NCBI GenBank assembly: GCA_017621225.1
Contig: JAGATN010000008.1
Coordinates: 62,952-126,951 of the forward strand
Direction of reading: 5' to 3'
Source of the DNA: Muribaculaceae bacterium
GTDB taxonomy: Bacteria > Bacteroidota > Bacteroidia > Bacteroidales > Muribaculaceae
Length of the DNA: 64,000 bases
In this document: positions 1 to 64,000 of the stretch, piece by piece
Layout of the letters: the number at the start of each line of letters is the position of its first letter
Position numbering within the stretch: position 1 is the first letter of the stretch
Notes under the pieces: generated by a model
The model's database searches: none
Told to the model about the DNA's origin: nothing
The model's input: the letters and a program-made list of their open reading frames with translations, nothing else
Made by a program: the position numbers and the translations under genes

Positions 1-1161
1 AACAAAATAGACCTTCACAACCGATACATAGCATTGAACCTCAATCAGTTCAAGCTCACTGCAAAAATCGAAAAAGATGGCAAGGTAATAAAGGAACATA
101 CGATGGATCTGCCCGACTGCGCACCGACAAAGAGCGCAACCGTCGATCTGCCTATGGAACAGTATGCCAACGACCCGACTTCGGAATATTTCGTAACACT
201 CGAAATAAAGCTCAAAAACGACTGCAATTGGGCAAAGGCCGGACACACCGTGGCTTCGGAGCAATTTGCACTCAACATCAAAGAGAACAAGCCCGCCGAA
301 ATTGCCGCATCCGACAAGAAGCTCAAATCGTACGTAGAGGACAACCGCTGGCTGCGTTTCCGCAACGACGTTTGCGAAGTATCGTTCGACAAATCGTCAG
401 GCCAACTTTCAGGTCTTCGCTACGGCGATCGCCAGATGCTCCATCACCAGCAGGGCCCCACGTTCAACTGGTATCGCAGCATCAACAACAACCCGCGCAA
501 CTGGGAAGAAACCAACGTGACACTGAAAAACTTCGACTGGAAAGCCGATGATGCCACCAACTCCGTAACGGTAACTGCCGAACTCGAAGCCACGGTTGGC
601 AAAAACGTGGTTCCGCACACCGTAACGTACAAAATATATCCCACCGGAGCAGTCGACGTAAATGCCGAATTCCATACATCCGACAACTTCAACCTGCCAC
701 GCCTCGGCCTGCAGGCATTCATCAACCCGGCATACGACAATGTAACCTGGTTTGGCCGTGGCCCGATCGAAAATTATCAGGACCGCAAGAATGCCGCATT
801 CGTAGGACTGTACTCTGCATCGGTCGACGACATGCGCGAACATTACGTGCGCGCGCAGTCAATGGGCCAACGCACCGATACCCGCTGGCTCACGCTCACC
901 GACAAGAACGGCTACGGCCTGAAGGTGACGGCGTTCGGCACGCTCGACTTCTCGGCACTCCACTACACCGACAATGATTTGTGGAGAGTAAAATACAACC
1001 ATGACCTCGACAACATACGTCGCAACGAAGTGGTGTTGAACCTCGACTGCGCGCACCGAGGCATCGGCAACGGAAGCTGCGGCCCGGGCCCGCGTCCGAA
1101 ATACGAACTCGAAAAGAATGCCACTTACAGCTATGCATTCCGTCTCGAACCGGCAAAATAA
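1..1161 (+). CDS. GH2 beta-galactosidase, C-terminal part (5'-truncated by window)
   Basis: Frame is open from base 1. Contains LPRLGL..WFGRGPIENYQDRK..AQSMGQRTDTRW..GIGNGSCGP, typical of the LacZ-type small-chain domain. Confidence 0.85.
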   Translation, partial: NKIDLHNRYIALNLNQFKLTAKIEKDGKVIKEHTMDLPDCAPTKSATVDLPMEQYANDPTSEYFVTLEIKLKNDCNWAKAGHTVASEQFALNIKENKPAEIAASDKKLKSYVEDNRWLRFRNDVCEVSFDKSSGQLSGLRYGDRQMLHHQQGPTFNWYRSINNNPRNWEETNVTLKNFDWKADDATNSVTVTAELEATVGKNVVPHTVTYKIYPTGAVDVNAEFHTSDNFNLPRLGLQAFINPAYDNVTWFGRGPIENYQDRKNAAFVGLYSASVDDMREHYVRAQSMGQRTDTRWLTLTDKNGYGLKVTAFGTLDFSALHYTDNDLWRVKYNHDLDNIRRNEVVLNLDCAHRGIGNGSCGPGPRPKYELEKNATYSYAFRLEPAK

Positions 1162-1179
1162 ATACAGTTATAAAGATTC

Positions 1180-3084
1180 ATGAGAAAAATCATAACATCA
1201 CTCGCCATCCTTTGTATTGCGTCGGCTTCGGCGCAATACAAGGACAGCGACTATCAGTCAAGCGGCAATCCGGTATTCAAAGGGTGGTATGCCGATCCCG
1301 AAGGGGTGGTATTCGACAATCAATACTGGATTTATCCTACATTTTCAGCTCCATACGAACAGCAAACGTTCATGGATGCCTTTTCATCGCCCGACCTCAT
1401 AAACTGGACCAAGCACCCCAAAGTGTTGTCGAACGAAAACGTAAGTTGGGTAAAACGCGCATTATGGGCACCGGCCATAATACAAGCCAACGGCAAGTAT
1501 TACATATTTTTCGGAGCCAACGACATACATAGCGAAGATGAAGTGGGCGGAATAGGCGTGGCCGTGGCCGACAATCCGGCAGGCCCGTTCAAGGACGCGC
1601 TCGGCAAACCGCTCATAAACAAGATAGTCAACGGAGCGCAGCCGATCGACCAGTTCGTGTTTAAGGATGACGACGGACAATATTACATGTATTATGGCGG
1701 CTGGGGCCATTGCAATATGGTGAAACTCGCTCCCGACCTGTTGAGCCTCGTGCCGTTCGACGACGGAACGATGTTCAAAGAGGTAACCCCCGAAAACTAC
1801 GTCGAAGGGCCGTTCATGCTGAAACGCAACGGCAAATATTACTTCATGTGGTCGGAAGGCGGATGGACCGGGCCTAACTATTGCGTGGCTTACGCCATCG
1901 CCGACAGCCCGTTCGGGCCGTTCAAGCGCGTGGGCAAGATACTCCAGCAAGACCCCAAAGTGGCCACCGGAGCCGGACATCACTCCGTGATAAAAGGAGT
2001 GGGCAACGATGAATGGTACATAGTATATCACCGCCGACCGCTCACCGAAACGAGCGCGCACAGCCGCGAAACGTGCATCGACCGCCTCTATTTCAACAAG
2101 GATGGATTCATCGAACCGGTGAAAATGACTTTCGACGGCGTAGGCGCAAGCCGACTGACGCCGGCCCCGAAACAATCGACCTACACCAACCCGGTGATCA
2201 ATTACAGCCTCCCCGACCCCACCATAATAGAAGGCGATGACGGCTACTTCTACCTCTATGCCACCGAGGACATTCGCAACACGCCCATACATCGGTCGAA
2301 AGATTTGGTGCACTGGGATTACGTGGGCACGGCCTTCACCAACGAGTCACGACCCTCATTCGAGCCTAAGGGGGGCATTTGGGCGCCCGACATCAACAAG
2401 ATAGGCGACAAATATGTAATGTACTACTCCATGTCGGTGTGGGGCGGCGAGTGGACGTGCGGCATAGGAGTGGCCGTGGCCGACAGGCCCGAAGGTCCCT
2501 TCTCCGATAAGGGCAAGCTGTTCAGAAGCAACGAAATCAACATTCAGAACTGCATCGATCCGTTTTACATCGAGGACAATGGAAAGCGGTATCTGTTCTG
2601 GGGCAGTTTTCACGGCATATACGGCGCCGAGCTTGAAGATGACGGATTGTCGCTCAAAAAGGGCAGCAAGCCGGTTCAAGTTGCCGGCACGGCCTATGAG
2701 GGCACGTACATCCACAAGCGCGGAAAATATTACTACCTCTTTGCTTCGACGGGAAGTTGCTGCGAGGGCTTAAAAAGCACCTACACCACAGTGGTGGGGC
2801 GCGCCGAAAATCTTTTCGGGCCCTACGTCGACAAGAGCGGCAACTCCATGATTAAAAACAATCACGAAGTATTGATAGGCAAGAGCAACGAATTCGTAGG
2901 CACCGGCCACAACTCTGAAATAGTCACCGACAAGAAGGGTAATGACTGGATTTTCTACCATGCCGTAAGCAAAGCCAATCCAAAGGGGCGCGTGCTCCTC
3001 ATGGACAAGGTGGAATGGAAAAAAGGCTGGCCGCAGGTAAAGGGAGCCGTTCCATCCAGCGAAGCGAAAGCGCCTAAATTCTAA
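1180..3084 (+). CDS. Secreted protein with two tandem GH43 glycoside hydrolase modules
   Basis: Signal peptide ending ASA-Q. Two five-bladed propeller motif sets: YADP..WAP..PIDQ..EGP..GHHS and LPDP..WAP..CIDP..EG..GHNS. Confidence 0.85.
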   Translation: MRKIITSLAILCIASASAQYKDSDYQSSGNPVFKGWYADPEGVVFDNQYWIYPTFSAPYEQQTFMDAFSSPDLINWTKHPKVLSNENVSWVKRALWAPAIIQANGKYYIFFGANDIHSEDEVGGIGVAVADNPAGPFKDALGKPLINKIVNGAQPIDQFVFKDDDGQYYMYYGGWGHCNMVKLAPDLLSLVPFDDGTMFKEVTPENYVEGPFMLKRNGKYYFMWSEGGWTGPNYCVAYAIADSPFGPFKRVGKILQQDPKVATGAGHHSVIKGVGNDEWYIVYHRRPLTETSAHSRETCIDRLYFNKDGFIEPVKMTFDGVGASRLTPAPKQSTYTNPVINYSLPDPTIIEGDDGYFYLYATEDIRNTPIHRSKDLVHWDYVGTAFTNESRPSFEPKGGIWAPDINKIGDKYVMYYSMSVWGGEWTCGIGVAVADRPEGPFSDKGKLFRSNEINIQNCIDPFYIEDNGKRYLFWGSFHGIYGAELEDDGLSLKKGSKPVQVAGTAYEGTYIHKRGKYYYLFASTGSCCEGLKSTYTTVVGRAENLFGPYVDKSGNSMIKNNHEVLIGKSNEFVGTGHNSEIVTDKKGNDWIFYHAVSKANPKGRVLLMDKVEWKKGWPQVKGAVPSSEAKAPKF

Positions 3085-3106
3085 CATTTACCCCTATAAA
3101 ACCATT

Positions 3107-3144
3107 AAGGCATGCGGATTGGGTCCGTATGCCTTTTGTTTTTT
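3107..3144 (+). terminator. Intrinsic terminator after the GH43 gene
   Basis: Stem AAGGCATGCGGA / TCCGTATGCCTT followed by a T-rich tract. Confidence 0.75.
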
Positions 3145-3165
3145 CGCTTAGAGTATGTTATGCTC

Positions 3166-3705
3166 TTAAAGGTCTATTATCGTGACGTCATGTCCGTTAT
3201 AAGGCATATACTTGCCGAGAAGATCGTCGGTGGCCATCTTCATATAACACCGCACCGTGCCGGCAGTACATCCAAACCATTTTCGGCTACACACCGAGCG
3301 GTCAATCACCATCTTCACCCTTTTATCCGTATCGACCACGGCACTCAGCAACGTGGCAGCGCCGCGCTCGGTACCCAGAAGCTCCATCATCACATCTTCG
3401 GGGGCAAACGAAACCCTCGATATGCCCATGGCGTCGCTGAAGCTGCGGGTAACGAAAGGCTTGTCGGCATCCATTGCCAACAGATAGAAGTTGGTTTGCT
3501 GACGGTTGGTGAGCAACAATGTTTTGGCCGTCGAAACGTCGAGCGCGGCATCAATGTCGCGACAATCGTCCATCGTAACGGCCGGTTCATTATCGACACG
3601 CTGAAAATCGATGCCGAGATGCGAAAGCGCTTCAAATATTCGTTTTTCGACTTCATTGTCGAAACTCGAAGGCGCTACGGCAACCGGCGAACTTATTGAT
3701 AACAT
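3166..3705 (-). CDS. YbaK/ProX(PrdX)-family aminoacyl-tRNA deacylase
   Basis: AKTLLLTNRQQTNFYLL..RVSFA..LLG..GAAT matches ProX/PrdX. A TATTTTTG promoter motif lies upstream on the minus strand. Confidence 0.8.
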   Translation of the reverse strand: MLSISSPVAVAPSSFDNEVEKRIFEALSHLGIDFQRVDNEPAVTMDDCRDIDAALDVSTAKTLLLTNRQQTNFYLLAMDADKPFVTRSFSDAMGISRVSFAPEDVMMELLGTERGAATLLSAVVDTDKRVKMVIDRSVCSRKWFGCTAGTVRCYMKMATDDLLGKYMPYNGHDVTIIDL

Positions 3706-3847
3706 AGCTATTGCGTTTTTTCTGCAAAAATATGAAAGATATGCGTCAACAGCGCGGCATTAACATTTTTTACGCCATCTTATCATATATTCGGCACGGC
3801 ACAACGCATTTTTATGTAACTTTACAGCCTACTACCACCGTTATCAT

Positions 3848-5017
3848 ATGAAAAAAATCATTCTACTATACTTTTTCACAATAACAGCAGCTCTCGCCAC
3901 ATACGCCACGGCGCAAAAGGTAATAACCGGGGCGGAGCGCACCGACCGATACGTCACGCTTCTCAAGAATAAAAAAATAGCACTGCTGAGCAACCACACC
4001 GGAATGGTCGGCAACGAACATACGCTCGACCTGATGTTGCGGAAAGGGCTCAACGTCACCACGATATTCTCGCCGGAGCATGGATTCAGAGGCAATGCCG
4101 ATGCCGGCGAACACGTTAAAAGCTCGGTCGACCAAAAGACCGGCATACCCATAGCGTCGTTATACGACGGAAAGACACGCATGCCTTCAAAAACGGTGAT
4201 GGACAACATTGACGTGATAGTGACCGACATACAGGACGTGGGGTTGCGTTATTACACCTACTACTGCACGATGATCGACCTTATGAATGCCGCTGCAAAA
4301 TATGGCAAGGAGTTCATGGTGCTCGACCGCCCTAACCCTAACGGCATGACCGTCGACGGCCCGATTCTCGACATGAAATACGCATCGGGCGTGGGCCGGC
4401 TTCCCATTCCCGTTGTGCACGGGATGACTCTTGGCGAACTTGCCCTCATGGCCAACGGCGAAGGATGGCTCAACGGAAAAGCGAAAGTGAAACTCACCGT
4501 GATACCGTGTGACAACTACACCCACTCCACGCGCTATCGCCTCCCCGTGGCTCCGTCGCCCAACCTGCCCGACATGAAGTCGATTTATCTATATCCGTCG
4601 ACCTGCTATTTCGAAGCCACGCCGGTAAGCCTCGGACGCGGCACCGACATGCCGTTTCAAATTTACGGCCACCCCGACATGAAAGGGTGCGATTTCAGCT
4701 TCACGCCCAAAAGTCGTCCGGGCGCTAAGAAGCCTCCGATGATGGATCGTCTGTGCCACGGACGCGACCTGCGCAACCTCACCGAAGAACAGATGATAGC
4801 GCAAGGCATAAACCTCGATTACATCATCGACGCATATCGCAATCTCGGCAGCAAGCCCGGCTTCTTCACGTCGTTTTTCGAACGTCTCATAGGCGTTGAC
4901 TACGTACGGACCATGATAGCCGCCGGCGCATCGGCCTCCGAAATAAAAGCGCGGTGGGCCGACGACGTGGCAAAGTTCAAAACGAAACGCGCACCATACC
5001 TTCTATACGCCGAATAA
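3848..5017 (+). CDS. namZ: DUF1343 / exo-beta-N-acetylmuramidase NamZ family
   Basis: Signal peptide, then LLSNHTG, FSPEHGFRG, DIQDVGLRYYTY, VLDRPNP, HGMTLGELA and PSPNLP motifs. Confidence 0.85.
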   Translation: MKKIILLYFFTITAALATYATAQKVITGAERTDRYVTLLKNKKIALLSNHTGMVGNEHTLDLMLRKGLNVTTIFSPEHGFRGNADAGEHVKSSVDQKTGIPIASLYDGKTRMPSKTVMDNIDVIVTDIQDVGLRYYTYYCTMIDLMNAAAKYGKEFMVLDRPNPNGMTVDGPILDMKYASGVGRLPIPVVHGMTLGELALMANGEGWLNGKAKVKLTVIPCDNYTHSTRYRLPVAPSPNLPDMKSIYLYPSTCYFEATPVSLGRGTDMPFQIYGHPDMKGCDFSFTPKSRPGAKKPPMMDRLCHGRDLRNLTEEQMIAQGINLDYIIDAYRNLGSKPGFFTSFFERLIGVDYVRTMIAAGASASEIKARWADDVAKFKTKRAPYLLYAE

Positions 5018-5021
5018 ACGT

Positions 5022-6500
5022 ATGACACCAATCACCATAATAGCAACCATAGCCATTTATTTCGCGCTACTCCTCGTAGTGTCGTGGGTGGCTTCGCGAA
5101 ACAGCAGCAATGCCACCTTCTTCACCGGCAACAGGCGCGCGCCATGGCCCATCGTGGCATTTGCGATGGTGGGCGCGGCCATTTCGGGCGTAACGTTCAT
5201 ATCCGTTCCCGGCATGGTGGGAGCCAAGAGCTTCGCCTACTTGCAGATGGTGCTCGGATTCATAGTAGGCTATGCGCTGATAGCCATCATACTCGTTCCG
5301 ACGTTCTATCGGCTCAACCTCGTGTCGATATACGGATATCTCGGCGAGCGGTTCGGCTCAAAGTCATACAAGTCGGGGGCATGGATATTTTTCATCTCCA
5401 AGATGCTCGGAGCATCGGTGCGCTTTTTCGTGGTTTGCGCCGTGCTTCAGATACTCGTATGTCGCCCGTTGGGCATTCCGTTCGAAATAAACGTTGCGGC
5501 AACGATAGCCCTGATATGGCTATACACCGTCAACGGAGGCGTGAAAACGCTCATCTGGACCGACACCATCAAGAGCTTCTGCCTCATATCGTCGGTAGGG
5601 CTATGCATATATTTCGTGGCATCGCACCTCGGATTCGGATTCGGCGAAACCATATCGGCCATCACCGACCATCCCAGCTCGAAGGTGTTTTTCTTCGACG
5701 ATCCCAAATCCGAATCATACTTCTGGAAACAGTTCATTGCAGGCATATTCATGGCCATAGCCACCAACGGCCTCGACCAGGACATGATGCAGCGCCATCT
5801 GGCCTGCCGCGATTCCATAAGCTCGCGCAAGAATATGATTATGAGCGGCATATTGCAATTTTTCGTCATAGGGTTGTTTCTGCTGCTCGGAACGCTGTTC
5901 CTGATATTCATCGAAACCGAGGGCATCGAGCCGCCCGAAAAGTCTGACGAGATATTCGGTCTCGTAGCCGCCCATCCCCTCATGCCGGCCACCGTAGGCA
6001 TATTGTTCATTCTCGGACTCATATCATCGGCCTACTCGGCAGCCGGATCGGCCCTGACGTCGCTCACCACTTCGTTTACCGTCGACATACTCGACGCTCC
6101 ATCGCGATTCGAGCAAAAGCGACTGACTCGTCTGCGCCGCGCCGTGCACATAGCCATGTCGACCTTGATGGGGCTGATAATAATAGCATTCTACCATATA
6201 AGCGAGGACGATGCCATAAGCGCCGTGTACACCCTCGCGTCATACACCTACGGCCCCATACTCGGCTTGTTTGCCTTCGGCATTTTGTCGAAACGCCGCG
6301 TAAACGATCGCCTCGTACCGTTCGTGTGCATATCCGCGCCGGTGATATCGTGGGGCATACAGTGGGCGCTTCGCAACTATCTCGACTACCACACCGGTTT
6401 CGAACTGTTGATAATAAATGCGCTCGTCACCGCCATCGGACTGGGATTAACATCATTAACGCAATCATCAGCATCACAATATGTCAAAAAACCTGCTTAG
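5022..6500 (+). CDS. Sodium:solute symporter (SSS) family transporter
   Basis: About 13 hydrophobic segments; SGVTFISVPG, GGVKTLIWTD and GLDQDMMQR motifs. Confidence 0.9.
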   Translation: MTPITIIATIAIYFALLLVVSWVASRNSSNATFFTGNRRAPWPIVAFAMVGAAISGVTFISVPGMVGAKSFAYLQMVLGFIVGYALIAIILVPTFYRLNLVSIYGYLGERFGSKSYKSGAWIFFISKMLGASVRFFVVCAVLQILVCRPLGIPFEINVAATIALIWLYTVNGGVKTLIWTDTIKSFCLISSVGLCIYFVASHLGFGFGETISAITDHPSSKVFFFDDPKSESYFWKQFIAGIFMAIATNGLDQDMMQRHLACRDSISSRKNMIMSGILQFFVIGLFLLLGTLFLIFIETEGIEPPEKSDEIFGLVAAHPLMPATVGILFILGLISSAYSAAGSALTSLTTSFTVDILDAPSRFEQKRLTRLRRAVHIAMSTLMGLIIIAFYHISEDDAISAVYTLASYTYGPILGLFAFGILSKRRVNDRLVPFVCISAPVISWGIQWALRNYLDYHTGFELLIINALVTAIGLGLTSLTQSSASQYVKKPA

Positions 6501-7377
6501 CCGATACATCTGGATAATCGACACCATAAGGCGGCACGGCACAATAACCCGCGAACGCCTGAATGAGTTGTGGATGCGCTCTCCGTATTCCGACGGCAAT
6601 CCGCTGCCGCGACGCACGTTTTTCAATTACCGCAATGCCATCGAGGAGCTTTTCAAGATATCGATAGAGTGCAATGCCTCGACATTCGAATACAGCATCA
6701 ACGACGGCGACCCGCACAACGAAAGCGTAACCGACTGGATGCTCAATTCGGCGGCAATGAGCAATGTGCTCACCGACGCGCACGACGTGTCGCACCGCAT
6801 ATTTCTCGAAGATGTGCCATCGTCGCGACTGCACCTCGATGCCGTAATCGATGCCCTGAAAACAAATCACCCCATACGTTTCACTTATTCGCCCTACAAC
6901 CGCTCACTCCCTACCCGAAATGTGGTGGTGGAGCCATATTTCCTGAAGATTTTCAAGCAGCGTTGGTATGCCACGGGCCGAAACGTCAAGGACAATCAGA
7001 TAAAGACGTATGCCCTCGACCGCATGACCGAAGTGTCGATAGAGCCCGACGATTTCAATCTTCCCGACGATTTCGACGCCGAGGAATATGTACGCGACTC
7101 GTTTGGCATCATATTTTCGCAAGGAGAAGCCAAACAGGTAGCCATATCCACCGACTCGCGGCAGGCAAAATATTTCAGAGCACTGCCACTGCACCATTCG
7201 CAAACCGAAATGGTGCACGACACCTTCTCGATATTCAACTACAAGCTGAAACTCACGCCCGACTTTGTACAGGAGCTGCTGTCGTACGGCGCGCGCATAA
7301 CAGTGCTTTCGCCCCCCGAGCTGAAAGCCATGATGATAACCGAACTCCAAAATTCACTGAATAAATACAAACAATGA
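6481..7377 (+). CDS. WYL-domain transcriptional regulator (wHTH-WYL-WCX)
   Basis: N-terminal [13 protein letters not shown] wHTH; VEPYFLK..RWYATG..TYALDRM WYL core; [14 protein letters not shown] region. Confidence 0.9.
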
Positions 7378-8048
7378 GAATCGACATACTAACCGTACTT
7401 CCCGAAATGCTTCAGTCGCCACTGAACTGCTCGATACTCAAGCGGGCACAGGACAAAGGACTGGCCGAAATAGTTGTGCACAATCTGCGCGACTACACCA
7501 CCAACAAACATCGTAAAGTCGACGACTATCCGTTTGGCGGCGAAGCCGGAATGGTAATGCAGATAGAGCCGATTGACCGCGCCATATCATCATTGAAACA
7601 ACAACGCCAATATGACGAAGTGATATACACCTCGCCCGATGGAGAAACGTTCAATCAACCCATGGCCAATGCATTATCGCTGCTCGACAACATAATAATA
7701 CTTTGCGGCCACTATAAAGGCATCGACTACCGCATACGCGAACATCTGATAACCAAAGAAATTTCGGTGGGCGACTACGTGCTTACCGGCGGCGAGCTCC
7801 CCGCGCTTGCCATAACCGACGCTTTGGTGCGCCTGATTCCGGGTGTCATCGGCGACGAGCAGAGCGCGTTAAGCGACTCTTTTCAGGACAATCTACTCGC
7901 GCCGCCCGTCTACAGCCGTCCTGCCGTGTACAACGGATGGGAGGTGCCACCGATACTTCTGTCGGGCCATCAGGCCAAAATCGACGAATGGCGTTACGAA
8001 CAAGCCGTTGAGCGCACGCGCCGTCTTCGCCCCGACCTCTTGGAATAA
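7374..8048 (+). CDS. trmD: tRNA (guanine-N1)-methyltransferase TrmD
   Basis: [32 protein letters not shown] and LLSGH motifs. Confidence 0.97.
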
Positions 8049-8052
8049 GCAC

Positions 8053-8094
8053 AAAAAATAAGCGAACAGACATCAATCTGTTCGCTTACTTTTT
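8053..8094. terminator. Bidirectional terminator between trmD and tRNA-Pro
   Basis: 12-bp perfect stem TAAGCGAACAGA / TCTGTTCGCTTA with an A-tract before and a T-tract after. Confidence 0.85.
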
Positions 8095-8096
8095 GT

Positions 8097-8173
8097 TGGT
8101 CGGGGTGACTAGACTCGAACTAGCGACCTCACGCCCCCCAGACGCGTACTCTAACCAACTGAGCTACACCCCG
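8097..8173 (-). tRNA. tRNA-Pro(GGG)
   Basis: Minus strand folds as a cloverleaf: CGGGGTG acceptor stem, AGCTCAGTTGG D-arm, CT-GGG-GG anticodon loop, TTCGA T-loop, encoded CCA. Confidence 0.95.
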
Positions 8174-8463
8174 AAAAAAAATTGCTTTGGAAATAACTAA
8201 GGGGAAATACTTCCCAAAAGCGCTGCAAAGGTAAATGTATTTTATGAACCATGCAACAATGAATCCAAGTTTTTTACATTTTTTCACATAAAAACCGACT
8301 TTATCAATACGGAGCCGCCCGTTACCGACGTTTTTCCGGCCCTCCCCGCAATTCTCGTTTTCAAAGAAATATTCCATATCGGAATGGGCATTTATGATGC
8401 ATTTCATAATGATTCATTGCAAAAACGTTCGGCAAATTCAAATAAATGCCGCAACTTTATGCT

Positions 8464-9027
8464 ATGAAGAAAGAGGATACTCATAAGAAAGGATTCATCA
8501 TTCCTGTGAAAGGAAGCCACTCTTACAGGAGAATACTCCGGAAAGCAAAAGAGGGTGAGATTATCAAGGTGCGTAATGGCGTTTACGCCACACTTGATAC
8601 TCTTGCCGGTGGTATGATTGAAATAGATACAATCGTGCCGGGAGGTATTCTCTGTTTGTATTCGGCATGGCATCATTACGGTATGACCACGCAAATCCCG
8701 GACTCATACTATGTTGCCATCGGCAGGAAGCGTAGAGTAAGGTTGCCTGAGGCAATAGACATTACACTCATTTATCAGAAAGACGAACTGTTGGAGATAG
8801 GAAGGTCTAAGACGAATATCGAAGGCTTTGAACTCTCCATATATGATCGAGAGCGGTGTCTTTGTGATGCCATCAAATATCGTAATAAAATCGGAATTGA
8901 CGTAATGGCAGAGATACTCAACTCTTATTTGAGTTATCCGAAAAAGAATCTTAGCCTACTGCTACAATACGCCAAGCAACTCCGGGTCTATAATCTGTTA
9001 TCGACCTATCTATATGTAAAAATATAA
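8464..9027 (+). CDS. abiEi: Type IV toxin-antitoxin antitoxin, AbiEi family
   Basis: RNGVY..GILCLYSAWHHYGMTTQIP..IYDRERCLCD..RNKIG pattern. Stop overlaps the next start (TAATG). AT-richer than the flanks. Confidence 0.85.
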   Translation: MKKEDTHKKGFIIPVKGSHSYRRILRKAKEGEIIKVRNGVYATLDTLAGGMIEIDTIVPGGILCLYSAWHHYGMTTQIPDSYYVAIGRKRRVRLPEAIDITLIYQKDELLEIGRSKTNIEGFELSIYDRERCLCDAIKYRNKIGIDVMAEILNSYLSYPKKNLSLLLQYAKQLRVYNLLSTYLYVKI

Positions 9028-9480
9028 TGGCAACGAATATCGCACATTCCCTGAAAGTCAGGCTTCTCAATCTGAGTGATCATGACAACCGCCGTTATCA
9101 GCAATTGCTTGTGAGGTATATGCAGGAGCGTTTCCTTTACAGACTGTCTGAAAGCAAATATTGTAATAATTTCATTCTGAAAGGTGGAGCGCTACTCTAT
9201 GCTTATGATGAATTTTTACCGAGACCGACTTTGGATGTCGACTTTATGGGTAATCATATCAGCAATGACAAAGATGCCATAGTAGCGGCATTTAAGGAAA
9301 TACAGATTTCTCCGATTGTGAAATAGTATTCTCTCCCGATTTTAAGAATGATGCGACACTTGAAAAGAGATGGAATGCCTATTCCAATAAGGCTCCAATA
9401 AAAAATGCCATATCTTTTCGGAGATAATGGAAGTAATAGTCAACTTCGTAAAACCACATTGCAATAAACGCAGGCTATGA
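9027..9480 (+). pseudogene. abiEii: AbiEii nucleotidyltransferase toxin, internally deleted and frameshifted
   Basis: N-terminus (ERFLYRLSES..FILKGG..RPTLDVDF) stops at 9326. A C-terminal-like fragment continues in other frames to 9480. Confidence 0.75.
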
Positions 9481-9612
9481 AAAAAAAATGGCACGTTAAG
9501 CCAACCTGATTACCGGAGTCCCATGTTCATATCGAACATCCTCGCGGACAATAACGGGCTCTCACAAGCACGGACATTGCACAGACATTGCAATTCTCAT
9601 GGCCACAAAAAT

Positions 9613-9643
9613 TTTGACAAGTTCGAATTTATTCGTATCTTTG
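9613..9643 (+). promoter_or_regulatory. Bacteroidetes sigma-A promoter of gyrB
   Basis: TTTG (9613-9616), 19-nt spacer, TATCTTTG (9636-9643). Confidence 0.75.
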
Positions 9644-9725
9644 TTTGCTCAATGGAGTTATGGCCGCAACCGTATGCAGGAAAGCGGCAATAAACTACAA
9701 TGCAGGTAAATAGCAATATAAATAT

Positions 9726-11657
9726 ATGGCAGAAATAGAAGAAGAGTATAGCGCGAGTAACATACAAGTGCTTGAAGGGTTGGAAGCCGTTCGCAAGCGT
9801 CCGGCAATGTACATCGGCGACATAAGTTCAAAAGGTTTGCACCACCTCGTATACGAAGTAGTCGACAACTCAATCGATGAAGCCCTCGCAGGATATGCCG
9901 ACCATATTGACGTAACCATCAATGAAGACAATTCAATAACAGTAATCGACAACGGTCGAGGCATACCCGTCGACATGCACGAAAAAGAGCACAAAAGCGC
10001 GCTCGAAGTAGTGTTGACGGTGCTGCATGCCGGCGGCAAGTTCGACAAAGGATCATACAAAGTATCAGGCGGCCTGCACGGCGTAGGCGTGTCATGCGTA
10101 AACGCGCTCTCCACCTATCTGCGCGCCGAGATACACCGCGACGGCAAAGCCTATATGCAGGAATATTCTTGTGGCAAACCGACTACGGAGCTTACCGTGA
10201 TAGGCGAAAGCTCGCACACCGGCACGAGCATAACGTTCAAGCCCGACGATTCGATTTTCACCGTTACCGTTTACGATTACAACATCCTTGCCAATCGTCT
10301 GCGCGATCTGGCCTACCTCAACGCCGGCATAACGTTGACGCTCACCGACCTCCGCGAGGTTGACAACGAAGGCAACGCGCGATCGGAAGTGTTCTACTCC
10401 AAAGAAGGCCTCAAGGAATTCGTGGAATACATCGACTCAAACAAAGAGTCGCTGATCAACGACGTGATACACCTTAACACCGAACGCCAGGGCATTCCGG
10501 TGGAAGTGGCAATGACCTACAACAACACTTACAACGAGAACGTATATTCGTTCGTCAACAACATCAACACCATCGAAGGCGGCACGCACCTCACCGGATT
10601 CCGCAGAGGCCTCACCTCAACGCTCAAAAAATATGCCGAGGAGGAGAAGATGCTCGAAAAGGCAAAAATCGACGTGGCCAGCGACGACTTCCGCGAAGGC
10701 TTGACGGCCGTAGTGTCGGTGAAGATAATGGAGCCCCAGTTCGAAGGCCAGACCAAGACCAAACTCGGCAACAACGAAGCCATCGGCGCCGTACAGACCG
10801 CCGTAAGCGACGCTCTGAAAAATTATCTCGAAGAAAATCCTCGTCAGGCACGAACGATAGTCGAAAAAGTAATCCTCGCAGCACGAGCACGAAAGGCAGC
10901 CTACAAGGCACGCACCGAAATACAGCGCAAAACGCCGCTGAGCGGTGGCGGACTCCCCGGCAAACTCGCCGACTGCTCGTCGAGAACGGCCGAAGATTGC
11001 GAATTGTTCCTCGTCGAAGGTGACTCGGCAGGCGGAACGGCCAAGCAGGGTCGCGATCGTACGTTCCAGGCCATCTTGCCGTTGCGAGGAAAGATACTGA
11101 ACGTCGAAAAAGCAATGGATCACAAGATTTTCGACAACCAGGAAATAACGAGCCTGTTCAGAGCCATGCGCGTAACCATAGGCACCGAAGAAGACCCGAA
11201 AGAGGTCAACATAAGCCGACTCGCTTATCACAAAATCATAATCATGACCGATGCCGACGTCGACGGCAGCCACATTGCCACGCTGCTCATGACATTCTTC
11301 TTCCGCCGCATGCGCCCCATCATCGAAAACGGCTATCTGTACCTCGCCACCCCGCCGCTCTACAAATGTACGCGCGGCAAAATAGAGGAATATTGCTGGA
11401 CCGATCAGCAAGTGCAGCAGTTCATACTCAAGCATGGCGAGCAGACGAAAGTGCAGCGCTACAAAGGTCTTGGCGAGATGAGCGCCGAGGAGCTTCGCGA
11501 CACGACGATGTCGCCCGAGCACCGCATGCTCAAACAGGTGCACATAAGCGATGCCGCCGAAGCCGACCGCATCTTCTCCATGCTCATGGGCGAAGATGTA
11601 GCTCCGCGCCGCGACTTCATAGAGTCGAATGCCAACTACGCGAACATCGACGCATAA
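9726..11657 (+). CDS. gyrB: DNA gyrase subunit B
   Basis: YSASNIQVLEGLEAVRKRPAMYIG, EGDSAGG, PLRGKILNVEKA, DADVDG and RYKGLGEM motifs. Confidence 0.95.
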   Translation: MAEIEEEYSASNIQVLEGLEAVRKRPAMYIGDISSKGLHHLVYEVVDNSIDEALAGYADHIDVTINEDNSITVIDNGRGIPVDMHEKEHKSALEVVLTVLHAGGKFDKGSYKVSGGLHGVGVSCVNALSTYLRAEIHRDGKAYMQEYSCGKPTTELTVIGESSHTGTSITFKPDDSIFTVTVYDYNILANRLRDLAYLNAGITLTLTDLREVDNEGNARSEVFYSKEGLKEFVEYIDSNKESLINDVIHLNTERQGIPVEVAMTYNNTYNENVYSFVNNINTIEGGTHLTGFRRGLTSTLKKYAEEEKMLEKAKIDVASDDFREGLTAVVSVKIMEPQFEGQTKTKLGNNEAIGAVQTAVSDALKNYLEENPRQARTIVEKVILAARARKAAYKARTEIQRKTPLSGGGLPGKLADCSSRTAEDCELFLVEGDSAGGTAKQGRDRTFQAILPLRGKILNVEKAMDHKIFDNQEITSLFRAMRVTIGTEEDPKEVNISRLAYHKIIIMTDADVDGSHIATLLMTFFFRRMRPIIENGYLYLATPPLYKCTRGKIEEYCWTDQQVQQFILKHGEQTKVQRYKGLGEMSAEELRDTTMSPEHRMLKQVHISDAAEADRIFSMLMGEDVAPRRDFIESNANYANIDA

Positions 11658-11805
11658 CGAACTTGACACAAACGAAAAAGAGGCGCGGCGCAGGTCGGCA
11701 TCAAGCCGACAAGCATCGCGCCTCATAACTTTTCCGGCCACCGACGCGTTTTTATATCATAACAAGGCAAACCGCCACCAACCACAGCATCATCTATATC
11801 AAAAT

Positions 11806-14082
11806 ATGGCACGTTCAACATCTAAATCCGCCCGTAAAATTTCGGCTAAGGAACTACGTTCGATGGTAGACAAATATCTGCTTCAACAAAAGTCAAACAC
11901 GTTCAACTACAAGCAGGTGGCATATGCCATAAACGTCGACACCCCAACGGCGTTAAGGTCGATAGCGCTCTATCTGGCCGAACTTGCATTTGACGGCAAT
12001 CTGATAGAAGTGTCGCCGGGAAAATACAAAACGCCGCAGCGCAGCAACATCACCACCGGAGTGTTCGTGCGCCGCAGCAACGGAAAAAACAGCGTGACTA
12101 CCGACGAGGACGGCGAAACGATTTTCGTGGCCGAACGCAACTCGATGCATGCCCTGAACGGCGACAAAGTGAAGGTGATCGTTGCCGCGCGTCGCCGAGG
12201 CATGGAGCCCGAAGCCGAAGTGGTGGAAATAATAGAGAAAAACGAGCAAGACTTCATCGGCACGCTGCAAGTGGACAAGCAATACGGCTATCTGCAAACC
12301 GACTCGAAGTTTCTTGCCACCGACATATTCATACCCAAAGCCAAGCTGAAAGGGGGTAAGACCGGCGACAAGGCCGTAGTGCGCATCACCTCCTGGCCCG
12401 AAGATGCAAAAAATCCCAAAGGCGAAGTGATCGACATCCTCGGAAAAACCGGCGAAAACACGGCCGAAATGCATGCCATACTTGCCGAATTCGGACTGCC
12501 ATACCGCTATCCGGAAAGCGTAGAGGCCGCCGCCGCAAAAATAGGCCCCGGAATCACGCCCGAAGAAATATCGCAGCGCGAGGACATGCGCGACGTAACC
12601 ACCTTTACCATTGACCCTAAAGATGCAAAGGACTTCGACGACGCACTATCGATACGCCGCCTGCCAAACGGCAACTACGAGATAGGCGTACACATTGCAG
12701 ACGTGACCCATTACGTGAAGCCCGACAGCACCATAGAGCGCGAGGCGCAGAAACGCGCAACGTCGGTTTACCTCGTTGACCGCGTGGTGCCGATGCTCCC
12801 CGAGCATCTGAGCAACGGCATATGCTCCCTGCGCCCCGACGAAGAAAAGCTTACGTTCTCAACCATATTCGAGATGGACGACAATGCCAACGTAATAAAA
12901 TCGCGCATCGCACGCACCGTCACGAAAAGCAACCGCCGATTCACCTACGAAGAAGCCCAATCGGTAATCGAAACCGGGCAAGGCGATATGAAGGATGAGA
13001 TACTGACCCTCGACAGGCTTGCAAAGATATTGCGCAAATCGCGCTATGAGGACGGCTCGGTCGAATTCGACCGCTGCGAAGTGCGCTTCGACATCGACGA
13101 AAAAGGGCATCCGATAAGCGTGTTCTTCAAAGAGTCGAAAGATGCCAACAAGCTGATCGAAGAATTCATGCTGCTGGCCAACAAAACCGTGGCAATGGCC
13201 ATAGGCCGACCGGCCGACAAGAAAAAGAAGCCGAAGGCATTCGTATATCGAGTACACGATATGCCCGACCCCGGCAAGCTGATGGAACTGAGCCGCATAG
13301 CCCACACGTTCGGATACAGGGTGAAGGAGAGCGGATCGTCACGCGACGTCAACAAATCGATCAACAAGATGTTGGCCGACATAAAAGGCAAAGGCGAAGA
13401 AAACTTCCTGGCCACATTGGCCATACGCTCCATGGCGAAAGCCGTGTACACCACGCAAAACATAGGCCACTACGGACTGGCATTCGACTTCTACACCCAC
13501 TTCACGTCGCCCATACGCCGATATCCCGACATGATGGTGCATCGACTTCTCGACCGCTATCTGAAAGGCGGACGAAGCGTAAACGTGCAGAAACTCGAAG
13601 ATGAGTGCAAGCATTCGAGCGAAATGGAGCAATTGGCTTCGAACGCCGAACGAGCCTCGATAAAATACAAGCAGGTGGAATACATGGCCGACCATCTCGG
13701 CGAAGTGTACACCGGCGTGATATCGGGCGTAACCGAATGGGGGCTTTACGTGGAGCTCGACGAGAACAAATGCGAAGGCTTGGTGCCGGTGCGCGATCTC
13801 GCCGACGACTACTATGACTTCGACGAAAAGAACTACCGACTCATCGGACGGCGCAACAACATTAGCTACCGCCTGGGCGACGTGGTAAAAGTAAAGGTGG
13901 CGCGCACCAACCTCGACCGTAAGCAGCTCGACTTTGCGTTGATTGACGATCGCGCCACGCGCGAGGGCGAAGATTTGCTCGGACGCACCGGAAGTGCCGC
14001 CAAGCTGCTCAACGACAAAAAATCGTCGAAGAAAAACAAGAAGCAAAAGACACGCAGCCACAATTCGCGCCGCCGTCGATAA
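11806..14082 (+). CDS. rnr: Ribonuclease R
   Basis: TIDPKDAKDFDDA, HIADV, YTHFTSPIRRYPD motifs, an S1 domain and a basic tail. Start moved to ATG 11806. Confidence 0.93.
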   Translation: MARSTSKSARKISAKELRSMVDKYLLQQKSNTFNYKQVAYAINVDTPTALRSIALYLAELAFDGNLIEVSPGKYKTPQRSNITTGVFVRRSNGKNSVTTDEDGETIFVAERNSMHALNGDKVKVIVAARRRGMEPEAEVVEIIEKNEQDFIGTLQVDKQYGYLQTDSKFLATDIFIPKAKLKGGKTGDKAVVRITSWPEDAKNPKGEVIDILGKTGENTAEMHAILAEFGLPYRYPESVEAAAAKIGPGITPEEISQREDMRDVTTFTIDPKDAKDFDDALSIRRLPNGNYEIGVHIADVTHYVKPDSTIEREAQKRATSVYLVDRVVPMLPEHLSNGICSLRPDEEKLTFSTIFEMDDNANVIKSRIARTVTKSNRRFTYEEAQSVIETGQGDMKDEILTLDRLAKILRKSRYEDGSVEFDRCEVRFDIDEKGHPISVFFKESKDANKLIEEFMLLANKTVAMAIGRPADKKKKPKAFVYRVHDMPDPGKLMELSRIAHTFGYRVKESGSSRDVNKSINKMLADIKGKGEENFLATLAIRSMAKAVYTTQNIGHYGLAFDFYTHFTSPIRRYPDMMVHRLLDRYLKGGRSVNVQKLEDECKHSSEMEQLASNAERASIKYKQVEYMADHLGEVYTGVISGVTEWGLYVELDENKCEGLVPVRDLADDYYDFDEKNYRLIGRRNNISYRLGDVVKVKVARTNLDRKQLDFALIDDRATREGEDLLGRTGSAAKLLNDKKSSKKNKKQKTRSHNSRRRR

Positions 14083-14099
14083 AGCAAATCGTAACGCCA

Positions 14100-14453
14100 A
14101 TGCAAATAACCATCGACATAAACGGCCTGCGCCTGTATGGCCGACACGGCGTGTCGGATCAGGAACGTTCGGTAGGAAACATGTTTGAAGTAAATGCTTC
14201 ATTGCTCTATCCGGCCGACGAGGCAGTGCTGACCGACCGTCTTGAATCTACGCTCAATTATGCCGAAGCCATCGAAACGATAAAGCATGAAATGGATGTG
14301 CCGTCACGGCTGCTCGAGCATGTGGCCGGACGCATACGCAAAGCTCTCATCGAGCGCTTTCCGTTGATTTCAGGCGGAATGATTCAGCTCAACAAACTCA
14401 ACCCTCCTTGCGGAGTAGAGATCGGGAGCACAGGCGTAACAATAAAATGGTGA
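14100..14453 (+). CDS. folB: Dihydroneopterin aldolase
   Basis: YGRHGV..ERSVGN..TLNY..LLEHVA..KLNPP motifs. Confidence 0.92.
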   Translation: MQITIDINGLRLYGRHGVSDQERSVGNMFEVNASLLYPADEAVLTDRLESTLNYAEAIETIKHEMDVPSRLLEHVAGRIRKALIERFPLISGGMIQLNKLNPPCGVEIGSTGVTIKW

Positions 14454-14480
14454 GGAAGCGCCGACGGACCATTCCGCGCG

Positions 14481-15686
14481 TCAACTGATGGTGCCCCAGG
14501 TAAAGTTGCGATACCGGCGACGGAATCCCTTGATGCGAAGCGCCAAATTGTATAACGGATGCAGCGACACGAACCATGGCACCGTAAGGAGCAACGGTCG
14601 CGAACGCAATGCGCGCGACGTCTTTCGCCACACTATCATAACGGGCAGGCACAATATGCATGCAAGGATGAATACGGCACCCGAAGCCACTACCGACGGC
14701 AGAGTGAGCAACACCGTGGCGACAGAAGCCACAATCCACAACCACCACGCCCATGAAAACGAGGCGAAAAGCCTGAAAGGAGCGCGAGGCAGATAGCCGG
14801 CGGTAAAGTCGCGCCGCATATGGTTTACGCCATGCACGTAAGCCGGAGCCTCGTCGAGAATGTCGACAATGGAGTCGGCCGACAATTCGGCCACGGCATT
14901 GTCGCGACGCGCCACTTCGTTTATAAATATGTCGTCATCGCCATAATTAAGATTGAGCGACCGCGAAAAGCCCTTGTTGTCGAAAAACACGTCGCGGCGG
15001 TAAGCGATGTTGCAGCCGTTTCCGCGAAACGTTTTTCGCGACAGCACCCTCGACAGATAACGCACGGCATCCCATACCGTATCGAATGCCCTGAACCGCT
15101 TGGAGCTATCGTTATCATTGCCGGAGCGCGCCGACGGAGCCGCATAGCCTATCACTATGTCGGTGCTTTCATCGTTAAAATGGCTCATCATATTGCGCAA
15201 CCATTTGTCGGAGCGTATGGCACAGTTGCCGGCAGTGAGAACCACGACATCATTGCAGGCTGCCTTTATGCCGAGGGTTATCGAAAGCTTTTTGCGACTC
15301 AGGTTGCGCGAATCGCCCGGCACGAAAGTGGTGCGCAGACGCGGATACTTGGCCTGAAGCGTCGACAACACATCCTTTGTATCGTCGAACGAATTGTCGT
15401 CAACCACTATCACCTCTATTTCCGACGGATAGTCCTGACCATATATCTTATCCACCAAGTCAGGCAAATTCCAGGCCGATGAACTTGCAGTCACCACTAC
15501 CGAAGCCGGCGGCAGCCACGAAGTGTCGTCAGACGATGCGTTGGCCGACGATGACGCGCGCAACACCTTGAGCAATTGCGGAAGCATGACGCACAGCAAA
15601 TACAATGCGGCCACGAATGCCACGGAAAATGCAATCCACGCTACAAGCGGAAAATCGACAGACAAAAGTACAGGATCAATATTCAT
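14481..15686 (-). CDS. Membrane-bound GT2 glycosyltransferase
   Basis: N-terminal TM; EVIVVDDNSFD, RKKLSITLG, GNGCNIAYRR and GDDDIFIN motifs; C-terminal TMs. Start chosen at MNIDP. Confidence 0.85.
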   Translation of the reverse strand: MNIDPVLLSVDFPLVAWIAFSVAFVAALYLLCVMLPQLLKVLRASSSANASSDDTSWLPPASVVVTASSSAWNLPDLVDKIYGQDYPSEIEVIVVDDNSFDDTKDVLSTLQAKYPRLRTTFVPGDSRNLSRKKLSITLGIKAACNDVVVLTAGNCAIRSDKWLRNMMSHFNDESTDIVIGYAAPSARSGNDNDSSKRFRAFDTVWDAVRYLSRVLSRKTFRGNGCNIAYRRDVFFDNKGFSRSLNLNYGDDDIFINEVARRDNAVAELSADSIVDILDEAPAYVHGVNHMRRDFTAGYLPRAPFRLFASFSWAWWLWIVASVATVLLTLPSVVASGAVFILACILCLPVMIVWRKTSRALRSRPLLLTVPWFVSLHPLYNLALRIKGFRRRYRNFTWGTIS

Positions 15687-15800
15687 AGTACAAAGGTAGC
15701 AATCTCTCATATAATTATCCCCCTAAAATGTGCCAAATTTTCAAAAAAGGTGGTCGGCCGCGCGGCATGCGTCAAACGGCCATGCAAAAAAACAAAATAA

Positions 15801-15962
15801 GTGTATGTTTACCTTTGGCTTATGTTAAGATTTAGAGAGCATTTCAGATTATGTTTGGAGATTGAATGAGGAAGTTATGGGGTACCATAACGACTGAATG
15901 AAATCTACAAACAGAACTGAAAGGCCTCTAAAGTTTTCATAAAGTTGAAAGTAAACATACTC
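15801..15962. repeat. 162-bp palindromic MITE-like element, copy 1
   Basis: Terminal inverted repeat GTGTATGTTTAC / GTAAACATACTC (11/12), TAA on both flanks, internal arms complementary along the whole length. Confidence 0.8.
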
Positions 15963-16028
15963 TAAGATTGCACATGCGAATATATTTTTCTATATTTGCC
16001 TTACCAATTAAAAAGCGCATTAAATATT

Positions 16029-18140
16029 ATGCTAAAACCAAAATTAATATTGCTGACGTTAGTTGCCCTATTAACGACATCAATAGCAAGTTCCCAAGAA
16101 ATCAATTCATTACACGACAGTTTAACCAACGAATTAGAGAAAGCCAAAATTCCGGAAGAACAAATAAAAATATTGTATGACCTGTTTGACATTTCGCTGA
16201 GTCGCGACGAAATGCAGAGCACCGGATTCAAAATATACGACATAGCCCACAAGACCAACAACGTTCCTGTACAGATCGACATATTGAAACAATTGGCCAA
16301 TCTGTATCTGCGCAACGATTCGATATTGGTGGAAATACGGTCGCACATAATGGCCCTGCCCGAATCGGACGACCAGAAAGAAGCACTCGCCTTCGTCAAT
16401 ATCCGAATGGTATTATCGCAATTGTGGTATGCCGACGAGTACACCCGACAGATGCGCCTGTCAAAAATAATCAAGAACTACTCTGACAACAAGCCCACCG
16501 ACATCTACGAGCAGATAGAACGCGTATTCTCAATGCTCATATTTCTCGGCTTTGACACCAACAACGAGCTTACTTCACAAAACATAGTCAAGTTAAAGAT
16601 TTTGATCGACAAGTTGCCCGAAAGGCACTATGCATTGCGCAATATGCTGTATACCATGGCGGCGATAATGTACACTCAAAACGAAAATCCCGAAAAAGCC
16701 GTCGAAGTGGAGCGAAAGCTGCTCAACATTATGTCGTCATTGTCAAAAAAATATAAGCAAGAAGGCCGAAAATACCGTAATTTCGCCGACTCTTATTACA
16801 ACTCATATCGCCGCTTGCTAAGCAACTATCCGGCACTGACATTGGATGAAGTAAACCACTATTACGCTCAGATACTTCGCATGGCAGAAGAATCGCCCCG
16901 AATAAAGCTCAACCTGGAGATAGATCCGCGCCCCAAAGCATATTATCTGCTGGCCCACGAACGATATGACGAAGCCATACCCATGCTCAAAAAAATCAAA
17001 GAAGATCCTCGAAACAGTACGCTCAGACTGCCTTTGCTGAAAGCCATACGGCATGCGGCCGCCCAAATAGGCGACAGCGCCACCATACGCAACTCGGCGA
17101 TGGAATACTGCGATCTTCTCGAAAACTACATTAAATTAAACGCGGCCGACCATTACAAGGAGCTGCAAATACTATACGACCTCGAAAATCTGCGGAGCAA
17201 AAACAACAATCTGGAAATTGAGAAGCGCGAAACGGAAATAGAATTTCACCGAAACTGGATAATAACCGGCATTGGCGCCATAATATTGCTTTTGGCGATA
17301 CTGTTGATTGTGTACAAATCGTACGTCAAGACAAAATCGCTGACCCTCAAACTCGAGAGCTCGAACGAGATGCTACGAAAAGAGCGCGACAACCTGGAAA
17401 AGGCCAAAAAGGAGCTCGTAAAATCTGCCGACCTCGCAATAAACGCCGAGCAACAAAAAAACGATTTCATCAACAACATAAGCCACGAAATAAAGCAACC
17501 ACTCGATGCCATAGTGGAATACTCGCAATTGATAGTCGACAACACCCGCAATGGCAACAAGCATCTCGACAACTTCGCTTCGATGGTGTCGCTGAATTCC
17601 GATCTGCTTATGACGCTCGTAAACGACATTCTCGACACGTCGATGCTCGAAAACGGAAAAATGACCATAAACGTGCGTCCCGCTTCGGTAAACCAAATAT
17701 GCACCATGGCCATCAACTCTACCGCAAAATTGGTAAACAAGAACGTGACGTTGAAATACCTGAACGAGAACGACCCCGACAGGCCGATATTCACCGACCA
17801 GCAACGTGTGGAGCAAGTGTTGCTCAACCTCATAAGCAATGCGGCAAAATTCACGTCAGAAGGAAGCATAACGCTCGAATACGACATTAATACGCTCAAG
17901 CATGAATTGCGATTCATAGTCACCGACACCGGCATCGGAATACCCAAAGGCAAGGAAGAAACCATATTCAAACGCTTTGAAAAGCTCGACCCGTATGCAC
18001 AGGGCACCGGACTTGGCCTGCACATAAGCCGCCTCATAGCGCAGCTACTCGGCGGAAGCATCAGGCTCGACACCACCTATCACTCGGGAGCGCGTTTCAT
18101 ATTCACGATTCCTACCGACCGACGCAATTCGAGCCTTTAA
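16029..18140 (+). CDS. Membrane sensor histidine kinase (HisKA + HATPase_c)
   Basis: Signal peptide, large helical extracytoplasmic domain and TM; H-box ISHEIKQP, N-box NLISNAAKF, DTGIG and GTGLGL. TATATTTG promoter motif at 15991. Confidence 0.9.
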   Translation: MLKPKLILLTLVALLTTSIASSQEINSLHDSLTNELEKAKIPEEQIKILYDLFDISLSRDEMQSTGFKIYDIAHKTNNVPVQIDILKQLANLYLRNDSILVEIRSHIMALPESDDQKEALAFVNIRMVLSQLWYADEYTRQMRLSKIIKNYSDNKPTDIYEQIERVFSMLIFLGFDTNNELTSQNIVKLKILIDKLPERHYALRNMLYTMAAIMYTQNENPEKAVEVERKLLNIMSSLSKKYKQEGRKYRNFADSYYNSYRRLLSNYPALTLDEVNHYYAQILRMAEESPRIKLNLEIDPRPKAYYLLAHERYDEAIPMLKKIKEDPRNSTLRLPLLKAIRHAAAQIGDSATIRNSAMEYCDLLENYIKLNAADHYKELQILYDLENLRSKNNNLEIEKRETEIEFHRNWIITGIGAIILLLAILLIVYKSYVKTKSLTLKLESSNEMLRKERDNLEKAKKELVKSADLAINAEQQKNDFINNISHEIKQPLDAIVEYSQLIVDNTRNGNKHLDNFASMVSLNSDLLMTLVNDILDTSMLENGKMTINVRPASVNQICTMAINSTAKLVNKNVTLKYLNENDPDRPIFTDQQRVEQVLLNLISNAAKFTSEGSITLEYDINTLKHELRFIVTDTGIGIPKGKEETIFKRFEKLDPYAQGTGLGLHISRLIAQLLGGSIRLDTTYHSGARFIFTIPTDRRNSSL

Positions 18141-18203
18141 GCACAATAAATTCGGCTTAACGGCGTTTACATAATTAAGTCATCATTTAGCCTGAATTAC
18201 GCC

Positions 18204-19010
18204 ATGCGAAATATCACAATACATACACTAACCGCAGTAATAGCCATATTACTGCTATCGAGCTGTAAGTCAAAACAAAACATAGCGTATTTCAGCAATC
18301 TGCCCGAAGCCGAATCGGGCGTCATCGGCACATCGGAATACGGACTGCGCATCGAGCCTGCCGACGAATTGGTGATTACCGTCAATTCGCTCGAACCCAA
18401 AGCGTCGGCCGACTATAATCTGCCGCTTACAAACCCCGCCACGGCATCCGACATCAAAGAGACCACGACGCCACGGCAGCAATCGTACGTAGTGAACCAC
18501 GACGGCAACATAACCCTGCCGGTAATTGGTCAAATGCACGTTTCGGGCATGACCATCGACCAGCTCACAGACTCCATAACGCATATGGTAGGCAAATATG
18601 TAGCCGACCCGATAGTGCGCGTCGCGCTTACCAACTTCAAAGTATCGGTGGTAGGCGAAGTGGCAAATCCACGAACCATCACCTCGTCGTCGGAGCGCCT
18701 GTCGATATTCGACGCATTGGCACAAGCAGGCGACATAACGGAATATGGCGTAAAGGAATCAGTCATAGTAATGCGCGAACAGAATGGCGAAAAAACATAT
18801 CAGCGGCTCAATCTGTACGATGCATCGATAGTGAACTCTCCGTTCTATTATCTGAAACAGAACGACGTGATAATAGTGGCACCCAACGACATAAAGCAGG
18901 CAAACTCAAAATACAATCAGCATAACGCCTACAAGCTGTCAGTAACGTCGACCATTGTCAGCGCATTGTCGGTAGTGGCCACGCTGATAATAGCCCTTAC
19001 AGTGAAGTGA
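18204..19010 (+). CDS. Polysaccharide export lipoprotein (Wza/OPX-like)
   Basis: Lipobox LLLSSC; GNITLPVIG..VSGMT; VVGEVANP..SLBB domain; C-terminal helix. Confidence 0.9.
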   Translation: MRNITIHTLTAVIAILLLSSCKSKQNIAYFSNLPEAESGVIGTSEYGLRIEPADELVITVNSLEPKASADYNLPLTNPATASDIKETTTPRQQSYVVNHDGNITLPVIGQMHVSGMTIDQLTDSITHMVGKYVADPIVRVALTNFKVSVVGEVANPRTITSSSERLSIFDALAQAGDITEYGVKESVIVMREQNGEKTYQRLNLYDASIVNSPFYYLKQNDVIIVAPNDIKQANSKYNQHNAYKLSVTSTIVSALSVVATLIIALTVK

Positions 19011-19034
19011 TATAACATAAACGACTTCAATACC

Positions 19035-20300
19035 GTGATCCGAACCGACAGGATATGCATAATGATATTTCTCGGGAGCTTCATTCTGATGCTTCCGAGC
19101 TTCGCATTTCTGAAATTTGCCGACGAGTTGTGCGCATATGGATTGCTGGCATTGGCATTGGCCGATTGTTTTGCCAACGGAAATTGGGACCGATATTCGC
19201 TGCTCTGGGCCATTATGGCCGTAATGGCATTCTATGCATTCTACTCGCTGACGCTCCCCTACAACACGCCTGCGGCCATCGCCAAGGACTGGCTGATACA
19301 GCTTAAACCGTTCATACCGTTTGCGGTCATTCTAACGATAAGGCCGTCGATGACCGAAACCGACAAACGCATAGCCCGCATCACCGCCATAGTTACGGTA
19401 GCCGTGACCGCGATATTGATGATAGCCGGAAACCACGTGGTGCGCAAACTGATAGTGCACATCACATATTGCGGCATAAGCTGCTTTGTAAGTGCAATGA
19501 TCTATCTGTTTTGCAGCATCGACCGAAAAGGAGAGATAACCCGAACCGACATGTTTACGGCCATCGCCATGCTCACCATAGGGCTTGGATGCACGCGCGC
19601 GAAATATTACGGCATATTCGTACTGGCATTGTACTTCCTGCTTTTTTACAAACCGGGCATATTCACGCGCCGCTCCACAATGAGCATGCTTACCGTTGCG
19701 GCGGTAGGCGCGCTCGTAATGGCCGTAAGCTGGCACAAAATACAATATTACTTTCTATCGGGCGAAGGCACCGATTTCGACATCTCAGTAATCGAATCGT
19801 ACGCGCGCCCGGTAATGTACGCCACCGGGGTGCTCGTCATAGCCGACCGTCTGCTGCTCGGCAGCGGACTCGCATCGTTCGGGTCGTACGTTTCGGGCGA
19901 GAGCTATTCGGCCCTTTACCATGAATATGGCATCGACAAAGTGTATGGTCTGAGCGAATCGATGCATGAATTCATATGCGACGCCTTCTATCCCTCGCTG
20001 GCCCAGTTCGGCCTGATAGGCATAATGCTGTTCGCGGCATTCTGGATCTACATATACCGCCTGCTGCTACACATGCTACGCTCCGACCCTCAGTTAGGCC
20101 GGTATTACTACATAATCGGCGTCATCACCATATGCTTCATAGGCATAGAAAGCATAGCGTCGACCACATTGGTTCAAAGCCCCGGCATGGTGCTGATGAT
20201 GCTTTTAGCCTTCATATGCGCCAAATCGGCATGCTTGTTCGGCGTGCCCTCGCTCCCGAAACCCATAGACAAAATCAGAAAACTTAAAATCATCACATAA
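19035..20300 (+). CDS. Putative polysaccharide polymerase (Wzy / O-antigen ligase-like)
   Basis: About 10-11 TMs with a periplasmic loop LLGSGLASFG; located in a Wza/Wzx cluster. Confidence 0.65.
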   Translation: MIRTDRICIMIFLGSFILMLPSFAFLKFADELCAYGLLALALADCFANGNWDRYSLLWAIMAVMAFYAFYSLTLPYNTPAAIAKDWLIQLKPFIPFAVILTIRPSMTETDKRIARITAIVTVAVTAILMIAGNHVVRKLIVHITYCGISCFVSAMIYLFCSIDRKGEITRTDMFTAIAMLTIGLGCTRAKYYGIFVLALYFLLFYKPGIFTRRSTMSMLTVAAVGALVMAVSWHKIQYYFLSGEGTDFDISVIESYARPVMYATGVLVIADRLLLGSGLASFGSYVSGESYSALYHEYGIDKVYGLSESMHEFICDAFYPSLAQFGLIGIMLFAAFWIYIYRLLLHMLRSDPQLGRYYYIIGVITICFIGIESIASTTLVQSPGMVLMMLLAFICAKSACLFGVPSLPKPIDKIRKLKIIT

Positions 20301-22351
20301 TGGCAGAAAATCACGAAATAGACCTGCGACGTTTTTTCCGCTCGGCCCGAAAATTGAGATGGCTATATCTGGCATCGCTACTCGTATTTCTCGGCCTGGC
20401 CATATCGTATGCCCTGATTTCGCAACCGAAATATACCATAAGGTCGACGATGCTCATCGAAGACCAAGAAGGCGAAACGCCTCAGATAGGAGGCAATCTG
20501 AACTCAATGATGCGCATGTTTTCGATAGGTGGATTCGGCGCGTCGTCGGTCGACAACGAATTGCTGCTCGTAAACTCCTACGACCTCATGCTGCGCACCG
20601 TGAAGCGCCTCGGCCTCAACATCACATACACGCAAACCGACGGCTTGAAAAAGAAAACGCTGTTCAACGACAGCCCGGTGACGGCGATGGCCCCATACGA
20701 AATGCTCGACACGCTCTCCAACGGATTTAACATAAAGGTAAAACTACACGACGGCAAAGCCGACATCGAAGCTTACCAAGGCCGGTTTCTGAAGCATACG
20801 CTTGCCGAAGCCGAAAACGCATCGCTGCCATGCACCGTAAACACACCTTACGGCGACATCAAGCTGGCCGCGACCGAGCATTACAGCCCCGACGCCGACG
20901 AAACCATTACCATAGGCATAGTGGGATACGGAAGCATGGCACACATACTTTACGACGAAGTACGCACCGACGTTTCGAGCAAAACGGCCGACGGAATCGA
21001 CTTCGAAGTCAAAGATGCCAATACAGCGCGCGGAAAAGCATTCCTAAACGCATTGATGGACGAATATAACAACAAGCGCATCGACCGCAAACACACCACG
21101 GCACATCAGGAGCTCGATTTTCTCGACGAGCGCATAGCGCTCCTGGCCAACGACCTGGCCGACTCGGAAAAGAAAGTGGAAAGCTACAAATCCGACAACA
21201 AAACCGTCGACTTAGGCTCCGAGGCTCCGCTAATATTCGAAAACGCCCTCGATGCAAAAAATGAATTGCTAAAACTCCAGTCCGACATACTTTATTACGA
21301 GCAAGTGACGCAATCGCTCGACGATCCCGACCACGAGCGACTGCTGCCGATGGCCTCAATGATCACCACCGGAAACAAAAGCGTAATCCCCTTAGTGGAA
21401 CAATACAATGCCGAAGTAATCAACCGGCAGAATCTGCGCCGTTCCGCAAAGCCCGGAAACCACGCGCTCGAATCGTCGACCGAGCGAATCGACCATATCC
21501 ATTCGGCCATTTCGAAAGATGTAAGCCAACTGCTTTTGTCGGCGCGCGCAAATTATAAAGGCATACTCGGATCGATTGGCGAATCGACATCGCGACTCAA
21601 CAATATGCCTCGCATCGAGCGCGAACTCACCGACCTGATACGCGACAAGCAAATCAAAAACGAGCTGTACCTGTATCTGTTGCAGAAGCGTGAAAGCGCA
21701 TTGCTGCAACTGAGCGCCACCGGATCGCCCGGATTCATCATCGACAGTGCCTATGCAAGCATGAAGCCGAGCCGCTCGAAAGTCATAGCTATATTCAGCA
21801 TTGCCATCTTACTGGCACTGGCAATTCCATCGGCGCTCGCGCTCATACACATGCGTCGAAACGACAAAGTTACCGACCAAACCGATCTGCACGCCGCAGG
21901 GCTCGAAAATCGGTGCATAGTATACGATGGAGAGCAATCCTCCATCAATCGCTTGCGAATGTCGATAATGAGCCACTCCGTGCCCGAGGCCATATACGTT
22001 GCCGACTTTTGCAATTCGGCAATCGTCGATAAACTAACGTCGGCCTTCGAAGCGATAGGGATAAACGTCGTCGCGCCGCAGCCCACCCCCACCGACAATG
22101 ACTTGGTGCAGACGCCGAAATTCAGAAACGAAATAGCCTCAATGGCCTCAACCGACGGCGACACTTGCGTAATGGTGCGTCTTGCCTCTCCCGAAAGAGT
22201 GGCCGAAATATCGCGCCTTATCAGCGCTACGTCGCCATTGCTCATCATAATAGCGCCCGGAGTCATGCCGCGCCAAGACATAAAACTAATGTGCAGCGGC
22301 ATCGATGGCAATTGCCTGACGATAGCCATCGACAAATCAAGCGCCATTTAA
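20300..22351 (+). CDS. Polysaccharide co-polymerase (Wzc/GumC-like) with degenerate kinase domain
   Basis: Two TMs flanking a coiled-coil periplasmic domain; LYLYLLQKRE GNVR-like motif; no Walker A in the C-terminal domain. Confidence 0.8.
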   Translation: MAENHEIDLRRFFRSARKLRWLYLASLLVFLGLAISYALISQPKYTIRSTMLIEDQEGETPQIGGNLNSMMRMFSIGGFGASSVDNELLLVNSYDLMLRTVKRLGLNITYTQTDGLKKKTLFNDSPVTAMAPYEMLDTLSNGFNIKVKLHDGKADIEAYQGRFLKHTLAEAENASLPCTVNTPYGDIKLAATEHYSPDADETITIGIVGYGSMAHILYDEVRTDVSSKTADGIDFEVKDANTARGKAFLNALMDEYNNKRIDRKHTTAHQELDFLDERIALLANDLADSEKKVESYKSDNKTVDLGSEAPLIFENALDAKNELLKLQSDILYYEQVTQSLDDPDHERLLPMASMITTGNKSVIPLVEQYNAEVINRQNLRRSAKPGNHALESSTERIDHIHSAISKDVSQLLLSARANYKGILGSIGESTSRLNNMPRIERELTDLIRDKQIKNELYLYLLQKRESALLQLSATGSPGFIIDSAYASMKPSRSKVIAIFSIAILLALAIPSALALIHMRRNDKVTDQTDLHAAGLENRCIVYDGEQSSINRLRMSIMSHSVPEAIYVADFCNSAIVDKLTSAFEAIGINVVAPQPTPTDNDLVQTPKFRNEIASMASTDGDTCVMVRLASPERVAEISRLISATSPLLIIIAPGVMPRQDIKLMCSGIDGNCLTIAIDKSSAI

Positions 22352-22361
22352 GCATCAGGAT

Positions 22362-23903
22362 ATGCCGACTGCGCGTCACGACAACACATCAAGAATAGTA
22401 TCAAACTCCATTCTGCTCAATGCACGGATGGTGGTGGTGCTCGGCATAAACCTTTACACGTCGCGCGTAATCTTCGAAATTCTCGGATTCACCGATTTCG
22501 GCATATACAATGCCGTGGCCGGGGTGGTCGGCATACTCGGATTTTTCACTTCGAGCCTTTCAAACGCCGTGCAGCGCTATCTCGGCATCGGCCTCGGCAA
22601 AAACGACTCGAACATACTGCGAACATACTTTTCGCACAGCCTCGAATTGCTCTGCATCACGGCCATTTTGCTTCTGATAATAGGCGAAACGGCAGGCTTA
22701 TGGTTTACCCGGACCCGGCTCGTATTTCCACCCGAAAGTCTGACGGCCGTAACGTGGACTTATCGGTTCGCGCTTCTGTCGTGCATAGCGTCGATAGTGC
22801 AGGTGCCCTACATGGCGGCTATGATTACGCGCGAAAAGATGAACGTGTATGCCTATGCAAGCATTTTTGAAGTGACAGTAAAGCTGGCAAGCGTGTTTGC
22901 ACTCAAGCTCATCGACAAATCCGATCAGCTCATAGCCTACTCCGCAGCGCTGTGCGTGATACAGATAATCATAACGGCCATATACGCCTGTTACTGCATG
23001 CGCTTCCCCGAATGCCGATTCAAAAAGTGCTGGGATAAGAAACTGATAGCCGAAATGACGCGCTTCGTAGGCTACAATCTGTTCGGATGCTTCTCGTATG
23101 CCGCCGGATATCAGGGGAGCAACATATTGCTCAACATCTTCTTCGGCCCCGTCATGAACGCGGCGCGCGCCATATCATTTCAGGTTAGCTCCGCCGTCAA
23201 CCGATTCTCTGAAAGCATCTTTACGGCCGTAAAGCCTCAGATCATAAAGTCGTATGCCGCCACCGACAATGGGTATCTGTCAAACCTCATTTTCAGCTCC
23301 TCGACACTCGGCTTTTTATTCATGCTGACGCTTGTTAATCCCATCCTATTCAACACGTCAACCATACTCGACATATGGCTTAAGGATGTGCCTGAACACG
23401 CCGCCACGTTCACGCAGCTTGCCATAATCGACTGCCTCATCGGCGCTCTCGCAACCCCATTGTGGCTCGCCCTGAACGCCACGGGAAACATACGCCGCAA
23501 TCAGACTTACGGACGCGCGTTCATCCTCGCATCGCTGCCGTTGTCGTATGTGTGCCTGCTCGCGGTTCCCAACCCCGACATACCGATGTGGGGGCTGATA
23601 ATGGCACAGGCATGTTATCTGATCCACTCTCTGCACGATGTGTGTTCGCAGCTCGACATAAAAGCGGCCGATTACGCCAAACGGGTATTGATGCCAATAT
23701 GCATGGCTTCGTTGCCGGCGCTGGCCCTGTGCGCCATGGAGAGCCGACTCGTAGAGGGCGACATGCTCCGTCTGTTAATCACGTCGGCCACGAGCACCAT
23801 AATCATCACGGCCATAACCTACCGATGCATTCTCTCCTCAGGCATGCGAGTGCTGCTAACGCAATGTTTCACCAAACAAAAAGTCGATCGGCATGATTCC
23901 TAA
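22362..23903 (+). CDS. Wzx-type flippase (MATE-like)
   Basis: LYTSRVIFEILG..DFGIY, NIFFGPVMNAARAI and AVKPQIIKSYA motifs; multiple TMs. Confidence 0.88.
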   Translation: MPTARHDNTSRIVSNSILLNARMVVVLGINLYTSRVIFEILGFTDFGIYNAVAGVVGILGFFTSSLSNAVQRYLGIGLGKNDSNILRTYFSHSLELLCITAILLLIIGETAGLWFTRTRLVFPPESLTAVTWTYRFALLSCIASIVQVPYMAAMITREKMNVYAYASIFEVTVKLASVFALKLIDKSDQLIAYSAALCVIQIIITAIYACYCMRFPECRFKKCWDKKLIAEMTRFVGYNLFGCFSYAAGYQGSNILLNIFFGPVMNAARAISFQVSSAVNRFSESIFTAVKPQIIKSYAATDNGYLSNLIFSSSTLGFLFMLTLVNPILFNTSTILDIWLKDVPEHAATFTQLAIIDCLIGALATPLWLALNATGNIRRNQTYGRAFILASLPLSYVCLLAVPNPDIPMWGLIMAQACYLIHSLHDVCSQLDIKAADYAKRVLMPICMASLPALALCAMESRLVEGDMLRLLITSATSTIIITAITYRCILSSGMRVLLTQCFTKQKVDRHDS

Positions 23904-24708
23904 AATAATCCATTATTGTTGGTTCGGCAACAATGCGCTCCCCGTACAAGCCGAAAAGTGCATCGCATCGTGGCGTCGTTTTTTTCCAGACTACGAGATA
24001 CGCCGTTGCGACGAATCAAACTTCGACATCAATGCCGTTCCATACGTCCGTCAGGCATACGAGGCGGGAAAATACGCATTCGTGAGCGACTATGCCCGTT
24101 TTAAGCTGTTGTACGATGAAGGAGGTATGTATTTCGACACCGACGTAGAAGTGATACGCTCTTTCGACGACATAATAAACGCGGGGGCGTTCATGGGATG
24201 CGAACGCACGTTTTATTCCCGGCGCGCGGACCCGATCATATCGATAGCTCCGGGATTGTGCATCGGCGCGCCAAAGCGGATGCCGCTGCTTGCCGAGATT
24301 CTGAACATATACGATCACATGACATTCGTCGACGGCGAAAACGTGAAAACCGTAGTCGACATAACGACCGGGCTGATGCGCGCGAAGGGATGGAAACCAA
24401 GCGACGGCGTGACACGCATAGACGGCATGAACATATATCCCCCCTGCTATTTCAGTCCGAAGGATACCCATACGGGCAACATCAACATCAGGCCCGAAAC
24501 CCGAAGCATACATCACTTTGCCGGAAGCTGGCTACCCGAAACCGACAGGCGCATACTCGCCCTGACATCGCGACTCGGCTGGCTGCCCGGATCGGTCCGA
24601 CGGCCCGTGGCAAAAATCATAGTGCTGTGCCGATGCAAGGGCGTGACGGCAATGTTTCGCGAATGCATGGCAATCGTAAGGCAGACGCACAATAAGTCAA
24701 CAAAATAA
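23893..24708 (+). CDS. GT32 / DXD-family glycosyltransferase
   Basis: MIPKIIHYCWFG..YAFVSDYARF..GGMYFDTDVE..HHFAGSW. Confidence 0.9.
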   Translation: MIPKIIHYCWFGNNALPVQAEKCIASWRRFFPDYEIRRCDESNFDINAVPYVRQAYEAGKYAFVSDYARFKLLYDEGGMYFDTDVEVIRSFDDIINAGAFMGCERTFYSRRADPIISIAPGLCIGAPKRMPLLAEILNIYDHMTFVDGENVKTVVDITTGLMRAKGWKPSDGVTRIDGMNIYPPCYFSPKDTHTGNINIRPETRSIHHFAGSWLPETDRRILALTSRLGWLPGSVRRPVAKIIVLCRCKGVTAMFRECMAIVRQTHNKSTK

Positions 24709-24748
24709 TCGTTTCATCAATAAAAACACCATTCATCAACATATAAGC

Positions 24749-25744
24749 ATGCAAGGCAGTTTAATAACGACATATCGATGCAACGCACATTGCAACATGT
24801 GCAACATATGGCAACATCCCACATCGCCGGTCGACGAAATTGATCCGGCCTATTATGCGAAGCTCCCTGCCGGACTCAGGATAAACATTACCGGCGGAGA
24901 AGCCACCTTGCGGCGCGACATTGACAAGATATTCGAAATACTGTATCCGAAAGCTTCGCTCCTGGAACTAAGCACAAATGGCTACAACACCGACGCCATA
25001 GTGGCATTAGCCCGAAAATACCCGAACATATTAATACGTGTAAGCGTGGAGGGGCTTCCGAAAATAAACGATTCGAAGCGAGGGCTCGTCAACGGATTCG
25101 ACCACGCACTGCGCACCATACTCGAACTGAAGAAAACGAAATGCAAGAACATAGGATTTTCAGTCGTGATATCGCCCGACAATTACAGCGACCTCGTTTC
25201 GCTATACGAGCTGTGCGTAGCGCTCGAAGTGGAACTCGGCAACTCCACCGTGCATAACTCCTGGTATTTTCATAAACACGACAACGTGGTGGAAAGCGCC
25301 GACGCATTGCGCGAACACGAACGCTTCGTAAAAGCCCTTCTCACGTCGAAACGCCGGGGCATCAAGGCCAAGCTCAAAGATTACGGCCGAGCCTATTTCA
25401 ACCGTTCGATACACCGCAGACTGCGTGGCGACGAGCCGGGCTACCGACCGCCGTGCGGAGCGCTCTCCGACTTCTTTTTCATCGATCCGGCAGGCAACGT
25501 ATCGCCCTGCAACGGGTCGGCCGACGAATGGATAATAGGAAACATCAAGGAATGCGACCTTGAGCAGATACTCAAGTCGCCCAAAGCCCGTGAAGTGGCG
25601 GAAAAAGTGAAAGCCTGCAAGCGCAACTGCGCATTCATAGTAACCGAACGCCACGACATGGTTCGCCGGCCATGGATTCCCATTGCATGGATTCTAAAAA
25701 ACAAATGGCACATTTTTCGCGGCAAAGATATATGCTGGGAATGA
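24749..25744 (+). CDS. Radical SAM protein with SPASM/Twitch domain
   Basis: CNAHCNMC, ITGGE, STNG and RVSVEG motifs; C-terminal CGA..GNVSPCN..C..C cysteine cluster. Confidence 0.88.
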   Translation: MQGSLITTYRCNAHCNMCNIWQHPTSPVDEIDPAYYAKLPAGLRINITGGEATLRRDIDKIFEILYPKASLLELSTNGYNTDAIVALARKYPNILIRVSVEGLPKINDSKRGLVNGFDHALRTILELKKTKCKNIGFSVVISPDNYSDLVSLYELCVALEVELGNSTVHNSWYFHKHDNVVESADALREHERFVKALLTSKRRGIKAKLKDYGRAYFNRSIHRRLRGDEPGYRPPCGALSDFFFIDPAGNVSPCNGSADEWIIGNIKECDLEQILKSPKAREVAEKVKACKRNCAFIVTERHDMVRRPWIPIAWILKNKWHIFRGKDICWE

Positions 25745-26829
25745 AGGAGACTCTTGCGGTAATAGGCATTCGGGGGTTCCCCGAAATTCAGGGTGGCGTA
25801 GAGAGCCACTGCATGCGGCTCATTCCGAAGCTCGGAATCAAGTGCCGCGTGTATCGCCGAAAACCGTACGTAGCCCAACCGGAGGCCCGAAAGCCGCATG
25901 ACTTCTCCGACATAACATTCGTCGATCTCCCCTCCACCAAAATAAAAGGAGTGGAAGCGCTGCTCCACACGCTGCTGTGCGCCCTGCACCTGATGTTTCA
26001 TCCGGTTCGCACCGTCAACGTTCACAACATAGGCCCCGGACTTTTCGCTCCGCTTCTGCGACTCGCCGGCATGAACGTGGTGCTCACGTATCACAGCGCC
26101 AACTATCTGCAAAAAAGCAAATGGGGGCCGATGTCGCGCGCGCTGCTCCGCATCTGCGAACGGGTGGCTTTGAAATTTGCCAACCGCGTGATTTTCGTAA
26201 ATCCGGCCATGATGAATGCATTCGGGCAACGCATACGGCAAAAATCCGTTGCCATACCAAATGCAATAGACATGATGCGGCCCACCGACGCCACCGACGA
26301 GATAACGCGATGGGGCCTCGTCGGGAAAAAATACATACTCGGCGTGGGACGCATTTCGCCCGAAAAGGGCTTCGACTTGCTGATCGAGGCTTCCGAACTG
26401 ATTCCCGAAGAATACACAATAGTAATAGCCGGAGGATGCGACAACGGCAACGATTACGCCAACCGCCTGAAGTCGATGGCATCAGGCCGACGCATCATAT
26501 TCACGGGATATGCCACCGGCGAGACGCTGCGGCAACTTTACAGCCACGCAAGCCTGTTTGCATTGCCCTCGCGCAACGAAGGGCTCTCGATAGCATTGCT
26601 CGAAGCAATGTCGTACGGACTCGACATAGTGGCCGGCGACATTCCGCAAAACCGGCTGCCCGAACTCTCCGACGACAACTTTTTCCGGTCGGGAAGCGCA
26701 AGCGACCTCGCGCGCAAAATCAACGAAAAGCTGTCATCCGGCATAAAACGCCGCGACTACGATCTTAGTGCCTACGATGCCGAACGCATGGTCGAGGCCA
26801 CCAGACGTGTATATTCAAGCCTGCAATAA
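25741..26829 (+). CDS. GT4 glycosyltransferase
   Basis: GIRGFPEIQGGVESHC, GVGRISPEKG and EGLSIALLEAMS motifs. The ATG overlaps the upstream TGA. Confidence 0.92.
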   Translation: MKETLAVIGIRGFPEIQGGVESHCMRLIPKLGIKCRVYRRKPYVAQPEARKPHDFSDITFVDLPSTKIKGVEALLHTLLCALHLMFHPVRTVNVHNIGPGLFAPLLRLAGMNVVLTYHSANYLQKSKWGPMSRALLRICERVALKFANRVIFVNPAMMNAFGQRIRQKSVAIPNAIDMMRPTDATDEITRWGLVGKKYILGVGRISPEKGFDLLIEASELIPEEYTIVIAGGCDNGNDYANRLKSMASGRRIIFTGYATGETLRQLYSHASLFALPSRNEGLSIALLEAMSYGLDIVAGDIPQNRLPELSDDNFFRSGSASDLARKINEKLSSGIKRRDYDLSAYDAERMVEATRRVYSSLQ

Positions 26830-26831
26830 CA

Positions 26832-26863
26832 TTTGCTTTTGCCGCCAATATTCACTAATTTTG
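26832..26863 (+). promoter_or_regulatory. Bacteroidetes promoter of the queuosine-precursor transporter
   Basis: TTTG (26832-26835), 20-nt spacer, TAATTTTG (26856-26863). Confidence 0.75.
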
Positions 26864-26879
26864 CAGCAAATAAATCACA

Positions 26880-26909
26880 CCGAGTGCTTGCTACCTCGTA
26901 AAAAACAAG
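26880..26909 (+). promoter_or_regulatory. preQ1 class I riboswitch
   Basis: CGAG-TGCTTGCTAC-CTCG-TAAAAAACAAG: P1 stem, loop CTTG pairing with tail CAAG, A-rich tail; directly upstream of a Q-precursor transporter. Confidence 0.8.
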
Positions 26910-26913
26910 AAAT

Positions 26914-27558
26914 ATGTCGAAAACATCATTCTCATTTACATTTTTGCTGCTCACGCTTACGTTTTGCGTGTGCCTGATAGTGTCGAACCTCATGGAGATA
27001 AAGGTGGTCGACCTCGGGTTCCTGACCATCACCGCCGGAGTAATAACGTTTCCCATCTCATATATAATAAGCGACTGCATAGTCGAAATCTACGGATTCA
27101 GCAAGGCGCGCATGGTGATATGGCTCGGATTTGCGGCAAACCTTACGGTATCGCTGCTTCTGCAAATAGGCATCTGGCTTCCCGGCGCATCGAGTTGGGA
27201 AGGGCAAGAAGCGATGCAAATGATATTCGGAGCCGTTCCGCGCATATTCGCGGCAAGCTTCATAGCCTTTTTGTCGGGCTCGATGGTAAATGCCTACGTG
27301 ATGGACAAGATGAAACGATCGGACGGCCGACAGCGGTTTTCGCTACGCGCCATAGTCTCCACGCTCTGGGGCGAAGGAGTCGACTCAATCGTATTTTTCC
27401 CGATAGCATTTGCGGGCACATTGCCGTGGAGCGAAATAGCCATGCTCATCATTACGCAGACGGTGCTCAAAACCTCATACGAGATACTGATTCTGCCCGT
27501 AACCATACAGGTGGTGAAAAGGCTTCGACGAATAGAATCGGCTTCGGCTGAAGCATAA
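26914..27558 (+). CDS. yhhQ: Queuosine precursor transporter (YhhQ/VUT family)
   Basis: LIVSNLMEIK..FPISYIISDCIVEIYGFSKAR..PRIFAASFIAFL..ST..G...DS; multiple TMs. Confidence 0.9.
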   Translation: MSKTSFSFTFLLLTLTFCVCLIVSNLMEIKVVDLGFLTITAGVITFPISYIISDCIVEIYGFSKARMVIWLGFAANLTVSLLLQIGIWLPGASSWEGQEAMQMIFGAVPRIFAASFIAFLSGSMVNAYVMDKMKRSDGRQRFSLRAIVSTLWGEGVDSIVFFPIAFAGTLPWSEIAMLIITQTVLKTSYEILILPVTIQVVKRLRRIESASAEA

Positions 27559-27578
27559 CATTTAAACCAACGACCGAC

Positions 27579-28334
27579 ATGACTTACGACGGATGCGACA
27601 TAAAGTGGGCCTGGGTAGACCTCGACGACACCTTGATAGATTTCACGGTCAATGCCCGCCGCGCGCTCACCCGACTGTATCGTACCGAAAATCTCGACAG
27701 GCTGTTCGAATCGGCCGATGAATGGGCCGAGTGCTACGAGCGCCACAACAAGTCGCTGTGGAGCGAATACAACGTCGGAAAAATTTCGCGCGACTACTTA
27801 AGAATGGAGCGCTTCATGCGCCCGCTCGTCGAGGGAGGGCTGACAACCGACGAAGCCGAAAAGCTGTCATCGATATTCGACGTGACGTATCTCGACTTTC
27901 TTGCCGAGGAGAAGCAATTGGTGCCCGGCGCGCTCGACCTCCTGAACGCACTGCGCAATGCCGGATGCAAAATAGGCATACTCAGCAACGGCTTCAAGGA
28001 GGTGCAGCATCGAAAAATCGCTTCCGCCGGCCTCGACGGGCTCATCGACGTGACCATTCTCAGCGATGACATAAACGTAAACAAGCCCGACATACGGCTG
28101 TATGAGCACGCCATGACAACGGTAGCCGACACCGATGCGTCGCACCACCTCATGATAGGCGACAATCCGACCACCGACATAGCGGGAGCCATAAATGCCG
28201 GCTGGAAAGCCATATACTTCAACCGGTTTGACAACGAGGCTTGCTACCCGCACGTCAATTGCAAAAACGTCCACAACCTGTCAGACATATTGCCCATGTT
28301 GGGGCCGGCAACCACGCTTTCACAGCTAAAATAG
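27579..28334 (+). CDS. yjjG: YjjG-family HAD nucleotidase
   Basis: DLDDTLIDF (motif I), LSNGF, KPD and MIGDNPTTDIAGA motifs. Confidence 0.85.
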   Translation: MTYDGCDIKWAWVDLDDTLIDFTVNARRALTRLYRTENLDRLFESADEWAECYERHNKSLWSEYNVGKISRDYLRMERFMRPLVEGGLTTDEAEKLSSIFDVTYLDFLAEEKQLVPGALDLLNALRNAGCKIGILSNGFKEVQHRKIASAGLDGLIDVTILSDDINVNKPDIRLYEHAMTTVADTDASHHLMIGDNPTTDIAGAINAGWKAIYFNRFDNEACYPHVNCKNVHNLSDILPMLGPATTLSQLK

Positions 28335-28495
28335 TGCGTATTTGCGATTTATTGCCAAAAAAAAGACGTTAAATAGCGTCTAATTGAAAAAAAAGTACGA
28401 TATTTGCACTTGCAAAATTCAAGCCGCTGCAAAAATCGGCTTAAATTATTGCTTAACAACGCATTTAATCAATTAATATAAAAAACAATACTAAA

Positions 28496-28768
28496 ATGAC
28501 TAAAGCCGACATCGTTAACGAAATCGCCAAGACTACAGGCATTGAAAAAGCCAACGTGCTTGACACAATCGAAAAATTCATGGAAGTAGTCAAGGATTCT
28601 TTGGCTCACGGAGAGAATGTTTATTTGCGTGGTTTTGGCAGTTTCATCGTTAAAACCCGCTCTGAAAAAACAGCCCGCAACATATCCAAGAACACGACCA
28701 TCATAATTCCCGAACACAAAATTCCCGCTTTCAAGCCTGCAAAAGTGTTCATGGAAGACGTGAAGTAA
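28496..28768 (+). CDS. HU/IHF-family DNA-binding protein
   Basis: MTKADIVNEIA..VYLRGFGSF..KTARNISKN..IPAFKP. Confidence 0.95.
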   Translation: MTKADIVNEIAKTTGIEKANVLDTIEKFMEVVKDSLAHGENVYLRGFGSFIVKTRSEKTARNISKNTTIIIPEHKIPAFKPAKVFMEDVK

Positions 28769-28832
28769 CGCACGCGGTTCTCTATTTTTTTGAATTATCC
28801 CCTATTTTATTAATCATATAATTTAGCGTAAA

Positions 28833-28922
28833 ATGCCAAGCGGAAAGAAAAGAAAAGGCCATAAAATGGCAACTCACAAGCGCAAAAAACGTCTTAGAAA
28901 GAATCGTCACAAGAAGAAATAA
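28833..28922 (+). CDS. 29-aa basic protein, bS22 / AURKAIP1-COX24-like 30S ribosomal protein (not in ORF track)
   Basis: MPSGKKRKGHKMATHKRKKRLRKNRHKKK*, closely resembling Bacteroidetes bS22; sits between HU and RNase E/G. Confidence 0.85.
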   Translation: MPSGKKRKGHKMATHKRKKRLRKNRHKKK

Positions 28923-29037
28923 AAAGTGATCCCTTTCTAAAATCACCAAACGCTATACGGAGAACAAACCTGATGCGGCATCAATGATTTGCCCCCCATT
29001 AGAGTTTGTTCTTTGTATATATGAAACTATCTAATAA

Positions 29038-30660
29038 ATGCAAAGCGAACTAATTGTAGATGTCCAGAAAAACGAGGTGTCAATAGCCTTGCTTGAGGAC
29101 TCGCGCCTCGTTTCACTCCAGAAAGAAGCGCGAAACATTGCCTATGCCGTAGGCGACATATATCTCGCTAAAGTCAAGAAGCTTATGCCGGGATTGAATG
29201 CCGCCTTTGTCAATGTGGGCTATGAAAAGGACGCTTTTCTCCATTATTTAGATCTTGGCTCCCAATTCTCAACCTTCTCAACTTTTATTAAAGACGCTTT
29301 AGCCGACAAGCGACACGCTCTCTCGATATCGAAATTAGACCTGAAGCCCGACATCGACAAACACGGAACGGTAACCGACGTGCTCACGCCGGGACAAGAG
29401 CTGATGGTACAGATAGTCAAAGAGCCCATATCGTCGAAAGGGCCTCGTTTGACCACCGAAATAACTTTGACCGGACGATACATGGTTTTGATTCCGTTTG
29501 GCGACAAAGTATCAATTTCGCAAAAGATAAAGACCACCGAAGAAAAAATGCGCCTCCGACAGCTCATCGAAAGCATAAGGCCCAAAAATTTCGGTGTGAT
29601 AATTCGCACTTCAGCCGAAGGCAAGAGAGTGGCCGAACTGAATCACGAGCTAAAAACGCTCGTGGCTTGCTGGGAAGACACCGTAGCTAAAGCGCAGAAG
29701 GCCACAGCGCCCGCGCTCATCTTTGAAGAAGAAAGCCGCATCGTTGGAATGTTGCGCGACATTTTCAGCCCGACATTCGAATCAATTTACGTAAATGATG
29801 CCGACATATATGGTCAGATCAAGAAATACGTCAACCTGATTGCCCCCGAACGCGAGGACATCGTAAAGCTTTACGACAAGGAAGAACCGATCTTCGACCA
29901 TTTCAACATAACGAAGCAAATCAAATCTTCGTTCGGAAAAACAGTTTCGTTCAAAAGCGGAGCTTACATCATAATCGAGCACACCGAAGCTCTACACGTA
30001 ATAGACGTAAACAGCGGCAACCGCTCGAAAGCCGCTAACGATCAGGAAAGCAACGCGCTCGAAGTGAATCTGCGCGCCGCCGACGAGATAGCCCGACAGC
30101 TTCGTCTGCGCGACATGGGCGGCATCATAGTGATCGACTTCATCGACATGGCCAAAGCCGAACACCGACAAAAGCTGTTCGAGCACATGAAAGAGGTGAT
30201 GGCAAACGATCGTGCACGTCACAACATATTGCCATTGAGCAAATTCGGCCTCATGCAAATAACCCGACAAAGGGTAAGGCCGGCGCTCGACATAGTGACA
30301 ACCGAAGCTTGTCCGACTTGCTATGGCAAAGGCGTGGTTCAGCCATCGCTGCTGTTCACCGACACTCTGAGAGAAAAAATAGATTATCTGGTCAATAATC
30401 TAAACGTATCCAATTTCGTAATGTACGTACATCCATACGTCGATGCCTACCTGAAAAAAGGTCTGTTGTCGCAATATCGTCGTTGGAAAATGGACTTTGG
30501 ATGCAAATTCCGAATACTTCCCGATCAATCACTCGCATACCTGCAATATAAGGTATTCGACAAACAAAAGAACGAAATTGACCTAAAGGAAGAAAAAGAC
30601 ATTGACTCGTCTGCAACAAAAAACAAAACAAAAGCCAAGAATCGCAATAAGGAGGAATGA
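29038..30660 (+). CDS. rng: Rne/Rng-family ribonuclease
   Basis: S1 domain GDIYLAKV..GLNAAFV; KGPRLT; IDVNSG, RLRDMGGIIVIDFIDM and TRQR motifs. Confidence 0.93.
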   Translation: MQSELIVDVQKNEVSIALLEDSRLVSLQKEARNIAYAVGDIYLAKVKKLMPGLNAAFVNVGYEKDAFLHYLDLGSQFSTFSTFIKDALADKRHALSISKLDLKPDIDKHGTVTDVLTPGQELMVQIVKEPISSKGPRLTTEITLTGRYMVLIPFGDKVSISQKIKTTEEKMRLRQLIESIRPKNFGVIIRTSAEGKRVAELNHELKTLVACWEDTVAKAQKATAPALIFEEESRIVGMLRDIFSPTFESIYVNDADIYGQIKKYVNLIAPEREDIVKLYDKEEPIFDHFNITKQIKSSFGKTVSFKSGAYIIIEHTEALHVIDVNSGNRSKAANDQESNALEVNLRAADEIARQLRLRDMGGIIVIDFIDMAKAEHRQKLFEHMKEVMANDRARHNILPLSKFGLMQITRQRVRPALDIVTTEACPTCYGKGVVQPSLLFTDTLREKIDYLVNNLNVSNFVMYVHPYVDAYLKKGLLSQYRRWKMDFGCKFRILPDQSLAYLQYKVFDKQKNEIDLKEEKDIDSSATKNKTKAKNRNKEE

Positions 30661-30690
30661 CATCCCCTAATAGCTTGATAAGAATGAAAG

Positions 30691-30728
30691 TCTCCCGCAC
30701 CTACAACCGTACGTGCGGGAGATTTTTT
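30691..30728 (+). terminator. Intrinsic terminator after rng
   Basis: Stem TCTCCCGCAC / GTGCGGGAGA followed by T6. Confidence 0.85.
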
Positions 30729-30849
30729 GTTTCCGATAACGAATCCTACCATTTTACATTTTTAAACAATCAAACTCACACCGATACGATTTATTTATTT
30801 TATATTTGCAATAATATACACCTAATTAATATCTAAAAAATCCTTTGCA

Positions 30850-31815
30850 ATGGGACATAATAACGAGAGTCGACGAAGCTTTTTGAAAAAAAGCATAATT
30901 GGTGCATCATTGGCCTTAGGAGCCGCCATAATGCCTAACGGCGTAATGGCCGCGCCGGCAAGCAAAAAGCACAAAAAGGCAAAGACGAAGCGAGTGCTGA
31001 TGATAGCGCTCGACGGCATTTGCGTGGAAGGCTTTGAAAAAGCATCGACGCCAAACCTCGACGCACTTCTGTCCAAAGGAGCATTATCGAAAACCACTCG
31101 CGTGGTAATGCCGTCGGTTACACAGCCTAACTGGATGAGCCATCTTAGCGGAAGCGGACCCGAGCAACATGGTGTGGATGCGAACGGATGGACGCTGACC
31201 AACCACAAACTCGACCCCGTGGATGCCGACCCCGACGGATATTATCCTACCATATTCAAAGTCCTCAAGGATGGCGTACCAAATATGAAAACCGCCTTCT
31301 ATTACAACTGGGGACCGCTGATCAATCCGTACAACCAACGATACATCGACGAAGTAAGCTTCGAGGACGATGACAAATATCTCGGCAACTATGCCAAAGC
31401 CATTGAATTCATGAAGCGAAACGTCAACGACCCCACGGCCATATTTCTGTACTCCGTGCACACCGACCACGCCGGGCACGAGCATGCGTGGATGTCGCCC
31501 GAATACATCGCATCGATCGAAGAAGCCGACAAAAACATAGGCGACCTGCTCGAAAAGATGGAATCGGAAGGCTTGACCGACGGCGCTCACATAATGTTCA
31601 TATCCGACCACGGTGGCATAAATCACGGACATGGAGGCATGTCGCCGCAAGAAATGATAGTGCCTTGGGGCATAACGGGCCCCGGCATCAAAAAAGGATT
31701 CACCATCGAAGAACCCAACAACACCGTAAACACTGCCGCCGTCGTGGCCGCGCTTTTCGGAGTGGAAAAGCCCCTGTGCTGGACCGGCGAAATACCGGAA
31801 TCGATATTCAAATAA
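30850..31815 (+). CDS. Tat-exported alkaline phosphatase-superfamily (NPP/phosphodiesterase) protein
   Basis: SRRSFLKK twin-arginine signal; IALDG, PSVTQPNW, DHAGH and SDHGG metal/nucleophile motifs. Confidence 0.85.
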   Translation: MGHNNESRRSFLKKSIIGASLALGAAIMPNGVMAAPASKKHKKAKTKRVLMIALDGICVEGFEKASTPNLDALLSKGALSKTTRVVMPSVTQPNWMSHLSGSGPEQHGVDANGWTLTNHKLDPVDADPDGYYPTIFKVLKDGVPNMKTAFYYNWGPLINPYNQRYIDEVSFEDDDKYLGNYAKAIEFMKRNVNDPTAIFLYSVHTDHAGHEHAWMSPEYIASIEEADKNIGDLLEKMESEGLTDGAHIMFISDHGGINHGHGGMSPQEMIVPWGITGPGIKKGFTIEEPNNTVNTAAVVAALFGVEKPLCWTGEIPESIFK

Positions 31816-31856
31816 TGCATCATTACATTCATCAATAAACCAAAAGCATCATTCAC

Positions 31857-33461
31857 ATGAACATAAAAAGCATATTTTTAGTAGCATTATCGCTATGCAC
31901 CACAACGCTCAACGCCCAACGCGTCGACCCCGACTCCATACCACCCGAACGATTGAGCTGCACAAGCATAATGGTGGGCAAAAAAGCATCGGCCGACGGT
32001 TCGGTAATGACGAGCCACACCTGCGACGGAAACTACCGCGCTTGGATGGACATAGTGCCCGGCACAAAATATGAGCGTGACACCACCGCAACGGTATACA
32101 CCGGACGCATGCATACCGACCACTCAACCGGCGCGCGCGGCATGAAACAGGCCGGCATCGTACCCGTCAAAGGCACTACCTACAACTTCCTTAACACCGC
32201 ATATCCCTGCCTTAACGAAAAGCAGCTTGGCATAGGCGAAACCACCATTGGCGGACGCAAGGAGCTTGAAAATCCCAAAGGCATGTTCATGATCGAGGAA
32301 CTCGAAAGGCTTGCATTGCAGCAGTGCACCACGGCGCGCGAAGCCATCCGACTCATGGGCGACCTCGTAAAGGAATACGGCTACGGCGACAGCGGCGAAT
32401 GCCTCACCATAGCCGACCCCGACGAAGTGTGGATGTTTGAGATATTCGGCGAAGGCCCCGACGCGATAGGCGGAGTATGGGCGGCTGTGCGCATCCCCGA
32501 CGACCACGTGGGCATATCGGCCAACATATCGCGCATATCAAAAATCGACCTCAACGACCCCGACAATTACATGGCGTCCGACAACGTGACCGAAGTAGCC
32601 AAAAAGATGGGATTCTGGGATGGAAAAGAGCCGTTCCGATTCTGGAAAGCTTACTCCGGCACCAACTACTTCAACGAGCCGAAAAACTTCAGCATACGCG
32701 AATATTACCTTATGAAGAAGCTCAACTCGTCGTTAAAAGCCGATTTCGACGACGAAGAACTCCCCTTCAGCATTAAGCCCGACAACAAGCTTTCGGTAGC
32801 CGACGTAATGGAACTGCTCACCGAAACATACGAAGGCTCGGAGTACGATATGACGAAAAATCTGAAAGTGGCCCGCAGAAACAACGAAAAGGTCGATTCG
32901 GTGACAAGCCCCATGGCCAACCCTTGGATGACATCGGAAATGATGAAAATGCTTAACGGCATCAAGGAAGGCACGGTGAAAAACTGGCGCACCGTATCAG
33001 TGCCTCAATGCGCATACTCCACCGTGATACAGCTTCGCGACTGGCTCCCCGACGACGTGGGCGGTGTGGCCTGGGTGGCATTCGACAACCCCGGACAAAG
33101 CCCGAGAATACCGATATTTTCCGGCACACTCGACCTCCCCGACTGCTTCAAAGTCGACGGACAGCTTCGCCACGACGAAAACGCTGCCTTGTGGGCGTTC
33201 CGACGTGCCAACAAGCTCTCTACGCTGAAATGGGGCGTGACGCGCGACAAAATGACCAAAGCTCGCCGCCACTTCATCAAAAAGGGCGTCAGCGAGATGC
33301 CGTTCGTAGAATCGCAGTATGACGAAATAATGAAAAACGAAGGTAGCGATGCCGCTCGTGAATTCCTGACCGACTATACCGCCGACTTTGCCGGCGCCGC
33401 CATACTGAAATGGAACGAACTGGGCAAACAGTTCTGGAGCATGTTCGGACGCGCCTTCTGA
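31857..33461 (+). CDS. C69-family dipeptidase
   Basis: CTSIMVGKKASADGSVMTSHTCD Ntn-hydrolase start; NEKQLGIGETT; IADPDEVW. Confidence 0.88.
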   Translation: MNIKSIFLVALSLCTTTLNAQRVDPDSIPPERLSCTSIMVGKKASADGSVMTSHTCDGNYRAWMDIVPGTKYERDTTATVYTGRMHTDHSTGARGMKQAGIVPVKGTTYNFLNTAYPCLNEKQLGIGETTIGGRKELENPKGMFMIEELERLALQQCTTAREAIRLMGDLVKEYGYGDSGECLTIADPDEVWMFEIFGEGPDAIGGVWAAVRIPDDHVGISANISRISKIDLNDPDNYMASDNVTEVAKKMGFWDGKEPFRFWKAYSGTNYFNEPKNFSIREYYLMKKLNSSLKADFDDEELPFSIKPDNKLSVADVMELLTETYEGSEYDMTKNLKVARRNNEKVDSVTSPMANPWMTSEMMKMLNGIKEGTVKNWRTVSVPQCAYSTVIQLRDWLPDDVGGVAWVAFDNPGQSPRIPIFSGTLDLPDCFKVDGQLRHDENAALWAFRRANKLSTLKWGVTRDKMTKARRHFIKKGVSEMPFVESQYDEIMKNEGSDAAREFLTDYTADFAGAAILKWNELGKQFWSMFGRAF

Positions 33462-33479
33462 CACCGATCCCGACTCTAA

Positions 33480-33641
33480 GAAACTGTTTAAATTTATTTG
33501 TCGAAGGAATTGAGAGGATTTGTCAAGTAGATTTTTGATATTTATGAAGGAGCTATGGGGTGCCATAATGACTGAATAAATATCAACAAGATGCTGACAA
33601 AGACCTCAATGACAAGACAAAATAAATTTTTAAACAGTTTC
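33480..33641. repeat. 162-bp palindromic MITE-like element, copy 2
   Basis: Perfect 13-bp terminal inverted repeat GAAACTGTTTAAA, TAA on both flanks, complementary internal arms, apex motif shared with copy 1. Confidence 0.85.
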
Positions 33642-33678
33642 TAACCGCCAATTAATAACTTAAATGCCTTAACATCAA

Positions 33679-35883
33679 ATGAGACGTAAATCATTTCTGC
33701 TACCGCTTTTTTGTAGTGCCGCTGCCATAGCAACGGCCGTGACACCCGATTCAAACACCGTAAAGATACTCCCGGGCGACAGCGCCGACGACATAATAGT
33801 CAAGGCGGCAAACGTGCGCCCGTCGGCCAACCAGCTTGCCGCACTCGAAAACGAATTCATAGCGTTCATCCACTTCGGGCCAAACACCTTCACGCGCAAG
33901 GAATGGGGCAACGGCATGGAGGATCCTCGAATATTCGACCTGAAGACCCTCGACACCGACCAATGGTGCAAAGCAATGAAAGATGCCGGCATGACGATGG
34001 TGCTGTTCACCGCAAAGCATCATGACGGATTCGTGCTCTGGCAAAGCCGATACACCGATCACGGCATAATGTCGACCGGATTCCGCGACGGCAAGGGCGA
34101 CATCCTCCGCGACCTGTCAGAGTCATGCAAAAAATACGGCCTGAAGCTCGGCATATACCTGTCGCCCGCCGACCTGTACCAGATTGAAAATCCCGCCGGA
34201 CTTTACGGAAACCTGAGCAAAAAAACCAAGCGTACAATTCCGCGCGAAGTACCCGGACGGCCGTTTGCCAACGACACCAAATTCACGTTTGAAGTCGACG
34301 ACTACAACGAATACTTCCTCAATCAGCTGTTTGAGCTGCTTACCGAATACGGCCCGATATACGAAGTGTGGTTCGACGGCGCACACCCCAAGCGCAAAGG
34401 TGGCCAGACATACAACTATGCCGCGTGGAAAGAGCTGATACACACTCTCGCTCCCAACGCCACGATATTCGGGCGCGAGGACATTCGCTGGTGCGGAAAC
34501 GAAGCCGGCAACACGCGCGACACCGAGTGGAACGTAGTGACCTATGACGTCGACCCCGACACAGCATCGCAGTTCCACGACATGACCGACATTGACCTCG
34601 GCAGCCGCGACCGACTGCTAAAAGGCAAATACCTCCATTACCAACCGGCCGAAACCAACACGTCGATACGCGCCGGATGGTTTTACCGCGACGACGACAC
34701 GCAGCAAGTGCGCAGCGCCGACGACGTGTTCGACATCTACGAGCGCTCCGTTGGCGGCAACTCCATATTCCTGCTCAACATACCGCCAAACCGCGAAGGA
34801 CGCTTTTCGGCCACCGACGTCGACGTGTTGCGCGAAGTGGGGCAACGCATATCCGACACCTACGGCGCCGACCTGCTTGCCGACGCCAAGGCAGCTTCGC
34901 AGCTGCTCGACGACGACCTATCGACTTACGTCGACTACACCGAGCCGATTGAAATAAAGCTGCCGTCACCGAAATGCATGAACCGCATAGTGATACAGGA
35001 AGCCATAGGCAGCAAGGGCGAGCGCGTGGAGAGTCACTTCGTCGATGCATGGATCGACGGTCAGTGGCGCGAGATAGCCGGAGCCACAAACATCGGATAC
35101 AAGCGCATACTCCGTTTCCCCGACGTAACCACCGACCGCATAAGGCTCCGCGTCGAAAAGTCGCGCCTCACACCAGCAATAGGCAAAATCTCGGCACACC
35201 ACTACAAGTCGCGCCCGCCGCAGCTCGTAGCGTCGCGTTCGCTCGACGGCATGGTGACCATACAGCCCAAGCCGCAAGGATTCGGATGGAAAGATCACGG
35301 ACAGGACATAACCGCCAATCTGAGCGCCGGATACCGCATACACTACACCACCGACGGCTCGGAGCCAACCGACAAGTCGCCCGTCTACACCACTCCGTTT
35401 GCCATGGGTGCCGGAACGCTCAAAGCCCTTTCGGTGCTGAACGGCAGCAACGGCCCCGTACTTAACGAGACGATGGGGTTGATAAAGGCCGATTGGAAGT
35501 CAGTCGACACCGATGGAGCCGACAAGCACTCCCCCGCCATGGCATTCGACGAAAATGCCGGCACCTATTGGCAGTCGGCCGGCGATAAGCCGACGTTTAC
35601 CGTCGATCTCGGCAAAAAGAGCAGCATAAACGGCATGGCCTACACTCCCCCGACAAGCTCATCGGCAGGCGCAATGATGACCAAAGGCACACTGCTGGTA
35701 AGCAACGACGGCAAAAACTTCAAAAAGGCAGGCTCATTCGAATTCGGCAACATGGTCAACGACCCGTCAAAAAGGCATTTTTACCTTAAGAAGCCCGTAT
35801 CGGCACGATTCGTACGCATCGAAATAGCCGAAACCACCGACGCGTCAAAACCGGTGGCCATTTCCGAAATAGACATATTTTAA
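33679..35883 (+). CDS. GH29 alpha-L-fucosidase with accessory F5/8-type-C and Fn3-like domains
   Basis: AFIHFGPNTF..EWG, TAKHHDGF, VWFDGA, SIRAGWFY and LLNIPPN motifs; YTTDGSEPT. Confidence 0.92.
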   Translation: MRRKSFLLPLFCSAAAIATAVTPDSNTVKILPGDSADDIIVKAANVRPSANQLAALENEFIAFIHFGPNTFTRKEWGNGMEDPRIFDLKTLDTDQWCKAMKDAGMTMVLFTAKHHDGFVLWQSRYTDHGIMSTGFRDGKGDILRDLSESCKKYGLKLGIYLSPADLYQIENPAGLYGNLSKKTKRTIPREVPGRPFANDTKFTFEVDDYNEYFLNQLFELLTEYGPIYEVWFDGAHPKRKGGQTYNYAAWKELIHTLAPNATIFGREDIRWCGNEAGNTRDTEWNVVTYDVDPDTASQFHDMTDIDLGSRDRLLKGKYLHYQPAETNTSIRAGWFYRDDDTQQVRSADDVFDIYERSVGGNSIFLLNIPPNREGRFSATDVDVLREVGQRISDTYGADLLADAKAASQLLDDDLSTYVDYTEPIEIKLPSPKCMNRIVIQEAIGSKGERVESHFVDAWIDGQWREIAGATNIGYKRILRFPDVTTDRIRLRVEKSRLTPAIGKISAHHYKSRPPQLVASRSLDGMVTIQPKPQGFGWKDHGQDITANLSAGYRIHYTTDGSEPTDKSPVYTTPFAMGAGTLKALSVLNGSNGPVLNETMGLIKADWKSVDTDGADKHSPAMAFDENAGTYWQSAGDKPTFTVDLGKKSSINGMAYTPPTSSSAGAMMTKGTLLVSNDGKNFKKAGSFEFGNMVNDPSKRHFYLKKPVSARFVRIEIAETTDASKPVAISEIDIF

Positions 35884-36049
35884 CCACCCGTACATAACTT
35901 TTAAGAGGTCAAATATGTTATAACATCATATGGGAGAGGAAATTTGCGCACTTTTAATATTTTTTCAATAAAATATTAACTTTTACCGCAATATTTCACC
36001 TACCTTTGTGACCAATTAGTTCGTGTATGAACTTAATGCATTAAATATA

Positions 36050-36676
36050 ATGAGCAATAAAGAATTAGATCGCATCAGCTACGCCCTCGGGCTTAGCATG
36101 GGCAACAATTTCCGCAGCAGCGGCATTGAAACGATAGATGTAACAGACTTTGCAGATGGCGTAGCCGCAGTATTTTCAGGCGCCAAGCCACGCATGACTT
36201 ACGACGAAGCCAAAGAAGAAATTCGCAAATACTTCCAGGCTATGGAAGAACGCCAGAAAGCGGCAGCAGCCGAGATGGGCAAGATAAATCGCGAGGCCGG
36301 AACAGCTTTCCTCGCCGAAAACGCCAAACGCCCCGAAGTAAAGACCACACCGTCAGGACTGCAATACGAAGTTATCGAGGAAGGCACAGGCGCGCAGCCC
36401 GCTCCCACCGATCAGGTAATGGTGCACTACACCGGCAAGCTCATCGACGGAACCGTATTCGACAGCTCGGTTGAGCGTGGCGAACCGGCCACCTTCGGCG
36501 TAACGCAAGTGATACCCGGATGGGTCGAAGCTCTCCAAATGATGAAAGCCGGCGCAAAATGGCGTTTGTTCATACCTTCAAACCTCGCTTACGGCCCGAA
36601 CGGTGCCGGAGGCGTCATCGGCCCCGACGCTACGCTGATATTCGACGTAGAGCTGATAAAGGTAATAGGCAAATAA
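36050..36676 (+). CDS. FKBP-type peptidyl-prolyl isomerase (FklB-like)
   Basis: SYALG..SGLQY..VHYTGKLIDGTVFDSS..VIPGW..LAYG..LIFDVEL. Confidence 0.95.
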   Translation: MSNKELDRISYALGLSMGNNFRSSGIETIDVTDFADGVAAVFSGAKPRMTYDEAKEEIRKYFQAMEERQKAAAAEMGKINREAGTAFLAENAKRPEVKTTPSGLQYEVIEEGTGAQPAPTDQVMVHYTGKLIDGTVFDSSVERGEPATFGVTQVIPGWVEALQMMKAGAKWRLFIPSNLAYGPNGAGGVIGPDATLIFDVELIKVIGK

Positions 36677-36723
36677 GCCATTAACCCACGCATATTGAAA
36701 TATAAATATCACATATTTAACTT

Positions 36724-37626
36724 ATGAAGAAAATTTTTTGTTTATGTGGCATAGGAGCATTGATGCTCGGCGCCACAAGCTGTGACTCAGCAAAAAGCGG
36801 AAGCGTCGGAGACACTCTCGGCGACTCCATCTCAGTATTTATGGGTCGTGTGCAAGGCATGCAGTTTGCCGATCGCATCAAGACCATCCCCGAACCCGAA
36901 CAGTCTAACTTCAAAAAAGACTCTTTCATTCGTGGTCTTAAAGAAACGGTTATGGCCGACACTTCCGACGTAGGCTATCTCTACGGTTTGAGCGTAGGTC
37001 TGAGCCTTTCTCAGCAGCTCACCATGCTCGACCGCAGCGGCATCGCCGTTGACCGCGACGAGCTTATCAGCCAGTTCACCGCAGCATTCAACAAGGACTC
37101 TATCGACCAGGTTATGCTTAACACCGACATGGGTACCCTGCAACTGCTCATGAACAAGGCTCAGGACAAGATCAGAGAAAAACAGGAAGCTGACCGTGCT
37201 GCCGCCCAAGCCGAAAAAGAAAAACAGGCTAAGGAAAACACCGAAGCAGGTGCTGCTTACGTTGACGAACAGAAGAAAGCCGACAGCGAAATCAAATCGA
37301 CTGAAAGCGGCCTTTCATACAAAGTCGTAAATCAGGGTACCGGCGCAATGCCTACCGGCGACGACCGCGTTAAGGTTAAATACACCGGCAAGCTCATCGA
37401 CGGAACCGTATTCGATTCATCTGACGAAGCTGTTGAATTTGGTCTCAACGGCGTTATCCCCGGATTTGCCGAAGGTCTTAAGATGATGAACAAGGGTTCG
37501 AAATACATCCTCTACATCCCTGCCGAAATCGGTTACGGTACAAACGGAACCCCCGACGGATCGATACCCCCGGGTGCTACCTTGGTATTCGAAGTGGAAG
37601 TTGAAGATGTTATCCCTGCAAAATAA
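36724..37626 (+). CDS. FKBP-type PPIase lipoprotein (FkpA-like)
   Basis: Lipobox GATSC, helical N-domain, C-terminal FKBP domain. Confidence 0.92.
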   Translation: MKKIFCLCGIGALMLGATSCDSAKSGSVGDTLGDSISVFMGRVQGMQFADRIKTIPEPEQSNFKKDSFIRGLKETVMADTSDVGYLYGLSVGLSLSQQLTMLDRSGIAVDRDELISQFTAAFNKDSIDQVMLNTDMGTLQLLMNKAQDKIREKQEADRAAAQAEKEKQAKENTEAGAAYVDEQKKADSEIKSTESGLSYKVVNQGTGAMPTGDDRVKVKYTGKLIDGTVFDSSDEAVEFGLNGVIPGFAEGLKMMNKGSKYILYIPAEIGYGTNGTPDGSIPPGATLVFEVEVEDVIPAK

Positions 37627-37676
37627 ATCGACAACCCCAAATTCCTATTGACTTAGTATAATAGTTTAATAGTACC

Positions 37677-37720
37677 TTTTCCGCCCGTTTCGCCTTAAAA
37701 ATGGCGGAACGGGCGGAAAA
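37677..37720. other. Strong GC-rich hairpin upstream of cobB
   Basis: TTTTCCGCCCGTTTCGCC / GGCGGAACGGGCGGAAAA, 18-bp stem with one G-U pair. No canonical U-tail, so function is uncertain. Confidence 0.6.
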
Positions 37721-37739
37721 ATTTACAACTCCTCTCAAT

Positions 37740-38444
37740 ATGATCGCAAAAAAGCCTAAACTGGTAATATCCACCGGCGCGGGGATGAGCGCCGAAAGTG
37801 GCATAAGCACATTCCGCGACAGCGGCGGATTGTGGGAAAAATATCCCGTGATGGATGTGGCAAGCGCCGACGGATTCGAGCGCAACCCCGCATTGGTGCA
37901 CCGATTTTACAACGACCGCCGTAAGGATCTCCTCAAGGCGCAGCCAAACGATGGTCATCGCGGACTCGTAGAGCTCGAAAAATGGTTCGACACATACATA
38001 ATAACCCAAAACGTCGACGACCTGCATGAACGCGCCGGAAGCTCCAACACGCTGCATCTGCATGGCGAACTAATGAAGGTACGGTCAATGACGCATCCCG
38101 AGCGCGTGTACACGCTCGACATCGACCACCTCGAAACCTCGCCCGACACGCGCGACGAATATGGCGATCCGGTGCGTCCGCACATAGTATTTTTCCAGGA
38201 GCCCGTGCCCAACATCGAAAAAGCCATCGAGCTCGTGGAGCAAGCCGACATATTCGTGGTGATAGGCACGTCGCTCAACGTGTATCCGGCTGCCGGACTG
38301 CTGCACTACGTGCGCAGAGGAGTGCCGGTCTACTACATTGACCCACACCCTGCTACGGTGCCACAGTCGGTCACGGTGATAAAGGCCGGAGCCTCCGAAG
38401 GCGTAAGGATTCTCACCGAAATGCTGACCAAGGACAGGAAATAA
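37740..38444 (+). CDS. cobB: Sirtuin NAD-dependent deacylase
   Basis: TGAGMSAESGISTFRD, ITQNVDDLHERAG, HLHG, RPHIVFF and GTSLNVYPAAG motifs. Confidence 0.93.
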   Translation: MIAKKPKLVISTGAGMSAESGISTFRDSGGLWEKYPVMDVASADGFERNPALVHRFYNDRRKDLLKAQPNDGHRGLVELEKWFDTYIITQNVDDLHERAGSSNTLHLHGELMKVRSMTHPERVYTLDIDHLETSPDTRDEYGDPVRPHIVFFQEPVPNIEKAIELVEQADIFVVIGTSLNVYPAAGLLHYVRRGVPVYYIDPHPATVPQSVTVIKAGASEGVRILTEMLTKDRK

Positions 38445-38469
38445 AGCACATCGTCGAATTTACAATTGC

Positions 38470-38500
38470 AAACGCTACGGAGGGTTACTTCGTAGCGTTT
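38470..38500 (+). terminator. Probable terminator hairpin after cobB
   Basis: Stem AAACGCTACGGAG / CTTCGTAGCGTTT. Confidence 0.6.
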
Positions 38501-38668
38501 AACATTCACGCATACTCCTAATACACAATTGCTTGCCTCTACGTAGATAACTTATTCGGAAAAAGCAGATTTTTTTCATTGTTTAAATATGTAAATTTCG
38601 GATGAAAATTACTAACTTTACTGCATAATTAAATCCGCACTACATCACATCATATCAGTTGTCGCACG

Positions 38669-39592
38669 ATGGTTCAGAACACATATCACATACCGGCCCT
38701 GCTAACACAGTCAATCGACGCCCTATCATTGCGTAGCGACGGCATTTACGTCGATGCCACTTATGGAGGTGGGGGCCATTCCAAAGCCATCGTCGAGCGC
38801 CTGTCGCCGCAAGGACATCTGTATGCATTCGACCAAGACGACGAAGCCGTGGCGCGCGCCATGACCGACGAACGATTTACAATCGTATATTCCAACTTCC
38901 GATTCCTGTCAAATTTCATGCGCTTCTATGGCGTTGACAAGGTTGACGGCATTCTCGCCGACCTCGGAGTGTCGTTCCATCACTTCGACGACAGTTCGAG
39001 AGGATTTTCATTCCGATTCGACAGCAATCTCGACATGCGCATGAACCGCAACGCTCCGCACACGGCCGAATGGGTGATAAACAACTACGACGAAAGCCGG
39101 TTGGCCGACATATTGTATCTGTTCGGCGAACTGAAAAATTCACGACGCATCGCTTCGGCGTTGGTAAAGGCACGAGCCAACGAACCCATACGCACGGTAG
39201 AGCAACTGCTGTCGGTAATAAAGCCATTCATCAACCCCCGGCAGGAAAAGAAAGAGCTGGCCATGCTGTTCCAGGCACTGAGAATAGAGGTGAACGGCGA
39301 ACTCGAAGCACTGAAGCAGTTCCTGTGCCAAGCCGTAAAGGTGCTGCGCCCCGGAGGCCGACTGGCCATAATAACATATCACTCGCTCGAAGATCGACTG
39401 GTGAAAAACTTCATGCGCACCGGCAACTTCAACGGCGAAGTGGAAAAAGACTTCTTCGGCAAGATAAAATCGCCGATGAAACTGATCACATCGAAACCCA
39501 TCGTTCCCGACAACGACGAAATAACCGCTAATCCGCGCTCCCGAAGCGCAAAATTAAGAGTGGCCGAAAAACTCAACGACAATGCCGACTAA
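38669..39592 (+). CDS. rsmH: 16S rRNA m4C1402 methyltransferase
   Basis: VDATYGGGGHS, DLGVS, LDMRM, FQALRIEVN, YHSLEDR and NPRSRSAKLR motifs. Confidence 0.97.
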   Translation: MVQNTYHIPALLTQSIDALSLRSDGIYVDATYGGGGHSKAIVERLSPQGHLYAFDQDDEAVARAMTDERFTIVYSNFRFLSNFMRFYGVDKVDGILADLGVSFHHFDDSSRGFSFRFDSNLDMRMNRNAPHTAEWVINNYDESRLADILYLFGELKNSRRIASALVKARANEPIRTVEQLLSVIKPFINPRQEKKELAMLFQALRIEVNGELEALKQFLCQAVKVLRPGGRLAIITYHSLEDRLVKNFMRTGNFNGEVEKDFFGKIKSPMKLITSKPIVPDNDEITANPRSRSAKLRVAEKLNDNAD

Positions 39593-39944
39593 GACAAAGA
39601 AACATCACACGGGTCCACAACGGTCGATATTCGGCCAGTTGATATACGGACGAGTCATTTCGAGCGATTTCTTCGCCCACAACTGGCTCGCGATCTTCAC
39701 CATAATAGTGATGATACTCATTTACATCACCAACAAGTATCACAATCAGACGAAAATGGAGGAGATACGCGCCCTGAACCGACAGCTCGAAATAGTTAAG
39801 ACAGAAAGAATACGCGCGCGCAGCGAATATATGAGTCGCACGCGCGAATCGTCGATGCAGAGCCTCGTCGATTCACTCCACCTCAACCTTCACGTTCAAG
39901 ACGCTCCCCCTTTCAAATTAAATAACAGCAATGAAGAAAGATAA
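39582..39944 (+). CDS. ftsL: FtsL-like cell division protein
   Basis: Single TM plus coiled coil, located between rsmH and the PBP gene. Confidence 0.8.
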   Translation: MPTKTKKHHTGPQRSIFGQLIYGRVISSDFFAHNWLAIFTIIVMILIYITNKYHNQTKMEEIRALNRQLEIVKTERIRARSEYMSRTRESSMQSLVDSLHLNLHVQDAPPFKLNNSNEER

Positions 39945-42012
39945 TCGCACACACATTCTTTTCCGATATGCATTGGTGATAGCAGGCATAATGCTATTGT
40001 CAGGGGCCATCGTCTACAAGCTCGTCGACACCACCATCATTTCGGCCGACGAATGGAACAAGAAGGCCATGAACGAGCTGTCGAAAACGGTGGCCATACT
40101 TCCGGAACGCGGAGACATTCTCGCCGCCGACGGCAGTCTGCTTGCCACGAACCTGCGATACTACACGCTGCGCATCGACTTCCGCAGCGAACGATTCATG
40201 GAACTCAAATACCGTGCCGCACTCGACAGCCTGGCCGACAGCCTACACCGATACTTTCCTCAACGCACCATAAAGGAGTGGCGCACCCATCTCGAGCTGC
40301 CGCTGGCCAAAGAGCGCAAGAAACGCCCGCGCGCATACAAGCTGCTCGACAACGTGTCGTATGTCGACTATCAGCGCGTGCGCACCTTCCCGTTTTTCAA
40401 AATCAAGAACCCCAACCGCACCGGATTGGTGATAGAGTCGAAGATGCGACGCGTAAACCCTTACGGCGACATGGCGCGCCGCTCGATAGGCGGCGTCGGG
40501 GCCAATGACCAATGCAGCGAGGTGCACGGCATATCGGGGCTCGAAAAGGCTCTCGACTCCCTGCTCTACGGTAAGCCGGGAGTGGCAAAAAAGATACCTC
40601 TCACCAAGGACATCGTCAACTGGACCGACATTCCGGCAACGCCGGGATTCAACATCCAAACCACCATCGACATTAAAATGCAGGACATACTCGAAAACGA
40701 GCTCAACAACGTGCTCGAGTACTGCAATGCCGACTGGGGCGTGGCCGTGCTGATGGAGGTGGCCACCGGCAACATAAAGGCAATATCCAATCTCGAAAAG
40801 AGCGCCAAGACCGGCGATTACATCGAAGGCATGAACCGCGCCGTGCTCGGATTCGAGCCGGGATCGGTCATAAAGACCATATCCATGATGATAGCGCTCG
40901 AGGATGGAATAGTGAGCAACCTCAACGAGGTGATACACACCGGAAACGCATGGGCATATGCCGGCGGTCGCCCGATAACCGACTCGCACGGAGTGCCGTC
41001 GCTTACGGTGAGCGAAGTCATCGAACGATCGTCGAACATCGGCATGTCGAAGATAATAACCCGAAAATACGACTCTCATCCGGGCGGATTCTACGCAAGG
41101 CTAAAAGGGCTGGGATTTCTCGAACCGATGCACACCGGCATAGCCGGCGAGAGAGTACCGCGAATCGACAGCATACCGTCGAATCGTGGCGGACGCATCG
41201 CCCTGTCACGACAGTGCTACGGATACGCCACGGAGATACCGCCGCTCTACACCCTCTCGCTCTACAACGCCATTGCAAACGACGGACGCTACGTGCGCCC
41301 GAGACTCGTGAACCGAGTGATGAGCGCCGAAGTCGACTCCACGCTCCCCGTCACCTACATACGCGACAGGGTGTGCAGCTCGAAAAACGCCGCAAAGCTG
41401 CGCTCCATGCTTACCAACGTGGTGTTTGGCGAACATGGCACCGGCCGTCGACTGAAAAACGACAAAGTGCCCATTGCCGGAAAGACGGGAACCTGCTACA
41501 TGATCGAAAACGGATCGTACAACACCTCGAAGAAGCGCCTTGCCTTCTGCGGATTTTTCCCGGCCGACAAGCCGTTGTACTCATGCATCGTGCTCACGTG
41601 CAACCCCAAGCAAAACGCCTTCGGTGCTGCCGGAACGAGCGGCGAGGTGCTAAAGAACGTGGCTCTCAAGCTATATTCGCGAGGAATGCTACACAACAAT
41701 TCCGAATTCATACACAACGAATCGGGCGCGTCGACCCCCACGCTATTTGCCACGGCCGACACCAAGCGTCACGACAAAGTGCGCAAGCAGCTCAGACTTA
41801 GCGGCAAACGACTCACCATATCGGCTCCCAAGCCCGCCGCCGGAGGAGTGCCCAACGTAGTGGGCTATGGTCTTCGCGATGCCATAACAGCCCTCGAGGA
41901 GGCCGGATTCAACGTGTGCTTCAACGGTGCCGGATACGTGTCGCATCAATCGCCGGCCGCAGGCACCATTGCCAAAAACGGCACTAAGATAACCCTTTCA
42001 TTAACCGAGTAA
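39931..42012 (+). CDS. ftsI: Class B penicillin-binding protein (FtsI/PBP3) with PASTA domain
   Basis: N-terminal TM; GSVIK (SxxK), SSN and KTG motifs; C-terminal VPNVVG PASTA. Confidence 0.9.
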
Positions 42013-42028
42013 ACAAAAAAACAAGCAT

Positions 42029-43489
42029 ATGAAATCATTGTCAGACCTTCTTTCAGCCATAACGGTCGAAGAAATAATCGGTAGCGAGGATAAAGAGATA
42101 ACGTCGCTCGAATGCGACTCGCGAAAAATTCGCTTGGGATCGCTGTTCGTGGCGATAAGAGGCGTAAACGTCGACGGACACAAGTTCATTCCGCTGGTTA
42201 CGCTTGCCGGCGCGGCCGCCATAGTGTGCGAGGAATTTCCCGAACGCCTGGAATCGACCGTCACCTACATAAAAGTCACCGACACGTCGGTGGCTCTCGG
42301 ATTTCTGGCTTCGCAATGGTGGGGCAACCCGTCGCGCAAACTGAAGCTCGTGGGCGTGACAGGCACAAACGGCAAAACCACCACGGCCACGCTGATATAC
42401 GAAATGGCACGTCTGTTCGGACACAAGGCCGGACTGCTATCAACCGTATGCAACTATATCGACAACGAACCCGTACCCGCCACGCAGACCACTCCCGATC
42501 CGCTTACGCTTAACGAGCTGCTGCATCGCATGGTAGTGGCCGGATGTACGCACGCCGCAATGGAAGTGAGTTCGCATGCCGCGCATCAGCACCGCATATC
42601 GGGGCTGCACTTCACGGGTGCCGTTTTCAGCAACCTGACGCGCGACCACCTCGATTACCACAAAACAGTCGACGCATACCTCAACGCCAAGAAGTCGTTT
42701 TTCGACAATCTCCCCAAAGAGGCGTTCGCCCTCACCAACCTTGATGACAAGGTGGGAGAGGTAATGCTTCAGAACACATTGGCAAAGAAATATACCTACT
42801 CGCTGCGCTCCAACGCCGACTTCGTAGGACGCATAATCGAAAGCCGCCTCGACGGCACGCTCATGTCGTTTAACGGCAAAGAGGTGGAAGTGCTGTTTAC
42901 CGGAAAATTCAACGCCTACAACCTTACGGCGGTGTATGGCGCTTCGATACTGCTCGGATGGAACGTGGAAGACGTGCTCGTCAACATGAGTCGTCTCGTG
43001 CCGGTGGCCGGACGCTTCCAGACATTCCGGTCGGCCAACGGCATAACCGCAATAGTCGACTACGCGCACACCCCCGACGCCGTGGTCAACGTGCTCAACG
43101 CCATACGCGACGTAGTAGGCAATAAAGGGCTGATATACACCGTGGTGGGCGCGGGCGGAAACCGCGACAAGGGCAAACGCCCCATTATGGCCCGTGAGGC
43201 CGCATTGCGCAGCGACAGGCTGATACTCACCTCCGACAATCCCCGCGACGAAGATCCGGCAGAAATACTTCACGACATGGAGGCCGGACTCGACGACGAA
43301 GCCCGCCAAACCACTCTAAGCATAGTGGACCGCCGCGAAGCCATACGCACGGCTTCGATGATGGCCAAGCCCGGCGACGTAATTCTGATTGCCGGAAAGG
43401 GGCACGAGGATTATCAGGAAATAAAGGGCGTGAAGCACCACTTCGACGACCGCGAAGTAGTCAGGGAGATATTAAGCGCACTGAAATAA
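42029..43489 (+). CDS. murE: UDP-MurNAc-tripeptide synthetase (meso-DAP)
   Basis: [28 protein letters not shown] and GKGHE motifs. Confidence 0.97.
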
Positions 43490-43528
43490 TCACATAACCG
43501 CAAACAAACTCAATCACACCGACACAAC

Positions 43529-44791
43529 ATGCTGTATTATCTTTTCGATTATCTACAAACCGTTGGGTTTCCCGGAGCACGACTGATGGACTACATCACC
43601 TTCAGGTCGGGATGCGCTCTGATGCTTTCGCTGTTCATAGCTTTGGTGTTCGGCCGAAAAATAATCGACCGCCTGCAGCTAATGCAGGTTGGAGAAATAA
43701 TTCGCGACCTCGGACTCGAAGGACAGATGCAGAAAAAGGGCACCCCCACGATGGGTGGAGTGATAATAATAATATCGATACTGATACCGTGTCTGCTCGT
43801 GGGCAACCTCAGCAACGTGTACATGATATTGATGCTCGTGACCACGATGTGGCTCGGCACGCTGGGCTTTCTCGACGACTACCTGAAAATGTCGCGTCAC
43901 AACAAGGACGGAATGAGCGGTAAATTCAAGATAGCCGGTCAGATAGGACTCGGACTCGTAGTGGGCATAACCATGTATGCGAGCCCCGACGTGGTGATAC
44001 GCGAAAACGTGGAGACCGACAACATACAAAACGGCGAACTCGTGGTGACCTACAAGGCCGAAAACATCAAAACCACGCAAACCACCATTCCATTCGTCAA
44101 AAACAACAACTTCGACTATGCCTATCTGACACAATGGATGGGCGAGCACGCGCAAACGGGCGGATGGATACTGTTTGTCATCGTAATAATTATTGCCATA
44201 TCGGGCACGTCGAACGGCGCGAATCTGACCGACGGACTCGACGGGCTATGCACGGGAATATCGGCCATAATAGGCGTGGCCCTGGCCATAATGGCTTATC
44301 TGGGCGGCAACATAATCTATTCGTCGTACCTTAACATAATGTACATTCCCGGAAGCGAGGAACTCGTGGTGTACATGTCGGCGTTCATAGGCGCGCTGAT
44401 AGGCTTTTTGTGGTACAATGCCTTCCCCGCACAGGTGTTCATGGGCGACACCGGCAGCCTTACGCTCGGAGGCATAATAGCCGTATTTGCAATTCTCATA
44501 CACAAGGAATTGCTTATTCCGTTGTTATGCGCCATATTCTTCATCGAGGATTTGTCGGTGATGCTTCAGGTAACATATTTCAAATATACCAAAAAGCGTT
44601 ACGGCGCAGGCCGACGCATCTTCAAGATGACTCCACTGCACCATCATTTCCAAAAGCCGGGCAACAGCGGCATCGACGCCATTTTGCAAGCGCCCCTGAG
44701 AGCGATACCCGAATCGAAGATAGTGACGCGCTTCTGGATCATAGGCATATTTCTTGCCGCCATTACATTCGTAACGTTAAAAATTCGTTGA
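43529..44791 (+). CDS. mraY: Phospho-MurNAc-pentapeptide transferase
   Basis: KKGTPTMGG, DDYLK, NGANLTDGLDGL, FMGDTGSL and PLHHHF motifs. Confidence 0.97.
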   Translation: MLYYLFDYLQTVGFPGARLMDYITFRSGCALMLSLFIALVFGRKIIDRLQLMQVGEIIRDLGLEGQMQKKGTPTMGGVIIIISILIPCLLVGNLSNVYMILMLVTTMWLGTLGFLDDYLKMSRHNKDGMSGKFKIAGQIGLGLVVGITMYASPDVVIRENVETDNIQNGELVVTYKAENIKTTQTTIPFVKNNNFDYAYLTQWMGEHAQTGGWILFVIVIIIAISGTSNGANLTDGLDGLCTGISAIIGVALAIMAYLGGNIIYSSYLNIMYIPGSEELVVYMSAFIGALIGFLWYNAFPAQVFMGDTGSLTLGGIIAVFAILIHKELLIPLLCAIFFIEDLSVMLQVTYFKYTKKRYGAGRRIFKMTPLHHHFQKPGNSGIDAILQAPLRAIPESKIVTRFWIIGIFLAAITFVTLKIR

Positions 44792-44808
44792 CAACTCAAT
44801 AACAAATC

Positions 44809-46161
44809 ATGGAACAGAAAAAATTTCTGGTAGTGCTTGGCGGTGGTGAAAGCGGCGTAGGAGCCGCCATACTCGCCAAAGATAAAGGGATGAATGTGTT
44901 TCTATCCGATTCCGGAACCATTGCGCCTTCTTACAAGGAAACGCTCAACCGCGAAGGGATAGAATGGGAAGAAGGATCGCACGACGTGGAACGCATACTT
45001 CAGGCCGACGAAGTGGTAAAGAGCCCCGGCATACCGCCCACGGCCCCGGTGGTGCGCCAAATAATCGAACGACACATACCGGTGATATCGGAAATAGAAT
45101 TTGCCGGACGATATACGAATGCGAAGATGGTGTGCATTACCGGCAGCAACGGCAAGACGACCACCACGCTGCTTACATACCACATATTGCGAAACGCCGG
45201 AATCAACGTAGGTCTTGCCGGAAACGTGGGCCGAAGCCTGGCGCTTCAAGTGGCACGCGAAAACCATGACGTGTACGTGATAGAGCTATCGAGCTTCCAA
45301 CTCGAAAACATGTACGATTTCAAGGCCCACATAGCCGTGATGCTGAACATTACGCCCGACCATCTCGACCGCTACGACTTCAAGATGGAAAACTACATAA
45401 AGGCAAAATTCAGAATCATACGGAACCTTACGCCCGAAGACGCGTTTATATACTGGCAAGATGACCCCGTGATACAGAGCCAGCTCAAGAATATAGAAAC
45501 CGCCGCTCAGCTATATCCGTTTGCCGAGCATAAGGAAACATTGTCACATGCTTACGTCGACAATGAGGACGAAGTTGTGTTTGCCACAAACGAGACCTCG
45601 ATGAAAATGCCGCGCGCCGACTTGTCGCTAAACGGACTGCACAACCTCTACAACTCCATGGCCGCCGGCCTGTCGGCTTGCCTGCTCGACATAAAGAAAG
45701 AGGACATACGAAAAGCCCTTTCCGACTTCGAAGGCGTTGAGCACCGACTCGAATTCGTCGACGAGATAGACGGCGTGAAGTACATCAACGACTCAAAGGC
45801 CACGAACGTAAATTCATGCTGGTATGCCCTCGAAAGCATGCCTAAAAACACCATACTCATACTCGGCGGCAAGGACAAAGGCAACGACTACTCCGAGATT
45901 GAGCCTCTTGTACGCGAAAAGGTGAAAGCCATAGTGTGCATGGGCAAGGACAATGCCAAGCTGATGCAATTTTTCGAAGGAAAAGTGCCGGAATTGCGCG
46001 ACACGCACTCGCTCGACGATGCCATAGCCGCCTGCCGCGACATAGCCGTGAGCGGCGACGTGGTGCTGTTGTCGCCCTGCTGCGCAAGCTTCGACCTTTT
46101 CAAGAGCTACGAGGATCGAGGCACGAAATTCAAAGAAGCCGTAAAGAAACTAAAGTCTTGA
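44809..46161 (+). CDS. murD: UDP-MurNAc-L-Ala:D-Glu ligase
   Basis: ITGSNGKTTT, ELSSFQL, DHLDRY, NDSKATN and LLSPCCASFD motifs. Confidence 0.97.
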   Translation: MEQKKFLVVLGGGESGVGAAILAKDKGMNVFLSDSGTIAPSYKETLNREGIEWEEGSHDVERILQADEVVKSPGIPPTAPVVRQIIERHIPVISEIEFAGRYTNAKMVCITGSNGKTTTTLLTYHILRNAGINVGLAGNVGRSLALQVARENHDVYVIELSSFQLENMYDFKAHIAVMLNITPDHLDRYDFKMENYIKAKFRIIRNLTPEDAFIYWQDDPVIQSQLKNIETAAQLYPFAEHKETLSHAYVDNEDEVVFATNETSMKMPRADLSLNGLHNLYNSMAAGLSACLLDIKKEDIRKALSDFEGVEHRLEFVDEIDGVKYINDSKATNVNSCWYALESMPKNTILILGGKDKGNDYSEIEPLVREKVKAIVCMGKDNAKLMQFFEGKVPELRDTHSLDDAIAACRDIAVSGDVVLLSPCCASFDLFKSYEDRGTKFKEAVKKLKS

Positions 46162-46186
46162 ACAAACGCTAAAAATCACACTCTCA

Positions 46187-47506
46187 ATGGACACCGTAAT
46201 TACGCCGGACACCACCACCTCCGACGCACAGACCAAAGAATATGCGCCGGTAGCAAAAGCCGACAAGCACATATGGGGCATATACATATTTCTATGCCTG
46301 ATATCGATAATCGAGCTATACAGCGCCTCATCGCGCGAAGTGGCCTCGTCGTCGCTTGGCGTATACGGCCCCATAATACGCCACGCCGGGATGCTCGTGG
46401 CCGGTCTGGGCATAATATGGGTGATACAACGCACCCATTATCGCCGATTCCGACTGATAACCCCCATATTCGTTTTCATAAGCATAGCCATGATGGTCTA
46501 CGTGCTCGGATTCGGCGAATATGTCAACGGCGCGCGCCGAAGCTTCAACTTTTGCGGAGTCACCATACAGCCATCCGAGTTCATCAAGCTGTCGGCGGCA
46601 CTCATAATAGCGCTCATAATGTCGAAATCGCAGATAAAAGGAGGCGGCGTGAGCACCAAAGGGGTCGTGACGTCGGCATGCTTTGTGATGCTTTTCGGCG
46701 CTCTGCTGATAAAGCAGGGCATGACCAACACCATCCTGCTTATGTCAATAAGCCTGTCCATGATGGTGATAGGGGGTGTGGAATGGCGTAAATTTTTCAC
46801 GGTACTGGGCACTTACACGCTGTTTTTCGCCATCTTCATGCTCATATCGCATGGATCGCAGGCCGACCCGGCGGAATCCGCAACCAATCAAGTCACCACC
46901 GAGCAATCGTATGACGAGAATTCCGGCCGCATGGGCACATGGATGGCCCGCATAGAGCGCTTCATCGGCGACGGCAAGCCCAAATACCTGCAACCGATCG
47001 ACGCCAAGAACCGTCAGGAAATGTATGCCCGCATGGCACAGGCCAATGGCGGTATATTCGGAGTGTTTCCCGGAAATTCGCGCGAAACGGCCCGACTGCC
47101 GCTAGCGTTTTCCGACTACATATATTCCATCATAATCGAGGACATGGGATTGGTAGGCGGCATATTCGTACTCATCCTCTATCTGTGGTTGCTGGCAAGG
47201 GCGAGCGCCATCGCCTCGCGGTGCTCGCGCGCGTTCCCGGCGCTGCTCGTCATCGGCATGGCGGTAATGATAGTATTTCAGGCGCTGTTCCACATGGCCA
47301 TAGTGTCGGGAGTGTTCCCCGTATCGGGTCAGCCGCTGCCGTTAATATCCAAAGGGGGCACGTCGATTCTCATCACGTCGATAGCATTCGGCGTAATGCT
47401 CAGCGTAAGCCGATACTCCGTTCGCAGCGGCAAGCGCCAGGAGATAAGAGATGAAATAAACTCGCTGCCCGAAGATGTAAGAGCCGAAAACCCCACTCAA
47501 TTGTAA
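46187..47506 (+). CDS. ftsW: SEDS protein FtsW
   Basis: NGARR..IQPSEFIK, SDYIYSII and GQPLPLISKGGTS motifs; dcw position. Confidence 0.93.
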   Translation: MDTVITPDTTTSDAQTKEYAPVAKADKHIWGIYIFLCLISIIELYSASSREVASSSLGVYGPIIRHAGMLVAGLGIIWVIQRTHYRRFRLITPIFVFISIAMMVYVLGFGEYVNGARRSFNFCGVTIQPSEFIKLSAALIIALIMSKSQIKGGGVSTKGVVTSACFVMLFGALLIKQGMTNTILLMSISLSMMVIGGVEWRKFFTVLGTYTLFFAIFMLISHGSQADPAESATNQVTTEQSYDENSGRMGTWMARIERFIGDGKPKYLQPIDAKNRQEMYARMAQANGGIFGVFPGNSRETARLPLAFSDYIYSIIIEDMGLVGGIFVLILYLWLLARASAIASRCSRAFPALLVIGMAVMIVFQALFHMAIVSGVFPVSGQPLPLISKGGTSILITSIAFGVMLSVSRYSVRSGKRQEIRDEINSLPEDVRAENPTQL

Positions 47507-47513
47507 TCACGAC

Positions 47514-48632
47514 ATGACAAACGATAAGACCGAAATAAAAGTTCTAATAAGCGGAGGCGGAACCGGCGGACACATATTCCCGGCCGTTTCGATAGCCAAC
47601 GCGCTTCGCCGACACGATCCGTCGACAAAAATACTGTTCGTGGGTGCCGAAAACCGCATGGAAATGGAGCGCGTGCCCGCCGCCGGATACGAAATAGTAG
47701 GACTGCCGGTAGCCGGATTCGACCGCAAGCGGCTATGGCGCAACGTGCCGGTGCTTTTCAAACTGGCCAAAAGCATGATGCGCGCACGGAAAATATTGAA
47801 GCGGTTCAAGCCTGATATAGCCGTGGGCGTGGGAGGCTACGCCAGCGGCCCGATGCTCAAAGCCGCGCAAAGAGCCGGCATACCCACGCTCATACAGGAG
47901 CAAAACTCATATGCCGGGGTAACGAACAAGCTGCTCGCCAAAAATGCCAAAGCGATATGCGTGGCCTACGAGGGGATGGAACGCTTTTTCCCTGCCGACA
48001 AGATTAAGATAACGGGCAATCCGGTACGAGCCGACATAGTGAATGCCGAAATCGAAAAATCGGAAGCGCGCCGCGCGCTCGGGCTGCCCGCCGACAAGCC
48101 GGTGGTGCTCGTAGTGGGTGGAAGCCTCGGCGCACGAACCATAAACGAAAGCGTGGCAGCGGCTCTCGACAAGCTGTCGGAGGCAGGCATATTCGTAATG
48201 TGGCAAACCGGAAAGCTCTATGCCGAGGAATGCGAAAAAATAGCCGCCCGCTATCTCGACTCGGTAAAGGCGCAACCGTTCATTTCGAACATGGACGTGG
48301 CATACCGCGCCGCCGATCTGGTGGTTTCGCGCGCGGGAGCCGGAACGATCTCCGAAATACAGTTGGTGGGCATGCCCTCGATATTGGTTCCCTCGCCGAA
48401 CGTGGCTGAGGATCACCAACGCAAAAACGCATTGGCGCTGTCTGACAAAGGCGCGGCCATAATGATTCTCGACTCGGAAGCGCGCGAAAAGCTCGGCGAC
48501 GCGATAATATCCACCGTCAACGACAAGGAAAAGCTTGACACGCTTGCCCGCAACGCATCGAGCATGGCGCTACGCGACGCCGACCAAAAGATAATAGAAA
48601 CCATATACGGAATACTAAAAACTGACTGCTGA
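47514..48632 (+). CDS. murG: Lipid II GlcNAc transferase
   Basis: SGGGTGGHIFPA, GVGGYASGP, EQNS, GGSLGA and SRAGA motifs. Confidence 0.97.
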   Translation: MTNDKTEIKVLISGGGTGGHIFPAVSIANALRRHDPSTKILFVGAENRMEMERVPAAGYEIVGLPVAGFDRKRLWRNVPVLFKLAKSMMRARKILKRFKPDIAVGVGGYASGPMLKAAQRAGIPTLIQEQNSYAGVTNKLLAKNAKAICVAYEGMERFFPADKIKITGNPVRADIVNAEIEKSEARRALGLPADKPVVLVVGGSLGARTINESVAAALDKLSEAGIFVMWQTGKLYAEECEKIAARYLDSVKAQPFISNMDVAYRAADLVVSRAGAGTISEIQLVGMPSILVPSPNVAEDHQRKNALALSDKGAAIMILDSEAREKLGDAIISTVNDKEKLDTLARNASSMALRDADQKIIETIYGILKTDC

Positions 48633-50021
48633 ATGACAAACGACATAAACTTCAAGAATCTCTATTTCGTAGGAGCCGGCGGCATCGGCATGGCGGCCCT
48701 CGAAAGATATTTTCTGTCACAAGGGTGCAACGTGGGTGGATATGACCGTACGCCCACCGACCTTACGGCAAAGCTTGCCGACGAGGGGGTAACGATGTCG
48801 TTTGACGAAAGCGCCGAGGCCATTCCCGAGGCATTCCGCAATCCGGCCGACACGCTGGTAGTGTACACCCCTGCCGTTCCGGCATCGCACGCCGGACTGC
48901 AATACTTCCGAAAAAACGGATTCAAGGTCATAAAACGCGCCGAGCTGCTCGGACTGATTACGCGCCGCAGCAAAGGCTTGTGCTTTGCCGGCACGCATGG
49001 CAAAACCACCACATCGTCAATGGCGGCACACATACTCCACGATTCGGGCATAGGCTGCAACGCCTTCCTCGGCGGCATACTGCGCAACTACGGCACTAAT
49101 TTCCTTCTTTCAGCACAATCGCCTTACAGCGTGATAGAGGCCGACGAATACGACCGTTCGTTCCATCACCTCACGCCGCACATAGCCGTCATAACGGCCA
49201 CCGACCCCGACCATCTCGACATATACGGCACCGAAGAAGCCTATCTCGAAAGCTTTGCCAAGTTCACCGAGCTGATACAGCCGGGGGGAGCCCTCATAAT
49301 ACACGAAGGGCTCAAAATGAAGCCACGCACCGCAAAAGGGGTAACCGTGTATTCTTACGCGCGCGACCACGGCGATTTCCATGCCGAAAACATAAGCCAC
49401 GCCAACCACACCATAACGTTCGACCTCGTGCTGCCCGACAACACCCGATTCACCGGCATCGAGCTCGGAGTGCCCGTGGAGGTGAACATCGAAAACGCCA
49501 TCGCGGCACTCGCGGCCACATACCTTACCGGCGAGCTCGACGTCGAAGGCGCACGCAAGGCCATGACATCGTTTCAAGGCCCCAAACGCCGTTTCGAGTT
49601 CTGGCTCAAGACGCCCGAGCGCGTGATAATCGACGACTATGCACACCACCCCGACGAGCTCAAGGCATCTATAAGCTCCATCAAGAAGCTTTATCCCGAC
49701 CGCAAGCTCACGGTGGCGTTCCAACCCCATCTCTACTCGCGCACTCGCGACTTCGCGCGCGAATTTGCCGAAGCCCTCTCGCTTGCCGACGACGTGATAT
49801 TGCTCGACATATATCCGGCGCGCGAGGAGCCGATAGAAGGCGTAACGTCCGAGATAATATACGACAAAATAACGTCGGCAACAAAAACATTGATTTCTAA
49901 GGATTTTTTGATTGAAACGATAAAAAATCGTAACTTTGAGATTCTTTTAACAGCCGGAGCAGGCGACATATGCAATTTTTTGCCCCAAATAACGGAAAAC
50001 GCAAAGTCAAAACATTGCTGA
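48633..50021 (+). CDS. murC: UDP-MurNAc:L-Ala ligase
   Basis: GAGGIGM, AGTHGKTTTS, EADEYDRSF, DDYAHHP and FQPHLYSRT motifs. Confidence 0.97.
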   Translation: MTNDINFKNLYFVGAGGIGMAALERYFLSQGCNVGGYDRTPTDLTAKLADEGVTMSFDESAEAIPEAFRNPADTLVVYTPAVPASHAGLQYFRKNGFKVIKRAELLGLITRRSKGLCFAGTHGKTTTSSMAAHILHDSGIGCNAFLGGILRNYGTNFLLSAQSPYSVIEADEYDRSFHHLTPHIAVITATDPDHLDIYGTEEAYLESFAKFTELIQPGGALIIHEGLKMKPRTAKGVTVYSYARDHGDFHAENISHANHTITFDLVLPDNTRFTGIELGVPVEVNIENAIAALAATYLTGELDVEGARKAMTSFQGPKRRFEFWLKTPERVIIDDYAHHPDELKASISSIKKLYPDRKLTVAFQPHLYSRTRDFAREFAEALSLADDVILLDIYPAREEPIEGVTSEIIYDKITSATKTLISKDFLIETIKNRNFEILLTAGAGDICNFLPQITENAKSKHC

Positions 50022-50031
50022 GGCCCAAACT

Positions 50032-50937
50032 ATGAAGAAACTGATTCGAAGCATATTATCGATTTTGCTGGTGACATACATAATTGTCGCCCTGTCGTTT
50101 ACGTCGAAGTGGGCCGCCAGTGAAAAGTGTCGTGGCATACGCATAGCCGTCAACGACTCGATAGAGCTGCGTTTCGTCACTTCATCCGAGCTGGGAAAGG
50201 AGCTTGGCGACTTGCCCTCGCGCATCAAGGGCATGCGCATGACCGACATATCTACCGACAGCATCGAAGCATTTCTCAACTCAATCGACAAGATAGAGCA
50301 TGCATCGGTGGTGAAACTCACCGACGGCTTCATACACATCACCGTCGATCCCATGCACCCGGTGGCAAGAGTGTTTGACACGAACGAGTCGTACTACATA
50401 AACCATTACGGCAAACGCATCTCGGCCGACGCCCGCTATCATGTCGACGTGCCCCTGATACAAGGCACGTTCAACGACAGCATATTTTCAGCAAGAGAGT
50501 TATTGCCACTGGCCGAATACATCAACAACGACTCGCTTCTCAATCCGCTCATATCGATGATAAAAGTCGAATCGCCTTCCGACGTACTGCTTATACCCAT
50601 AATACGCGGACAGGTGATAAACATCGGCGAGCCGCGCGACCTCGACGACAAATTCGCGCGCCTCAAACGAATGTATCACGAAGTGCTCCCCGTGAAAGGG
50701 TGGGACTACTACGACACCCTGTCGGTGAAATGGCACGGGCAGATAGTGGCCACGCGACGACACAAAAACTTACCCGAAAACCGCTTGATAACCGAGGAGG
50801 GCGAAGAACAAGTCGACATAAACACCATGCTTACGGCCGACGGCGTAGCCCCCGGACAAACCATGCCCGGCCGCAAAGCCAAAAACGACAAACAGATACC
50901 CGCTCAGGAAACGAAGAAGCAACAAACCCAAGGTTAG
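50032..50937 (+). CDS. ftsQ: Cell division protein FtsQ/DivIB
   Basis: N-terminal TM and POTRA-like region; located between murC and ftsA. Confidence 0.8.
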   Translation: MKKLIRSILSILLVTYIIVALSFTSKWAASEKCRGIRIAVNDSIELRFVTSSELGKELGDLPSRIKGMRMTDISTDSIEAFLNSIDKIEHASVVKLTDGFIHITVDPMHPVARVFDTNESYYINHYGKRISADARYHVDVPLIQGTFNDSIFSARELLPLAEYINNDSLLNPLISMIKVESPSDVLLIPIIRGQVINIGEPRDLDDKFARLKRMYHEVLPVKGWDYYDTLSVKWHGQIVATRRHKNLPENRLITEEGEEQVDINTMLTADGVAPGQTMPGRKAKNDKQIPAQETKKQQTQG

Positions 50938-50973
50938 ACAATACATCCCAAAAACAATAATATACTCCTACAT

Positions 50974-52308
50974 ATGGAAGAAGGCAAATATATAATCGCG
51001 CTCGAAATTGGCAGCTCAAAAGTAAAAGGGGCTGTAGGTGTGATCGACCAAACCGGCACTTTGGCCATACAGGCCATCGAGGAAGAACCTCTGCTCGACC
51101 AAATGCATTATGGCCTGATACGCAACGTGGCCGGAGTGTCAAGCTCCACGTTACGCATAATACGCAAGCTTGAAAACAGAATCTCGCCACGCAAAATCGA
51201 ATCGGTTTACGTAGCCATAGGCGGACGCTCCTTCTGCTCGATGCCCCGCGAAGCCGAACAGCACTTGGGAGCTCCGGTCGAAATTTCACGCGAAATGATC
51301 GAGCAGCTGAAGCAGCAGGTGCTTGCCACTTTCTCCATTACCGACAAGGAGATACTCAAGGTAGTGCCCCGCGAGTTCATCGTTGACCGCGTAAGGGCCG
51401 AACACCCCATAGGCACGCTCGGATCGCACATCAGAATGATGGCCAACGTCATCACTTGCCGCAAAGAGATAAAGCGCAATCTCGAAATTTCGATCAACGA
51501 CAAGCTCGGCCTCAAAATCAACGACTTCATAGTGCGTCAGATAGCCGAAGCCGACTTCGTGCTCACGCCCGACGAAAAGCGACTGGGATGCATGCTCGTG
51601 GATTTCGGTGCCGAAACCACCACGGTGTCGATATACAAGCACGGGCGCATGCAATACATGGCAACGCTGCCTTTGGGATCGCGCAACATAACCCGCGACC
51701 TCACCCATCTGCACCAAACCGAAGAACAAGCCGAAGAAATGAAGAAGCGCCACGGCAATGCGCTGCGCGTTCAGCATGACCAAAACTCTACCGACGGCGT
51801 TGATTTAAGCGAAATGAATCATTACGTGGCCAGCAGAGCGGGCGAAATAATAGCCAACATCATACAGCAGATAAAATTGGCCGGACTGACGGCAAACGAA
51901 CTTCCATCGGGCATAATTATAGTGGGCAAGGGCGCAAAGCTCAACGGCTTCAACCAACGCCTGTCGGAAGAATCGAAACTGAAGGTGCGCAGCGGAAGCG
52001 TGACAAACGGCATAGTGCGCATATCCGACAGCCGCATATCGTCGTCTGACTCGGTCGACATAATATCGACGCTTTACGCCGTGTCGCGCATGGACCCCGT
52101 GGAATGCCTCACTCAACTGGAACCGGAACCGGAGCCCGAACCGATAATCCCCGAGCCGGAGCCCGAACCCGAACCGGAACCCGCACCGGCACCCAAGCCC
52201 GCGAAAAAAAGATGGATGGATTCGTTACGCCAAAACATAGTCAAACTGATGTCGGATCCCGATCCCGACGAGCTTGACGACGAGCTGACCGACGACGAGG
52301 ACAATTAA
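50974..52308 (+). CDS. ftsA: Cell division protein FtsA
   Basis: LEIGSSKV, LVDFGAETT, LGSRNIT and IIIVGKGAKL actin-fold motifs. Confidence 0.92.
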   Translation: MEEGKYIIALEIGSSKVKGAVGVIDQTGTLAIQAIEEEPLLDQMHYGLIRNVAGVSSSTLRIIRKLENRISPRKIESVYVAIGGRSFCSMPREAEQHLGAPVEISREMIEQLKQQVLATFSITDKEILKVVPREFIVDRVRAEHPIGTLGSHIRMMANVITCRKEIKRNLEISINDKLGLKINDFIVRQIAEADFVLTPDEKRLGCMLVDFGAETTTVSIYKHGRMQYMATLPLGSRNITRDLTHLHQTEEQAEEMKKRHGNALRVQHDQNSTDGVDLSEMNHYVASRAGEIIANIIQQIKLAGLTANELPSGIIIVGKGAKLNGFNQRLSEESKLKVRSGSVTNGIVRISDSRISSSDSVDIISTLYAVSRMDPVECLTQLEPEPEPEPIIPEPEPEPEPEPAPAPKPAKKRWMDSLRQNIVKLMSDPDPDELDDELTDDEDN

Positions 52309-52346
52309 AACAATCACACACCCCGAATAAAAAAGATCAACTACAT

Positions 52347-53678
52347 ATGAGCGATGAATTAGACATGGATTCGTTGGCAAACAAATTTGAATCGCCAAGC
52401 GAGTCGGACGATAAAGACACGATAATAAAGGTCATCGGCGTGGGTGGCGGCGGCAACAATGCCGTAAACCACATGTACCGCCAGGGCATAAAGAACGTGT
52501 CGTTTGTTGTGTGCAACACCGACCGTCAAGCCCTCATACACTCACCCGTGCCCACCCAGGTGCAAATAGGCAACGGCCTCGGAGCGGGCAACAAACCTGA
52601 AGTGGCCAAAGAGGCAGCCGAAAAGGACATTGAAAAAATCGAAGCGCTGTTTCAGGACAACACCAAAATGGTGTTCATCACGGCCGGGATGGGCGGCGGC
52701 ACCGGAACGGGCGCGAGCCCGGTGGTGGCGCGCGTGGCCAAGGAGCGCGGATTGCTTACCATCGGCATCGTAACGATACCGTTTGCATTCGAAGGTCCGC
52801 GAAAAATCATGAAGGCCATAAAGGGCGCACAGGAAGTGGCAAAGTATGTCGACGCCCTGCTTGTGATAAACAACGAAACGCTTACCGACATATACGGCGA
52901 CCTCGACTTCATCAATGCCTTCGGCAAAGCTGACGACACGCTGTCGACGGCAGCCAGCTCGATATCCGAGCTCATCACCGCCCAAGGATACATGAACCTC
53001 GACTTCCACGACGTCGACACCACACTGCGCGGTGGCGGAGCAGCCGTGATTTCGACCGGCTTCGGCGAAGGCGACCATCGCGTAAGCAAGGCCATTGCCG
53101 ACGCGCTCAACTCGCCCCTACTCAAGCACCGCGACATTGAGGGCTCGAAGAAGCTGCTGTTTAACATCTACTTCTCGCGCACGGCCGAAAACCAATTCGT
53201 CATGAGCGAAGCCAAGGAACTCACCGACTTCGTAAGCCAGATAGACTCGGATGTCGACGTGATATGGGGAGCAACCTTCGACGACTCGCTCGGCGAGAAA
53301 GTAAAGATAACCATACTTGCCGCCGGATTCGACGTTACCATAAGCAACGATGACGACGACACGAATGCCAACTCAAAGAGCGCACAGCGACTCACCACCA
53401 CCATCAACGACAATCGCAAGCCGGCGGTGCAGAAGCCTTCGGAAGTAGAGCTCATGCGCGAACTTTACGGCGACAAAATCGACGATCTGAGAGTGAACTA
53501 CATAGTGCTTACGCCCGAACAGATGGACGACGACTCGGTGGTAGAAGTGCTGGAGAAAAGCCCCGCATACAATCGCGACCGCAAGACCGTGGAAAATCTC
53601 AGAACCAAGAGCACCGTGACTCAGCGTAGTTACAACGACAATTCACTTAACCCCGGAAACGTGATCGACTTCGATTGA
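52347..53678 (+). CDS. ftsZ: Cell division protein FtsZ
   Basis: GVGGGGNNAV, AGMGGGTGTG and NLDFHDV motifs. Confidence 0.98.
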   Translation: MSDELDMDSLANKFESPSESDDKDTIIKVIGVGGGGNNAVNHMYRQGIKNVSFVVCNTDRQALIHSPVPTQVQIGNGLGAGNKPEVAKEAAEKDIEKIEALFQDNTKMVFITAGMGGGTGTGASPVVARVAKERGLLTIGIVTIPFAFEGPRKIMKAIKGAQEVAKYVDALLVINNETLTDIYGDLDFINAFGKADDTLSTAASSISELITAQGYMNLDFHDVDTTLRGGGAAVISTGFGEGDHRVSKAIADALNSPLLKHRDIEGSKKLLFNIYFSRTAENQFVMSEAKELTDFVSQIDSDVDVIWGATFDDSLGEKVKITILAAGFDVTISNDDDDTNANSKSAQRLTTTINDNRKPAVQKPSEVELMRELYGDKIDDLRVNYIVLTPEQMDDDSVVEVLEKSPAYNRDRKTVENLRTKSTVTQRSYNDNSLNPGNVIDFD

Positions 53679-53704
53679 CAATCTAGAGACAAGACAACAC
53701 ATAG

Positions 53705-53743
53705 CACGCCCGCAGCTTCAATGTATCGTGAGTTGCGGGCGTG
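53705..53743. terminator. Hairpin between convergent ftsZ and rnhB
   Basis: Stem CACGCCCGCAGCT / AGTTGCGGGCGTG; U-tract is weak. Confidence 0.55.
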
Positions 53744-53766
53744 TCGTATATTATCTTCGTAACGGG

Positions 53767-54384
53767 TCAGAACAGCGTCAGCTGATTGTCAAGCAGCTTA
53801 AACGACATGCGGTGGTAAGGCGTGGGGCCATATTGCCTTATGGCATTGCGGTGGTCGACCGTAGGATAACCCTTGTTTACATTCCATCCGTATTGCGGAT
53901 ATTCGTCGTGGAGCTTACACATATATTCGTCGCGATGGGTCTTGGCCAGTATGGAAGCGGCGGCTATGTTGCCATATTTGCCGTCGCCCTTCACCACCGT
54001 CACATAAGGCACGTCGTGATAGGGCTTGAATCGGTTACCGTCAACCAATATGTGTCGGGGCTTTACGTCAAGACCGTCGAGAGCCTTGTGCATCGCCAGA
54101 ATCGACGCATTGAGGATGTTTATGCCATCTATCTCGTGATTATCGACCATTGCCACGCACCAGGCCAGGGCCGACGACTCAATGACGGCGCGGAGCTCGT
54201 TTCGCCGACGCTCCGAAAGCTGCTTCGAATCATTAAGCCACGGATGCTCAAAATCGTCGGGCAACACTACCGCAGCCGCGAAAACCGGACCGGCCAGACA
54301 ACCTCGGCCCGCCTCGTCGCAACCGGCCTCGCACACGCCCGACATCATGCCACGCGGAAGCGGATTAGATTTTTTCAAAGCCAT
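53767..54384 (-). CDS. rnhB: Ribonuclease HII
   Basis: GCDEAGRGCLAGPV, LNDSKQL, LVDGN, IAAASILAK and GYPT motifs. Confidence 0.96.
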   Translation of the reverse strand: MALKKSNPLPRGMMSGVCEAGCDEAGRGCLAGPVFAAAVVLPDDFEHPWLNDSKQLSERRRNELRAVIESSALAWCVAMVDNHEIDGINILNASILAMHKALDGLDVKPRHILVDGNRFKPYHDVPYVTVVKGDGKYGNIAAASILAKTHRDEYMCKLHDEYPQYGWNVNKGYPTVDHRNAIRQYGPTPYHRMSFKLLDNQLTLF

Positions 54385-54402
54385 ATTTTGATATTGTGGG
54401 TG

Positions 54403-55113
54403 TCATTCCACGAAACCGTAACCAAATCCCTGTCGATTGATTATGTTTCGGCCATATGCACCGATTTTTTTGCGCAGACGCGAAATGTTGGTGTCGATGG
54501 TTCGGTCGGATACCGACCCTTCATCCCACACCTCATGCTGAATTTCGGAACGGTCGAAAAACTGATTTCTATTGCGCATAAGCATGGCGAGTATCAGAAA
54601 TTCGGTTTTTGAAAGCGATATGGCCTCATTGTCGATAAGAACCACACCCGAACCCAAGTCGACCGACAGTCCGCGATAATTAAGCTCATTGTTCATCCGT
54701 CGATGGAGCGTGACGCGCCTACGCCTTATTATCGACTTAACCCTTGCTATCAGCTCACGCGACGAAAAAGGCTTGGGCAAAAAATCGTCGGCACCGGCAT
54801 CAAGCGCGGCCACTACGTCATCTTCACCGGCCTTTGCCGTAATCATCATCAATGACACATTGTAAGTCTCGGGATTCTGCTTTACGGCTTTTATGAATTT
54901 TATGCCATCGTATTCGGTGCCCATCAGATCGACGAGTACCAGTGAAAAATCAGCAATCGGCATCTTGAAGGCGCTTTCGGCCGAATGAGCTATCGCAACA
55001 TCGTAACCCTCATTCTCGAACTTATATTGCAAAAGTTCGCACATCATCACCTCTGCATCGACAATGAGAATGCGAACAGAGGACGAATTGTTGCTTTGAG
55101 GTTGATTCATCAA
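54403..55113 (-). CDS. OmpR/PhoB-family response regulator
   Basis: Receiver domain (LVD, TAK, GADD..KPF) plus winged helix (EFLIL..RTIDTNISRLRKKI..GFGY). Confidence 0.92.
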   Translation of the reverse strand: MMNQPQSNNSSSVRILIVDAEVMMCELLQYKFENEGYDVAIAHSAESAFKMPIADFSLVLVDLMGTEYDGIKFIKAVKQNPETYNVSLMMITAKAGEDDVVAALDAGADDFLPKPFSSRELIARVKSIIRRRRVTLHRRMNNELNYRGLSVDLGSGVVLIDNEAISLSKTEFLILAMLMRNRNQFFDRSEIQHEVWDEGSVSDRTIDTNISRLRKKIGAYGRNIINRQGFGYGFVE

Positions 55114-55260
55114 TAGATCAGGTTACGTTTACAAATTATCGCACCACCAAAGATGCGTCGAATCTTTCAATGCAAAAATAAGAATTATCATGATAATGTT
55201 GCCTTATGACAACACATTTGTATCATCTTTGTGACCGATTTTTTATATGTAATTAAATTG

Positions 55261-57084
55261 TCACCTGACAATGGCATTACGGAATTGTTCTCTTATGGTA
55301 TCAACCACATTTATTATGTAGTCGCCGGTCTTTTCGAGATCGGAAATAAGGTCCATGTAATATATTCCGGCCTGATATTCGTAATGCTTGCTGTTGATGT
55401 TTTCGATGTTTGCCGTGCGCAGCTGATTCCTGAAATTGTTTATCTCACGCTCACGATTGTACGACACTATAATTTCGGCTTCGCGCACATGCTCCATATT
55501 GCGCAGCAATCCGAGCATATTGTCCATGGCGCTTTTCACGTAGTCGAACATTATGTCGATGTTGTCGTATATCTCATCGCTGAACGACACGTGGCTCTGC
55601 TGCTTGCGTATCATTATCTTGCCGGCGCCGAGACAGCAGTCGGCAATGCTTTCTATTTCGCTGACGATGCGCAGCATCGCGGCAATGCGCAGCTTACCTT
55701 CATTTGACAGTCGGCCTTCCGAACAGCGGTTAAGGTAATGCGCAATCTCGAGCTCCATCCGGTCGGATATGTCCTCGTACTTTTCAAGTCTTGAGAACAA
55801 CTGGGCAAAATCCTCGTTTTCCTCCTTTATGTGCACCAGCTCTTTGGCCATATCGATCATCCGCGACACGCGGTCGGCATATACGGTGATTTCTTTTTCG
55901 GCCTGGGCTATGTTGAGTTCGGATGCATTGAGCAGACCGCCGGAGATGAACTTCAACTGGAATTCTTCGTCCTCCTTGTGCTTTGCCGGTACCAGACGCT
56001 CCACTATGCGAACATAGAGCTTCGTAAGCCATATCATCACCGACAGATTTATGAGGTTGAACACGGTATGGAATATCGACAAACCTATCGACACGCTTTG
56101 CTGCAGATGCGCCACCTTTACGGCTACCTCGTGGCCGTCGGGGAGCGAATTGTCGAACAGATGGTCGTAGACCTGAGGCTGAGTGGCCTCAATGTGATTT
56201 ACGTATCCGGCCAAGGCGGTAGGGTCGCCCTGACCCAACACCTCGGTAATCCATACGTTAAGGTTTACGAACGGGAAGAATATGCACAACACCCATAACG
56301 TGCCGAGCAGATTGAACAACAAGTGCCCCATTGCCGTTCGTTTCGCCGCAACGTTTCCGCTCATCGATGCCAGAATTGGGGTTATCGTAGTGCCTATGTT
56401 GCTGCCAAGCACCAACGCACATGAAAGGTCGAAGTCAATCCAACCCTTGCTACACATGATAAGCGTGATGGCAAAGGTGGCTGCCGACGACTGTATGATC
56501 ATGGTAAGCACTATGCCCACCAGAAGGAATATCAACACCGATGCATATCCCATTGATGCGTAATGCTCCAAAAACGCAAACATTTCGGGATTGCTCTGCA
56601 AGTCGGGCACATATTTGCTTATCAGGTCGAGGCCCATGAACAGGAAGGCAAAACCTATCAAAAATTCACCTATCGACTTATTGCGACTCTTTTTGGTAAA
56701 CAACAATGGTATTGCAAGGCCAATCATCGGCAATACGAACATCGACACATTGACCTTGAACCCGAACAACGCTATCACCCAGGCGGTAAACGTCGTTCCG
56801 ACGTTTGCACCCATAATTACAGCCATTGACTGAGCAAGCGACATCAACCCGGCGTTCACGAAGCTGACCACCATTACCGTCGAAGCCGACGAGCTCTGAA
56901 TAAGGGCCGTTATGAGACATCCGGTCAGAGTTCCGGTAAATCTGTTTCGGGTCATGGCCGAAAGAATGTTTCTCAATCGGTCACCGGCAGCCTTTTGCAG
57001 GCCTTCACTCATGACCTTCATTCCGTAAAGGAACAAACCTACGGCACCCAACAGCCCTAAGAAGTCTAAAAAACTGTAACTCAT
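55261..57084 (-). CDS. Na/Pi cotransporter family protein with PhoU-like domain
   Basis: IQSSSASTV..GANVGTT repeated as IQSSAAT..GSNIGTT; cytoplasmic PhoU-like tail. Confidence 0.92.
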   Translation of the reverse strand: MSYSFLDFLGLLGAVGLFLYGMKVMSEGLQKAAGDRLRNILSAMTRNRFTGTLTGCLITALIQSSSASTVMVVSFVNAGLMSLAQSMAVIMGANVGTTFTAWVIALFGFKVNVSMFVLPMIGLAIPLLFTKKSRNKSIGEFLIGFAFLFMGLDLISKYVPDLQSNPEMFAFLEHYASMGYASVLIFLLVGIVLTMIIQSSAATFAITLIMCSKGWIDFDLSCALVLGSNIGTTITPILASMSGNVAAKRTAMGHLLFNLLGTLWVLCIFFPFVNLNVWITEVLGQGDPTALAGYVNHIEATQPQVYDHLFDNSLPDGHEVAVKVAHLQQSVSIGLSIFHTVFNLINLSVMIWLTKLYVRIVERLVPAKHKEDEEFQLKFISGGLLNASELNIAQAEKEITVYADRVSRMIDMAKELVHIKEENEDFAQLFSRLEKYEDISDRMELEIAHYLNRCSEGRLSNEGKLRIAAMLRIVSEIESIADCCLGAGKIMIRKQQSHVSFSDEIYDNIDIMFDYVKSAMDNMLGLLRNMEHVREAEIIVSYNREREINNFRNQLRTANIENINSKHYEYQAGIYYMDLISDLEKTGDYIINVVDTIREQFRNAIVR

Positions 57085-57186
57085 ATCTTATTTATAAGGT
57101 GATTTCGTTAACAAAGCATTACAATTGCAAAGATAAGACAAATATTCGATAATCAAATATGTCGAACATTTGATAAACGCATGTTA

Positions 57187-57564
57187 TCAATCATATAAAT
57201 GAAACATACGTTCCATCGGTTGCCACTTTTCGGCCGACGAAGCGCCTTCGTCAGCTTGTTGGAAGGATGCCATATAGTCCTCCCATTCTTGTTGGCGCGG
57301 GAGCGTTGCGAGTTTCGCCATGGCCGAATCCCAGTCAAAGTCGGCAGGCGTTTCAACTATCATGAACAGTTGCGTGCCGCATATGTATATCTCCATTTCC
57401 AGAATGCCCACGCTGCGTATGCCGTCGAGAATTTCGCGCCACACGTTGCCCTCCTCATGGCGCCGACGATATTCGGCAATGAGATTTTCGTTGTCGCGCA
57501 GCGACAAGGCACGGCAATAACGCTTCACATCACATCCATATCGTTTTACATCATACCCTTCCAT
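57187..57564 (-). CDS. L-rhamnose mutarotase family protein
   Basis: IAEYRRRHEE..VWREILDGIRSVGILEMEIY..WEDYM..ERMF. Confidence 0.85.
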   Translation of the reverse strand: MEGYDVKRYGCDVKRYCRALSLRDNENLIAEYRRRHEEGNVWREILDGIRSVGILEMEIYICGTQLFMIVETPADFDWDSAMAKLATLPRQQEWEDYMASFQQADEGASSAEKWQPMERMFHLYD

Positions 57565-57591
57565 GCTCTCGGTAATTTATCGTTTGAATAC

Positions 57592-59208
57592 TCATTGTGC
57601 TTTCGGACGAGCCGACTTATTGGGATTGCTGTCGCGATAACGGGCCAAGTCGTCGAAAAGCTCGTTAAGGTTTATTGCGTCCTTATCGCGAAGCTTGCGG
57701 AGCTGGCGCTCGTTCGATCGCTGCACCGGAGTGGAATATGCCTGCCATAGCAAATCGATCACTTTGATGGCTTTTGCATTGGTGGCAACCGGAGTGGCAA
57801 AGTAGTCGGATTCGGCAAGAGCCTTTATGTTGCCTTTTGAAAAGAGGTCGAAAAACGATTTGTATTTCTCGGATTTCAAATCGGCTCTACGCCACACCAC
57901 GTTTTCATTCAAATATTTCAAGTCGGCCTTTTCGGCTTCGCCCGACTCCACGGCACTCGGTTGCGCTACAACCGCCACTACGGTGGTGTCGGCTTTCAAC
58001 GAATCGGTTGCCACACTGTCTGAAACCACCTCGACCGGGGTTGAAGCCACGAAATCGGGAACCGAATCGTGCGCCACTATTTCTTCGGCATCGGCTCGTT
58101 CATATTCCGACGTCGGCCCGATGATGTCGGGGAGGAAACGCACTATGGCCCATCCGCATCCCAAAGCCAACAATATGCCCAACAAGGCCACCGGCCAATG
58201 CGACCGGCGCTTTTTCGCGCGCGAATGCCCTGCCTTTTCGGTTGCAACGGGTTCGTCGTGCTTTTCGGTGTCGGAGTCGGCCGATGCTCTTTCGACGGTA
58301 AAATCCATACGCGCCGGATGCATCTCTATCCTAAAAGTGTGTGGAGTATCGAGCTTCACGGCCTTGAAACCGTGGAACGACCCGGAATGCAGCCTGTTGT
58401 ATTCGCTTGACGTCGGTACGAAATCTATCGTCTCGCGAAACATACGTCCGTCGCCGAAGTCGAGCAAAAGCGTGGTCTTTATCACTTTGACGGTACGGCT
58501 TCTGAATTCCACTTTAGCATCGGCGGCGTTTTTCACGAGCAGGAACGGCGCCTCATAGTCGGCGTAACGCGAGCTTTGTCCACGAGCCACGAATTCGGTG
58601 CACACGTCGTTATAGCCCTGAGCGCTATAATCGAGTTCGACCACGTCGCCCGAAACGGCCTCACCGCTCGATATCTTGACATCATCGGGGGCAACGATGA
58701 AAAATCGTCGCTCCATGGCGCTCACCAATCGCTCGATGGAGCAATCGGGGCGCACGTTTGCAGTGGCCTCCACGATTACGACGCGGCCTACATTTTCGTA
58801 AGCCGGCTGCTGGGGATAAGCAAAGAGTTCAACTACGTCGGCCGTCGACATATAAGTGCGATAGCACGTTCCGGCACCTGATAGAGTGGACTGATATTTA
58901 CGCTCGGGCACATCGCATACGCCCGATGCCTTTATGGTTTCCATCAATTCTCCGTCGGTCATGGCCGGCGAAGAAGCTATTTTGTCGAGCAACGACAGGA
59001 TGCGGTCGGCCGGCAAAGCCACGAAATCCCTAACCGTAATGTCGACGCAGAACGAGCCGGCGGCATCTTCTCCAAAGCGAGAGTAGCGCAACCCAGACTC
59101 ATCGCCCGACAACATATAACATTCCGTGACGTTAAGAAAGCAATCAGATGCCACGAACTCCGGATTACGGGTCACTGACACCGTCAGCTTTTCATATGTT
59201 ATTGACAT
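57592..59208 (-). CDS. Hypothetical bitopic membrane protein
   Basis: 538-aa ORF with its own TATTTTTG promoter motif (59236-59243) and a single TM (WPVALLGILLALGCGWAIV). No family recognised. Confidence 0.7.
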   Translation of the reverse strand: MSITYEKLTVSVTRNPEFVASDCFLNVTECYMLSGDESGLRYSRFGEDAAGSFCVDITVRDFVALPADRILSLLDKIASSPAMTDGELMETIKASGVCDVPERKYQSTLSGAGTCYRTYMSTADVVELFAYPQQPAYENVGRVVIVEATANVRPDCSIERLVSAMERRFFIVAPDDVKISSGEAVSGDVVELDYSAQGYNDVCTEFVARGQSSRYADYEAPFLLVKNAADAKVEFRSRTVKVIKTTLLLDFGDGRMFRETIDFVPTSSEYNRLHSGSFHGFKAVKLDTPHTFRIEMHPARMDFTVERASADSDTEKHDEPVATEKAGHSRAKKRRSHWPVALLGILLALGCGWAIVRFLPDIIGPTSEYERADAEEIVAHDSVPDFVASTPVEVVSDSVATDSLKADTTVVAVVAQPSAVESGEAEKADLKYLNENVVWRRADLKSEKYKSFFDLFSKGNIKALAESDYFATPVATNAKAIKVIDLLWQAYSTPVQRSNERQLRKLRDKDAINLNELFDDLARYRDSNPNKSARPKAQ

Positions 59209-59450
59209 TTTATATTCAATTTATGATTAACACTACAAAAATAATCATTATTAACAACAATACAACACACAATTCATCAACAAAAGCCTTGACATGACAA
59301 AAAATTTGCGATTTTTTTTGCGAAACGCGCCAAAATCGACATCCTGATTCATAACCGGATTTTCGGTCATTGAAACAAAAAAACGTGCCGTGTCAAAAAA
59401 TTTAGCTATTTTTACGTTCTATTTATCACCATCTACCTCAATTCAAGCTT

Positions 59451-60491
59451 ATGAAACGTTTTTTGACCTTCGCATTAATTCTATTTTCGTTGGCGCTGAA
59501 CACGCTGGCCAATGATGACAAAAAGGAATTCGTAATATTCGGAGTTGCATTTTACAACCTCGAAAATCTTTTCGACACCATAAACGACAACGGCAAATAC
59601 GACCTTGAATTCTCGCCACAGGGCTCGAGAAAATGGAATAGCGAAAAATATTGGTCGAAAATCAACAATCTGGCCACGGCAATGGCACATATGACTACCC
59701 CCACCACCCCGATGGGGCCGGCCATAATAGGCGTATCGGAAATAGAAAACAAGTCGGTGCTCGACGACCTCGTGAATGCCGAGCCGATAAAATCGCGCAA
59801 CCTCGCAGTGGTGCATCACGATTCGCCCGACCGTCGCGGCGTGGACGTGGGCTTGCTGTACGACCCGCAGCTGTTCGAAGTAACCAACGTAACCAATCAC
59901 CGACTCGTAATTGAGTCGGAACCTACGTTTCTGACGCGCGACCAAATGTGCGTATCGGGAGTGCTCGGCGGCGAACCGATAAGCATAATCGTAAACCACT
60001 GGCCGTCACGCCTCGGCGGACAGGAACGATCAGCACACCTGAGAAAAGCCGCCGCCCTGTTGAGCAAATATATAGCCGACTCGATATGGGCCGTCAACCC
60101 CAATCAGGGCGTAATAATAATGGGCGACCTCAACGATGATCCGCAAAACGCATCATGCGCCGAAGTGCTTGGAGCAAAGAAAAGGGAAAAAGGCGTTGCC
60201 GCGCATGGATTTTTCAATCCCTGGTGGGAGGTGCTCGACAATGGCATAGGCACGCTCACCTACAAAGGGGAGTGGAATCTGTTTGACCAGATAATAGTAA
60301 GCGGCACCCTGCTGCAACAAAACGGCGCACGCCTGCAATACTGGAAATGTCAGGTGAACAACTTCGACTTCCTAAGATCAAAAGAGCCAAACTATTACGG
60401 CCATCCGCTGCGCACGTATGCCGGCGGAAAATTTCTCAACGGGTATTCCGACCACTTCCCCACCGAGATATTCCTGATGAAAGAGAAATGA
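59451..60491 (+). CDS. Secreted endonuclease/exonuclease/phosphatase-family protein
   Basis: Signal peptide; FYNLENLFD, GVSEIEN, NHWPSR, MGDLND, FDQI and SDHFP motifs. Confidence 0.9.
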   Translation: MKRFLTFALILFSLALNTLANDDKKEFVIFGVAFYNLENLFDTINDNGKYDLEFSPQGSRKWNSEKYWSKINNLATAMAHMTTPTTPMGPAIIGVSEIENKSVLDDLVNAEPIKSRNLAVVHHDSPDRRGVDVGLLYDPQLFEVTNVTNHRLVIESEPTFLTRDQMCVSGVLGGEPISIIVNHWPSRLGGQERSAHLRKAAALLSKYIADSIWAVNPNQGVIIMGDLNDDPQNASCAEVLGAKKREKGVAAHGFFNPWWEVLDNGIGTLTYKGEWNLFDQIIVSGTLLQQNGARLQYWKCQVNNFDFLRSKEPNYYGHPLRTYAGGKFLNGYSDHFPTEIFLMKEK

Positions 60492-60511
60492 ATCGCTGAA
60501 GAAAATGGTCG

Positions 60512-61111
60512 TCATCCGTGGCGGCGCAGAAGTTCACGTTCGACGTCGGCAAACGTGCATCCCATCTGCTCAAGCAAAACGAGCAGGTGATAAACCAAGT
60601 CGGATGCTTCGTACATGAATCGGTCGCGATTACCATCGACGGCCTCCACCACCGTCTCCACGGCTTCTTCGCCCACTTTCTGCGCTATCTTCTTCACGCC
60701 CTTTATGAACAGGCGCGTGGTATATGAATTTTCGGGCATCTCGGCATGACGACGCGCTATGAAAGCCGACAGCTCCCTCACAAATCCGTCGGATTCGGGA
60801 GTGTCGAAACATGCCACCGTGCCGCGATGGCACGTCGGGCCATGCGGATGCGCCTTGACAAGGAGCGTGTCCATGTCGCAATCGGCATACATATCCACGA
60901 CGTCGAGATAATTGCCGCTCGTTTCGCCCTTTGTCCACAACGTATTGCGGCTACGGCTGAAGAATGTCACCTTTCCGCTCGACACGGTAAGGTCGAACGC
61001 CTCACGGTTCATATATCCGAGCATAAGCACTCTGAGCGTGGTTGCGTCCTGTATCACGACAGGCAGAAGCCCGTCGGCACATTTATCGAGTTTGAAATCG
61101 TCGAAAGTCAT
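60512..61111 (-). CDS. hisIE: Phosphoribosyl-AMP cyclohydrolase / phosphoribosyl-ATP pyrophosphatase
   Basis: WTKGETSGN, DCDMDTLL, CHRG, SYTTRLF and KVGEEAVE motifs. Confidence 0.96.
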   Translation of the reverse strand: MTFDDFKLDKCADGLLPVVIQDATTLRVLMLGYMNREAFDLTVSSGKVTFFSRSRNTLWTKGETSGNYLDVVDMYADCDMDTLLVKAHPHGPTCHRGTVACFDTPESDGFVRELSAFIARRHAEMPENSYTTRLFIKGVKKIAQKVGEEAVETVVEAVDGNRDRFMYEASDLVYHLLVLLEQMGCTFADVERELLRRHG

Positions 61112-61148
61112 CTTAGGGGTTGTTTCTGTTTTGTTTTTACATCATTCG

Positions 61149-61904
61149 TCAGAGCCTCACATCTATGCCCTGCTCCGACAATTGGCGTTTAAGCTGCGAT
61201 ATGCTTATCTCGCCATAATGAAATATGCTGGCTGCCAAAGCGGCATCAGCCTTGCCGACGCTCAACACCTGAGCAATGTCGGCCACGCATCCGGCTCCGC
61301 CCGACGCTATCACCGGTATGCCAAGCGTGTCGGCCATGCGGGCAAACGTGTCGCAGGGATATCCGCTTCGGGTTCCGTCGTGATCCATCGAGGTAAACAT
61401 TATCTCGCCGGCACCACTGCTCTCCACTTCGACCACCCACTCAAAGAGTTCGCGTTCGGTAAGCTTCGAGCCTCCGTGCGTGGTTATGCGCCACACTCCG
61501 TCGATCTGCTTTGCGTCGACGGCCACCACCACGAACTGGCTGCCGTAACGCGCCGCGATGTCGCTGACCAGTTGCGGATTGGCCACGGCCGCGCTGTTGA
61601 CGGTTATTTTATCGGCTCCGGCATCGAGCAGTCGGGCCGCATCGTCGATGGTGGCTATCCCGCCTCCCACCGTAAAGGGTATGTTGATGCGGTCGGCTAT
61701 TCGCTCCACGAGGCGCGTAAAAGTGTTTCGGCCCTCGCGCGAAGCGCTTATGTCGAGATACACCAATTCGTCGGCACCTTCGAGCGCATAACGGGCGCCG
61801 AGCTCAACGGCATCGCCCACATCAACGAGGCCTTCAAAATTCACGCCCTTGACCGTTCGGCCCTCCTTAACGTCAAGGCAAGGTATTATTCGCTTGGCTG
61901 GCAT
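61149..61904 (-). CDS. hisF: IGP synthase cyclase subunit
   Basis: RIIPCLDV, GADELVYLDI, PFTVGGGI, TSMDHDG and IASGGAG motifs. Confidence 0.97.
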   Translation of the reverse strand: MPAKRIIPCLDVKEGRTVKGVNFEGLVDVGDAVELGARYALEGADELVYLDISASREGRNTFTRLVERIADRINIPFTVGGGIATIDDAARLLDAGADKITVNSAAVANPQLVSDIAARYGSQFVVVAVDAKQIDGVWRITTHGGSKLTERELFEWVVEVESSGAGEIMFTSMDHDGTRSGYPCDTFARMADTLGIPVIASGGAGCVADIAQVLSVGKADAALAASIFHYGEISISQLKRQLSEQGIDVRL

Positions 61905-61919
61905 ATGGCTGATTTGTGT

Positions 61920-62648
61920 CTATTGCTTTGCTATGTAATGTTCTATCTCTTTAAGCGAGATGCGATTCTCGTATATGGCCTTGCCTACTATCACTCTCGG
62001 CAGGCCGAGCTCGTCGAGCTTTACTATGTCGGCCATCGACGATATTCCGCCCGAGACGGTAAATATGATTTCGGGATATTTTTCGCGCAAGCCCACATAC
62101 AGATCCACCGCCGGGCCGGCAAGCATGCCGTCTTTCGAAATGTCGGTGCATATCACCTGCGTCAGGCCGCAAGGGAGATATTCGTCAATAATACGCTCAA
62201 CGGTCATGGACGAATCTTCGAGCCATCCGCTCACCGCCACTTTGCCGTCGCGCAGATCGGCTCCGAGTATCACCTTGTCGCCGCCATGAAGTTGAAGCCA
62301 ACGCTTCATCATGTCGGGCTTCTTCACGGCAACGCTGCCCGCTATCGCATAGTCGGCTCCGGCATTGAAAGCATCGCGCAGAGCAACGTCGTCCTTTATG
62401 CCGCCGCCCCACTCTATGGCAACGAGCCCGAGCGACGCAATTTTTTCGAGCACGCCAAGATTCTTCGGCATCCCGGCCTTTGCACCGTCAAGATCGACCA
62501 CATGGATGCGGCTCACGCCCGCATCGGCATACATGCGCACCATCTCGTCGGGCCGCGCATCGTACTCCGTGCGCCGTTCATAGTCGCCTTGCGACAATCG
62601 CACGCATTTGCCTCCTATCAGATCTATGGCCGGCAATATATCTATCAT
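61920..62648 (-). CDS. hisA: ProFAR isomerase
   Basis: PAIDLIGGKCVRLSQGDY, HVVDLDGA, CTDISKDGML and SGGI motifs. Confidence 0.97.
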   Translation of the reverse strand: MIDILPAIDLIGGKCVRLSQGDYERRTEYDARPDEMVRMYADAGVSRIHVVDLDGAKAGMPKNLGVLEKIASLGLVAIEWGGGIKDDVALRDAFNAGADYAIAGSVAVKKPDMMKRWLQLHGGDKVILGADLRDGKVAVSGWLEDSSMTVERIIDEYLPCGLTQVICTDISKDGMLAGPAVDLYVGLREKYPEIIFTVSGGISSMADIVKLDELGLPRVIVGKAIYENRISLKEIEHYIAKQ

Positions 62649-63229
62649 AGTTCAAGAAAATTTCGTATTATCGACTCTCCCGCATCGCCGCTTTTTTCGG
62701 GGTGAAACTGCGTGCCGTAGAAGTTTTCATATTTCAGGGCCGCGCTAAACATGATGCCGTTGCGCGACGTGGCTATCGTGTCGGGGCAAAGGCCCGCGTA
62801 GTAGCTGTGTACGAAATATACATACTCGCCCCCTTTCATGCCCTTAAACAGCTTGCTCTCGAGATTGGATATGCGGCTCCATCCCATATGCGGCACCTTA
62901 TATTCGTCGGAATCGGGAAAACGATGCACCTTGGCGTCGAATATGTCAAGGCAATCCACATCGCCTTCGTCAGAATGCCGACACATGATCTGCATGCCCA
63001 CACATATGCCCAACACCGGCCGACGAAGCCCGCGTATCACTTCGGGCAATTGACGGCTGCGCAGATTTTCCATCGCCTCGCCGGCATAGCCCACGCCGGG
63101 GAGTATCACCCTGTCGGCCTTACGTATCACATCAGCATCATCGGTAAGCGTCCATTCGGCTCCGAGACGGCGCAGAGCGTTCTCCACCGACCGTATGTTG
63201 CCCATCTTATAATCAATTATAGCTATCAT
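62645..63229 (-). CDS. hisH: IGP synthase glutaminase subunit
   Basis: LPGVG, GICVGMQ, PHMGW, YFVHSY and QFHPEKS motifs. Confidence 0.97.
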   Translation of the reverse strand: MIAIIDYKMGNIRSVENALRRLGAEWTLTDDADVIRKADRVILPGVGYAGEAMENLRSRQLPEVIRGLRRPVLGICVGMQIMCRHSDEGDVDCLDIFDAKVHRFPDSDEYKVPHMGWSRISNLESKLFKGMKGGEYVYFVHSYYAGLCPDTIATSRNGIMFSAALKYENFYGTQFHPEKSGDAGESIIRNFLEL

Positions 63230-64000
63230 ATCACACCTTTGCTTGACGGTAATTCATAACTGAACACATCACGACGAACGGCGGCTCGCAACGCACGTGC
63301 GAATGCCTTGAAAACCCCTTCGATCAGATGATGATTGTTGTCGCCGCGCGCCGAAATGTGAAGATTGCAACGCATTGCGGCACACAGGCTTTTGAAAAAA
63401 TGTTCGAACATTTCAGTGGGCGTATCGCCTACATATTCGCGCGTGAACTCGACATCCCAGCTAAAATCAATGCGTCCGCCGAAATCAATCAGCACCATAG
63501 CCCGACACTCATCCATGGGCAGCACGAATCCGTATCGCTCTATGCCCTGCTTCGAGCCCAACGCCTCGTAGATGGCTTCGCCGAGCGTTATGGCCACATC
63601 CTCGATGGTGTGATGCTCGTCGACCTCCAGATCGCCTTTGCAGGCCACCTTCAGCGACACTGACGCATGGTGCGGTATCTGCCAAAGCATATGGTCGAAG
63701 AATTTAAGGCCGGTATCGATAGCCGACTCGCCATGGCCGTCGAGGTCAACCGACACGGCAATCGACGTTTCGGAGGTGGAGCGTTCGATGCACGCCCTGC
63801 GTCCGCTACCAAGTATGTGGCGGGCTATTTCGGCCCAATCGTCGGTCACCAAGTCGCATCCTCGGCCGTTGTCAGCGGTGCGCGCGGCCACCAAAATGGC
63901 TTTGCACCCGAGATTCGCGGCCAACTCGACATCGGTCGCGCGGTCGCCTATTACGTAACACTCCGACAGGTCGTATTCGCCCGACATGTATTTGCCGAGC
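63226..64000 (-). CDS. hisB: Bifunctional histidinol-phosphatase / IGP dehydratase (5'-truncated by window)
   Basis: VIGDRATD HAD tail followed by FFDHML, VDEHHTIEDV and NNHHLIE. Frame is open to the window end. Confidence 0.95.
   Translation of the reverse strand, partial: LGKYMSGEYDLSECYVIGDRATDVELAANLGCKAILVAARTADNGRGCDLVTDDWAEIARHILGSGRRACIERSTSETSIAVSVDLDGHGESAIDTGLKFFDHMLWQIPHHASVSLKVACKGDLEVDEHHTIEDVAITLGEAIYEALGSKQGIERYGFVLPMDECRAMVLIDFGGRIDFSWDVEFTREYVGDTPTEMFEHFFKSLCAAMRCNLHISARGDNNHHLIEGVFKAFARALRAAVRRDVFSYELPSSKGVI

What the first reader, a model, noticed from the sequence alone, without database searches (positions are those of the whole stretch)
15798..15965. 162-bp full-length palindrome with TAA target duplication in a divergent promoter region (element copy 1)
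Seen: TAA|GTGTATGTTTAC...GTAAACATACTC|TAA, with paired arms TTATG/CATAA, TTTAGAG/CTCTAAA, TTTCAG/CTGAAA, TGTTTG/CAAACA, AGATT/AATCT and apex GTTATGG-GGTA-CCATAAC. G..C ends with a TWA duplication resemble IS5-family (IS1031-group) ends, which suggests a non-autonomous MITE. No transposase is in the window. It sits between the GT2 promoter and the kinase/polysaccharide operon promoter. Its left arm alone contains TACCTTTG (15810-15817), so an invertible-promoter role is an alternative, although no -33 box was found at the usual spacing.
Basis: partly seen in the sequence, partly recalled or inferred. Interest (0 to 1): 0.7.

Follow-up and report, generated by a model that had tools for sequence, protein, structure and literature searches.

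The report
Hairpin-shaped MITE in a gut bacterium
The 162-bp palindrome is a real but ordinary miniature transposon (MITE), one of 14 copies in this rodent-gut Paramuribaculum genome. It carries the ends of an IS5-family insertion sequence, and at this site it looks like an old, fixed and now immobile insertion.

Summary
Window 15801-15962 is a 162-bp imperfect full-length palindrome flanked by TAA/TAA (DNA fold z = -9).

It is a MITE, here called M1:
- There are 14 full-length copies in the 2.5-Mb genome, all intergenic. The consensus ends are GAGTATGTTTAC...GTAAACATACTC.
- The 3-bp T-N-A duplication is perfect in 11 of 14 copies.
- In other Muribaculaceae, 890-893-bp IS5-family elements carry the same 16-18-nt ends and the same TNA duplication. 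Two of them encode an intact single-ORF transposase (NF033580).
- A related species carries a copy where this genome has no insert.

In this genome M1 looks like a fossil:
- The only intact IS5-type transposase (contig C41) is 73.5% identical to the matching one and has different ends.
- M1 copies average 92.6% pairwise identity.
- Every copy I examined is present in all four metagenome strains examined.
- The window copy has a mutated terminal base (GTG instead of GAG).

The invertible-promoter idea is not supported.

Extras:
- A sister family (M2, about 32 copies, one in the window) and a third family (M3) share a conserved apex but have different ends.
- The hairpin is kept by compensatory changes across families.
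- 14-bp stubs mark deleted copies.

Overall this is a new member of a known kind, of moderate interest.

The parts
15798..15800 (.). Left copy of the 3-bp target-site duplication (TAA)
   Evidence: T-N-A flanks occur in all 14 copies and are identical on both sides in 11 of 14.
15801..15962 (+). MITE family M1, full-length copy (162 bp). I define 'forward' as the strand that reads GGAGTTATGGGG at the apex.
   Evidence: The other 13 full-length genomic copies are 87-96% identical to it. DNA hairpin z = -9.05. Stop codons in all six frames.
15801..15818 (+). Left terminal inverted repeat (GTGTATGTTTACCTTTGG; consensus GAGTATGTTTACTTTTGG). Position 2 is mutated in this strain.
   Evidence: The consensus first 16 nt are identical to the ends of IS elements L048/L058 in relatives. 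X16 and X20 read A at 15802.
15945..15962 (+). Right terminal inverted repeat (...AAAGTAAACATACTC)
   Evidence: The consensus last 18 nt are identical to the ends of IS L048/L058.
15845..15860 (+). Subterminal direct repeat of the terminus (CAGATTATGTTTGGAG; consensus CAGAGTATGTTTGGAG). Possibly a second transposase-binding site (inferred).
   Evidence: Consensus positions 47-56 equal the terminal 10 nt. The IS elements carry a similar internal motif CAGAGTGTT about 55 nt from their left end.
15874..15891 (+). Apex stem-loop GTTATGG-GGTA-CCATAAC, the core of the block conserved across MITE families M1, M2 and M3
   Evidence: Among M1 elements picked by their ends alone, positions 73-90 are 0.96 conserved against 0.67-0.88 in the mid-arms.
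15963..15965 (.). Right copy of the target-site duplication (TAA)
15810..15817 (+). TAnnTTTG box (TACCTTTG) inside the left TIR. It resembles the Bacteroidota -7 promoter element and points toward the kinase gene. Function not shown.
   Evidence: The family consensus TACTTTTG also fits the motif.
15850..15857 (+). Second TAnnTTTG box (TATGTTTG), inside the subterminal repeat
15991..15998 (+). TATATTTG, the likely native -7 box of the histidine-kinase operon. It lies outside the MITE, 31 nt upstream of the ATG.
   Evidence: Motif match only; this is inferred.
14481..15710 (-). Glycosyltransferase family 2 gene. Its start is 90 nt from the MITE.
   Evidence: Pfam PF00535, E = 4.6e-12.
16029..18140 (+). 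Histidine kinase (HisKA + HATPase_c), first gene of a polysaccharide export/polymerase cluster. Its start is 66 nt from the MITE.
   Evidence: An RNA contig spans 15938-16411.
33480..33641 (+). Copy of the sister MITE family M2 (162 bp, ends GAAACTGTTTAAATTT...AAACAGTTTC, TAA/TAA flanks).

Best explanation
The element is a non-autonomous DNA transposon (MITE, family 'M1') of Muribaculaceae. It has no coding capacity. Its 16-18-bp terminal inverted repeats (consensus GAGTATGTTTACTTTT) are those of a subgroup of 890-893-bp IS5-family insertion sequences whose intact copies encode one transposase (DUF4096 + DDE_Tnp_1, NCBIfam transpos_IS5_3). That transposase, supplied in trans, would bind the ends and insert the element at a T-N-A target (context Y-TNA-R), duplicating 3 bp; this step is inferred from the family. 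At this site the element landed in the 318-bp spacer between the divergent GT2 gene and the histidine-kinase/polysaccharide operon, a few bases upstream of the kinase gene's presumed promoter. In this species it is now most likely an immobile fossil. No cognate transposase is assembled, the copies have diverged, every copy I examined is fixed across strains, and this copy has a mutated terminal base. Any effect on expression of the neighbouring genes is possible but not shown.
For: Shown:
- 14 full-length copies plus fragments in the genome, 87-96% identical to the window copy.
- T-N-A flanks in all copies, identical on both sides in 11 of 14, with Y before and mostly R after. Perfect TTA/TTA or TAA/TAA flanks in 11 of 15 copies fetched from seven other species.
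- All 14 copies lie between long ORFs.
- Five IS elements in other Muribaculaceae (L047, L048, L050, L058, L069; 890-893 bp) have ends GAGTnTGTTTACTTTT, identical or nearly so to the M1 ends over 16-20 nt. Three have identical T-N-A on both sides; L050 and L058 have TTA/TAA and TAA/TTA.
- L047 and L048 encode intact 260- and 257-aa transposases.
- The related transposase on C41 scores 182.6 bits against NF033580 (cut-off 110) and matches PF13340 and PF01609.
- Empty site: the copy in G061 lies between orthologous genes, and the 165 bp is absent at that place in this genome, C24 about 104.8-105.2 kb.
- The family is widespread and essentially confined to Muribaculaceae. Three MAGs that carry it are titled Lachnoclostridium sp., Bacteroides sp. 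and Prevotella sp..
- No Rfam family matches.

Evidence for fossil status:
- tblastn finds only one IS5-type transposase gene in the genome, 73.5% identical to the M1-type one. Its ends (GAGAGTGTTTGAATTT) match M1 at 11 of 16 positions.
- Mean pairwise identity of M1 copies is 92.6%.
- The window copy and the other M1/M2 copies examined are present in all four metagenome strains examined.
Against: - No empty allele of this particular insertion was found. The flanks have no DNA-level orthologue in 69 other species of the genus.
- The matching autonomous IS is absent from this 94%-complete, 47-contig assembly, so mobilisation in this species is unproven.
- Apart from the terminal 16-20 nt, the element shares nothing with the IS, so it is not a simple deletion derivative.
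- The full-length palindrome and apex are conserved more than end recognition alone would require. This hints at an additional constraint the plain MITE model does not explain.
Confidence: 0.93

Rival explanations
1. The element is a MITE that has been co-opted here. Its left arm supplies a Bacteroidota-type promoter (TAnnTTTG boxes at 15810 and 15850), or its transcribed hairpin supplies a 5' leader, that now contributes to expression of the histidine-kinase/polysaccharide operon.
For: - Two TAnnTTTG boxes on the strand that reads toward the kinase gene. The family consensus keeps both.
- One metatranscriptome contig (X25, 474 nt) runs from 15938, inside the right arm, to 16411 in the kinase gene. 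That start lies upstream of the presumed native -7 box at 15991.
- MITE sequence is present in the RNA runs.
- In 5 of 13 copies with a scorable neighbour, the forward strand points at a gene start 42-94 nt away.
Against: - No TTTG -33 element lies at the usual spacing upstream of either box.
- There is no orientation preference toward gene starts (5 of 13). In tandem-gene contexts M1 tends to be antisense (15 vs 4).
- The RNA contig has no strand, is low depth (3.9), may contain DNA, and may simply begin where the repeat becomes unique.
- A plausible native promoter survives intact downstream of the insert.
Confidence: 0.2
2. The element is an invertible (phase-variable) promoter segment of the kind found upstream of Bacteroidales polysaccharide loci, flipped by a site-specific recombinase.
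For: It sits directly upstream of a polysaccharide-related operon. It has inverted ends, is about 160 bp long, and has a TAnnTTTG box in one arm only.
Against: - It is a dispersed repeat with 14 copies in unrelated intergenic sites, each flanked by a 3-bp duplication.
- The whole segment is a palindrome, not a promoter bracketed by short inverted repeats.
- Locus-specific contigs in four metagenomes show only the orientation seen in the window, with no opposite-strand joints.
- The ends match IS ends.
Confidence: 0.02
3. The element is a structured-RNA gene or REP/BIME-like hairpin repeat, spread by something other than a DDE transposase (for example a Y1/RAYT enzyme), and its resemblance to IS ends is coincidental.
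For: - The hairpin is kept by compensatory changes across families: 28 of 42 pairs show double changes, and 90% of cells form Watson-Crick pairs against 68% in shuffles.
- The forward strand folds 13-20 kcal/mol better as RNA than the reverse strand in all three families.
- G:T exceeds A:C mismatches, 5.3% vs 0.9%.
- The apex is conserved.
Against: - A 3-bp target duplication and 16-20-nt inverted ends identical to those of IS5-family elements are the signature of DDE transposition. Three separate MITE families each match a different IS subgroup.
- No Rfam hit.
- REP-type elements do not make target duplications (established knowledge of REP/RAYT systems).
Confidence: 0.03

Closest known systems
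IS5-family insertion sequences of the IS1031 type (single ORF, about 0.9 kb, 3-bp target)
   Same: The IS elements that share M1's ends are 890-893 bp. The intact ones have one ORF of 257-260 aa with DUF4096 + DDE_Tnp_1 (NF033580), ends beginning GAG, and T-N-A duplications. A single ORF and a three-nucleotide target are cited as IS1031-group features in PMC2516522. An 893-bp IS1031-group element occurs in another Bacteroidota member (PMC3196728).
   Different: M1 itself has no transposase and shares only the terminal 16-20 nt with these IS elements. I did not test subgroup placement of the transposases by phylogeny against ISfinder references.
Bacterial MITEs that fold into long hairpins (Correia elements of Neisseria; ERIC, RUP, Nezha and others)
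   Same: M1 is small, non-coding, multi-copy and intergenic. It has terminal inverted repeats plus a short target duplication, can fold as a hairpin when transcribed, and contains promoter-like motifs (review PMC10969869).
   Different: The host phylum and partner IS family differ. Here the entire 162 bp is a palindrome kept by compensatory change, and three sister families share an apex while carrying the ends of three different IS subgroups. No RNase III processing, IHF site or promoter activity has been shown.
Porphyromonas gingivalis MITEs (MITE239, BrickBuilt)
   Same: They are MITEs in the order Bacteroidales and are strictly intergenic (PMC4596501, PMC2575886, PMC10969869).
   Different: I found no sequence relationship. 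Exact-pattern scans of the genome collection returned only Muribaculaceae and unclassified Bacteroidales MAGs, apart from three MAGs titled Lachnoclostridium sp., Bacteroides sp. and Prevotella sp. M1 has no internal minisatellite.
Invertible promoters of Bacteroidales capsular polysaccharide loci
   Same: Position upstream of a polysaccharide-related operon, a size near 160-200 bp, and inverted ends.
   Different: M1 is a dispersed repeat with target duplications, and only one orientation is seen in populations. It works differently and is not a member of this group.

Membership tests
Prokaryotic MITE | Small (under about 500 bp) and without coding capacity | tested here: met
   162 bp, with stop codons in all six frames.
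Prokaryotic MITE | Terminal inverted repeats | tested here: met
   Consensus ends GAGTATGTTTAC / GTAAACATACTC are perfectly complementary. The window copy has one mismatch (GTG).
Prokaryotic MITE | Target-site duplication of fixed length at independent insertions | tested here: met
   3-bp T-N-A, identical on both sides in 11 of 14 copies in this genome and 11 of 15 in relatives.
Prokaryotic MITE | Multiple dispersed copies | tested here: met
   14 full-length copies plus fragments on 11 contigs. Copies occur in at least 9 other species of the genus.
Prokaryotic MITE | Ends shared with an autonomous IS that encodes a transposase | tested here: met
   L047, L048, L050, L058 and L069 have the same 16-20-nt ends. 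L047 and L048 have intact transposase ORFs. All of these are in other species.
Prokaryotic MITE | Presence/absence polymorphism (empty site) | tested here: inconclusive
   A cross-species empty site was found (G061 copy vs this genome). No empty allele was found for the window copy or for other copies within the species.
Prokaryotic MITE | Mobilisation in trans by the partner transposase | not testable with these tools
   This needs a transposition assay.
IS5 family, IS1031-type partner | DDE transposase of the IS5 family in the elements with matching ends | tested here: met
   The C41 transposase scores 182.6 bits against NF033580 (cut-off 110) and matches PF13340 and PF01609. The L048 protein is 73.5% identical to it over its full length.
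IS5 family, IS1031-type partner | Single ORF, about 0.85-1.05 kb, 3-bp TNA duplication, ends starting GAG | tested here: met
   890-893 bp. One ORF of 257-260 aa in the intact copies (L047, L048). GAG ends. T-N-A on both sides of all five, identical in three. The feature list comes from PMC2516522 and from my own knowledge of ISfinder.
IS5 family, IS1031-type partner | Phylogenetic placement with IS1031-group reference transposases | not tested
IS5 family, IS1031-type partner | Cognate autonomous copy in the same genome | tested here: not met
   The only IS5-type transposase gene is in C41:1596-2486. Its ends are GAGAGTGTTTGAATTT, matching M1 at 11 of 16 positions. The assembly is 93.8% complete.
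Bacteroidales invertible promoter | Both orientations present in a population | tested here: not met
   Four metagenomes give only the window orientation, with no opposite-strand joints. Logan contigs drop rare variants, so a minor inverted fraction is not excluded.
Bacteroidales invertible promoter | Unique locus-specific segment bracketed by short inverted repeats | tested here: not met
   It is a dispersed 14-copy repeat and a full-length palindrome.

The most novel reading that the evidence does not exclude
The fold-back shape itself, with its conserved apex hairpin, may be a functional module rather than a by-product. Three Muribaculaceae MITE families keep the same 162-bp length, the same apex and the same asymmetric hairpin through compensatory substitutions, while each carries the ends of a different IS5-family subgroup. 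This would mean that a snap-back single-stranded DNA (or an RNA of the forward strand) is needed for mobilisation or for some host-level function. It would also mean that one hairpin 'chassis' has repeatedly re-tuned its termini to new transposases.
Probability: 0.22. Interest if true: 0.6.

Novelty: new member of a known kind. Interest (0 to 1): 0.35.

Why it matters
Muribaculaceae are dominant, poorly characterised members of the rodent gut microbiota, and I found no paper describing their MITEs.

Practical consequences:
- The M1 and M2 families break short-read assemblies; several contig ends in this genome are M2 copies.
- They sit in promoter regions of surface-polysaccharide genes.
- They give strain- and species-level insertion markers.

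Biological interest:
- There is a set of three sister MITE families with a shared covarying hairpin and apex but different ends, each matched to an identifiable IS subgroup. This is a clean natural system for asking what, beyond terminal repeats, a MITE needs in order to be mobilised.

For this particular locus the finding is ordinary: an old, fixed insertion with no demonstrated regulatory role.

Tried and rejected
- **Candidate autonomous parent at C30:11516-12931.** An M1 left end and right end lie 1.4 kb apart. The interior is recA, flanked by a solo left end and an internally deleted copy, so this is not an IS.
- **Degenerate DDE_Tnp_1 gene at C45:30474-31353.** I saw no M1-type ends around it, it is disrupted by stop codons, and it was not hit by tblastn with the IS5-type transposases, so it is not the partner.
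- **Empty allele of the window copy.** The flanks have no DNA match in 69 other species of the genus. All four metagenome strains carry the insert.
- **Polymorphic empty sites at seven other M1/M2 copies within the species.** None was clean. One 165-bp skip with a 3-nt overlap at an M2 copy in X20 had only 24 nt on one side, so I did not count it.
- **Rfam.** Only a sub-threshold miRNA-model hit (25.6 bits against a gathering score of 140).
- **Viral contigs.** No copy of the apex motif.
- **Derivation of the MITE body from the IS by deletion.** There is no similarity beyond the terminal 16-20 nt.
- **Orientation bias toward downstream gene starts.** None (5 of 13).
- **Literature on Muribaculaceae MITEs.** None found. 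A large census of Bacteroidota MITEs exists, but the text I searched does not name this family.

Full report
**1. Observation**

The sequence at 15798-15965 reads TAA|GTGTATGTTTAC...GTAAACATACTC|TAA. Folded as single-stranded DNA, the whole 168 nt forms one long imperfect hairpin. Its energy is -35.2 kcal/mol against -11.1 +/- 2.7 for 200 dinucleotide-preserving shuffles (z = -9.05), and no shuffle does as well. The apex GTTATGG-GGTA-CCATAAC lies at 15874-15891 and TACCTTTG at 15810-15817.

- A GT2 glycosyltransferase on the minus strand (14481-15710).
- On the plus strand, a histidine kinase (16029-18140), then a Poly_export/SLBB protein and a Wzy_C protein.

**2. It is a dispersed repeat with target duplications**

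A search of the window's own genome (2.53 Mb, 47 contigs, 93.8% complete) finds 14 full-length copies, the other 13 being 87-96% identical to the window copy, plus fragments.
- Aligned with their flanks, the copies share the boundaries GAGTATGTTTAC...GTAAACATACTC.
- Every copy is flanked by T-N-A on both sides, and the two triplets are identical in 11 of 14.
- The base before the triplet is always C or T. The base after it is mostly A or G.
- All 14 copies lie between long ORFs.
- The element has stop codons in every frame.

The window copy begins GTG instead of GAG. In the more divergent strains in metagenomes X16 and X20, this same copy reads A at 15802. So GTG is a later point mutation in the terminal repeat.

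**3. The partner transposase**

The genome has one intact IS5-type transposase gene. It sits inside an 891-bp IS at C41:1596-2486, which has ends GAGAGTGTTTGAATTT and TAA/TTA flanks. The 259-aa protein matches DUF4096 and DDE_Tnp_1, and scores 182.6 bits against NCBIfam NF033580 (IS5 family; cut-off 110).

Searching genome collections with this protein returned 57 loci. By their record titles nearly all are Muribaculaceae, Porphyromonadaceae-labelled or unclassified Bacteroidales MAGs and isolates. Among these loci there are three kinds of IS, distinguished by their ends:
- The C41 type.
- A type ending GAGTnTGTTTACTTTT (L047, L048, L050, L058, L069; 890-893 bp).
- A type ending GAAACTGTTTAAATTT (L057; 867 bp).

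The second type shares 16-20 terminal nucleotides with the finding's element on both ends and also makes T-N-A duplications. Its intact members encode single ORFs of 257-260 aa. The L048 protein is 73.5% identical to the C41 protein. tblastn finds no other copy of such a gene in this genome.

A single ORF, a length of about 0.9 kb and a three-nucleotide target are features cited for the IS1031 group of the IS5 family (PMC2516522; compare the 893-bp ISCaa8 in PMC3196728). I did not test subgroup placement by phylogeny.

Beyond the ends, the MITE shares nothing with the IS.

**4. Mobility**

Copies in seven other species of the genus mostly have perfect TTA/TTA or TAA/TAA flanks.

For the copy in G061, both flanking genes have orthologues in this genome (C24, about 104.8-105.2 kb). 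The alignment shows the 165 bp as a discrete insertion that this genome lacks, with boundaries within a few bases of the duplicated TAA. The family therefore inserts as a unit.

Within this species I found no polymorphism:
- The window copy is present in all four gut metagenomes examined, including the more divergent X16 and X20 strains.
- The same holds for seven further M1/M2 copies examined on two other loci.
- M1 copies average 92.6% pairwise identity.

Together with the missing cognate transposase and the mutated end, this points to an old, fixed and probably immobile insertion. The window flanks have no DNA-level orthologue in 69 other species of the genus, so an empty site for this exact locus could not be obtained.

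**5. Rival: invertible promoter**

The locus-specific contigs in four metagenomes show only the orientation seen in the window, with no opposite-strand joints. The element is a 14-copy repeat with target duplications, and the whole segment, not just its edges, is palindromic. This reading is not supported.

**6. Possible local effect**

The forward strand has two TAnnTTTG boxes (15810, 15850) that point toward the kinase gene. A third box (15991), outside the element, is the likely native -7 element.

One metatranscriptome contig spans 15938-16411. So RNA, or contaminating DNA, from the right arm is contiguous with the kinase gene. The contig has no strand and only about 4x depth.

Across copies there is no preference for pointing at gene starts (5 of 13 scorable copies). 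Promoter donation therefore remains a minority possibility.

**7. A MITE superfamily**

- **M2.** A second family has ends GAAACTGTTTAAATTT, is also 162 bp long with T-N-A flanks (identical on both sides in 14 of 19 paired copies), and has about 32 copies in this genome. These include window 33480-33641 and several contig ends. Its ends match the L057-type IS.
- **M3.** A third family has ends GAGTATGTTTGAATTT or GAGAGTGTTTGAATT, close to the C41-type IS. It occurs in other genomes.
- **Shared apex.** All three families share the apex GAGTTATGGGGnnCCATAAyGACTGAAT. An exact-pattern scan found this in over 100 stretches whose titles are Muribaculaceae or unclassified Bacteroidales MAGs, apart from one MAG titled Lachnoclostridium sp. 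It is absent from viral contigs.
- **Covariation.** I aligned 105 distinct elements of all families. In the 42 consensus base pairs, 90% of cells are Watson-Crick, against 68% in column shuffles and 23-34% with shifted partners. 28 pairs show changes on both sides. The palindrome is thus maintained through compensatory change or arm-to-arm conversion.
- **Caveat on that alignment.** All elements in it were collected through an apex-motif match (exact for the public loci, up to five mismatches otherwise), so the apex pairs themselves are not independent evidence there.
- **Unbiased apex test.** In an M1 set chosen by ends alone (20 representatives under 93% identical), the terminal 27 nt or so on each side and apex positions 73-90 are 0.96-1.00 conserved, against 0.67-0.88 in the mid-arms.
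- **Strand asymmetry.** The forward strand folds 13-20 kcal/mol better as RNA than the reverse strand in all three families. G:T mismatches outnumber A:C, 5.3% to 0.9%, though these counts rest on few independent events.

These features leave room for a functional role of the fold-back. I rate that at about 0.2.

**8. Traces of loss**

Five exact 14-bp stubs GAGTATGTTTACTC occur in the genome, where 0.02 would be expected by chance. The stub is the first 9 and last 5 nt of M1, joined at a TAC microhomology.
- Each of the five has a triplet on both sides: four have T-N-A on both sides and one has CAA/TAA.
- M2 has the analogous stub GAAACTGTTTC, flanked by TTA/TTA and by TAA/TAA.
- Because the stubs keep parts of both ends, they fit deletion of the hairpin across its base (slippage or microhomology repair) rather than transposase excision. 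This is inferred.

**9. Organism**

- G012:C369 (10,752 bp, M1 copy at 4176-4339) corresponds to NZ_PUED01000090.1 of Paramuribaculum intestinale DSM 100749 (10,752 bp, copy at 4177-4338).
- G042 corresponds to Muribaculaceae Isolate-104.

The genus is therefore Paramuribaculum. The sequencing runs that hold the window include rat and mouse gut metagenomes, along with others labelled only 'gut metagenome' or coded.

**10. Verdict**

It is a new member of a known kind. MITEs are known in Bacteroidales (Porphyromonas; PMC4596501, PMC10969869), and a census lists tens of thousands in Bacteroidota (bioRxiv 10.1101/2024.01.18.576219), but I found no description of this family. Interest is moderate. 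It rests mainly on the superfamily's covarying hairpin and shared apex, not on this locus.

Noticed in passing
G000 contigs C16:39732, C19:2453, C23:34783, C34:13468, C41:3529; M2-type at C3:51772 and C42:16653 (all outside the window): Five exact 14-bp stubs GAGTATGTTTACTC (first 9 + last 5 nt of M1, joined at a TAC microhomology). Four have T-N-A on both sides and one has CAA/TAA; 0.02 would be expected by chance. M2 has the analogous 11-bp stub GAAACTGTTTC. They look like footprints of recurrent deletion of the hairpin body.
   Followed up: partly
window 33480-33641, and about 31 other places in G000 (including ends of contigs C4, C9, C13, C14, C18, C20, C23, C37): Sister MITE family M2: 162 bp, ends GAAACTGTTTAAATTT, T-N-A flanks, mean pairwise identity 95.4%. 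It shares the apex with M1 and appears to break the assembly at several contig ends. Its ends match IS L057 in another genome.
   Followed up: partly
G000 C41:1596-2486: The genome's only intact IS5-family IS: 891 bp, a 259-aa transposase, ends GAGAGTGTTTGAATTT, TAA/TTA flanks. Copies whose transposase is 94% identical are multi-copy in a closed Muribaculaceae chromosome (OX620685.1).
   Followed up: yes
G003 loci L124:1569-1730 and L125:1482-1643; M3 copies such as L133 and L159: MITEs with an M1-like body (about 80% identity) but the ends of the C41-type IS. The same hairpin body occurs with different termini, each matched to a different transposase subgroup.
   Followed up: partly
G000 C30:11518-12931: recA is bracketed by a solo M1 left end and an internally deleted 71-bp M1 copy. 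At first sight this mimics a 1.4-kb element with M1 ends.
   Followed up: yes
G000 C8:90630-90955: An M2 copy and an M1 copy sit back to back, sharing a single TCA triplet between them. This suggests one inserted at the other's duplicated target.
   Followed up: no
G005 contig starts (L034:1-172, L035:1-164): Two contigs begin with the same repeat of at least 160 nt that ends in the M1 left-arm terminus (CTTAACATAAGCCAAAAGTAAACATACTC) but has a different, GC-rich interior. This is an unidentified larger element using M1-type ends.
   Followed up: no
M1, M2 and M3 consensus sequences; window 15801-15962: Strand asymmetry. As RNA, the forward strand folds 13-20 kcal/mol more stably than the reverse strand in all three families, and G:T mismatches exceed A:C by 6 to 1. 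In tandem-gene contexts M1 lies antisense 15 times and sense 4 times (crude ORF calls), whereas M2 shows no bias (14 vs 11).
   Followed up: partly
G000 C45:30474-31353: A degenerate DDE_Tnp_1 transposase gene of a different IS type, interrupted by stop codons.
   Followed up: no
L049:1288-1450: In one relative, the left end of an M1-type IS appears to be replaced by, or fused to, an inverted M1 left arm (CTTAACATAAGCCAAAAGTAAA...). This may be an IS-MITE chimera.
   Followed up: no

Follow-up and report, generated by a model that had tools for sequence, protein, structure and literature searches.

A hairpin module with strand-biased G•A and G·U positions, common to MITEs and IS5-family ends of Muribaculaceae and other Bacteroidales

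The closest described systems are of several kinds. Correia (nemis) elements of Neisseria are intergenic MITEs of 100-160 bp, whose hairpins are co-transcribed and processed by RNase III and which carry a functional central site. ERIC (IRU) and REP (BIME) repeats of enterobacteria are imperfect palindromes located in intergenic regions, with orientation bias and an orientation-dependent effect on mRNA. IS200/IS605 elements are characterised by subterminal hairpins and a Y1 HUH transposase, and have neither terminal inverted repeats nor a target duplication. In IS10 and IS50, fold-back inhibition relies on an RNA structure that forms only in transcripts started outside the element and that blocks expression of the transposase. 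The IS5 family, finally, is a bacterial relative of PIF/Harbinger. Full-text searches of the literature revealed no MITEs of the kind described here in Muribaculaceae or Bacteroidales; the only ones found, from Porphyromonas gingivalis, are unrelated by description.

Two elements of 162 bp each are present in the window, i.e., the whole 64-kb stretch of Muribaculaceae DNA that was analysed. Copy 1 (15801-15962, + strand, arm type A; termini GTGTATGTTTAC...GTAAACATACTC) forms a hairpin over its full length and is flanked by a TAA target-site duplication (15798-15800 on the left, 15963-15965 on the right); its neighbours are a divergent GT2 glycosyltransferase gene (14481-15710, - strand) on one side and a histidine kinase gene (about 15996-18140, + strand) on the other. 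Copy 2 (33480-33641, + strand, arm type B; termini GAAACTGTTTAA...TTAAACAGTTTC) is likewise bordered by TAA (33477-33479 and 33642-33644) and occupies most of the 217-nt gap between genes for a C69 peptidase (31857-33461, +) and a GH29 fucosidase (33679-35883, +), its well-folding strand being sense to both. The module at the apex of copy 1 (15866-15899, +) consists of GA-AU-GA-GG-AA, GUUAUGG, loop GGUA, CCAUAAC and GA-CU-GA-AU, with the inner GA replaced by AA, and that of copy 2 (33544-33577, +) of GA-AG-GA, GCUAUGG, loop GGUG, CCAUAAU and GA-CU-GA.

Direct reading of the two 34-mers confirmed the 29 identical positions from which an earlier note on this DNA had argued for a mobile structured-RNA repeat, and a 25-nt core with up to three mismatches occurs at just these two sites of the window and at none in 100 shuffles. 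Its description of divergent arms that keep their pairing within an equal length of 162 bp also stands for both elements, as does the conservation of the centre; that the centre alone is conserved does not, since the termini GnGTATGTTTAC and GAAACTGTTTAA have TGTTTA in common, and a MAFFT alignment of the two copies shows TGTTTA/TAAACA at both termini besides the apex. Folded as RNA, copies 1 and 2 have minimum free energies of -63.3 and -63.5 kcal/mol (z = -9.5 and -9.9, no shuffle being as stable). The well-folding strand (GA strand) reaches -61.8 vs -50.3 kcal/mol for its complement in copy 1, and -60.9 vs -45.8 kcal/mol in copy 2.

The genome to which the window belongs, a 2.53-Mb draft in 47 contigs, contains 47 copies as counted by the core with up to four mismatches (15 with type A arms, 32 with type B arms), near-identical within each type. 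Most adjoin gene ends; several are located at contig ends, with contigs breaking inside elements. Of 38 complete copies, all with terminal inverted repeats (GAGTATGTTTAC/GTAAACATACTC in type A, GAAACTGTTTAA/TTAAACAGTTTC in type B), 28 are exactly 162 bp long and 30 have identical 3-bp flanks (TTA in 13, TAA in 13, TCA in three and TTG in one). An empty site was identified in a related strain, where a metatranscriptome contig joins 33462 to 33640 (CCGAC|TCTAACCGCC) and a single TAA is left. Terminal repeats, a target duplication of variable sequence, a small non-coding multicopy body, an autonomous partner (see below) and presence/absence polymorphism are thus all found together, and the MITE or IS-end anatomy of the window elements is practically certain. 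They belong to a MITE superfamily tied to IS5-family elements. The earlier view of a mobile repeat family under selection for a one-strand fold holds, and its contrast with a 'purely DNA-level MITE' has to be given up: in having inverted terminal repeats, TWA duplications of 3 bp and IS5-family partners, the elements are MITEs of the classical kind.

Several rearranged copies were seen in the same genome outside the window. At G000:C8:90629-90954 a type B and a type A element stand head to tail with TCA between them (CAGTTTC TCA GAGTATG), which looks like the insertion of one element beside the other, or into its duplication. Two internal-deletion derivatives of type B, a 38-bp remnant made of the two termini only (C29:~25454-25491) and one devoid of the apex (C42:~19480-19580), agree with a deletion mediated by the hairpin. 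Solo termini of type A, ~20 bp long, number about seven (C25:1949, C34:13481, C35:48611, C37:50166, C41:3542, C42:34344 and C8:94533). The segment C30:11518-12930, considered as an autonomous IS with type A ends, was rejected as such: it is recA between two partial elements, one of them a solo left terminus and the other an inverted, truncated right half, both of type A, and could be a rearrangement or a composite-like structure. The + strand of the contigs carries 37 of 46 elements (forward/reverse 37:9), and among the 15 longest contigs 11 have negative GC skew on this strand. The contigs are therefore not oriented at random, which may reflect a convention of the assembler or of binning. A mini-ORF in the apex (ATG AAG GAG ... 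TAA) was discarded, as its start is GTG in most type A copies, the changes are non-synonymous and the frame continues into the variable arms.

A single IS5-family element was identified in the genome (G000:C41:~1580-2480; L061, about 1426-2320). It is 895 bp long and apparently intact, and encodes a 259-aa transposase (NF033580, 182.6 bits; DUF4096 and DDE_Tnp_1). Its terminal repeat, GAGAGTGTTTGAATTT/GAGAGTGTTTGAATTTAAAT, is identical to that at the end of a type A MITE from another genus; the two flanks of the IS are TAA and TTA, i.e., not a direct repeat. Related IS5-family repeats with TTA/TAA flanks match the other MITE types B, C and E (GAGCTTGTTTAAAAA, GAAACTGTTTTGAAAA, GAGCCGGTTCGACAATAAATGTTAA..., GGCTCCGTTCCACAAAAATCGTTAACGC... 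and GAGCCGGTTCGACAATAAATGTTAATCGCAGGGCGGT). No intact partner with exact type A or B termini was found in the draft genome of the window.

The module itself was found just inside both terminal repeats of longer, 1.1-kb IS5-family elements (L183/L190, 1116 bp; L184/L199, 1152 bp; L210), and at the one end available in four partial copies (L205, L207, L211 and L219). Along the GA strand the terminal repeat precedes the module on its 5' side in 10 of 10 cases, so that the well-folding strand reads inward. The apex stems of these modules vary (GCGATGG/CCATCGT, GCAATGC/GCATTGT, GCGTAG/CTACGT, GTTTAGC/GCTAAAC and GTGTAC/GTACAC) and are unlike even between the two ends of one IS, while GA-RG-GA ... 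GA-CY-GA is constant. The centre of the MITEs is thus inherited from, or common to, a subterminal module of IS5-family elements. The distance from terminus to apex in the IS is ~79 nt, which, doubled and with a 4-nt loop added, gives the MITE length of 162 bp; this suggests that the single-hairpin MITEs arose by copying one IS end back on itself. The module is dispensable for transposition, because 0.9-kb relatives of the module-bearing IS do not have it and a type B sub-lineage with a broken G-C pair (GAATGA) is still present at a minimum of 10 copies. Two further conserved patterns accompany these ends: a GGTAAY(T)T motif 3' of the 3' arm of the module (in L183, L184, L205, L207, L210, L211 and L219 and in MITEs of types C and E), and, ~20 nt below the apex in IS ends and type C MITEs, the pair GAGYRATTTT/GAAAGATGCC with a further G•A tandem.

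Carriers include Muribaculum, Paramuribaculum intestinale DSM 100749, Duncaniella and many gut MAGs of the Muribaculaceae, and sequencing runs containing the window are mostly rodent gut metagenomes. The apex pattern was detected in 23 of 151 Muribaculaceae genomes (nine of 35 genera). It is patchily distributed, and a genome may have up to 30 copies. The 148 distinct copies of Muribaculaceae MITEs fall into about 50 arm lineages with unrelated arms and termini and a common GA-NG-GA-GTTATGG-GGYN-CCATAAY-GA-CN-GA. Type C MITEs are ~340 bp long and have one or two modules beside the terminal repeats. In one of them (L035/L143, cluster 33) the hairpin is a near-perfect palindrome whose GA strand points outward to the nearest terminus, as would result if recombination of the two arms had inverted an asymmetric centre. 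Type D MITEs are marked by AGTAAGTC... ends, a length of 162 bp and TA...TA flanks in 16 of 20 copies; their partner IS was not found in the two genomes searched for it (G117 and G122). Types A, B and D (L220-L239 in G117, and the window's genome) have unrelated ends and are all exactly 162 bp long. A hammerhead-like CUGAUGAG in type D has no Rfam ribozyme match and no stem II, and was set aside as a by-product of the G•A pattern.

A covariance model (R1) extended the distribution to other Bacteroidales families (G379, G409 and G289; E-values from 1e-11 to 3e-7). One of these families has nine positive genomes among 41, two of them with 42 and 28 copies. The MITEs there include one type with GTGATGATGAAATAATAAC ends and TWA duplications and another, ~250 bp long, with CCCAAATCGGTCATTAGA ends that carries the module. 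In the one DDE_Tnp_1 IS end with the CCCAAATCGGTCATTAGA repeat that was examined, the module is absent (L280 and L299 in G505 for this comparison). This indicates that the module moves between element families, and in the CCCAAATCGGTCATTAGA MITE it appears to have been acquired as cargo.

The module is composed of a 6-7-bp stem-loop, a tandem G•A of sheared type, a 2-bp helix R-G/C-Y and a second tandem G•A; below it, additional G•A tandems and numerous G·U pairs usually follow within a stem of 35-45 bp. Covariation was assessed in two alignments with a structure that we specified ourselves: A2, comprising 50 arm lineages, and A3, in which 10 IS modules are added. In A2, 86.1% of the cells at paired positions are paired, vs 69.2% after shuffling (a level reached by none of 500 shuffles) and ~40% with slid partners, and both sides change in 21 of 27 pairs. 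The apex stem is invariant in A2, and this alignment alone does not separate an RNA from a DNA palindrome. In A3 the apex stem shows compensatory changes at pairs 22-37 (UA in 14, CG in seven), 23-36 (UA in 13, GC in six, AU in three), 24-35 (AU in 18, UA in three) and 27-32 (GC in 13, CG in eight). The two inner G•A tandems are preserved in 47-49 of 50 lineages, and the helix between them consists of A-U (21) or G-C (20) at pair 35-60, followed by an invariant G-C. The loop is GGYN, most often GGTT (36 of 50 lineages), and not the fixed GGTR tetraloop read from the two window copies.

Positions other than Watson-Crick pairs are nearly all G•A or G·U (239, vs 29 of the complementary kinds), so that the GA strand forms a strong hairpin and the complementary strand a weak one. 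At designated pairs we counted 115 G·U vs 16 A·C, and 124 G•A vs 13 C·U. The difference in folding energy between the + and - strands averages -17.6 kcal/mol with RNA parameters, in favour of the + strand in 52 of 52 lineages; with DNA parameters the GA strand is favoured in 50 of 52. As arms of inverted repeats covary for DNA-level reasons too, we place the weight on covariation in the IS apex stems and on the G·U/G•A bias, and it is this strand asymmetry that points to selection on the fold of one particular strand. Compensatory changes together with non-canonical positions biased to one strand mark a structured single-strand element, RNA or ssDNA, and selection very probably acts on the fold of one strand, as the earlier note had proposed from two copies.

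No Rfam 15 family matched at the gathering threshold when the two elements and eight variant loci were searched; the best matches on the two elements were miRNA models with E = 0.2 or worse, and the comparison the earlier note had called for thus retrieved no family for them. The sole match at this threshold in the 64-kb window is a tRNA gene (8100-8173, - strand, 58.4 bits), and the same scan reported no preQ1 family at 26832-26916. Around either element no terminator-like site was found on either strand, and a U-tract is absent, so the hairpin is not a canonical intrinsic (Rho-independent) terminator. The suggested resemblance to a kink-turn or box C/D RNA did not survive inspection: tandem G•A is common to both and CUGA stands on the 3' side in half of the lineages, but the loops are symmetric (2x2) and lack the 3-nt bulge, C and U are about equally frequent at the Y of the 3' sequence GACYGA (GACCGA in the other half of the lineages), two to four G•A tandems follow in a row, and no Rfam family bearing a C/D motif or K-turn matched the module. 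FopS/GibS sRNA families of Bacteroides were rejected as relatives, their architecture of single-stranded seed and terminator being unlike that of the module; they are deposited in Rfam, and no match to them was obtained.

Among mobile repeats, Correia elements are similar in being short intergenic MITEs with terminal inverted repeats, but they have no sequence relation to the present ones and differ in their TA duplication and their central duplex IHF site, whereas the centre here is a one-strand G•A/G·U hairpin common to IS5-family ends. ERIC and REP are comparable as palindromic intergenic repeats with orientation bias relative to transcription. REPs, however, are moved by RAYT (HUH) enzymes and do not have terminal repeats or target duplications, and a RAYT-mobilised REP/BIME is ruled out since module elements have both. 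The ERIC sequence is unlike and its partner unknown, and neither ERIC nor REP has the ladder of tandem G•A. Ends of IS200/IS605 type are excluded by the terminal repeats, the duplications and the presence of DDE_Tnp_1 + DUF4096 transposases. Tourist-like (PIF/Harbinger, TWA) and Stowaway-like (Tc1/mariner, TA) MITEs of plants are likewise non-autonomous DDE elements forming full-length hairpins, and their duplications are paralleled by TWA in types A, B and C and by the TA flanks of type D; the present elements differ from them in being bacterial and in having one conserved central module common to unrelated MITE families. The hairpin is a new, uncatalogued structured module in a known kind of element, namely MITEs and IS ends that have side effects at the RNA level.

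All copies are intergenic. Gene calls were crude (ORFs of at least 90-100 aa, ATG starts only), and with such calls the GA strand in gaps between same-strand genes of Muribaculaceae is antisense in 52 cases and sense in 24 (p = 0.002), with the same lean in the genome of the window (16:8) and in other genomes (36:16). In pooled numbers and with the same crude calls, such gaps of up to 250 nt contain 24 antisense and four sense copies vs 35:28 in longer gaps (Fisher p = 0.008). The effect of gap size is marginal in Muribaculaceae alone (Fisher p = 0.056; Mann-Whitney p = 0.12). In other Bacteroidales families sense copies occur in long gaps only (Mann-Whitney p = 0.001), and solo hairpins that fill gaps of 128-205 nt, e.g., between guaB and guaA, are all antisense. 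Copy 2 of the window, a sense copy in a tight gap of 217 nt, runs counter to the trend. A link to replication was rejected: the GA strand shows no signal relative to local GC skew (27:20). As TTA and TAA are also equally common, neither replication nor asymmetry of the target explains the bias. It varies with the direction of the genes and the size of the gap, and thereby points to an effect on transcripts. The orientation bias is linked to transcription context, and the strongly folding strand is usually not the one present in neighbouring mRNAs.

What could such a module do? The fold probably acts as RNA, and the best overall explanation, to which we would give about an even chance, is an RNA hairpin module that disrupts transcripts entering the element. 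A transcript arriving from outside would carry the GA strand and form a long, very stable hairpin that would separate it from downstream sequence, and a transcript in the opposite direction would carry the weak complement and pass. The transposase gene of an IS would in this way be shielded from read-through at both ends, and insertion of a single-module MITE would be polar in one orientation only; such polarity would account for the antisense position of the GA strand where two genes on the same strand are close together. Candidate means of cutting off the transcript are pausing or termination, cleavage of RNase III type, or a protein recognising the G•A ladder. The mechanism proposed is the same as fold-back inhibition in IS10 and IS50, with the difference that there a ribosome-binding site is sequestered at one end, whereas here each of the two ends has a predicted hairpin of ~110 nt, and the start codon is more than 100 nt away.

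That the module serves as a one-directional insulator is a plausible reading, which we hold with somewhat less than even confidence. The inward direction of the GA strand at both ends is not specific to it, because any long inverted-repeat arrangement gives the same. It also leaves unexplained the apex GTTATGG...CCATAAC, identical across Muribaculaceae MITE lineages and variable in IS copies, as well as the near-invariant inner G•A tandems and R-G/C-Y helix, which suggest a specific binding partner. More tentatively, we consider a portable one-directional RNA insulator present in several kinds of Bacteroidales elements (IS5-family elements with 3-bp TWA duplications, TA-flanked elements and elements with CCCAAATCGG... 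ends). Its G•A tandems and G·U pairs would then serve to restrict folding to transcripts of one direction, and its invariant G•A / R-G:C-Y / G•A core may be read by a putative factor. The RNA data consist of unstranded Logan metatranscriptome contigs, in whose assembly palindromes collapse; presence of the elements and the empty site were read from these.

The hairpin might instead act as single-stranded or cruciform DNA during transposition or replication, since the strand asymmetry persists with DNA energy parameters (50 of 52 lineages) and G•A and G·T are the best-tolerated mismatches of DNA hairpins too. The GA strand is the non-transferred strand with its 5' end at the terminus, and its fold could assist end recognition, synapsis or timing, or bring together the two ends of a 162-bp single-hairpin MITE; the module directly adjoins the terminal repeats at both IS ends, it occurs in MITEs with three kinds of target duplication, and the length of exactly 162 bp, common to types A, B and D, may reflect a constraint of geometry. 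IS5-family and related DDE transposases, however, are not known to act on single-stranded substrates, and the 0.9-kb relatives without a module, together with the degenerate sub-lineage that is still amplified, speak against a need for it in transposition. Any recognition would have to be by shape, given the unlike apex stems at the left and right ends of one IS. Orientation is independent of GC skew, and its variation with the direction of neighbouring genes and the size of the gap is not expected from a role in DNA alone; we regard this role as a serious rival, though a rather unlikely one. A duplex DNA site, bound by a host architectural protein that bends the element for transpososome assembly, would be in line with the central position and the ~34-bp extent of the conserved segment, which resemble those of the central IHF site in Correia elements. 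Such a site would have no need for GA dinucleotides in mirrored positions or for a bias towards G·T, and the IS apex stem is fully changed by compensation, even between the ends of one element, so that we find this explanation very improbable.

A different function at the RNA level is conceivable, namely a protein-binding handle with the invariant G•A ladder as the binding site, or a small or antisense RNA encoded by the element and started from its own promoter in the T-rich 5' arm, whose 3' arm could pair with transcripts of other copies. The near-invariance of the two G•A tandems and the R-G/C-Y helix amid covarying surroundings exceeds what stability needs, most copies are antisense to their neighbours, and TTTG-containing motifs are located 12-20 nt upstream of the apex (TATGTTTG in type A, GATTTTTG in types B and C). 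Yet TTTG is not conserved, many copies of type C having TTTTCG or TTTCCG; the Bacteroidetes -7 box (TAnnTTTG), considered as a conserved internal promoter, is found in type A and is not conserved across types. The summed depth of RNA contigs, a weak measure, is about that expected from copy number, with no large excess, and no candidate binding protein was identified; on balance, a handle or an element-encoded RNA is unlikely. The module could also be a functionless relic in MITEs that arose when one IS end was copied back on itself about a small hairpin already present there. The apex would then be nothing but the centre of symmetry, and would look conserved owing to the youth of the families. 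The relation of 2 x ~79 nt plus a 4-nt loop to the 162-bp MITE length, the near-identity of copies within a family and the internal-deletion derivatives agree with such an origin. Neutral decay of a palindrome, on the other hand, cannot produce excesses of 7:1 (G·U) and 10:1 (G•A) over the complementary kinds; the module persists across Bacteroidales families with the G•A fixed and with arms and apex stems diverged and covarying, and it is carried by a MITE with unrelated terminal repeats and is absent from the matching IS end. A mere relic is therefore quite improbable.

The findings concern several fields. For RNA biology, the strand-specific hairpin with its G•A/G·U ladder and invariant core is an uncatalogued structure that comes with hundreds of natural variants for studies of folding and binding, and for transposon biology it represents a non-terminal module common to IS and MITE families with unrelated ends. 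In practical terms, these repeats break Muribaculaceae assemblies, and the covariance model built here can be used to annotate them. Muribaculaceae are dominant and little-studied gut bacteria, and related genomes contain up to 30-42 copies. If the insulator reading is true, bursts of MITEs would scatter direction-dependent transcript barriers through gut-bacterial genomes. Each insertion would rewire operon read-through according to its orientation, and strains would come to differ in their regulation through such bursts, for example at the peptidase-fucosidase junction, which is occupied here and empty in a related strain.

What the first reader, a model, noticed from the sequence alone, without database searches (positions are those of the whole stretch)
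33477..33644. Second 162-bp palindromic element with TAA duplication, 37 nt upstream of the fucosidase gene (element copy 2)
Seen: TAA|GAAACTGTTTAAA...TTTAAACAGTTTC|TAA, with arms ATTGAG/CTCAAT, TTTGTCA/TGACAAA, TTGATATTTA/TAAATATCAA and apex TATGG-GGTG-CCATA. It has the same length and flanks as copy 1 and shares G-N4-TGTTTA ends. It fills most of the gap between co-oriented genes, and no TAnnTTTG promoter was seen between it and GH29. It is therefore probably transcribed as a roughly 75-bp rod that could tune downstream expression by processing, stabilisation or attenuation (inference).
Basis: partly seen in the sequence, partly recalled or inferred. Interest (0 to 1): 0.65.

Follow-up and report, generated by a model that had tools for sequence, protein, structure and literature searches.

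The report
Miniature transposon inserted before fucosidase gene
The 162-base palindrome in front of the fucosidase gene is one copy of a small non-coding jumping element (a MITE of the IS5 transposon family) that has spread to about 46 sites in this gut Muribaculaceae genome; a sister strain still has the empty site, and nothing shows that the cell uses it as a switch.

Summary
Window 33480-33641 is a 162-bp imperfect palindrome flanked by TAA on both sides (RNA fold -63.5 kcal/mol, z = -11.8).

It is a MITE:
- The genome holds about 46 apex-bearing copies in two subfamilies, all intergenic.
- 29 of 37 full copies have identical 3-bp flanks (TAA/TTA, TCA/TGA, TTG), so the target is TNA.
- A sister lineage (97.9% identical flanks, at least 13 contigs read) has the clean empty site ...GACTC TAA CCGCC..., with only 52 nt between the C69 peptidase stop and the GH29 start.
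- The terminal repeat GAAACTGTTTAAATTT matches that of ~870-bp IS5-family insertion sequences, one of them in the same genus. A related 893-bp IS (69% identical transposase) sits in this genome.

The regulatory reading is only partly supported. No Bacteroidetes promoter motif lies between 30850 and 35883, so read-through transcription from 30801 is plausible. On the other hand:
- the hairpin has no U-tract;
- it leaves the predicted accessibility of the start codon unchanged;
- inserted copies decay symmetrically on both strands;
- this sense orientation is the under-represented one (5:17 here);
- no RNase III gene was found in the genus.

This is a new member of a known kind, of modest interest.

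The parts
33477..33479 (.). Left copy of the 3-bp target-site duplication (TAA)
   Evidence: The empty-site allele has a single TAA here. Flanks of other copies vary but match each other in 29 of 37.
33480..33641 (+). 162-bp MITE of subfamily 'fam2'. The + strand is the strongly folding, purine-rich orientation.
   Evidence: about 33 genomic copies at 92-98% identity. Fold -63.5 kcal/mol on + against -47.9 on -.
33480..33499 (+). Left terminal inverted repeat GAAACTGTTTAAATTTATTT
   Evidence: Its first 16 nt are identical to both ends of the IS5-family IS in L100, and of the same-genus IS in G005 (L286, L290).
33622..33641 (+). Right terminal inverted repeat (AAATAAATTTTTAAACAGTTTC region). 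It contains the one-mismatch -7-like box TAAATTTT at 33623.
33553..33576 (+). Conserved apex module CTATGGGGTGCCATAATGACTGAA: a hairpin tip plus an unpaired 3' shoulder
   Evidence: It is shared by all subfamilies and occurs in more than 106 loci of many Muribaculaceae species. Compensatory variants occur, such as CAATGC-GG-GCATTG.
33642..33644 (.). Right copy of the target-site duplication (TAA)
31857..33461 (+). Upstream gene: peptidase family C69 (534 aa)
   Evidence: PF03577, E 3.6e-68
33679..35883 (+). Downstream gene: GH29 alpha-L-fucosidase with F5/8 type C domains (734 aa, signal peptide)
   Evidence: PF01120, PF00754
30801..30808 (+). Nearest upstream exact Bacteroidetes -7 promoter motif (TATATTTG), 41 nt before the PDE gene. 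It is the presumed promoter of the PDE-C69-[MITE]-GH29 unit.
   Evidence: The motif is retained in the empty-site strain. The promoter role is inferred from the motif only.
15801..15962 (+). Sister-subfamily copy ('fam1', TIR GTGTATGTTTAC), flanked by TAA/TAA
   Evidence: 14 full copies plus fragments in the genome.

Best explanation
Window 33480-33641 is a non-autonomous miniature transposon (MITE) belonging to a clade of small (~870-900 bp) IS5-family insertion sequences of Muribaculaceae.

Shown:
- It is multi-copy.
- It has terminal inverted repeats whose first 16 nt are identical to those of such ISs.
- It sits in a TAA that was duplicated on insertion.
- A closely related lineage still carries the unoccupied site.

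Inferred mechanism:
- A DDE transposase of the NF033580 type, supplied in trans, binds the two ends, makes cuts staggered by 3 nt at a TNA target and integrates the element.
- The copy landed in the 52-nt spacer of a probable PDE-C69-GH29 transcription unit.
- It is probably read through, giving a self-contained ~75-bp imperfect RNA hairpin between the two cistrons.
- It most likely persists as a tolerated selfish insertion. Any effect on GH29 is a by-product, most plausibly mild polarity or protection of the upstream segment from 3' exonucleases, and not an evolved regulator.

The palindromic body is maintained by compensatory change across subfamilies. This points to selection on the element's own propagation and not on host gene control.
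For: - Multi-copy: about 33 fam2 and 14 fam1 copies, and 8 contig ends fall inside the element. The apex motif occurs 46 times in the genome.
- All copies are intergenic.
- TSD: 29 of 37 full copies have identical 3-bp flanks that differ between copies.
- Clean empty site at this very locus: protein variant P0004, 13 contigs read and all 8 places shown, including an NCBI assembly. It reads ...CCCGACTC TAA CCGCCG..., and the 52-nt spacer equals 217 - 162 - 3.
- A second polymorphic site at C25:80485.
- Autonomous relatives: an 893-bp IS in C41 encodes a 259-aa transposase with NF033580 (IS5 family, 182.6 bits against a cut-off of 110), DUF4096 and DDE_Tnp_1.
- ISs with TIR GAAACTGTTTAAATTTGATT in L100 and in same-genus G005.
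- The fam1 and fam3 TIRs match other IS subclades.
- All 16 ISs examined are flanked by TAA or TTA.
- Covariation: 35 of 54 pairs changed on both sides, 0 of 500 shuffles reached that, and slid controls gave 9-15.
- Co-transcription inference.
- Tolerated and not recruited.
Against: - No transposase gene with exactly this TIR is in the 94%-complete assembly. The resident IS differs at 5 of 19 terminal positions, so the mobilising enzyme is not identified in this genome.
- For the ISs themselves, the two flanks are identical in only 9 of 16. That is no better than chance for TAA/TTA, so a 3-bp duplication is shown for the MITEs but not for the ISs.
- Transcription across the element was not observed, because no RNA data were available.
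- Paired positions vary less than unpaired ones among inserted copies (2.2% against 3.9%), and orientation is biased. Some functional constraint on inserted copies therefore cannot be excluded.
Confidence: 0.88

Rival explanations
1. One reading: the element is co-transcribed, and its ~75-bp RNA rod is a functional cis-regulator that tunes GH29 expression through processing, stabilisation or attenuation and has been kept for that reason.
For: - There is no promoter motif between the C69 stop and the GH29 ATG, and the ancestral spacer is 52 nt.
- The hairpin is very stable in the sense orientation.
- The insertion is present in every sample that carries identical flanking proteins.
- Orientation relative to genes is non-random (5:17, p = 0.017), so transcripts do seem to 'feel' the element.
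- Paired sites vary less than unpaired ones.
Against: - No U-tract follows the stem.
- Predicted accessibility of the start region is unchanged.
- Post-insertion changes are strand-symmetric (20 against 23).
- The sense orientation seen here is the depleted one, which suggests a cost and not a benefit.
- RNase III is not detectable in this genus.
- A sister lineage does without the element.
- The same element sits in convergent and divergent spacers as often as expected.
Confidence: 0.15
2. The insertion uncouples GH29 from the upstream promoter. The hairpin acts as a polar block, and GH29 is then driven weakly or not at all from a -7-like box carried in the right end of the element (TAAATTTT at 33623, 48 nt before the ATG), as outward promoters do in Correia elements.
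For: - A one-mismatch TAnnTTTG lies at 33623, at a plausible distance from the ATG.
- The TIRs of sister subfamilies and of related ISs contain the exact motif TATGTTTG, so the ends are promoter-like.
- Depletion of the sense orientation fits a polar cost.
Against: - The motif lacks the conserved final G and has no -33 TTTG partner.
- There is no terminator-like feature.
- GH29 remains an intact 734-aa frame, identical across many samples. That fits continued use but does not measure expression.
Confidence: 0.1
3. It is not a DDE-type MITE at all. It would instead be a hairpin element of another kind (a REP/RAYT-type or IS200/IS605-type palindrome moved as single-stranded DNA) or a small structured RNA gene.
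For: - The whole body is a hairpin that folds better on one strand (-67 against -49 kcal/mol for the consensus).
- The stems covary.
- The apex is conserved across subfamilies.
Against: - Matched, variable 3-bp duplications and a clean empty site. Y1 transposons make no duplication.
- The ends are identical to the TIRs of DDE IS5-family ISs.
- There is no replication-strand bias.
- No Rfam family matches.
- Copies occur in both orientations and in all intergenic contexts.
Confidence: 0.03

Closest known systems
MITEs of Porphyromonas gingivalis (MITEPgRS/MITE464, BrickBuilt) related to IS5-family ISPg elements (PMC4596501)
   Same: They are found in the same order (Bacteroidales), are non-coding, and their TIRs are identical or near-identical to resident IS5-family ISs. 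The ISPg4/MITE464 TIR GAGACTGTTGCA resembles GAAACTGTTTAAA and GAGAGTGTTTGAA here.
   Different: There is no sequence homology beyond the terminal bases. The P. gingivalis elements carry internal tandem repeats and inconsistent TSDs. The element here is a 162-bp full-length imperfect palindrome with a conserved apex and a consistent 3-bp TNA duplication.
Correia elements (CREE/nemis) of Neisseria
   Same: Both are ~100-160-bp hairpin-forming MITEs present in many intergenic copies and often co-transcribed with neighbouring genes, and both have TIRs resembling IS5-family ISs (PMC4596501 notes ISNme1). Known effects of Correia elements, recalled from established literature, are outward promoters and RNase III processing of the transcribed hairpin.
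   Different: Correia elements duplicate TA, not TNA. They have 26-bp TIRs and an IHF site, and their RNA effects depend on RNase III, which is not detectable in this genus. There is no sequence similarity.
ERIC/IRU elements of Enterobacteria
   Same: Both are imperfect palindromes of similar size (127 bp) found in transcribed intergenic regions. Their orientation-dependent effects on mRNA stability are recalled from established literature.
   Different: ERIC elements occur in a different phylum and have no known cognate IS or transposase. No sequence or Rfam match was found. Here the cognate IS family is identified.
Tourist-like MITEs of the PIF/Harbinger superfamily (eukaryotes), the relatives of bacterial IS5
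   Same: They make a 3-bp TWA-type target duplication, have short TIRs, fold back as hairpins and are mobilised in trans by an IS5-related DDE transposase (PMC2836001, PMC12730594).
   Different: They are eukaryotic and need two proteins (ORF1 and the transposase). The resemblance is analogy plus distant superfamily kinship; it is not membership.

Membership tests
MITE (non-autonomous DDE transposon derivative) | Short and non-coding | tested here: met
   The element is 162 bp. The only internal frame is an 11-codon apex ORF whose variation falls on codon positions 1 and 2 and whose stop is lost in G003 (sequences).
MITE (non-autonomous DDE transposon derivative) | Terminal inverted repeats | tested here: met
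   14/14 perfect, extended with mismatches to the whole arm.
MITE (non-autonomous DDE transposon derivative) | Target-site duplication, shown by comparing occupied and empty sites | tested here: met
   The empty allele has a single TAA and the occupied allele has TAA[162 bp]TAA. 29 of 37 copies have identical, copy-specific flanks.
MITE (non-autonomous DDE transposon derivative) | Many dispersed, similar copies | tested here: met
   About 33 fam2 copies at 92-98% identity, 14 fam1 copies and 46 apex motifs.
MITE (non-autonomous DDE transposon derivative) | An autonomous element with the same ends | tested here: met
   The L100 IS and the same-genus G005 IS ends read GAAACTGTTTAAATTTGATT. None with this exact TIR is in the G000 assembly itself.
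MITE (non-autonomous DDE transposon derivative) | Mobilisation in trans by that transposase | not testable with these tools
   This needs a transposition assay. Insertion polymorphism between strains shows past mobility only.
IS5 family, small single-ORF subgroup (IS1031/ISL2-like; the subgroup assignment is from memory of ISfinder) | The cognate transposase is an IS5-family DDE enzyme | tested here: met
   NF033580 scores 182.6 bits (cut-off 110), with PF13340 and PF01609. The L100 transposase is 69% identical.
IS5 family, small single-ORF subgroup (IS1031/ISL2-like; the subgroup assignment is from memory of ISfinder) | 3-bp TNA duplication on the ISs themselves | tested here: inconclusive
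   All 16 ISs are flanked by TAA or TTA on both sides, but the two flanks are identical in only 9 of 16, which is the chance level.
Correia element (Neisseria) | TA duplication, 26-bp TIR, Neisseria sequence family | tested here: not met
   The duplication is 3-bp TNA, there is no sequence relation, and the host is Muribaculaceae.
Catalogued structured RNA family (Rfam) | Match to a covariance model | tested here: not met
   No hit at E <= 1 in 33300-33800 on either strand.

The most novel reading that the evidence does not exclude
The palindromic body with its invariant apex is a selected, strand-specific structural module acting as RNA or single-stranded DNA. It travels with several IS5-type end sequences and is needed for the element's propagation or persistence. 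Such long-hairpin MITEs have been able to spread in operons specifically in those Muribaculaceae lineages that have lost RNase III. In the sample, the MITE-bearing and RNase III-bearing genera do not overlap at all. In that reading, the sense-oriented copy before GH29 would measurably alter the fate of the operon mRNA.
Probability: 0.18. Interest if true: 0.6.

Novelty: new member of a known kind. Interest (0 to 1): 0.36.

Why it matters
It is a recently active MITE family of Muribaculaceae, a dominant but poorly studied family of gut bacteria. The cognate IS family, target rule and an occupied/empty allele pair at a defined operon spacer are now identified.

That allele pair is a ready-made natural experiment for asking what a 75-bp hairpin does to a polycistronic mRNA in a Bacteroidota lineage that seems to lack RNase III.

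The repeats also explain contig breaks in assemblies of this species and provide strain markers.

As a regulatory discovery it is weak, because nothing shows that the host uses the element.

Tried and rejected
- An exact-pattern search of JGI metagenomes for the empty site found nothing. The real empty allele differs by one base (A to G) inside the pattern.
- GH29 orthologues in 50 genomes of the genus are never next to a C69 gene. Cross-species synteny therefore gave no empty site.
- Contigs with identical C69 and GH29 proteins all carry the element or break in it. The same holds for the copies at C35:65092, C22:31568 and C20:31863.
- A 1.4-kb interval in C30 between fam1 ends is recA flanked by fragments; it is not an IS.
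- The second DDE_Tnp_1 locus (C45) is an unrelated, degraded IS.
- PF13359 (Harbinger-type DDE) is absent.
- No replication-strand bias: about 28 anti against 20 co with GC skew.
- The 11-codon apex ORF was rejected as coding.
- No match in phage or plasmid collections.
- The sigma-70 promoter scan does not apply to Bacteroidota and was not used.
- The 'unoccupied' allele at C25:80485 reads TTA-GTA-TTA. It is not a clean empty site, being either a 6-bp indel or a footprint.

Full report
**1. The observation**

The sequence is as described. TAA lies at 33477-33479. A 162-bp element follows at 33480-33641, beginning GAAACTGTTTAAA and ending TTTAAACAGTTTC. TAA lies again at 33642-33644, and the ATG of the next gene is at 33679.

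The outermost arms are 14/14 complementary, and the inner arms and the apex TATGG-GGTG-CCATA are present. As RNA the stretch folds into one long imperfect hairpin of -63.5 kcal/mol. Shuffles average -25.3 +/- 3.2, giving z = -11.8. As DNA z = -8.7.

'Copy 1' is at 15798-15965. It has the same length, TAA flanks, TGTTTA ends and an apex about 83% identical. The flanking genes are a C69 peptidase (31857-33461) and a GH29 alpha-L-fucosidase with F5/8 type C domains (33679-35883).

**2. It is a multi-copy mobile element**

The window lies in a 2.53-Mb, 47-contig, 94%-complete genome. Titles of related records place it in Muribaculaceae.

Copy numbers and positions:
- BLAST of the two copies against the genome finds about 33 full or near-full copies of the copy-2 type ('fam2', 92-98% identical).
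- It also finds 14 full copies of the copy-1 type ('fam1', 87-96%), plus fragments and short internally deleted derivatives.
- Eight contig ends fall inside a fam2 copy, which is the signature of a repeat that breaks assemblies.
- The apex motif occurs 46 times.
- All copies are intergenic.

Target-site duplication:
- 29 of 37 full copies have identical 3-bp flanks on both sides.
- Of these, 25 are TAA or TTA, 3 are TCA or TGA and 1 is TTG.
- The flanks are therefore a true target-site duplication with consensus TNA and not part of the element.

**3. Empty site at this very locus**

Proteins identical to the window's C69 and GH29 occur on many public contigs. All of them carry the element or end in it.

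The 90% cluster of the C69 protein contains a variant, P0004. Thirteen contigs carrying it were read. All 8 places shown, from different runs and one NCBI assembly, span both genes with only 52 nt between stop and start.

- The empty allele reads ...CACCGATCCCGACTC TAA CCGCCGATTAATAAC...
- The window reads ...CACCGATCCCGACTC TAA [162 bp] TAA CCGCCAATTAATAAC...
- The flanking genes are 97.9% identical.
- 217 - 162 - 3 = 52, so this is a precise insertion with a TAA duplication that arose after the two lineages split.

A second copy (C25:80485) is also polymorphic between samples. There the unoccupied allele reads TTA-GTA-TTA and is not clean.

**4. The autonomous partners**

The genome has one intact small IS, in C41 at about 1594-2486.
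- It is 893 bp long with a 19-bp perfect TIR, GAGAGTGTTTGAATTTAAA, and TAA/TTA flanks.
- It encodes a 259-aa protein that matches NCBIfam NF033580 'IS5 family transposase' (182.6 bits against a cut-off of 110), together with DUF4096 and DDE_Tnp_1.

Relatives of this transposase in other Muribaculaceae define IS subclades whose ends match each MITE subfamily.
- GAAACTGTTTAAATTTGATT (L100, transposase 69% identical) matches the fam2 ends for the first 16 bases.
- GAGTATGTTTACTTTTAA (L091, L092, L093, L101, L112) matches fam1.
- GAG(A/T)(G/A)TGTTTGAATTTAAA (L082, L083, L088, C41) matches a third MITE subfamily seen in other species (L066, L072, G003).

An IS with the fam2-type ends and a transposase 94-95% identical to L100's is present, split over two contigs, in G005, a genome of the same genus. 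No copy with exactly these ends is in this assembly.

All 16 ISs examined are flanked by TAA or TTA. The two flanks are identical in only 9 of the 16, so the 3-bp duplication is demonstrated for the MITEs and not for the ISs.

The size, single ORF, GAG/GA ends and TNA target fit the IS1031/ISL2-like part of the IS5 family. This subgroup assignment is from my memory of ISfinder and was not tested. IS5's eukaryotic relatives, PIF/Harbinger, likewise make 3-bp duplications and mobilise Tourist MITEs (PMC12730594, PMC2836001).

**5. The hairpin body**

Ten representatives of the subfamilies were aligned.
- They keep one common hairpin, with 90.9% of cells paired.
- 35 of 54 pairs changed on both sides. 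None of 500 shuffles reached that, and slid controls gave 9-15.
- In the interior helix, 20 of 22 pairs show compensatory change.

Covariation of the outer ~20 bp is expected, because both ends must fit one transposase. Covariation of the interior is not.

The fold is strand-asymmetric. The consensus gives -67.0 against -49.0 kcal/mol for fam2 and -73.3 against -52.3 for fam1. This comes mainly from purine-rich mismatches and a few G-U pairs on one strand.

I re-derived the asymmetry, the IS5 link and the absence of an Rfam match. I saw the module inside an IS only as one IS-MITE chimera (L092).

Among inserted copies:
- changes that create a wobble on the + strand (20) and on the - strand (23) are equal (7 and 7 for fam1);
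- paired sites vary somewhat less than unpaired ones (2.2% against 3.9%).

I read this as selection acting mainly on the propagating lineages and not on each resident copy.

**6. Does it regulate GH29?**

Points consistent with co-transcription:
- There is no exact TAnnTTTG in 33380-33720 on either strand.
- The best motif near GH29 is TAAATTTT at 33623, inside the right end, without a -33 TTTG.
- Across 28-37 kb the + strand has three exact motifs. Two sit in spacers just upstream of genes: 30801 before the PDE gene and 36001 before the FKBP gene. None lies between 30850 and 35883.
- The ancestral spacer of 52 nt also lacks a motif.

So PDE-C69-GH29 probably form one unit, and the element is probably read through in its strongly folding orientation. 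This is an inference from motifs. The consensus itself is established knowledge for Bacteroides promoters.

Points against an evolved regulatory role:
- No terminator-like stem with a U-tract lies on the + strand.
- The hairpin is self-contained. The mean unpaired probability around the GH29 start is 0.602 with and without it.
- Between co-oriented genes the strong strand is in sense in only 5 of 22 cases in this genome (p = 0.017).
- It is in sense in 13 of 35 cases in other species (p = 0.18; a partly overlapping set gave 3 of 12). Pooling searches gives 18:39.
- There is no bias with respect to GC skew.

The GH29 copy is thus in the depleted orientation, which suggests a mild cost of the strong hairpin in transcripts and not a benefit.

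RNase III also appears to be missing, although it is the enzyme that processes such rods in other bacteria.
- It is not detectable in this genome or in 9 genomes of the genus, while 4 other families of the order have it.
- Across 151 good Muribaculaceae genomes, only 8 of 29 genera have it.

The test that would decide the matter, RNA end mapping, could not be run.

**7. Comparison and novelty**

MITEs with IS5-type ends are known in Bacteroidales (P. gingivalis, PMC4596501). MITEs have also been censused in bulk in Bacteroidota (PMC11602168). In full-text searches I found no description of this Muribaculaceae family.

The element works like a Correia or ERIC-type hairpin MITE, but it fails membership of those families on target duplication, sequence and host. 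I classify it as a new member of a known kind.

**8. Verdict**

The element's identity as an IS5-family MITE insertion, with the empty site in hand, is very likely (about 0.9). Co-transcription is plausible (about 0.6, inferred). A selected regulatory function is unlikely (about 0.15).

Interest is modest. The main leads worth following are the covarying, strand-asymmetric hairpin, the orientation bias, and the non-overlap of these MITEs with RNase III-bearing genera (genus-level hypergeometric probability about 0.03, confounded by phylogeny).

Noticed in passing
Whole genome G000 and Muribaculaceae relatives: No RNase III gene is detectable in this genome or in 9 genomes of its genus, and only 8 of 29 Muribaculaceae genera (30 of 151 good genomes) have one. 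The 9 genera carrying the hairpin-MITE apex motif and the 8 RNase III-positive genera do not overlap. Phylogeny confounds this.
   Followed up: partly
G000 contigs genome-wide (apex motif 37 forward: 9 reverse); also G179 (22:8): The element points the same way on most contigs although contig orientation should be arbitrary. GC skew does not explain this. It may be an assembler artefact tied to the repeat.
   Followed up: partly
G000 C16:39732, C19:2453, C23:34783 (outside the window), C34:13470, C41:3531; C36:44978, C29:25460, C42:19500-19583: There are tiny derivatives flanked by duplications: 14-bp GAGTATGTTTACTC, and 20-, 32- and 84-bp fam2 mini-palindromes. The interior of the palindrome is evidently lost repeatedly, leaving the ends.
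   Followed up: partly
G000 C30:11516-12931: recA is bracketed by a fam1 left-end fragment and a 75-bp internally deleted fam1 copy.
   Followed up: no
G000 C8:90628-90958: A fam2 copy and a fam1 copy lie head to tail and share one TCA between them.
   Followed up: no
L092 385-545 (MGYG-HGUT-00448); L285 (G044): In L092 a fam1-like MITE replaces the left end of the IS, forming an IS-MITE chimera. In L285 an IS abuts a fam2-like MITE.
   Followed up: no
Window 30850-31815 compared with L179 1290-1460: The phosphodiesterase gene upstream of C69 is largely deleted in the empty-site lineage, leaving 72- and 44-codon remnants, while the promoter-like TATATTTG is kept.
   Followed up: no
L166 2790-2810 (allele of G000 C25:80485): The unoccupied allele reads TTA-GTA-TTA where the occupied one has TTA[element]TTA. 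This is either a 6-bp indel or an excision footprint. The TTA duplication supplies part of the TAG stop of the FolC-like gene and the TAA stop of the convergent RidA gene.
   Followed up: partly
TIRs of the fam3 MITEs and of ISs such as L088 (GAGTATGTTTGAATTT); fam1 interior (GAGTATGTTTGGAG): The exact Bacteroidetes -7 motif TATGTTTG lies inside the terminal repeats, facing inwards. This fits a transposase promoter in the IS end, and it would give convergent transcription in MITEs.
   Followed up: no
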